Part shown: positions 1 to 17,214 of the stretch, piece after piece
Layout: every line of letters starts with the position of its first letter
Numbering within the stretch: position 1 is the first letter of the stretch
Source of the DNA: a virus
Length of the DNA: 17,214 bases
Reading direction: 5' to 3' (one strand)
Virus genome (UHGV): UHGV-0135926
Position numbers and translations under genes: made by a program
The notes under the pieces: generated by a model
Databases searched by the model: none
What the model saw: only the letters and a program-made list of their open reading frames with translations
What the model was told of the DNA's origin: nothing

Positions 1-1
1 T

Positions 2-307
2 TTGATAAATTCCGAAGTAAACCCATTTATTCAACAAAACCATTCATTGATGGTTTGTCAGGTTGCGATCAGTCAAGCAGACCATGATTTTCTTGATTGG
101 GACTCCTTTGTAAATTGCATTCAGGCCCATGAAGCATTTGACCTAGAGGTTATCAAAGAGCAGATAGCCGCTGACTATGGTGGGGTTTTGAAGGGGCGTA
201 TTACAGATCAATGTATGCAACAAGTTCGGACTGCTGTTATGGCGTCTAAAACAATGGTAAAACGCCACAAAAGATCGATACTTAATGCGCTTCAACAATA
301 TGAGTAA
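2..307 (+). CDS. Hypothetical protein, possibly 5'-truncated by the window edge (ORF is open to position 2; first in-frame ATG at 50)
   Basis: Open frame from the window edge to TAA at 305-307, followed immediately by a hairpin terminator. AT-richer than the neighbouring operon. No recognisable motif. Confidence 0.4.
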   Translation: MINSEVNPFIQQNHSLMVCQVAISQADHDFLDWDSFVNCIQAHEAFDLEVIKEQIAADYGGVLKGRITDQCMQQVRTAVMASKTMVKRHKRSILNALQQYE

Positions 308-333
308 ACCCGCTATCTGGCGGGTTTATATTC
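306..333 (+). terminator. Rho-independent terminator hairpin between convergent genes
   Basis: Stem aaacccgc (306-313) / gcgggttt (320-327), loop tatctg, followed by tttatatt. Sits between the plus-strand ORF stop and the stop of the minus-strand gene at 342. Confidence 0.5.
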
Positions 334-341
334 AATAAAAT

Positions 342-614
342 TTAGCTAATTTTTCGCTTATCTGTTCTTACTCTCTCCCATTCAATTCTGCCTTCTTCAC
401 GCCGCTGGTCTATATACTCAGCAAGATCCTGAATGTTGATGCAGCGCTTTGCTTTCTGCGATGTTCCTACACGATAAGTTGGGATAGGTAACTGACAGGC
501 ATTTGCTTTCGCTTCTGCTGTGTTAGGGCTCATACCGAAATACTTTTGGCATACCGCTGACAGCTCGATGTTAGGCGTGTTGAACTCAGCCATAAGTAAA
601 AACAAAGTATTCAT
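342..614 (-). CDS. PrtN-family / excisionase-like small DNA-binding protein
   Basis: 90-aa ORF with ATG at 612-614 and GGAG about 8 nt upstream. Sequence (…FGMSPNTAEAKANACQLPIPTYRVGTSQKAKRCINIQDLAEYID…) resembles the pyocin-activator PrtN / Xis-like family from memory. Last gene of the leftward operon. Confidence 0.55.
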   Translation of the reverse strand: MNTLFLLMAEFNTPNIELSAVCQKYFGMSPNTAEAKANACQLPIPTYRVGTSQKAKRCINIQDLAEYIDQRREEGRIEWERVRTDKRKIS

Positions 615-652
615 AGACGTTCTCCATACAACCTGGCTGCACCCAGGGGAAA

Positions 653-1225
653 TTACAGGTCGCTGCTGGTGGCCGGAATCAACTTCTGCCAGATCGCGGA
701 CACGTATTTTGCTTGATGTCGCGCATCGGCCAGTGCGTTATGTGCAACCCCATCGAATGGCATATCTCGCTTTGGATCGAAACCCACCACTCTGCCTAAT
801 GTGACGATGGTTCTGACGTCGTGATCGTTCCAAAATTGCCACGGGCAAACCTGGCCGGCGCGCTCATATGCGCCGCGCAATATAACGTTGTCGAAAGTAG
901 CTCCATTGCCCCAAACTTTTAAATATTTTGGGTTATCAGAATGCCGATTAATGAAATGGCTCAGTTCAGATAGGGCAGACGATATCGGCATCGCATCATC
1001 AACACAGATTGCTGATCGTGCTTCTGAGCTTTGTCCTAACCACCACAGAATAGTGTCACCATCCGGCACCGCTCCCTGCTCCATAGCGCTTTCAAGGTTA
1101 ACGGCGGTGTAAAACTCCTGACCCAATTCACCGCTTTGCGGATCGAAGAATACGGCACCAATGGAGACGATAGGGGCATTCGGTTTTTTGCCCATGGATT
1201 CAAGGTCGATCATTAAGTTGTTCAC
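653..1225 (-). CDS. DEDDh-type 3'-5' exonuclease (DnaQ-like fold, phage-associated)
   Basis: 190 aa. Motifs IDLESMG (Exo I, D-x-E), WGNGATFD (Exo II) and HNALADA (Exo III, H…D) are present. GTG start at 1223-1225 lies 1 nt after the stop of the upstream gene, with AGGAG upstream. Confidence 0.7.
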   Translation of the reverse strand: MNNLMIDLESMGKKPNAPIVSIGAVFFDPQSGELGQEFYTAVNLESAMEQGAVPDGDTILWWLGQSSEARSAICVDDAMPISSALSELSHFINRHSDNPKYLKVWGNGATFDNVILRGAYERAGQVCPWQFWNDHDVRTIVTLGRVVGFDPKRDMPFDGVAHNALADARHQAKYVSAIWQKLIPATSSDL

Positions 1226-1226
1226 G

Positions 1227-2153
1227 TTAAATATTCTCCTGTTTTGGTGCTGCTTTAATCATTGCTGCCCAGCACAACTCAGCCCGGCGCGCCGCCTGGC
1301 GGCATCCACTCAATGCTTCGTATTCCTTCCACTCTTTTTCATCGCTGAAATGCGGATCTGGAACCGATTCGAAGCCGTTAATAATCATGTCCTCGGTCGG
1401 AACGATAGGAACCAGTACGTAACCATCCGGAGTAACCGGAGAGTTGCCCGAGATTGATTCCTGCAATCGTTCCAGCCTCACGTATTCCTGTACGCAGGCG
1501 CCTGAGTAATTATTAAGCCATATAGCAGCCTTTTCTGGTTCTGGCGTATACGTAACTACGTCGCCCGGCTTCCAGCATAGTGCGTACAAGTCGGCGACTG
1601 GTTTAAATTGGGTTTCAGCAAACTTGCAAGCCTGGAGCATGCTTTCTTCGAATTCTGCGACCTGTGGGTCTACTGGCGTAGATAAGTCGCGAACCGCATC
1701 GCCAGCTTGGAGCATGGCGGCGCGGCAGGCGTTCCATCCTCTGACCTCTGCGATTGCAGCTACAGCGTCTATTGCATGCATTTTCGACGCTTCTGGCATC
1801 GGCTTTTCATCTGGCAATACTGGCTCTGCGTTCCTCGATGCCAGCACCTCATCAATCACCTTCAACATATCTGCGAGAATGTAAGCTCTGTTCCCGCCGT
1901 TTGAGTACTGGGTATCATGCTGCAGGTGGTCGCGTATTTGGTGCAGGCGATCGAGTGATACAGGACCGTGCGACGGGTGGTTGTTAGTTGATTTAGAGAA
2001 ATTTCCCCGTTCGTTAATTAAATTACGATGAGTACGCAATTCTCGTAATGCTGAAATTATCTGTGAGAATTTCTCGTCATGAGGCAATGGACCAGAAGAA
2101 TTTACCGCTGATTTAATCAGGCTATCTAACTGCTCATTGGTTATTTTTTCCAT
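1227..2153 (-). CDS. Hypothetical protein (308 aa), no recognisable domain
   Basis: Long ORF. Start chosen at ATG 2151-2153 (MEKITNEQ…), which has AAGGAG 6 nt upstream and overlaps the stop (2153-2155) of the upstream gene. The track's longer start at 2174 has no RBS. Confidence 0.6.
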   Translation of the reverse strand: MEKITNEQLDSLIKSAVNSSGPLPHDEKFSQIISALRELRTHRNLINERGNFSKSTNNHPSHGPVSLDRLHQIRDHLQHDTQYSNGGNRAYILADMLKVIDEVLASRNAEPVLPDEKPMPEASKMHAIDAVAAIAEVRGWNACRAAMLQAGDAVRDLSTPVDPQVAEFEESMLQACKFAETQFKPVADLYALCWKPGDVVTYTPEPEKAAIWLNNYSGACVQEYVRLERLQESISGNSPVTPDGYVLVPIVPTEDMIINGFESVPDPHFSDEKEWKEYEALSGCRQAARRAELCWAAMIKAAPKQENI

Positions 2154-2614
2154 TACCTTCTCCTTATTTCCCAAAGAACGCGTGTAACACCACCATTTCC
2201 TACCGGGTCTCGCTTATCTTTCAGTGCAACGCTTGATGCTGCCCACCCTTTTCTCGCGGGAAGTTCCTTAACCCGGACAAAACCAGCCGCGCGCAGCGAT
2301 GCCCCGGATTCATCCGCTTGGGTGTAGGTTATGCAGCGCTGATAACCCATAGCCTTTGCTGCCCGCCAGATTGCTCCATAAAGAGCGCTGTTAGCGTTGC
2401 GCTCTCCAGTTGTGCAAGTACGGTTAACCTCCAGAGTAAGGCCATCATCGAAATTCCTGGCTATTGGTCTTCCTGCGGTAGCTACGCCAATCAATTCACC
2501 ATCAGAATTTTTCAGACCGATACTAAATTTATGTCCTGTTGGCGGTTTGTTGTGACGGTGATGTTTCGCCACAAATTCTTTGGCAACTTTTAAGGTGATT
2601 GGTGAAATCTGCAT
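2153..2614 (-). CDS. Hypothetical protein (153 aa); possible acyltransferase-like fold (weak)
   Basis: ORF with ATG at 2612-2614, GGGGGAG upstream and its stop overlapping the next start. Family not confidently recognised; the C-terminal …ADESGASLRAAGF… is loosely GNAT-like. Confidence 0.55.
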   Translation of the reverse strand: MQISPITLKVAKEFVAKHHRHNKPPTGHKFSIGLKNSDGELIGVATAGRPIARNFDDGLTLEVNRTCTTGERNANSALYGAIWRAAKAMGYQRCITYTQADESGASLRAAGFVRVKELPARKGWAASSVALKDKRDPVGNGGVTRVLWEIRRR

Positions 2615-3001
2615 TCACTCCCCCTTCACGCCAATGCCAGCGGCGCTCTCAAGTAATTCGTCAGCGGCCTGAATTTCAGGATGTTCGTCATAATCAGGAA
2701 GATAGCGACGGGCTACAGCTGCAAGGCTGTTTAGCACCTTACGGTGGTCTGCTACGCGCTTCTCTGCGGCTTCCAGCTTTTCACGCGCCTCCCGCATATC
2801 GTCACGCATAGCAATCGCAACTGCTTCAAGCGAATCTTTGTCGCGCTGTAGTTGGAGATTCTCATCCAGCAGCGCCAGCACTCGTTGCGCCAGCCAGCGC
2901 TTTTCTTCATCGCCATATGCGTTGTCGGCTATCTCTTTGAGACGCCCTGCTCCAATATCACCGCCATCAGCTCGGTATGCCTGTTTGTTGAGTGCTTTCA
3001 T
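2615..3001 (-). CDS. Ead/Ea22-like coiled-coil early protein
   Basis: 128 aa, charged and alpha-helical (…RWLAQRVLALLDENLQLQRDKDSLEAVAIAMRDDMREAREKLEAAEKR…), resembling the ead/Ea22 family of lambdoid early-left regions. ATG at 2999-3001 overlaps the upstream stop (ATGA). Confidence 0.6.
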   Translation of the reverse strand: MKALNKQAYRADGGDIGAGRLKEIADNAYGDEEKRWLAQRVLALLDENLQLQRDKDSLEAVAIAMRDDMREAREKLEAAEKRVADHRKVLNSLAAVARRYLPDYDEHPEIQAADELLESAAGIGVKGE

Positions 3002-3252
3002 TGGGCTGCTCCCTGTCTGGCGCTATTCAATAGCTGGTTAAACATCATGGTTAAGCTGTTACTGCACCCAAACGGCATATCGTTAACACGGTATGTTGGT
3101 ATGCCCTTGCGAACACCAGACTTCACGATCCGGCCGGTGCCATAGAGTTGCGATAATGCGCCAGCGACCGCGGGTGTCTTTTTGTTCATACCTTTGGCGA
3201 TTTCACCGCTGGTGGTATTCGGATGAGCCTGGAGATATTCAAATACGGTCAT
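2998..3252 (-). CDS. Small hypothetical protein (84 aa), possibly winged-helix DNA-binding
   Basis: ORF with ATG at 3250-3252 overlapping the upstream stop (ATGA); stop overlaps the next start. No firm family assignment. Confidence 0.5.
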   Translation of the reverse strand: MTVFEYLQAHPNTTSGEIAKGMNKKTPAVAGALSQLYGTGRIVKSGVRKGIPTYRVNDMPFGCSNSLTMMFNQLLNSARQGAAQ

Positions 3253-3416
3253 GGCGTTTTACCTTTACGTTCCTGTTCCAGTTGCACCAGAGACTCTTTT
3301 AATGCTGCGAACGTAGCTTCCAGTCTGGTGGCGACTTCGCGCATAAGCGGTGCATGCTTTGGTGGCAATTCAGTAACGGAGGCAAAAGCCTCCGCTACGA
3401 GTTCTTTTACCTTCAT
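3249..3416 (-). CDS. Small hypothetical protein (55 aa), not in the ORF track (below its length cut-off)
   Basis: Hand translation of the minus strand gives MKVKELVAEAFASVTELPPKHAPLMREVATRLEATFAALKESLVQLEQERKGKTP. ATG at 3414-3416 overlaps the TGA of the HD-domain gene (ATGA) and its own TGA overlaps the next ATG, so it fills the gap with perfect coupling. Confidence 0.35.
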   Translation of the reverse strand: MKVKELVAEAFASVTELPPKHAPLMREVATRLEATFAALKESLVQLEQERKGKTP

Positions 3417-3952
3417 GCGGCGCATTGGCGCAGCTCCACCAGTTCGTTAAAGCGATTCATGAACAGGCCATAGGCTTGACCAGGACGGAGAGGAATAACC
3501 TGAACGAGATCAGAGCAGGGAATACCTTCGAGAATTTCCCACTTCGAACCGTCATCGATTTCCAGATCACGGCGCTCGGTAGCTAACATGGTTAGATCGG
3601 CATATTTCACGACGGCAGCTTGCTCAAGCTGGATACCGAATTTAAAGCGGATAAGACCATCAATATAAGTTTCCATGCGCTGGTAGTCAGGCAGCAAGGC
3701 TTTGAGCGGGGCCGGAATATCCTGGCAATATGCCTCCGCAGCGTCGTGCATTAGCGCTTCAAAGGCGAACTCTGGCGGCACAATCTGGCTTACAAGCACA
3801 GAGTGCTGGGCCACACTGTAGAACTCTGGGAGATGCCCAGCGAATCGACAGATGTTGGAAAGAGCAGTCGCGATATCCTCAACATCGATATCGTCGATTG
3901 TGGCGGTCAGGTAGTTAAATTTTTTACCGGAAAATGTCTGAATGTAGCTCAT
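3413..3952 (-). CDS. yfdR: HD-domain phosphohydrolase, YfdR-like 5'-deoxynucleotidase
   Basis: Start chosen at ATG 3950-3952 (MSYIQTF…) with GGAG about 8 nt upstream. H…HD metal-binding signature (…ALMHDAAEAY…). Size (~179 aa) and position after the YfdQ-like gene match CPS-53 yfdR. Confidence 0.75.
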   Translation of the reverse strand: MSYIQTFSGKKFNYLTATIDDIDVEDIATALSNICRFAGHLPEFYSVAQHSVLVSQIVPPEFAFEALMHDAAEAYCQDIPAPLKALLPDYQRMETYIDGLIRFKFGIQLEQAAVVKYADLTMLATERRDLEIDDGSKWEILEGIPCSDLVQVIPLRPGQAYGLFMNRFNELVELRQCAA

Positions 3953-4034
3953 GTCTTTCTCCATATTGGCGCGCTGCACCGCGCAGATTTTGGTTGCACG
4001 AATCCCTCGCCGGTTGGCGATAATTAATGGAATT

Positions 4035-4058
4035 ACGCTTCAATAAATCCCCGCGGCG
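4035..4058 (-). terminator. GC-rich hairpin with flanking A/T runs; candidate partial (bidirectional) terminator inside the leftward operon
   Basis: aaatccccg (4035-4043) / cggggattt (4050-4058), loop cggcgc, located between the YfdQ-like stop (4081) and the YfdR-like start. Confidence 0.4.
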
Positions 4059-4080
4059 CCGGGGATTTAATGCAGAGCAA

Positions 4081-4908
4081 TTAGGCTTTAAAGTTACCGA
4101 TGAAAGTTTCCACTGATTCGCCTTCGAACTTGCTGATCAGCAAATCGCGGAATTCGTTGGCGATCGCTTCTTCCTGAGCTTCAAGTTGGACAATGCGCAG
4201 AACAAAGCAGGGTTCATCGCTAGTCAGCAGGCTGTTACGCAAGCTAAAGCGGCGTTCGCCCAGGCCTTCATACGGCATACATTTGAACTCGAACGCCACA
4301 GGCATTACGTCTTTGCTGCTTGCTTCAACGCTTTGCATCAGCGATTTTTTACCAGCGAAATCACCAGTTTCATGGTCCTGCTGTGTTGCTTGCTGAATAG
4401 TGATACGACGCACAGCCTGAGCCGCCTGGGAAATCTGCATCGTATTGCCATCAGCATCAAACGCCAGCAGGTAATCGCTCCAGTCTTCCAGCCATTCAGC
4501 AATTTGCTTTTGTTTCAGACGTTGACCATCGATCTGCAGTAACGCGCGGAACGGGGCGGTTTTCTTCAGGGTGATTGAAGCAACGTTATCGGCGTGACCA
4601 GGATTATCCAGGGTGCCGATGTTGAACACTGAACGGGCGGTCATGTTGTCAGCGTCAATGAAGCAACGAGCTGGTTCACTGTCGCTGGCGTAACCTTTAG
4701 AATAACGTGCGAAGTCGTCAATACTGGTTGTGGTCATTTCGCCACGAAAGCGGAAACGTTCCAGAGAAAAGCGCTCGAGGCTTTCAACGCCAGTACCCTC
4801 TGGCAGTAATGCGGTCGGGCAAGCCAGGCCATGAATATCATTCAGGTGATAACCGGAAAGAACCAGGTCTTTGACCTGCTTGAAGGTACCGCTGTCTAAC
4901 TGAGACAT
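4081..4908 (-). CDS. yfdQ: YfdQ-family protein (DUF2303-like)
   Basis: 275 aa; ATG at 4906-4908 with AAGGA about 8 nt upstream. Sequence, size and gene order match the CPS-53 yfdP-yfdQ-yfdR arrangement as I recall it. Confidence 0.7.
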   Translation of the reverse strand: MSQLDSGTFKQVKDLVLSGYHLNDIHGLACPTALLPEGTGVESLERFSLERFRFRGEMTTTSIDDFARYSKGYASDSEPARCFIDADNMTARSVFNIGTLDNPGHADNVASITLKKTAPFRALLQIDGQRLKQKQIAEWLEDWSDYLLAFDADGNTMQISQAAQAVRRITIQQATQQDHETGDFAGKKSLMQSVEASSKDVMPVAFEFKCMPYEGLGERRFSLRNSLLTSDEPCFVLRIVQLEAQEEAIANEFRDLLISKFEGESVETFIGNFKA

Positions 4909-4964
4909 AAAAATTCCTTATTAACTGATGATCAAAGTGGTATCAGTGAGTTTGTTGTTGCGGA

Positions 4965-5336
4965 TCACTGAGCCGCTTTAAGCTTTCCATCCACCGCGCC
5001 AGTGATCCCGAACAGCTGACCCTGATCTTCCTGCAGGATGGTGAGCTTCCCGCCTTTGTTGACCCACATCGGGGTTTCGGTTGTGTCCTCTTCGGAGGCT
5101 TTACCACGCGGTGTTGGGGTGCTGTAGTTCAGCTTGTGCTTGATCTTGACGCGCTTCTCTTCAACGGAATTACCCATGCGCTCAAAATCAAAGGTGAGGA
5201 CTACTTTGCCTTTGTTGCCGTTGTTCAGAACGCCAAGCGCGGTGGTGTTAAGTGCTGCCGCGATTTTGTTCATGAACACGCCGGCATCCAGTTCGCCAAG
5301 AAAATCTGGCACTACGGTCATGCGGTCATTACTCAT
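4965..5336 (-). CDS. First gene of the leftward operon; YfdP-like by size and position (123 aa), function unknown
   Basis: ATG at 5334-5336 with GAGGG 7 nt upstream. Not arginine-rich, so not an N-type antiterminator. Confidence 0.6.
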   Translation of the reverse strand: MSNDRMTVVPDFLGELDAGVFMNKIAAALNTTALGVLNNGNKGKVVLTFDFERMGNSVEEKRVKIKHKLNYSTPTPRGKASEEDTTETPMWVNKGGKLTILQEDQGQLFGITGAVDGKLKAAQ

Positions 5337-5466
5337 GGTTTTACCCTCGTTAAGGCGGCTGCCACCGCCGAACTTTCTCCATACTCAACTGGAAGCGCAC
5401 TCCGCTTGTTTCACACCTGTCACCCATAACTGGTAAGTGAAGGAGTGCGCTTTCATGTTGTGATCT

Positions 5467-5517
5467 GAAAAAGGCTGGCGGTTACCGGAAATACACGGGA
5501 AAACACCGGTCCGCCAG
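5467..5517 (-). terminator. Intrinsic terminator in the pL leader (tL-like)
   Basis: Minus-strand RNA: CUGGCGG-ACCGG-(17-nt loop)-CCGGU-AA-CCGCCAG followed by CCUUUUUC. That is 12 bp of stem with a 2-nt bulge. Plus-strand coordinates 5475-5517 for the stem and 5467-5474 for the U-tract. Confidence 0.6.
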
Positions 5518-5797
5518 AACATGGAGTTACTTGTTATTGCTTTAGCCTGCTTTTAACCACATCAGGCGCGGTGGTAGGTATCTTCGGGCGGGGGCCAGTG
5601 ACTAGCTGGCATCCCTACGGTACTTTTCACCGACAACCGCGGGTTAGACGGTTCCGTTTCGTCGGATAGAGCTGTCGACGCTGGTAGTCACTCCAGCCCG
5701 TAACCCCTCCCGAAGACACCTGTCAGCGAATCATCCGGTTATTCATACGTCACCGGCGGCTACTTCGTGGGCGTCCTGCCTGTTCGCTGTTTCGTAT

Positions 5798-5831
5798 AGG
5801 TACATTATGTACCTTGAGGGTACATTGTCAA
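5798..5831 (-). promoter_or_regulatory. pL promoter with overlapping OL operator(s)
   Basis: On the minus strand: TTGACA (plus 5826-5831), 16-nt spacer, CATAAT (plus 5804-5809). A perfect 19-bp palindrome ATGTACC-ttgag-GGTACAT (5807-5825) overlaps the spacer and -10, with an extra half-site forming AGGTACAT-t-ATGTACCT (5798-5814). Confidence 0.6.
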
Positions 5832-5833
5832 GG

Positions 5834-5859
5834 ATAAAAAAACCTGCCGAAGCAGGTTT
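5834..5859 (-). terminator. Terminator of the repressor transcript
   Basis: Stem aaacctgc (5840-5847) / gcaggttt (5852-5859), loop cgaa, followed on the minus strand by a run of seven U (plus-strand A 5836-5842). Sits between the cI stop (5871) and the pL -35. Confidence 0.65.
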
Positions 5860-5870
5860 GTGATGATGGG

Positions 5871-6545
5871 TTAAGGCTTATGCCTGTGCCGTCGTGGTTT
5901 TCCTGAGAAAACAACGGTGCCAATAATCGAGCAATTACCATTGATCCTAATATATGGCTCTGGCCAGTTGGCGTTTAAAGCTTTAAGAAACTTTTCGCCA
6001 CTATCTTCTATTAATCGTTTAAACGTCGTTTCGCCAGAATCATGCATTAAAGCAATAACATCATCGCCATGAGAAGCTGCAACCTCTGGATCTACAAAAA
6101 TCATATCGCCAGGACGATACTCATCGATCATTGAATCACCAATGACGCGTAAGATATAAGTCATTGGCCCGCACGGAACGGGACAAGGATATGTTTCTAC
6201 ACTACTCAAATCTACCTCTGCATAACCAGCATCCGTCCATGCTCCGGCTTGCACCCAGGATATAACCGGGACCATCGTAATTGATCTTTTAACGTCTGAA
6301 ACGTCGGGTGATTTAGCAATGTTGGTAGTTTGATGTTCGGTATCTAGCCAACCTTGAGGCAAGTCAAAACATTTTTCGATATGCCTTGCCATAGCGTCAC
6401 CAATACCTTTGGTGGCACCTTCACCCATAAACCGGCTGGTTTGTGTAGGTTCACGATCGATCATGTTAGCGAAGTAGCTATTACCCCCAACACCATCTCT
6501 CAATTTTCGGGCGTTTAATCGCCTGATTTCCTGGATAGTTTTCAT
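5871..6545 (-). CDS. cI: CI-type repressor with C-terminal LexA-like S24 peptidase domain (SOS-cleavable)
   Basis: C-terminal half resembles P22 C2 / lambda CI (ISWVQAG…, RVIGDSM with catalytic Ser, TFKRL with catalytic Lys, …INGNCSIIGTVV). N-terminal XRE-like HTH. ATG at 6543-6545 chosen over the track's TTG at 6560 because the putative pRM places the TSS on that ATG. Confidence 0.85.
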   Translation of the reverse strand: MKTIQEIRRLNARKLRDGVGGNSYFANMIDREPTQTSRFMGEGATKGIGDAMARHIEKCFDLPQGWLDTEHQTTNIAKSPDVSDVKRSITMVPVISWVQAGAWTDAGYAEVDLSSVETYPCPVPCGPMTYILRVIGDSMIDEYRPGDMIFVDPEVAASHGDDVIALMHDSGETTFKRLIEDSGEKFLKALNANWPEPYIRINGNCSIIGTVVFSGKPRRHRHKP

Positions 6546-6551
6546 CAGCAA

Positions 6552-6630
6552 ATTAAACAATGTGTACCTCTATGGTACAAGTACCTTGTGGGTTCATTTC
6601 TTTCGTGTAATATGTACACAGGAGGTACAT
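6552..6630. promoter_or_regulatory. OR region: three 19-bp operators, pRM (leftward) and pR (rightward)
   Basis: Operators GTGTACC-tctat-GGTACAA (6562-6580), AAGTACC-ttgtg-GGTTCAT (6579-6597), ATGTACA-cagga-GGTACAT (6612-6630). pRM on minus: TTGTAC (6575-6580), 17 nt, TTTAAT (6552-6557), 6 nt, then ATG. pR on plus: TTGTGG (6586-6591), 16 nt, TAATAT (6608-6613). Confidence 0.55.
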
Positions 6631-6633
6631 ATT

Positions 6634-6834
6634 ATGAAAGAGTATTGGGACTCTTTAACTAAAGAGCAGCAAGGCGAATTAGCTGGAAGCGTAGGTTCCA
6701 CGCCTGGCTACCTGCGTTTAGTTTTCAATGGCTACAAAAAGGCAGGTTTTTCCTTGGCTAAAAAGCTGGAGGAAACAACTGCTGGGATTATCAGCAAATC
6801 TGATCTTCGTCCTGACATTTACCCTAAACAGTAG
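6634..6834 (+). CDS. cro: Cro-like / YdaS-like small HTH regulator
   Basis: 66 aa from ATG 6634 with GGAGG 8 nt upstream; the track's upstream extension lacks an RBS and overlaps the operators. Ends …LRPDIYPKQ, typical of YdaS/Cro-like proteins. Divergent from the repressor. Confidence 0.75.
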   Translation: MKEYWDSLTKEQQGELAGSVGSTPGYLRLVFNGYKKAGFSLAKKLEETTAGIISKSDLRPDIYPKQ

Positions 6835-6877
6835 CAGACGAGCTGATTTTTATAACCACAGAATTAAGGGGTTAACC

Positions 6878-7429
6878 GTGGGTAACGAACCTATTTGGAA
6901 AGTCGAACGTCAGCCAGCCTGGCTGGTGGCGGCGATAAAAAAAACGATCACCGATCTACCTGGTGGTTATGCCGAGGCGGCGGAATGGTTGGGCGTGACA
7001 GAGAACGCATTGTTTAACCGCCTTCGTGTTGACGGCGATCAGATCTTCCCGCTGGGCTGGGCAATGGTTTTACAACGTGCTGGTGGTTCAACTCATATCG
7101 CTGATGCCGTTGCGCGCCATTCTCAGGGCGTATTTGTACCGCTGGCAGATGTTGATGATCTGGATAACGCCGATATCAACCAGCGCCTGATGGAGTCCAT
7201 CGAATGGATAGGCCGTCATTCTAATTTTGTACGTAAAGCCACGGCTGATGGGGTGATTGACGCAGATGAGCGCGCTCAGATTGAGGAAAACAGCTATCAG
7301 GTTATTGCGAAGTTCCAGGAGCACGTAGCGCTTCTTTATCGAGTTTTTTGTGTCGCTGAAAAGAGTGACGCCCGCGAGTGTGCAGCTCCGGGCGCCTTGG
7401 CGAACAACTCTTCGAGTATGGAGAAATAA
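6878..7429 (+). CDS. YdaT-like protein at the CII position
   Basis: Start chosen at GTG 6878 (AGGGG 6 nt upstream); the frame has no Met before this point that does not overlap cro. Follows the YdaS-like gene as in the Rac prophage ydaS-ydaT pair. Confidence 0.55.
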   Translation: MGNEPIWKVERQPAWLVAAIKKTITDLPGGYAEAAEWLGVTENALFNRLRVDGDQIFPLGWAMVLQRAGGSTHIADAVARHSQGVFVPLADVDDLDNADINQRLMESIEWIGRHSNFVRKATADGVIDADERAQIEENSYQVIAKFQEHVALLYRVFCVAEKSDARECAAPGALANNSSSMEK

Positions 7430-7601
7430 TCCGCATGAGCAGTTTAACGGCTTTTAACCGTCTACCGCAACTCAGGATGATCCCGGTTTCGGGTACTCCG
7501 TTGTTTCGGTATGAACGCAGATTATCAAACCGCTTGGTTCCGTGTAACCACAGTAGGGCGGTTTCAATTGTGGGGGTCTACAACCGGAGGGCGAAACGCC
7601 T

Positions 7602-7781
7602 GTGCGCGAACTTAACCGAAGGTTCAAAGATCACCGTGGAGTGCCAGTCCGTGTTATCCGCTGGGAGCCAGAAACACAGCGCGTTATCTATCTGCGTGAT
7701 GGCTACCCGCACGAATGCTTCAGCCCACTTGAGCATTTCAGGCAAAAGTTCAGGGAGATAACGGACGATCATGAGCACTAA
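7602..7781 (+). CDS. Candidate small protein (59 aa, GTG start); an antisense ORF on the minus strand is an alternative
   Basis: Hand translation: VRELNRRFKDHRGVPVRVIRWEPETQRVIYLRDGYPHECFSPLEHFRQKFREITDDHEH. GGAGG lies 11 nt upstream; the stop overlaps the replication gene start by 11 nt. Contains rare codons (AGG x2, CGA, ATA), so it is weak. Confidence 0.25.
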   Translation: MRELNRRFKDHRGVPVRVIRWEPETQRVIYLRDGYPHECFSPLEHFRQKFREITDDHEH

Positions 7782-8628
7782 ATTAACCGGCTACGTATGG
7801 GATGGTTGCGCGGCGTCGGGCATGAAGTTGTCTAGTGTCGCGATCATGGCCCGCCTCGCTGATTTCAGCAGCGATGAGGGCGTGTGCTGGCCGTCCATTG
7901 AAACTATTGCTCGCCAGCTTGGCGCAGGGCCGAGCACTATCAGAACGGCAATCGCTAAGCTTGAAAAAGATGGCTGGCTCACGCGTACACAGCGCCGTAA
8001 TGGTAACCGTAATGCTTCGAACGTGTACCGCCTGAATGTGGCGAAACTTCAGGCTGCCGCATTTTCTCAACTGTCAGATTCTGACACGTCAAAATCTGAC
8101 GCATCAAAATTTGACGCCTCAAAAACTGACCCGTCGAAATCCGTCAAAAACGGCGGTTTTGACCCGTCAGAATCTGGCGGGGATCCGTCAGTAAAATCAA
8201 AACAAGATCCACAAGTAACTTCAAAACCCTCTTGTCCGGTTGCGGCGCAACCAGACCCTGAAGTCGTGATTACTGATCAGGCAATTTTGGTTCTGACCCA
8301 TTTGAACAAGATCAGCGGATCCCGGTATCAGAAATCAAAAACATCCCTGGAGAACATCCGTGCCCGACTGCGTGAGGGATACAGCGTTGCAGACCTGCAA
8401 CTGGTTATCGACCTGAAGCATGAGCACTGGCACGAGAACGACGAGCAGTACCAGTACATGCGCCCGGAAACGCTGTTCGGCCCGAAGAAATTCGAGAGCT
8501 ATCTGCAAAGCGCTACCCGCTGGGAGCAGAAGGGACGGCCTAAACGCGCTGACTGGGGTGCGAAAAAGCGCGATGTGATGGCTTTTGGTCCGGTTGATAC
8601 AACGATTCCAGAGGGGTTCAGAGGATGA
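7771..8628 (+). CDS. Replication initiator (lambda O-like role): N-terminal HTH, iteron-encoded repeat linker, conserved phage C-terminal domain
   Basis: 285 aa; the internal peptide repeat SDSDTSKSDASKFDASKTDPSKS is encoded by the iteron array. Position downstream of the CII analogue. Stop overlaps the next start (ATGA). Confidence 0.8.
   Translation: MSTKLTGYVWDGCAASGMKLSSVAIMARLADFSSDEGVCWPSIETIARQLGAGPSTIRTAIAKLEKDGWLTRTQRRNGNRNASNVYRLNVAKLQAAAFSQLSDSDTSKSDASKFDASKTDPSKSVKNGGFDPSESGGDPSVKSKQDPQVTSKPSCPVAAQPDPEVVITDQAILVLTHLNKISGSRYQKSKTSLENIRARLREGYSVADLQLVIDLKHEHWHENDEQYQYMRPETLFGPKKFESYLQSATRWEQKGRPKRADWGAKKRDVMAFGPVDTTIPEGFRG
8071..8198. repeat. Origin-type iteron array inside the replication gene (15-bp period)
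   Basis: Tandem TGACACGTCAAAATC (8082-8096), TGACGCATCAAAATT (8097-8111), TGACGCCTCAAAAAC (8112-8126), TGACCCGTCGAAATC (8127-8141), then degenerate copies to 8198. Followed by an A-rich stretch. Confidence 0.7.
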
Positions 8629-9506
8629 CGTTAAACAAATATTGCCAGTCGCTGGCGGAACTACGTAGCCAACCAGCCCACGAATTGAAAGAAGTTGGCG
8701 ATCAGTGGCGAACACCGGATCTGCTTTTTTGGGGGATCAACGCGCTATTTGGTCCATTAGTTCTGGACTTGTTTGCTGACGCCGACAACGCGAAATGCCC
8801 GGCATGGTACACCGCCGAAGATAACGCGCTGACGCAGGACTGGTCTGAACGTCTGGCAGAACTGGGTGGCGCTGGCTATGGCAACCCACCGTATAGCCGT
8901 TCGCAGTACCACGAGAAACAGGCGATCACTGGTATGACGCACATCATGAAATACGCAGCAGCCCAGCGCGAGAAGGGCGGTCGCTATGTATTCCTGATAA
9001 AAGCCGCGCCGAGTGAAACGTGGTGGCCGGAAGATGCCGATCACATTGTATTCATTCGCGGGCGCATTGGGTTCGATCTGCCTGTGTGGTTTGTACCTGC
9101 TGACGAAAAACAGAAACCCACCAGCGCGTTTTTTGCCGGTGCCATAGCTGTATTCGATAAGTCGTGGCGTGGTGAGCGGTTCAGCTATATCAACCGCACA
9201 GAACTGGAGGCAAAAGGTCGGGAATTTATGGCGCTGGCTCAATTCGCTGTTGGTAAAGAGCAAACAATTGCAGTGCGGACAGCCCAGGAACCAGTAATAC
9301 CATCGGAAACTGAGTCACGTATCTGGCCTCTAGAGGTTGGTCTGGTGTTTAACCAGGTGGAAGGCGTTGACGTATTGAGTGAGGCTCAGCAGAACAAGCT
9401 GAAAGCCAACATCAATCAACTCTGGCTGGAACGAACGGCCACCAGCGAAATTATTACAATTGCGCGTGGTCTTGTTGGCAGCATGCAGGGGGTAACCCAT
9501 GCGTGA
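8625..9506 (+). CDS. Phage Dam-family DNA N6-adenine methyltransferase
   Basis: 293 aa; catalytic NPPY motif (…GYGNPPYSRS…). Translationally coupled to both neighbours (ATGA at 8625, 8-nt overlap with the next gene). Confidence 0.8.
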   Translation: MTLNKYCQSLAELRSQPAHELKEVGDQWRTPDLLFWGINALFGPLVLDLFADADNAKCPAWYTAEDNALTQDWSERLAELGGAGYGNPPYSRSQYHEKQAITGMTHIMKYAAAQREKGGRYVFLIKAAPSETWWPEDADHIVFIRGRIGFDLPVWFVPADEKQKPTSAFFAGAIAVFDKSWRGERFSYINRTELEAKGREFMALAQFAVGKEQTIAVRTAQEPVIPSETESRIWPLEVGLVFNQVEGVDVLSEAQQNKLKANINQLWLERTATSEIITIARGLVGSMQGVTHA

Positions 9507-11433
9507 GATTATCGTTGATAACTTTGCTGGTGGCGGTGGCGCATCAACGGGTATTGAACTGGCGATCGGGCGCAGCGTGGATATTGCGATAAACCACGAC
9601 GAAAACGCCATTGCGATGCACAAGACGAACCACCCGGACACACTGCATTATTGTGAATCCGTATTTGACGTGGATCCGGTAGCCGCCACCGGAGGTCATC
9701 CTGTCGGACTGGCATGGTTTAGCCCGGACTGCCGACACTTCTCGAAGGCAAAAGGCGCAAAGCCTGTGAAAAAAGAGATACGCGGTCTGGCCTGGATTGT
9801 TCTGCGTTGGGCACTGGCAAAGCGACCGCGCGTGATGATGCTGGAGAACGTGGAAGAGTTCAAAACGTGGGGACCGCTGCTGGCCGATGAAATGCGTCCG
9901 GATCCTGCCCGCACTGGCGAAACATTCAATGCATTTGTCGGCATGCTGTCCACTGGCATTCCTGCTGATCACCCGGCACTGGCTGAGGTTTGTGAGTTTC
10001 TGTCTATCGAAAGAGGTAGCGAGCAGGCACAAAAGCTGGTGGATGGGCTGGGATATGATGTTGATTATCGCGAACTACGTGCGTGTGATTACGGCGCGCC
10101 GACGATCCGCAAACGCTTCTTCATGGTTATGCGTTGCGATGGTTGCCCAATCCAGTGGCCTGCTATTACCCATGGGGATCCTAAGTCTCTGGAGGTGCAA
10201 AGTGGCAGGCTGATGCCATGGCGTACCGCTGCGGAATGTATCGACTGGAATATTCCGGCCCTGTCCATCTTCGACCGCAAAAAACCGCTGGCGGAGAACA
10301 CTCTGAAGCGGATCGCGCGCGGCATACAGCGCTTTGTTATCGAAAGTGCGTCGCCGTTTATTGTGAAGTGCAACCACACGAGCTCAAAAAATGCGTATGA
10401 CGCTTTTCGCGGACAGTCACTGAATGAGCCATTACAGACCATTACTAAAAAACTCGGCTACGCGTTAGCCGTTCCACACCTGACAAAATTCCGCACTGGC
10501 GCAACCGGGCAGCCCCTTACCGAACCTGTTCCGACGGTAACCGCTGGCACGTCAAAACGCCCGGGCGGGAACGGGCATGCACTCGGGATTGTTGAGGCTG
10601 CACTGACGCCATTCCTGGCGGGTAATGGTGGTAGTGAATACCAGGCGAAACCGCGCCCGCTGGATAAACCTGCTCATACCATTCTGAAGCAATCCCGAGC
10701 CTGTCTGGTTGCGCCAGTGATAGCCCGCCAGTTTGGGGCCAGCGTCGGCCACCGTGCAGACGAACCGAGCGCAACCATCACCGCTGGTGGTGGCGGTAAA
10801 TCTCAACCGGTAACGCCTACGCTGATTCAGATGGGTTATGGCGAACGACCTGGGCAAGAACCGCGTGTGCTGCGACTGGATAACCCGCTGGGGACCGTTA
10901 CTGCAGGCGGAAATAAATTTGCGACGGTGAGCGCGTTCCTGGCGAAACACTACGGCGGTAACTATACGGGGCCTGGTGTCAGTATGGATGAACCCGCGCA
11001 TTCAGTGACCACTGTCGACCATCATGCGGTAGTTGCCTCTCATCTGGTGAAACTGCGTGGAACATGCCGCGACGGGCAACGCCTTGATGTGCCAATGCCA
11101 ACAATCACTGCTGGTGGCCAACACGTGGGTGAGGTACGCACATTTCTCGAGACGTATTGCGGGGAAAGTGACGATGAATGGCTGGTAACGATCGATGGGG
11201 TTAAATACCAGATCGTTGATATCGGAATGCGCATGTTGCAGCCGCATGAACTCTACAAAGCGCAGGGCTTCCCGGATGGTTACGTTATTGATCAGGACTA
11301 CCGTGGAAATCGCTATGCAAAAGATAAGCAGGTAGCCCGCTGCGGTAATGCGGTACCACCACCATTCGCCAGGGCGCTGGTGGAGGCAAATCTTCCGGAA
11401 CTGTGTGCAGTGCAACAGCAGGAGGTGGCATGA
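9499..11433 (+). CDS. DNA cytosine-5 methyltransferase with a long repeat-containing variable region
   Basis: 644 aa. Motif I FAGGGG, PC-type motif SPDCRHFS, motif VI MLENV, motif VIII TIRKRFFMV, motif IX LQPHELYKAQGFPDGY, motif X RCGNAVPPPF. Between VIII and IX there are seven tandem units with core h-[DNT]-[EKNV]-P-x-x-[TS]-[IV]-T. Confidence 0.85.
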   Translation: MREIIVDNFAGGGGASTGIELAIGRSVDIAINHDENAIAMHKTNHPDTLHYCESVFDVDPVAATGGHPVGLAWFSPDCRHFSKAKGAKPVKKEIRGLAWIVLRWALAKRPRVMMLENVEEFKTWGPLLADEMRPDPARTGETFNAFVGMLSTGIPADHPALAEVCEFLSIERGSEQAQKLVDGLGYDVDYRELRACDYGAPTIRKRFFMVMRCDGCPIQWPAITHGDPKSLEVQSGRLMPWRTAAECIDWNIPALSIFDRKKPLAENTLKRIARGIQRFVIESASPFIVKCNHTSSKNAYDAFRGQSLNEPLQTITKKLGYALAVPHLTKFRTGATGQPLTEPVPTVTAGTSKRPGGNGHALGIVEAALTPFLAGNGGSEYQAKPRPLDKPAHTILKQSRACLVAPVIARQFGASVGHRADEPSATITAGGGGKSQPVTPTLIQMGYGERPGQEPRVLRLDNPLGTVTAGGNKFATVSAFLAKHYGGNYTGPGVSMDEPAHSVTTVDHHAVVASHLVKLRGTCRDGQRLDVPMPTITAGGQHVGEVRTFLETYCGESDDEWLVTIDGVKYQIVDIGMRMLQPHELYKAQGFPDGYVIDQDYRGNRYAKDKQVARCGNAVPPPFARALVEANLPELCAVQQQEVA

Positions 11434-11816
11434 AACTTGTGCTCCCGTTCCCTCCGAGCGTGAACACGTACTGGCGCGCCCCTAATAAGGGGCCGCTGGC
11501 CGGTCGTCACCTCATTAGCGCTGATGCTCGTAAATACCAGAGCGCTGCCTGCGTGGCGATCATTGAGCAATTACGACGTCTCCCGAAGCCATCGACTGAA
11601 CTGGCAGCGGTAGAAATCACTCTGTACCCGCCGGATGCGCGCCGCCGGGATATCGATAATTACAACAAAGCCCTGTTTGACGCGCTGACGCATGCGGGTG
11701 TCTGGGAAGACGACAGCCAGATTAAGCGCATGCTGGTGGAATGGGGACCCGTAGTGCCGAAAGGTCGGGTAGAGATAACGATCAGCAGATATGAACCGGC
11801 GGGTGCAGCCGCCTGA
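11430..11816 (+). CDS. rusA: RusA Holliday-junction resolvase
   Basis: 128 aa from ATG 11430 (AGGAGGTGG upstream, ATGA overlap with the methyltransferase stop). Clear similarity to E. coli RusA (…LPFPPSVNTYW…, …DARRRDIDNYNKALFDALT…). Confidence 0.85.
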   Translation: MKLVLPFPPSVNTYWRAPNKGPLAGRHLISADARKYQSAACVAIIEQLRRLPKPSTELAAVEITLYPPDARRRDIDNYNKALFDALTHAGVWEDDSQIKRMLVEWGPVVPKGRVEITISRYEPAGAAA

Positions 11817-11829
11817 TATGGAGAAAAGT

Positions 11830-12513
11830 ATGAGCCAATTAGCAACAACAGCATTAACCATGTCCAGCAGCGATATTGCTGAGCTGGTGGAATCACGACA
11901 TGACCATGTTAAACGGTCCATTGAACGCCTGGCAGAGCGCGGTGTTATTGAACTCCCCCCAATGGGGGAAGTTAAAAATCACCTCAATCAGTCGGTATCG
12001 GTTTATCTGATAGGGAAGCGGGACAGTTATATCGTTGTCGCGCAGCTGTCGCCGGAGTTTACCGCGCGTCTGGTTGATCGCTGGCAGGAGCTTGAGCAGG
12101 CACAGCAGCAGACGATTCCTCAATCATTCTCTGAAGCCCTACGTCTTGCAGCTGACCTTGCAGAACAAAAACAGCAGTTGACTAACGAACTGGCTGCCGC
12201 GGCGCCGAAGGTAGCGTTTGTTGATCGGTACTGTACAGCCAGTGGGTCAATGTCATTCCGCCAGGTGGCAAAACTGCTTAAGGCCAAAGAGCCAGATCTG
12301 CGGTTATTCCTCCTTGAGAACGACATCATGTATCGCCTTGGCGGAACGATGACCCCACGGCATCAGCATATTGATGCGGGCCGTTTTGAAGTGAAAACCG
12401 GCACATCCGTAACCTCAAATCATGCATTCAGCCAGGCACGTTTCACGGCGAAAGGCGTGCGCTGGATTGGTGGACTGTGGGCAGAACACATTGCCAGGGG
12501 GCAGGTCGCGTGA
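11830..12513 (+). CDS. Rha-family phage regulatory protein with C-terminal KilAC/antirepressor-like domain
   Basis: Start chosen at ATG 11830 (GGAG about 6 nt upstream). N-terminus (…SSSDIAELVESRHDHVKRSIERL…) is Rha-like; the C-terminus is ANT/KilAC-like. Confidence 0.65.
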   Translation: MSQLATTALTMSSSDIAELVESRHDHVKRSIERLAERGVIELPPMGEVKNHLNQSVSVYLIGKRDSYIVVAQLSPEFTARLVDRWQELEQAQQQTIPQSFSEALRLAADLAEQKQQLTNELAAAAPKVAFVDRYCTASGSMSFRQVAKLLKAKEPDLRLFLLENDIMYRLGGTMTPRHQHIDAGRFEVKTGTSVTSNHAFSQARFTAKGVRWIGGLWAEHIARGQVA

Positions 12514-13505
12514 GAGCTCTGCTTACCCCCGAGATCGCCCATCGTATGGGGATTGTGCTGTTCCGTCCCGGTGCGGAACTGATGCACCTCTTCATGCGTG
12601 GTCGCGTTCTGCTCGAGCCTGAACCAGAAGAAATGGCGTCATTCAGTACCGGGGCTGTTCCGGCAGCCATTCAGCCGCTGGCTGATGATCCGGTAATGCG
12701 TCAGGTCTTCGAGAATGAGAGGGTTATTCAGCGTGCCGGTGGGATTTCTTCCCTTGAGCAATGGTTGAGTAATCGGTTTGTATGCCAGTGGCCACATTCA
12801 ACGTGGCACGACAAGAACTTCACAACAATGCGGCACCCACCAGGAAGCATTCGCCTGTGCTGGCATTGCGATCACACTTTGTCGGGGCAGCATACCGAAC
12901 AGCTTGCAGGTATAGCGGCCGGAAACCTGGTATCCTGGATTCTGGAAGTCATTCGGCGTGATTCTGGTTTTCCCGAGTCGCATATCCTGACGCTTCCGGA
13001 ACTGTGCTGGTGGATGGTTAGAAACGACCTGGCTGATGTTATTCCGGAAAGCGTTGCGCACAAGGGGCTACGCCTTCCGGATGAGAAGATCCGCTCGGTC
13101 ATGAGGGAAAGCGACATTGTGCCTTCCGCGTCTGCAACCAGCCTCGTGCAGGAGAAGGCGAAGAAGATCCTAACGCTCTCTGTTGATCCGGAGTCGCCAG
13201 AGTCTTTCATGCTCAGGCCAAAGCGACGCCGCTGGGTAAATGAGACGTACACCCGCTGGGTTAAAACACAACCCTGTGAGTGTTGCCGACGGCCAGCAGA
13301 TGATCCGCACCATATCGTAGGGCACGGTATGGGTGGTACAGCAACAAAAGCCCATGACCTCTTCGTGATCCCTCTGTGCAGAGAGTGCCACGACGAGTTA
13401 CACGCCGATGTACCAGCATTCGAGCAGAAGCATGGTACGCAGCTTGAGCTGCTACTGCGTTTTATGGATCGGGCGCTGGCGATCGGCGTAATTGCGAAAG
13501 CTTAA
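12510..13505 (+). CDS. DUF968 / YdfU-like protein with C-terminal Cys/His HNH-like motif
   Basis: GTG at 12510-12512 overlaps the upstream TGA (GTGA). C-terminal …CECCRRP…HHIVGHGMGG…PLCRECHDELH… resembles the Qin-prophage YdfU family, which sits next to QuuQ in E. coli. Confidence 0.6.
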   Translation: MRALLTPEIAHRMGIVLFRPGAELMHLFMRGRVLLEPEPEEMASFSTGAVPAAIQPLADDPVMRQVFENERVIQRAGGISSLEQWLSNRFVCQWPHSTWHDKNFTTMRHPPGSIRLCWHCDHTLSGQHTEQLAGIAAGNLVSWILEVIRRDSGFPESHILTLPELCWWMVRNDLADVIPESVAHKGLRLPDEKIRSVMRESDIVPSASATSLVQEKAKKILTLSVDPESPESFMLRPKRRRWVNETYTRWVKTQPCECCRRPADDPHHIVGHGMGGTATKAHDLFVIPLCRECHDELHADVPAFEQKHGTQLELLLRFMDRALAIGVIAKA

Positions 13506-13520
13506 ACGTATGGAGACCGT

Positions 13521-14351
13521 ATGAACCTGGATAATGTACTGAAATTTTTTGCGCCGAAAGGTATGCACATATCAGATACCAGCAGAGCGACAGCCAGTGA
13601 ACAACTGACGGTTACTGATGTAATGGCTGCACTGGGGATGACTCAGGCCGATGCGGGGATAGGCCTGGCAATGTTTCTGGGCAAAGCTGGTATCAGCAGC
13701 CAGGACAGGGAGGCGTCAATAGCTTGGCTAACGGAGTACGCGAAAGAGCATGCGCCCATGGCCATTCGTAAAGCGTCAGGGAAAAAGTTTCCCCTCTGCA
13801 TGCGTATTCTTGCCCGGTTTGCCTATAACGATTATTCCTCATCAGCCGCTGATAGCGTGGCATGCCCAAAATGTAGTGGTAAAGGGTTGCTTACAACTAC
13901 TAAAACCGTGACTAAAAGTCATTACACAATGCGATTGCCACAATGGGCAAAAGACCTGAGACAGTCACCATCTGACTTTGAGGTTAAGCGCGATGTAACT
14001 GACACTGATCATACGTTATGTTCCCGCTGCCATGGCACAGGAAAGTTAAGTAAGCGATGCCAGTGCGGCGGCACAGGTAAGACTATTGACCGTAAAGCGA
14101 CAGAACTGCAGGGCGTACCGGTTTACAAAGAATGTAAGCGCTGTGAAGGTCGGGGATACAGCAGGCCAAAATCATCGGTTGCCTATCGAGGTGTTTTTTC
14201 TGAGTTGCCGAGTCTGCCTGACCGAACGTGGCGTTATAGCTGGAAACCATTCTATGAAAGCCTGGTGACCAAATGTTTCCAGGAGGAGAGTTATTCAAGC
14301 TCTCAACTGAATCGGGTGACTAAAAGTGAAGATGTGATAAATATCGCGTAA
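13521..14351 (+). CDS. Q: Late-gene antiterminator Q (QuuQ-like) with four CxxCxGxG-type zinc-finger motifs
   Basis: 276 aa; GGAG 5 nt before the ATG. Position immediately upstream of a pR'/tR' unit and the lysis genes. Motifs CPKCSGKG, CSRCHGTGK, CQCGGTGK, CKRCEGRGY. Family assigned by context and size rather than a clear sequence match. Confidence 0.6.
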   Translation: MNLDNVLKFFAPKGMHISDTSRATASEQLTVTDVMAALGMTQADAGIGLAMFLGKAGISSQDREASIAWLTEYAKEHAPMAIRKASGKKFPLCMRILARFAYNDYSSSAADSVACPKCSGKGLLTTTKTVTKSHYTMRLPQWAKDLRQSPSDFEVKRDVTDTDHTLCSRCHGTGKLSKRCQCGGTGKTIDRKATELQGVPVYKECKRCEGRGYSRPKSSVAYRGVFSELPSLPDRTWRYSWKPFYESLVTKCFQEESYSSSQLNRVTKSEDVINIA

Positions 14352-14367
14352 TTTAGCGTCATGATGT

Positions 14368-14408
14368 TTGCAATGTTGCCGTTTTTGTGTATATTTGACA
14401 TTAACGAT
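14368..14408 (+). promoter_or_regulatory. Late promoter pR' with promoter-proximal pause element
   Basis: TTGCAA (14368-14373), 16 nt, TATATT (14390-14395), then tgacattAACGATGGG (14403-14411). Lambda pR', as I recall it, is TAAATT-tgactc-AACGATGGG with the AACGAT pause-inducing element. Confidence 0.55.
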
Positions 14409-14432
14409 GGGCATTGTATGTTCAGAGTTAAG

Positions 14433-14459
14433 AAACCCGCCACCGAGCGGGTTTTTTTT
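14433..14459 (+). terminator. tR'-type intrinsic terminator
   Basis: Stem aaacccgc (14433-14440) / gcgggttt (14447-14454), loop caccga, followed by a T8 run. Confidence 0.75.
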
Positions 14460-14493
14460 GCACTAGGCCATTCAATCTACGTAAAAATCAATG

Positions 14494-14502
14494 TGTTACA
14501 AT
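14494..14502 (+). promoter_or_regulatory. Candidate extended -10 promoter for the moron gene
   Basis: TGtTACAAT (TG at 14494-14495, hexamer 14497-14502) about 36 nt upstream of the ATG at 14538. No convincing -35. Confidence 0.3.
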
Positions 14503-14537
14503 AGCCGCAAGCAAAACGACAACACAAAGGCGGCATA

Positions 14538-14780
14538 ATGAAATTAACATCTGTTCATATCGAAACTCTGAGTCGCGCAAGCGCTCTTGGACCACGTGAA
14601 ACAATTCAATCTTCTGATCTTCCTCACATTCCAGCGGAAGCGGTGAATTTTGCTATTTCTGATCTCGCTGAGTTGGGTCTGGTAAATGCTGTGCAGAGTA
14701 CGTCTGATTGTGACGACAGCTGGATAGTGAATAGAATTACGTCTAAAGGGAATAGCTATTTAATTGATCTTGAGTCTTAA
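14538..14780 (+). CDS. Moron-encoded small acidic protein (80 aa), function unknown
   Basis: ATG 14538 with AAAGG 7 nt upstream. AT-richer than flanking genes. Sits between tR' and the holin gene, with its own candidate promoter and terminator. Confidence 0.55.
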   Translation: MKLTSVHIETLSRASALGPRETIQSSDLPHIPAEAVNFAISDLAELGLVNAVQSTSDCDDSWIVNRITSKGNSYLIDLES

Positions 14781-14817
14781 CTATCTGATTAATAAATAGG
14801 TACACCACATTTATTAA

Positions 14818-14840
14818 GGCTGCCTTCTGGTGGCCTTTTT
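14818..14840 (+). terminator. Candidate intrinsic terminator after the moron gene
   Basis: RNA stem GGCUGCC / GGUGGCC (two G-U pairs), loop UUCU, followed by UUUUU (14836-14840). Confidence 0.45.
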
Positions 14841-15021
14841 CATATTCAGGGCTCACTGACGGACGGCTCATAACCCAATCCGACAGGCGCTTGCGCAGAG
14901 CCCGTTCTGATTCAGGATCACGGGAATCATCCTCGATACGCATTGTTGATAAATCCAGCCCGTGAAGCCTGATCCTCCTTTCATCACACAGCGCCATCCG
15001 AACTATCGGAGGTGAGAGACC

Positions 15022-15357
15022 ATGAAAATGCACAACGACCCTCACTCCTGGACGGAGTTAATTGAGTTACTTCATAGCTGGTGGCGCGGTGATACGCCAA
15101 TGGGTGCCGTCCTTTTATCGGTAGCGATGGCTGTACTGCGAATTGCGTATGTCGGCGGTGGCTGGAAAAAGATGGTGCTGGAAGGGTTGATGTGTGGCGC
15201 CATGACGCTGACGGCTGTTTCCGCACTCGAGTATTTCAACCTTCCACAGTCTCTTTCCATCGCTATCGGTGGCGCGCTGGGTTTCGTTGGCGTTGAGCAG
15301 GTGCGCTCAATGGCCACGCGTGTTTTCAACGTTCGCTTTGGTGGCGACGCCAAGTAA
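15022..15357 (+). CDS. Class I holin (lambda S-like) with dual-start motif
   Basis: N-terminal M-K-M dual start, three predicted transmembrane segments, charged C-terminus, GGAGG upstream. First gene of the lysis cassette. Confidence 0.8.
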   Translation: MKMHNDPHSWTELIELLHSWWRGDTPMGAVLLSVAMAVLRIAYVGGGWKKMVLEGLMCGAMTLTAVSALEYFNLPQSLSIAIGGALGFVGVEQVRSMATRVFNVRFGGDAK

Positions 15358-15366
15358 GGGATCCCC

Positions 15367-15981
15367 ATGAACCAACAACAATTTCAGCAGGCGGCTGGTA
15401 TCAGCGCCGGGCTTTCTGCACGCTGGTTTCTGCACATTGATGCGGCAATGAAAGAGTTTGGAATTACAGCAGTTAACGATCAGGCCATGTTCATTGCACA
15501 AGTTGGGCATGAATCTGCTGGTTTTACCTCGCTGGTCGAGAGCTTCAACTACTCGGTAGACGGGCTGAAGAAAACCTTTGGTAAGCGCTTGACGCCGTAC
15601 CAGTGCGAAATACTGGGGCGTGTCGATGGTAAACAGGTCGCTCACCAGCCACAAATAGCCAATCTGGTTTACGGTGACCGTATGGGGAATAACAGCCAGG
15701 GTGACGGCTGGAAATATCGCGGTCGTGGCCTGCTTCAAATCACCGGCCGCGAGAACTACACCAAATGCGGTTCGGCGCTGAAGCTTGACCTTGTCAGTAC
15801 GCCAGAACTTCTGACGCAAGAGCGACATGCGGCTCGTTCGGCGGCGTGGTACTTCACCATGCGTGGTTGTCTGCTTTATTCGGGCGACATCGTGCGTGTC
15901 ACGCAGATCATCAATGGTGGCCAGAATGGACTGACTGACCGTAAGGTGCGTTACAGCCGGTCGCTGGCGGAGCTGTCATGA
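15367..15981 (+). CDS. Endolysin, glycoside hydrolase family 19 type
   Basis: 204 aa; GH19-like motifs FIAQVGHESAGF and LLQITGRENY. No N-terminal signal-anchor, so a canonical holin-dependent endolysin. AAGGGA upstream. Confidence 0.85.
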   Translation: MNQQQFQQAAGISAGLSARWFLHIDAAMKEFGITAVNDQAMFIAQVGHESAGFTSLVESFNYSVDGLKKTFGKRLTPYQCEILGRVDGKQVAHQPQIANLVYGDRMGNNSQGDGWKYRGRGLLQITGRENYTKCGSALKLDLVSTPELLTQERHAARSAAWYFTMRGCLLYSGDIVRVTQIINGGQNGLTDRKVRYSRSLAELS

Positions 15982-16379
15982 TGGCGCTTATCACTCTCTT
16001 TGGTTTGTTTAAAGCGCATTGGCGCTGGTGGCTGACTATCGTTGCGCTGGTTATCTTCTCCTGGCTCTGGAATGAAAATACTCGCATCAGTGCCAGCCTG
16101 AACACGCTACAGGATGCGAACGACAGCAACCGCGCTGTAATGGATAACGTACTGAAAACCGTTGCCATCACCAATATGATTCTGGGAGCTAACCAGCATG
16201 CAAAAAACCAGATCGCACTGGAGTCACAGAGAACTCAGGAAGATATCAAAGTGGCTGTTGCGGGTGATGATTGCTCTCGCCGGCCTGTTCCTGCTGCAGC
16301 TGCTGACCGGCTGCGGCAATACGCGGACGGTGTACGTACCAGTGCCGCAGCAACCAGTTCCGTCCAATCTGACCGCTGA
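15978..16379 (+). CDS. Rz: Rz-like inner-membrane spanin (i-spanin)
   Basis: ATGA overlap with the endolysin stop. N-terminal transmembrane segment (WWLTIVALVIFSWLW) followed by a predicted coiled-coil periplasmic domain. Confidence 0.75.
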   Translation: MMALITLFGLFKAHWRWWLTIVALVIFSWLWNENTRISASLNTLQDANDSNRAVMDNVLKTVAITNMILGANQHAKNQIALESQRTQEDIKVAVAGDDCSRRPVPAAAADRLRQYADGVRTSAAATSSVQSDR

Positions 16380-16521
16380 AACCCCGCAGCCATATATTCC
16401 AGACCCGCTGACCTATGGGGCCAGTCTTGATCTGAATGTGAGCCTACTGGGGGCGTTGGGGATGTGTAACAGGGATAAAGCAGACATTCGAACGATTGAG
16501 CAATCACGAGCCTCGCAATAG
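16198..16521 (+). CDS. Rz1: Rz1-like outer-membrane lipoprotein spanin (o-spanin), overlapping Rz in the +1 frame
   Basis: Lipobox LLTGC followed by a Pro-rich mature region (VYVPVPQQPVPSNLTAETPQPYIPDP). True start uncertain: ATG 16198, or internal TTG/ATG near 16258-16267 giving a conventional signal peptide. Extends beyond the Rz stop. Confidence 0.6.
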   Translation: MQKTRSHWSHRELRKISKWLLRVMIALAGLFLLQLLTGCGNTRTVYVPVPQQPVPSNLTAETPQPYIPDPLTYGASLDLNVSLLGALGMCNRDKADIRTIEQSRASQ

Positions 16522-16532
16522 CGGGGCTTTTT
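16509..16532 (+). terminator. Candidate terminator at the end of the lysis cassette
   Basis: Stem agcctcgc (16509-16516) / gcggggct (16521-16528) with one U-G pair, loop aata, then TTTTT. Overlaps the Rz1 stop. Confidence 0.5.
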
Positions 16533-16544
16533 AACAACAGAGGT

Positions 16545-16748
16545 ATGAGTATGGCAGTAGTTCTTACAGCTAAGCAGATTGAGGACCTGGCAGCCTTTGC
16601 GAAGGAAGATGGTCAGCCCCAATACACCATTACCACTGGGACAATCCCGGAATTCGAAGCGGAAGATGGCGAGATTATCCCTGAATATAAAGGGCTGATC
16701 GCCTACTCAGAGTCACTTGAGCACGGTGTGCTGCAACTCGACGACTAG
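16545..16748 (+). CDS. Small acidic hypothetical protein (67 aa)
   Basis: ATG 16545 with AGAGG upstream. Very acidic, no recognisable motif. Lies between the lysis cassette and the HNH gene. Confidence 0.45.
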   Translation: MSMAVVLTAKQIEDLAAFAKEDGQPQYTITTGTIPEFEAEDGEIIPEYKGLIAYSESLEHGVLQLDD

Positions 16749-16813
16749 CGGCATTACAGCAGGCATTCACTGAGTGCCTGCGATAATGCTATGCGTTTTT
16801 TTGGGGAGTGAAT

Positions 16814-17164
16814 ATGCCACCGCGCACACCGAAGGCTTGTCGCGTTCGCGGCTGTCGGAACACCACAACAGACCCGTCTGGCTACTGTGAAAATCACAAA
16901 GGTGAAGGCTGGAAGTCCTATAAGCCAGGTCAATCACGGCAGCAGCGTGGATACGGAACAAAGTGGGAAGTCATACGGGAGCGGATACTTAAGCGCGACA
17001 AAGGGCTGTGTCAGAACCATCTTCGGCAGGGAGTAGTGAAGCAGGCGTCCTGCGTGGACCATATCAAAGCGAAGGCCCACGGCGGCACTGATGAAGACAG
17101 CAACCTTGAAAGCCTGTGTTGGTCGTGTCACGCAGCGAAGACTGCGCGTGAACGGCTCAAATGA
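16814..17164 (+). CDS. HNH endonuclease (terminase-associated type)
   Basis: ATG 16814 with GGGGAG 5 nt upstream (the track begins at GTG 16808). Cys-rich N-terminus (CRVRGCRN…CENH) and HNH core (…CQNH…CVDHIKAKAHGG…NLESLCWSCHAAK). Confidence 0.8.
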   Translation: MPPRTPKACRVRGCRNTTTDPSGYCENHKGEGWKSYKPGQSRQQRGYGTKWEVIRERILKRDKGLCQNHLRQGVVKQASCVDHIKAKAHGGTDEDSNLESLCWSCHAAKTARERLK

Positions 17165-17214
17165 GAATATATGTCATTATCAGTTGGGGTGGGGGGAGGT
17201 ATAATCTCTGCGAC

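Follow-up and report, generated by a model that had tools for sequence, protein, structure and literature searches.

A predicted Q-dependent late-gene regulatory cassette with a short terminated leader in a lambdoid prophage segment

Among the closest described counterparts of the locus analyzed here is the pR'-qut-tR' region of lambda, whose Q protein belongs to PF03589, defined as the Q-lambda family (PMC9388147). Q engages a transcription complex paused with 16-25 nt of RNA (PMC4914094), and structures of Q-lambda show the 5´ end of the RNA passing through the Q torus at 12-16 nt (PMC9388147). A role in pausing has been described for the GGG at +7 to +9 (PMC5001585), and in the Q-loading complex of lambda, sigma region 4 docks on the TTGAC motif (PMC9388147). 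Comparable regions are marked in several phage records: the phi80 record (NC_021190) annotates the pR' -35 (TTGCAT), Q site, -10 and terminator, the HK225 record a terminator, and the phage g341c record a putative PR'/qut site. Here we describe a 17,214-nucleotide stretch of viral DNA (the window), in which positions 14368-14459 (+ strand) very probably form the regulatory cassette through which Q controls the late genes of a lambdoid prophage.

Promoter, pause element and adjoining Q gene

Upstream of the Q gene, the window encodes a CI-like repressor, a CII-like activator, replication proteins, DNA methyltransferases, Ant and a DUF968 protein. Downstream of the cassette are a lambda-type holin gene (15022-15357, +; Pfam Phage_holin_3_1, E = 6e-32), a GH19 endolysin gene (15367-15981, +; Pfam Glyco_hydro_19), an ORF without a Pfam match that is Rz-like by position only (15978-16379, +), and a gene for an HNH endonuclease of the terminase-adjacent kind (16808-17164). 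This flanking gene content shows the window to be the immunity-to-lysis segment from a lambdoid prophage, in which the promoter module occupies exactly the place of pR'. The early-right operon contains the two adjacent DNA methyltransferase-like genes (293 and 644 aa; 8625-11433), with the replication genes on one side of the pair and ant on the other. We also noted a moron between tR' and the lysis genes (14494-14846, +), assigned from the ORF list, PHROG and the terminator scan, with an extended -10 read from the sequence (TGtTACAAT, 14494-14502), an 80-aa ORF (14538-14780; PHROG 32916, E = 3e-19, and a weak DUF2513 match) and its own terminator, found in the terminator scan (14816-14846). 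In relatives, other and unrelated genes take the place of the moron, such as one for a 'heme biosynthesis HemY N-terminal domain-containing' protein in an E. coli prophage.

The gene immediately upstream of the cassette encodes a lambda-family Q antiterminator of 276 aa (13521-14351, +; Pfam PF03589, E = 8.5e-47). Comparison with the lambda Q chain of 7UBM (phmmer, E = 7e-44) gave two matching blocks, residues 1-112 and 176-268, separated by an insertion of ~63 aa (residues 113-175) at the site of the lambda zinc-ribbon 'arm'. The arm of this Q has four CxxC(x)GxG-type repeats (C115/C118, C167/C170, C180/C182 and C205/C208), compared with two in lambda, and a DnaJ_CXXCXGXG Pfam match exactly at threshold; from these residues, it may be a two-zinc 'arm'. 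As the arm is 63 aa longer than that of lambda, its contacts may differ. Phi80, HK225 and mEp237 all have the long form of Q, which occurs in more of the distinct lineages than the lambda form does.

The cassette itself, contained in the sequence catgatgTTTGCAAtgttgccgtttttgtgTATATTtgacattAACGATGGGcattgtatgttcagagttaagAAACCCGCcaccgaGCGGGTTTTTTTTgcac (14361-14465, +), begins 17 nt past the Q stop codon with the -35 hexamer TTGCAA (14368-14373, +), which was found in the promoter scan and matches the consensus at 4/6 positions. A 16-bp spacer (14374-14389, +) separates it from the -10 hexamer TATATT (14390-14395, +), recognized by eye, in the promoter scan and in a composite motif search. Both its match to the consensus and its conservation in relatives mark TTGCAA-16-TATATT as a predicted sigma70-type promoter. 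The -10 is followed by TGACATT, AACGAT and GGG and then by a terminator stem and a run of eight T residues. The start point is most likely A14403, which is located 8 nt past the -10 and preceded by T, and with this start the -10-like hexamer falls at +1 to +6, as in lambda. The predicted start and sigma70-dependent pause element thus share positions 14403-14411 (+), with the -10-like AACGAT at 14403-14408 (+1 to +6) and the GGG discriminator at 14409-14411 (+7 to +9). The first-pass annotation had reported that the initial transcribed sequence resembles that of lambda, and alignment bears this out: AACGATGGG is an exact match to the lambda pause element, the two sequences being identical over +1 to +9. 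Pausing is predicted at +16/+17 (14418-14419, +), where T(+17)G(+18) agrees with the pyrimidine-G pattern of pause sites.

The composite of promoter and pause element cannot be put down to chance, whereas its single parts could be. The promoter scan of the window alone was without significance (7 sites compared with 4.1 expected), and matches to AACGATGGG with up to one mismatch occurred in the window at chance level (4 seen, 3.8 expected). A search for TATATT-N7-AACGATGGG returned a single match, which is exact and located 51 nt past the Q stop codon, with 0.02 matches expected when two mismatches are allowed.

A -35-like TTGACA (14395-14400, +), corresponding to TTGACT in lambda, lies just 5´ of the pause element, at a distance of 2 bp compared with 1 bp in lambda. 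Since some relatives have TTTAAT or TTTATC instead, TTGACA is probably dispensable. Together with TATGTT, the same hexamer forms a promoter-like pair (TTGACA-16-TATGTT, 14395-14422) that matches the consensus at 10 of 12 positions and overlaps pR' and the pause region; TATGTT (+15 to +20), which the clade retains, is a candidate for a second -10-like element.

The promoter spacer is also the predicted Q-binding element, for which we propose a core of GTTGCCG (14375-14381, +) and a TG (14386-14387, +) based on clade comparison and phi80. In the Q clade of the window, the spacer GTTGCCG(T/C)TTTTG is invariant. Other Q clades carry other sequences: TTTTCCCGAATCTG in the mEp237/HK225 clade, ATTGAATAAAATTG in lambda, and ATTGAATAAA(A/G)TTG together with lambda Q. 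The position of GTTGCCG coincides with a 7-bp protein_bind feature, 'gp17 (Q)', that lies between the annotated pR' -35 and -10 in the phi80 GenBank record; this annotation and the text of PMC9388147 were our sources for the lambda and phi80 binding-element bases. The spacer varies together with the Q clade, the behavior expected of a Q-binding element, and the exact bases given are those that this comparison predicts.

Terminator and leader RNA

An intrinsic terminator, tR', follows the pause element at 14433-14459 (+), with an 8-bp stem (AAACCCGC, 14433-14440, and GCGGGTTT, 14447-14454), a 6-nt loop (CACCGA) and a T8 run (14452-14459). Counting from A14403 as +1 places the first base of the hairpin at +31 and the last base of the T-run at +57, in agreement with the earlier estimates that the hairpin starts about 30 nt past the start and that the terminator lies about 55 nt downstream. 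A simple terminator scan of the window did not list this hairpin; it is backed by RNAfold, by a separate scan of our own and by 99.1% pairing across 29 relatives, in which one compensatory change was found in the stem (C-G to U-A, in Serratia). In other lineages, at least eight unrelated hairpin sequences (CCCGCC, CCTCGC, GCCCTGCGG, CCTGCC, CCTCACC and others) occupy the tR' position. A terminator whose position is kept and whose sequence is replaceable has the signature of one required in cis, as judged from these alignments. We also considered two ORFs that span both the promoter and the terminator, one of 47 aa on the + strand (14361-14504) and one of 46 aa on the - strand (14303-14443), and rejected both as genes, as the relatives differ by T-run lengths and by wholesale replacement.

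Folding of the 60-nt RNA from 14403 (RNAfold) gave a 5´ hairpin (nt 1-27), an 11-bp terminator hairpin and U8, with the terminator stem counted as 11 bp with its outer A-U extension and as 8 bp without it. The predicted folding energy of the transcript is -22.2 kcal/mol (z = -3.5), and only a 3-nt linker separates the two hairpins, leaving the terminated RNA, which would be ~55-57 nt long, almost entirely base-paired. A search of Rfam with the window RNA returned sub-threshold, terminator-driven matches only (Trp, Thr and Leu leaders, STnc370, isrJ and isrK), with bit scores of 23.5 for STnc370 (gathering threshold 54), 19.9 for isrJ (37) and 15.9 for isrK (50). The STnc370 match starts exactly at 14403, and we rejected this assignment given that the consensus maps to the Salmonella chromosome and to short unannotated records, never beside a Q gene.

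The predicted 5´-terminal stem-loop (14403-14429, +; RNAfold minimum free energy structure) consists of an AAC/GUU pairing and an inner 7-bp stem. Within the clade of the window, 93% of cells pair and no double-sided change was found among 29 sequences, so that support for this structure comes from cross-lineage comparisons only. Across 18 leader types with nine different pause hexamers, the RNA 5´ end (the pause element, +1 to +9) is complementary to a segment at about +14 to +33, and hexamer changes are matched by the partner: AACGA/UCGUU in a P22-type leader (L178) and AAUGA/UCAUU in L280, or AACG/CGUU in a lambda-type leader (L003) and AAGG/UCUU in L071. Other leaders have AAGAAUG/CAUUCUU (L161), UAGUGGG/CUCACUA (L086) and CAAUGG/CCAUUG (L181). 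Shuffling of the downstream segment gave a combined Fisher p = 6.6e-5, and grafted non-cognate hexamers scored lower (permutation p = 5e-4), values that are indicative only, as the leader types are not all independent. We put forward, tentatively and with more doubt than confidence, that the pause-element RNA may be under selection to pair with about +14 to +33 across late operons of the Q-lambda type, forming a 5´ stem-loop. Because the pause hexamer is fixed by its job at the DNA level, the partner would be the co-varying side. If this is true, the stem-loop could plausibly guard against 5´-end-dependent decay, both for the short RNA that ends at tR' and for the long late mRNA. We found no description of such a 5´ stem-loop in the searchable literature.

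Conservation, proposed mechanism and alternative readings

A megablast of 14300-14540 against the phage collection gave no match, and relatives were reached through blastn in its distant mode, through E. coli genomes and through the Q protein. About 300 related loci were compared. The same Q subfamily is encoded in the genomes of Citrobacter (96% identity), Phytobacter, Atlantibacter, Superficieibacter, Leclercia and Serratia (47%), as well as in an E. coli prophage, Klebsiella phage Kp4866-6 and 80 viral contigs. The layout after Q was alike in all ten of the first loci compared (eight genome loci, the E. coli prophage and the Klebsiella phage): (C)TTGCAA, the conserved spacer, TA(A/T)ATT, 7 nt, an exact or closely similar AACGATGGG, and a hairpin with a T-run. 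Promoter, pause element and terminator are kept in every examined relative of this Q, with (C)TTGCAA invariant in both the closest Q clade and the Serratia clade, and the pause element is exact in 56 of the 80 long-Q viral loci. Among the 69 long-Q regions that are non-redundant and have a recognizable pause element (window included), 64 have a canonical terminator, with the hairpin starting at +25 to +44 (median +31) and the T-run ending at +52 to +68 (median +56); most of the remaining five have hairpins with shorter T-runs that the filter missed. The first-pass annotation had proposed a lambda-like pR' with a sigma70-dependent pause element and a nearby terminator. This proposal is upheld by the adjoining lambda-family Q upstream, the retention of the module in relatives, a spacer that follows the Q clade and lines up with the annotated phi80 Q site, and the lysis genes downstream on the same strand.

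In our comparisons, the pause element also appears as a mosaic or recombination junction between Q/Q-binding-element modules and leader modules. Compared with the closest E. coli prophage, the window shows 93.5% identity as far as 14419 (+17) and no relation from there on. One contig (L065) combines an mEp237-type promoter with a window-type leader, and two others (L114 and L118) a lambda promoter with an mEp237-type leader.

The sequences themselves document the makeup of the cassette, its retention in relatives and the joint variation of spacer and Q clade. Where transcription starts and pauses, that Q binds and that it brings about read-through we infer from homology with lambda, P22 and phi80, in a mechanism modeled on that described in PMC9388147, PMC5001585 and PMC4914094. 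Sigma70 RNA polymerase would start constitutively at about A14403 from TTGCAA-16-TATATT, and sigma region 2 would then re-bind the -10-like AACGAT(GGG) in the non-template strand, holding the polymerase in a pause at about +16/+17. Without Q, the polymerase would escape, and termination at the hairpin and T8 (14433-14459) would yield a ~56-nt RNA. Once accumulated, Q would bind the promoter spacer (core GTTGCCG...TG), engage the paused complex and ride with the polymerase past tR' and the moron terminator (14816-14846), so that the genes for holin, endolysin and structural proteins are transcribed.

Of the other ways to read this region, the one with the most in its favor, which we nonetheless regard as unlikely, is that promoter and terminator together serve chiefly as a gene for a small RNA. 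Its ~56-nt product, made constitutively in lysogens, would act in trans like the StxS of Stx phages, with antitermination secondary or coexisting. Some pR' leaders can indeed be functional Hfq-binding sRNAs (PMC7547250), the RNA here would end in a hairpin and U-tail, and +10 to +28 is highly conserved in the clade. However, near-full pairing and the 3-nt linker would leave little room for a seed, the Rfam matches all fall below threshold, and other lineages swap the leader and terminator sequence while keeping the position, which points to a role in cis. A trans function of the window RNA is not supported, though such a role would be compatible with a late-gene cassette rather than exclusive of it.

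Two further readings concern the promoter itself. Were the overlapping TTGACA (14395-14400)-16-TATGTT (14417-14422) the true promoter, transcription would start at ~14429. This is the best-scoring promoter-like site in the region and its -10-like half is conserved, but such a start falls inside or just before the terminator and would give a ~30-nt RNA without the pause element, relatives that lack TTGACA keep everything else, and in lambda the equivalent TTGAC is where sigma region 4 docks and not part of a promoter (PMC9388147); we therefore consider this reading very improbable. We give slightly less credence still to the notion that the hairpin is the mere end of the early or Q transcript, beside promoter-like and pause-like sequences that arose by coincidence. 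That a terminator should follow the last of the early genes would cause no surprise, and the individual motifs are short, but the composite motif is far beyond chance (0.02 expected matches, as above), and AACGATGGG is kept at a fixed 7 nt from the -10 across Q proteins that are 44-50% identical, while the surroundings diverge. 

Read as a Q-dependent late cassette, the region determines, for a widespread enterobacterial prophage lineage, where the late operon begins and which module confers Q specificity. It belongs to a well-known kind, and the understanding of Q antitermination is unchanged. The 5´ hairpin covariation, the junction at the pause element and the four-repeat Q arm may be of use for work on Q specificity and late-mRNA stability.

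Comparison with lambda, StxS, P22 and phi80

The window shares with the lambda pR'-qut-tR' region a Q of family PF03589, the pause element at +1 to +9, a TTGAC motif that overlaps the -10 at its end, an intrinsic terminator before the lysis genes and, as predicted for the window, a spacer that holds the Q-binding element. The two differ in the spacer and Q-binding-element sequences, which are unrelated (ATTGAATAAAATTGGG in lambda, GTTGCCGTTTTTGTG in the window), in the distance from the -10 to the pause element (6 nt in lambda, 7 nt in the window) and in Q, which in lambda has 207 aa and one CxxC pair set, compared with 276 aa and four CxxC-type repeats. Spacings of 6 nt (TGACTC) and 7 nt (TGACATC) both occur with the same Q among contigs with the lambda core (L180-L299). 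The leaders also differ. Lambda makes a 194-nt leader, the 6S RNA, with its T-run ending at +193; we take this leader to be lambda 44587-44780. The predicted window leader is ~56 nt and has no 6S homology, since similarity to lambda ends after about +9 and the terminator occupies +31 to +57.

The first-pass annotation had pointed to a leader much shorter than 6S. The difference in length stands, but as a departure from the norm of the family it does not, given that P22, phi80, HK225, mEp237 and about half of the lambda-core contigs are alike in this respect. Among 101 viral contigs with a lambda-type promoter core and pause element, 50 have a P22-type short leader, 44 a lambda 6S-type leader and seven another short leader. 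Together with P22, phi80, HK225, mEp237 and an Stx2k phage, these counts establish a terminator ending ~55-70 nt past the start as the prevalent design in the lambda-Q family, correcting the lambda-centered expectation: the 194-nt 6S leader is one of two common alternatives. By analogy with the described complexes, a short leader is expected to be mechanistically unproblematic for Q, because both Q events, engagement of the paused complex and threading of the RNA 5´ end, precede synthesis of the hairpin sequence (+31 to +52).

StxS resembles the predicted window RNA in deriving from constitutive pR' transcription that ends at tR' in lysogens (PMC7547250). It differs in being made as a 258-nt primary transcript that is processed by RNase E to 74 nt, and we found no sequence similarity between StxS and the window. 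We had considered StxS as a precedent for a short leader and rejected it on account of the length of this primary transcript.

The Salmonella phage P22 encodes, as its gene 23 protein, a Q that is 96-97% identical to that of lambda. Its late promoter has a short leader of the same geometry as in the window, with the hairpin starting near +28 and the T-run ending at ~+57. The P22 sequence reads ...TAAATTTGACTCAACGAATGG...AAAGCCCTGAG...CTCGGGGCTTTTT, with the end near +57. P22 differs from the window in having a lambda-type Q-binding element and Q, and its leader and terminator are unrelated to those of the window beyond the pause element.

Phi80, HK225 and mEp237 share several features with the window: a long-form Q (269-276 aa) with the arm insertion, a -35 of TTGCAT or TTGCAA, 7 nt from the -10 to the pause element, and a terminator within ~55-77 nt of the start. 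The annotated phi80 terminator lies ~46-74 nt past the start, HK225 and mEp237 terminate at ~+56, and the Stx2k phage at ~+68. Sequence differences from the window are found in the Q-binding core, TCGCGGA in phi80 and TTTCCCG in mEp237, and in the phi80 pause hexamer, AACGCT. Phi80 Q, compared with lambda Q only, is 35.5% identical to it, and the Q proteins of the mEp237/HK225-type clade are ~45-50% identical to the Q of the window.

Follow-up and report, generated by a model that had tools for sequence, protein, structure and literature searches.

The window, i.e., the whole stretch of 17,214 nt analyzed here, is derived from a Citrobacter freundii lambdoid prophage, and the exact 80-aa product discussed below is on record from C. 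freundii genomes. Gene family matches revealed that it covers the early-to-late region of the prophage, including a CI-type S24 repressor (5871-6560, minus strand), a CII-like gene (6728-7429), a replication gene, RusA, Rha/Ant and DUF968 genes, the Q antiterminator (13521-14351; 276 aa; PF03589, 8.5e-47), a lambda-S-type holin (15022-15357; PF05106, 6e-32), a GH19 endolysin (15367-15981) and, last, Rz/Rz1. The early-right operon (8625-11433) harbors two side-by-side orphan DNA methyltransferase genes, the first encoding a Dam-type N6-adenine methylase of 293 aa and the second a 644-aa protein with a C5-cytosine methylase domain at its N-terminus. The early-left accessory genes (342-2614, minus strand) comprise a PrtN-like pyocin activator (342-614), an Rv2179c-like 3'-5' exoribonuclease (653-1225, minus strand) and a Mom-like protein (2153-2614, minus strand), the last being borderline at 27.0 bits against a cut-off of 27.1. 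An Rfam scan of 13400-15600 produced chance-level matches only.

The late promoter PR' was located by a promoter scan downstream of Q, at 14367-14395 on the plus strand (-35 TTTGCA, 14367-14372; -10 TATATT, 14390-14395) and is treated as context, being part of the Q module rather than of the cassette described below. Its -10 element and initial transcribed region match lambda PR' in NC_001416 (lambda TAAATTTGACTCAACGATGGG, window TATATTTGACATTAACGATGGG), and hence both the late promoter and the initial transcribed element are lambda-like; downstream of the -10 the window reads TGACATTAACGATGGG, and the lambda counterpart in the same record is TAAATT-TGACTCAACGATGGG. The 9-mer AACGATGGG (14403-14411, plus strand) is found unchanged 3' of the lambda PR' -10 and was also detected in loci L016, L017, L033 and L041. 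In lambda it corresponds to the sigma70-dependent pause and Q-loading region, and AACGAT acts in sigma-dependent pausing. An inverted repeat of 14-17 nt between the PR' spacer (14374-14390), which in lambda is the Q-binding region, and the cassette 5' UTR (14513-14535) exhibits arms of 12-14 nt that are 86-92% complementary; since it was missing, by eye, from the other-Q clade, it probably reflects chance.

Between PR' and the holin lies a gene on the plus strand (14538-14780) for an 80-aa acidic minimal winged-helix protein (pI 4.49, net charge -6). The dN/dS values of 0.15-0.48 over many homologue pairs indicate a genuine protein gene. Its reading frame is unbroken, with a length of 77-89 aa, throughout 44 protein clusters of four genera, and its length and Shine-Dalgarno site are conserved across the family. 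Among 1.84 billion representative proteins, an exhaustive search with a profile recovered 5 clusters only, and a word-seeded profile search recovered the 44 clusters at 90% identity; the homologues, all named hypothetical, come from Citrobacter, E. coli, Klebsiella and Kosakonia, and IMG/VR contained 11 loci, one of them with an identical protein. No locus was confirmed by a family-profile scan of genome contigs, and the wide family alignment was too divergent for use in pattern scans. In composition, the cassette (14420-14850) has 41.5% GC against 51.4% for the window, which places it in the lowest 1.1% of equal-sized windows, and the GC3 of its gene is 0.31 compared with 0.47-0.62 in the neighboring genes.

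The candidate sigma70 promoter of this gene consists of the extended -10 element TGTTACAAT at 14494-14502, 35 nt 5' of the ATG, and was missed by a generic promoter scan because it has no -35. The TGNTANAAT pattern occurs once in the 17-kb window and is expected 1.87 times by chance, so that the element has no significance in the single sequence. The comparison of diverged loci revealed TGnTAnAAT to be invariant in 12/12 aligned cases, 35-46 nt 5' of the ATG, and the transcript is predicted to start near 14509-14510. The extended -10 is part of a promoter block, TCAATCTACGTAAAAATCAATGTGTTACAAT (14472-14502, plus strand). Its footprint, TCAATCTACGT(A/C)AAAATCAAT(G/A)TGTTA(C/T)AAT, exhibits only a few mismatches in the E. 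coli subfamily (L016/L033), in which the protein is 47% identical to that of the window and dS is saturated. The block is thus conserved far beyond synonymous sites, and its preservation where those sites are saturated indicates constraint on more than the -10 element.

Another conserved motif, GCCATTCAA (14467-14475, plus strand; consensus GCCAYTCMA), lies in the -35 region of the cassette promoter. In an ungapped alignment of 12 loci anchored on the -10, it was conserved in 9-11 of the 12, in register and 27 nt 5' of the TG, and the terminator T-tract, GCCAYTCMA and the -10 hold their register in 11 of the 12. The GCCAYTCMA core is common to subfamilies with differing helix-3 sequences and hence does not track the protein; it could bind a host factor. 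The same observation weakened the proposal that helix 3 tracks the promoter block, and an operator search through repeats in the cassette produced short, unconvincing pairs only and no convincing palindrome. AATCAATGTGTTA, which we take to agree with the IHF consensus, overlaps the -10 and was given no weight, as the other subfamilies lack it.

The Shine-Dalgarno site was read directly as AAGGCGG (14527-14533, plus strand), leaving a gap of 7 nt between AAGG and the ATG, and the relatives have GGAGG or AGGAG at the same place. A hairpin that would sequester it, formed by GCCGC (14504-14508) and GCGGC (14530-14534), was set aside: the fold is weak (z = -1.35), its conservation is partial, and comparable pairings (CCTC/GAGG, TTCTGT/ACAGGA) were found in some clades and not in all. 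Since the 5' arm precedes the predicted cassette start, this pairing could form only in RNA read through from PR'.

Upstream, a tR'-type intrinsic terminator was identified at 14433-14459 (plus strand), with the stem AAACCCGC/GCGGGTTT, the loop CACCGA and T8. The 64-nt stretch that contains it (14402-14465) folds at -22.9 kcal/mol (z = -3.7); the terminator scan of the window did not include this hairpin among its sites. It has a counterpart in 13/13 diverged loci, 81-109 nt 5' of the ATG, where the stems differ in sequence from locus to locus (ACCCGCC/GGCGGGT, ACCTCGC/GCGAGGT). The hairpin would stop a PR' transcript at ~55 nt, and from the locus comparison it is the left end of the cassette. 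In same-Q relatives, homology to the window stops near 14419, and in different-Q relatives it begins at the upstream hairpin; because the breaks fall at these two points, the mobile unit takes in the tR'-type hairpin, which moves with the cargo module and not with the Q module.

The downstream intrinsic terminator, AAGGCTGCC-TTCT-GGTGGCCTT followed by a T-run (14816-14840, plus strand), was detected by the terminator scan, the stem spanning 14816-14837 and the T-run reaching 14840 (-13.8 kcal/mol, z = -2.8). As the scan returned 2 terminator-like sites in the window against 1.9 expected in shuffled sequence, this site also has no significance in the single sequence. Across the family it was present in 12/13 loci, 44-69 nt past the stop codon, with G-U to G-C and whole-stem changes that keep the pairing. 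It is the right end of the cassette, where it would insulate the lysis genes from the cassette promoter. In the window clade, the terminator and the TTCAGG..TCAC segment are duplicated ~66 nt apart (14816-14856 and 14883-14923); in the second copy, ACAGGCGCTTGCGCAGAGCCCGTTCTGATTCAGGATCAC, which lines up with the functional terminator found in other clades, the stem has deteriorated and the T-run is lost.

The right flank is formed by a holin leader, TTCAGGCTCACGGGAATCA...CCCGTGAAGCCTGA, common to loci with different holin families. In the window, this noncoding leader occupies 14906-14975, downstream of the cassette terminator and ahead of the holin gene, and reads TTCAGG(A/C)TCACGGGAATCA...CCCGTGAAGCCTGA, with counterparts at L018:4298-4385, L003:3283-3368 and L002:2448-2525 and also in HK225, mEp237 and about 80 E. 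coli prophages. One-nt indels argue that it is not coding. The leader is able to form a long-range stem, two variants of which (CACGGG/CCCGTG, CTGGG/CCCAG) look compensatory by eye; RNAalifold counted 0 compensatory pairs, and covariation in this stem was discarded. A minus-strand ORF of 100 codons with a GTG start (14743-15045), which overlaps the terminator, the leader and the beginning of the holin gene in antisense, was rejected as a gene, as it has no family support and carries 1-nt indels in relatives, and is probably spurious.

This arrangement recurs in 12-13 diverged loci of the four genera with protein identity down to ~30%, and the joint conservation of layout, TGnTAnAAT, stems and coding in diverged loci indicates that the cassette is more than a chance assembly. 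All homologues with a readable context lie between Q and holin, in 12 distinct contexts that include Q of the PF03589, PF06323 and PF06530/DUF1133 families and holins of the 3_1, 2_x, 8+3_7 and 3_3 families; the gene keeps a constant distance from Q, and its layout holds register with the terminator. E. coli strain 1943, which has a different Q (PF06323 type), is similar to the window over a stretch that begins at the hairpin, takes in promoter, gene and terminator, and reaches the holin. The cassette is rare: its DNA was found in 0/50,697 phage records, and among complete E. coli genomes the window type was present in 1/5426 and the E. coli type in 41/5426, from which we infer that its gene is dispensable. 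The E. coli and Kosakonia loci have a second hypothetical gene between the winged-helix gene and the holin, of 264 aa (phrog_30208) in E. coli (L033:3501-4774) and of 169 aa in Kosakonia (L041:3501-4375), the latter with its own TGGTAATAT extended -10. In E. coli the two genes may form an operon, since the hairpin between them has no T-run.

These comparisons bear on an earlier note on this DNA, which had read the locus as a moron inserted between tR' and the holin gene and had based this on an acidic 80-aa ORF, a candidate extended -10, an own hairpin/U-tract terminator and an AT content higher than in the surroundings. Every one of these elements was recovered, and the insertion is supported by unrelated cargo in close relatives. 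Where E. coli prophages have almost the same Q and PR' as the window, these are followed, past ~14419, by another terminator and by a gene for a membrane-type protein of 178 aa, and the slot in HK225 is occupied by a 136-aa minus-strand gene. Conservation in no relative, which the same note had named as part of what would speak against its reading, is the opposite of the purifying selection observed in four genera. The slot had also been pointed out as the stx site of lysogenic conversion: the position is indeed that of stx, which has been placed between Q and holin under PR' control (PMC6266700), but no sign of a toxin or a virulence factor was seen in the cassette. On these comparative grounds, 14420-14850 appears to be a genuine self-contained accessory transcription unit (moron) in a variable PR'/Q-holin slot. 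Its fidelity to this slot is best explained by recombination, as the flanks, namely the PR' initial region and the holin leader, are conserved.

The structure prediction that had been suggested for the product resulted in a confident minimal winged helix (AlphaFold2, pLDDT 89) with helices at residues 5-15, 33-45 and 69-79, a short strand/turn at 23-27 and strands at 49-53 and 62-67. The impression that the product matched nothing recognizable did not survive the searches, in which it matched phrog_32916 at 3e-19, exhibited a MarR-like fold and scored 22.7 bits with DUF2513 (PF10711), six relatives scoring 16.7-21.5. The Pfam gathering threshold of this family is 29.6 bits; these consistent matches stay below it, so that the window protein is at best a distant DUF2513 relative. 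In 7/7 family members scanned, the match reaches from helix 3 through the wing to the C-terminal helix. In the predicted model, the winged-helix core of the MarR family (H-b-H-H-b-wing-b) is present, and most top structural matches are DNA-binding regulators, with a coverage of the MarR chain of ~40% and TMt of 0.35-0.45. Only one short helix follows the wing, and neither the window protein nor its relatives had a significant match to Pfam MarR or PadR. The protein is distantly related to wHTH domains of the DUF2513/YjcQ/MarR type and is not a member of MarR. PADLOC had no match to the window protein and weak chance-level matches only to relatives, NCBIfam offered nothing usable, and a literature search for DUF2513 found nothing.

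Residues 33-62 of the window protein, comprising helix 3 and the wing, contain no Lys or Arg; the same segment is net negative by hand count in 8/8 representative members, and no conserved basic residue was observed in helix 3 across 30 family members. K/R34, K55 and K70 are common in the family, and the window clade has E34 and T55 instead.

Combining the cassette architecture with the predicted fold, we favor, at a probability of roughly 0.55, a moron cassette encoding a small lysogen-expressed regulator or adaptor that is a candidate for autoregulation. The promoter, the terminators and the read-through in this model are predictions from sequence. In the lysogen, RNA polymerase initiated at PR' would halt at the first hairpin (14459), and the cassette promoter would give rise to an mRNA of ~330 nt ending at the second terminator (14840), so that the small protein would be made with the holin silent. 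Upon induction, Q-modified polymerase would cross both terminators and the cassette gene would become the first late gene. The protein would most likely be a regulator or adaptor of small size, probably a dimer, that recognizes specific sequences; the best candidate target is the footprinted region just 5' of its own -10, which would result in autoregulation, and further host or phage targets might account for a lysogen phenotype. That the protein acts through DNA binding is a more tentative part of this proposal, to which we give somewhat less than an even chance, and for the window allele such binding is doubtful considering the lack of Lys/Arg in 33-62, the SDCDD wing tip and E34/T55.

The strongest competitor is a winged helix that does not bind DNA, the acidic protein working through protein-protein contact, for instance by titrating a DNA-binding or transcription protein of the host or of an incoming phage, with superinfection exclusion, anti-defense or modulation of a host regulator as the outcome. 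The low pI and negative charge, the basic-free helix 3 and wing of the window protein, the negative segment in the eight representatives, the missing conserved basic residue among the 30 members, and a length of only 80 aa without the MarR dimer helices all point this way. Nevertheless, an acidic overall charge is common among MarR/PadR proteins, the top structural matches are mostly DNA-binding regulators, most family members keep K/R34, K55 and K70, the footprinted promoter suggests the regulated expression typical of autoregulators, and PADLOC found no match; we therefore consider protein contact rather unlikely, as the distinctly weaker of the two readings.

Alternatively, the cassette may keep strictly to one slot because its gene serves there: the protein, expressed in the lysogen, would modulate late transcription or lysis, for instance as a safety catch on PR'/Q-loaded polymerase or by controlling when lysis occurs. 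The placement between Q and holin in all 12 readable contexts, at identities down to ~30% and among three Q and four holin families, together with the constant distance from Q and the register with the terminator, would fit such a role. Against it, the loci have structurally different Q and holin families, which makes a direct partner unlikely, the gene is missing from most lambdoid phages that share the Q or the holin, the conserved flanks offer a simpler, recombinational reason for slot fidelity, and a late function needs no promoter or terminator of its own. We accordingly judge it improbable. Slightly less probable again is a more specific version, in which the acidic winged helix of a slot-specific, lysogen-expressed modulator binds RNA polymerase, sigma70 or a PR'-proximal complex, as the N-terminal winged helix of T4 MotA binds RNA polymerase or sigma70. 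If true, this would be why homologues always lie right after PR'/tR' whatever the Q or holin, and the prophage lysis genes would be held off tightly or, alternatively, Q-dependent late expression of superinfecting lambdoid phages would be blocked.

The least plausible proposal takes the ORF for a frame that arose by chance or for the remains of a decaying gene and attributes the conserved elements to the terminators of the phage alone; it draws on single-sequence promoter and terminator pattern counts no higher than in shuffled sequence and is scarcely compatible with dN/dS well under 1 in many pairs, a frame kept intact in the 44 clusters of four genera, a conserved Shine-Dalgarno site and a fold predicted with confidence.

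The Q-to-holin slot is known for lambdoid prophage cargo that alters the host, stx being the best-known example, and morons in this slot are textbook knowledge. The cassette adds to it a family of hypothetical-protein cargo in Citrobacter, E. coli, Klebsiella and Kosakonia prophages; literature searches covering hotspots and the morons of the Q/holin region turned up no publication about the winged-helix cassette family. A small winged-helix protein is an ordinary kind of phage cargo, and the cassette poses no challenge to current understanding, nor does anything tie it to virulence. Its terminator-promoter-gene-terminator layout is unusually clean and conserved, and the promoter region is conserved beyond the needs of a -10; these two features make it a convenient small system for asking how a moron is kept insulated when the late operon around it is lethal, and which benefit a winged-helix protein of 80 residues brings to a prophage.

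Compared with known systems, the window is similar to lambda in PR' and in AACGATGGG, although its Q is a 276-aa PF03589 protein, and its first terminator lies ~30-57 nt past the predicted PR' start, whereas that of lambda lies at ~190 nt. The stand-alone winged-helix phage proteins of the DUF2513/YjcQ type belong to the same size class, have the same fold and are likewise without an assigned function. The DUF2513 model, however, has 100 positions against ~80 aa in the window protein, and a true DUF2513 protein of a related prophage (L008) is located elsewhere, between the lysis and terminase genes. Relative to MarR/PadR (MarR ~140 aa), the protein is half as long and lacks the N- and C-terminal dimerization helices, its wing tip is acidic (STSDCDDS, versus DREDRRK in ST1710), and a ligand pocket is impossible in so small a protein.

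The closest correspondence is with the lambdoid morons, a concept defined from HK97 and HK022 as an additional gene that brings a promoter and a terminator of its own. Like them, the cassette lies between genes that flank other cargo in relatives, has a factor-independent terminator and a predicted promoter of the sigma70 type, exceeds its surroundings in AT content and is placed for late expression via predicted Q read-through. It differs from them in its cargo, a tiny winged-helix protein rather than a toxin, porin or exclusion protein, in bringing its own PR'-proximal terminator, and in keeping to one slot while the Q and holin modules around it are exchanged.
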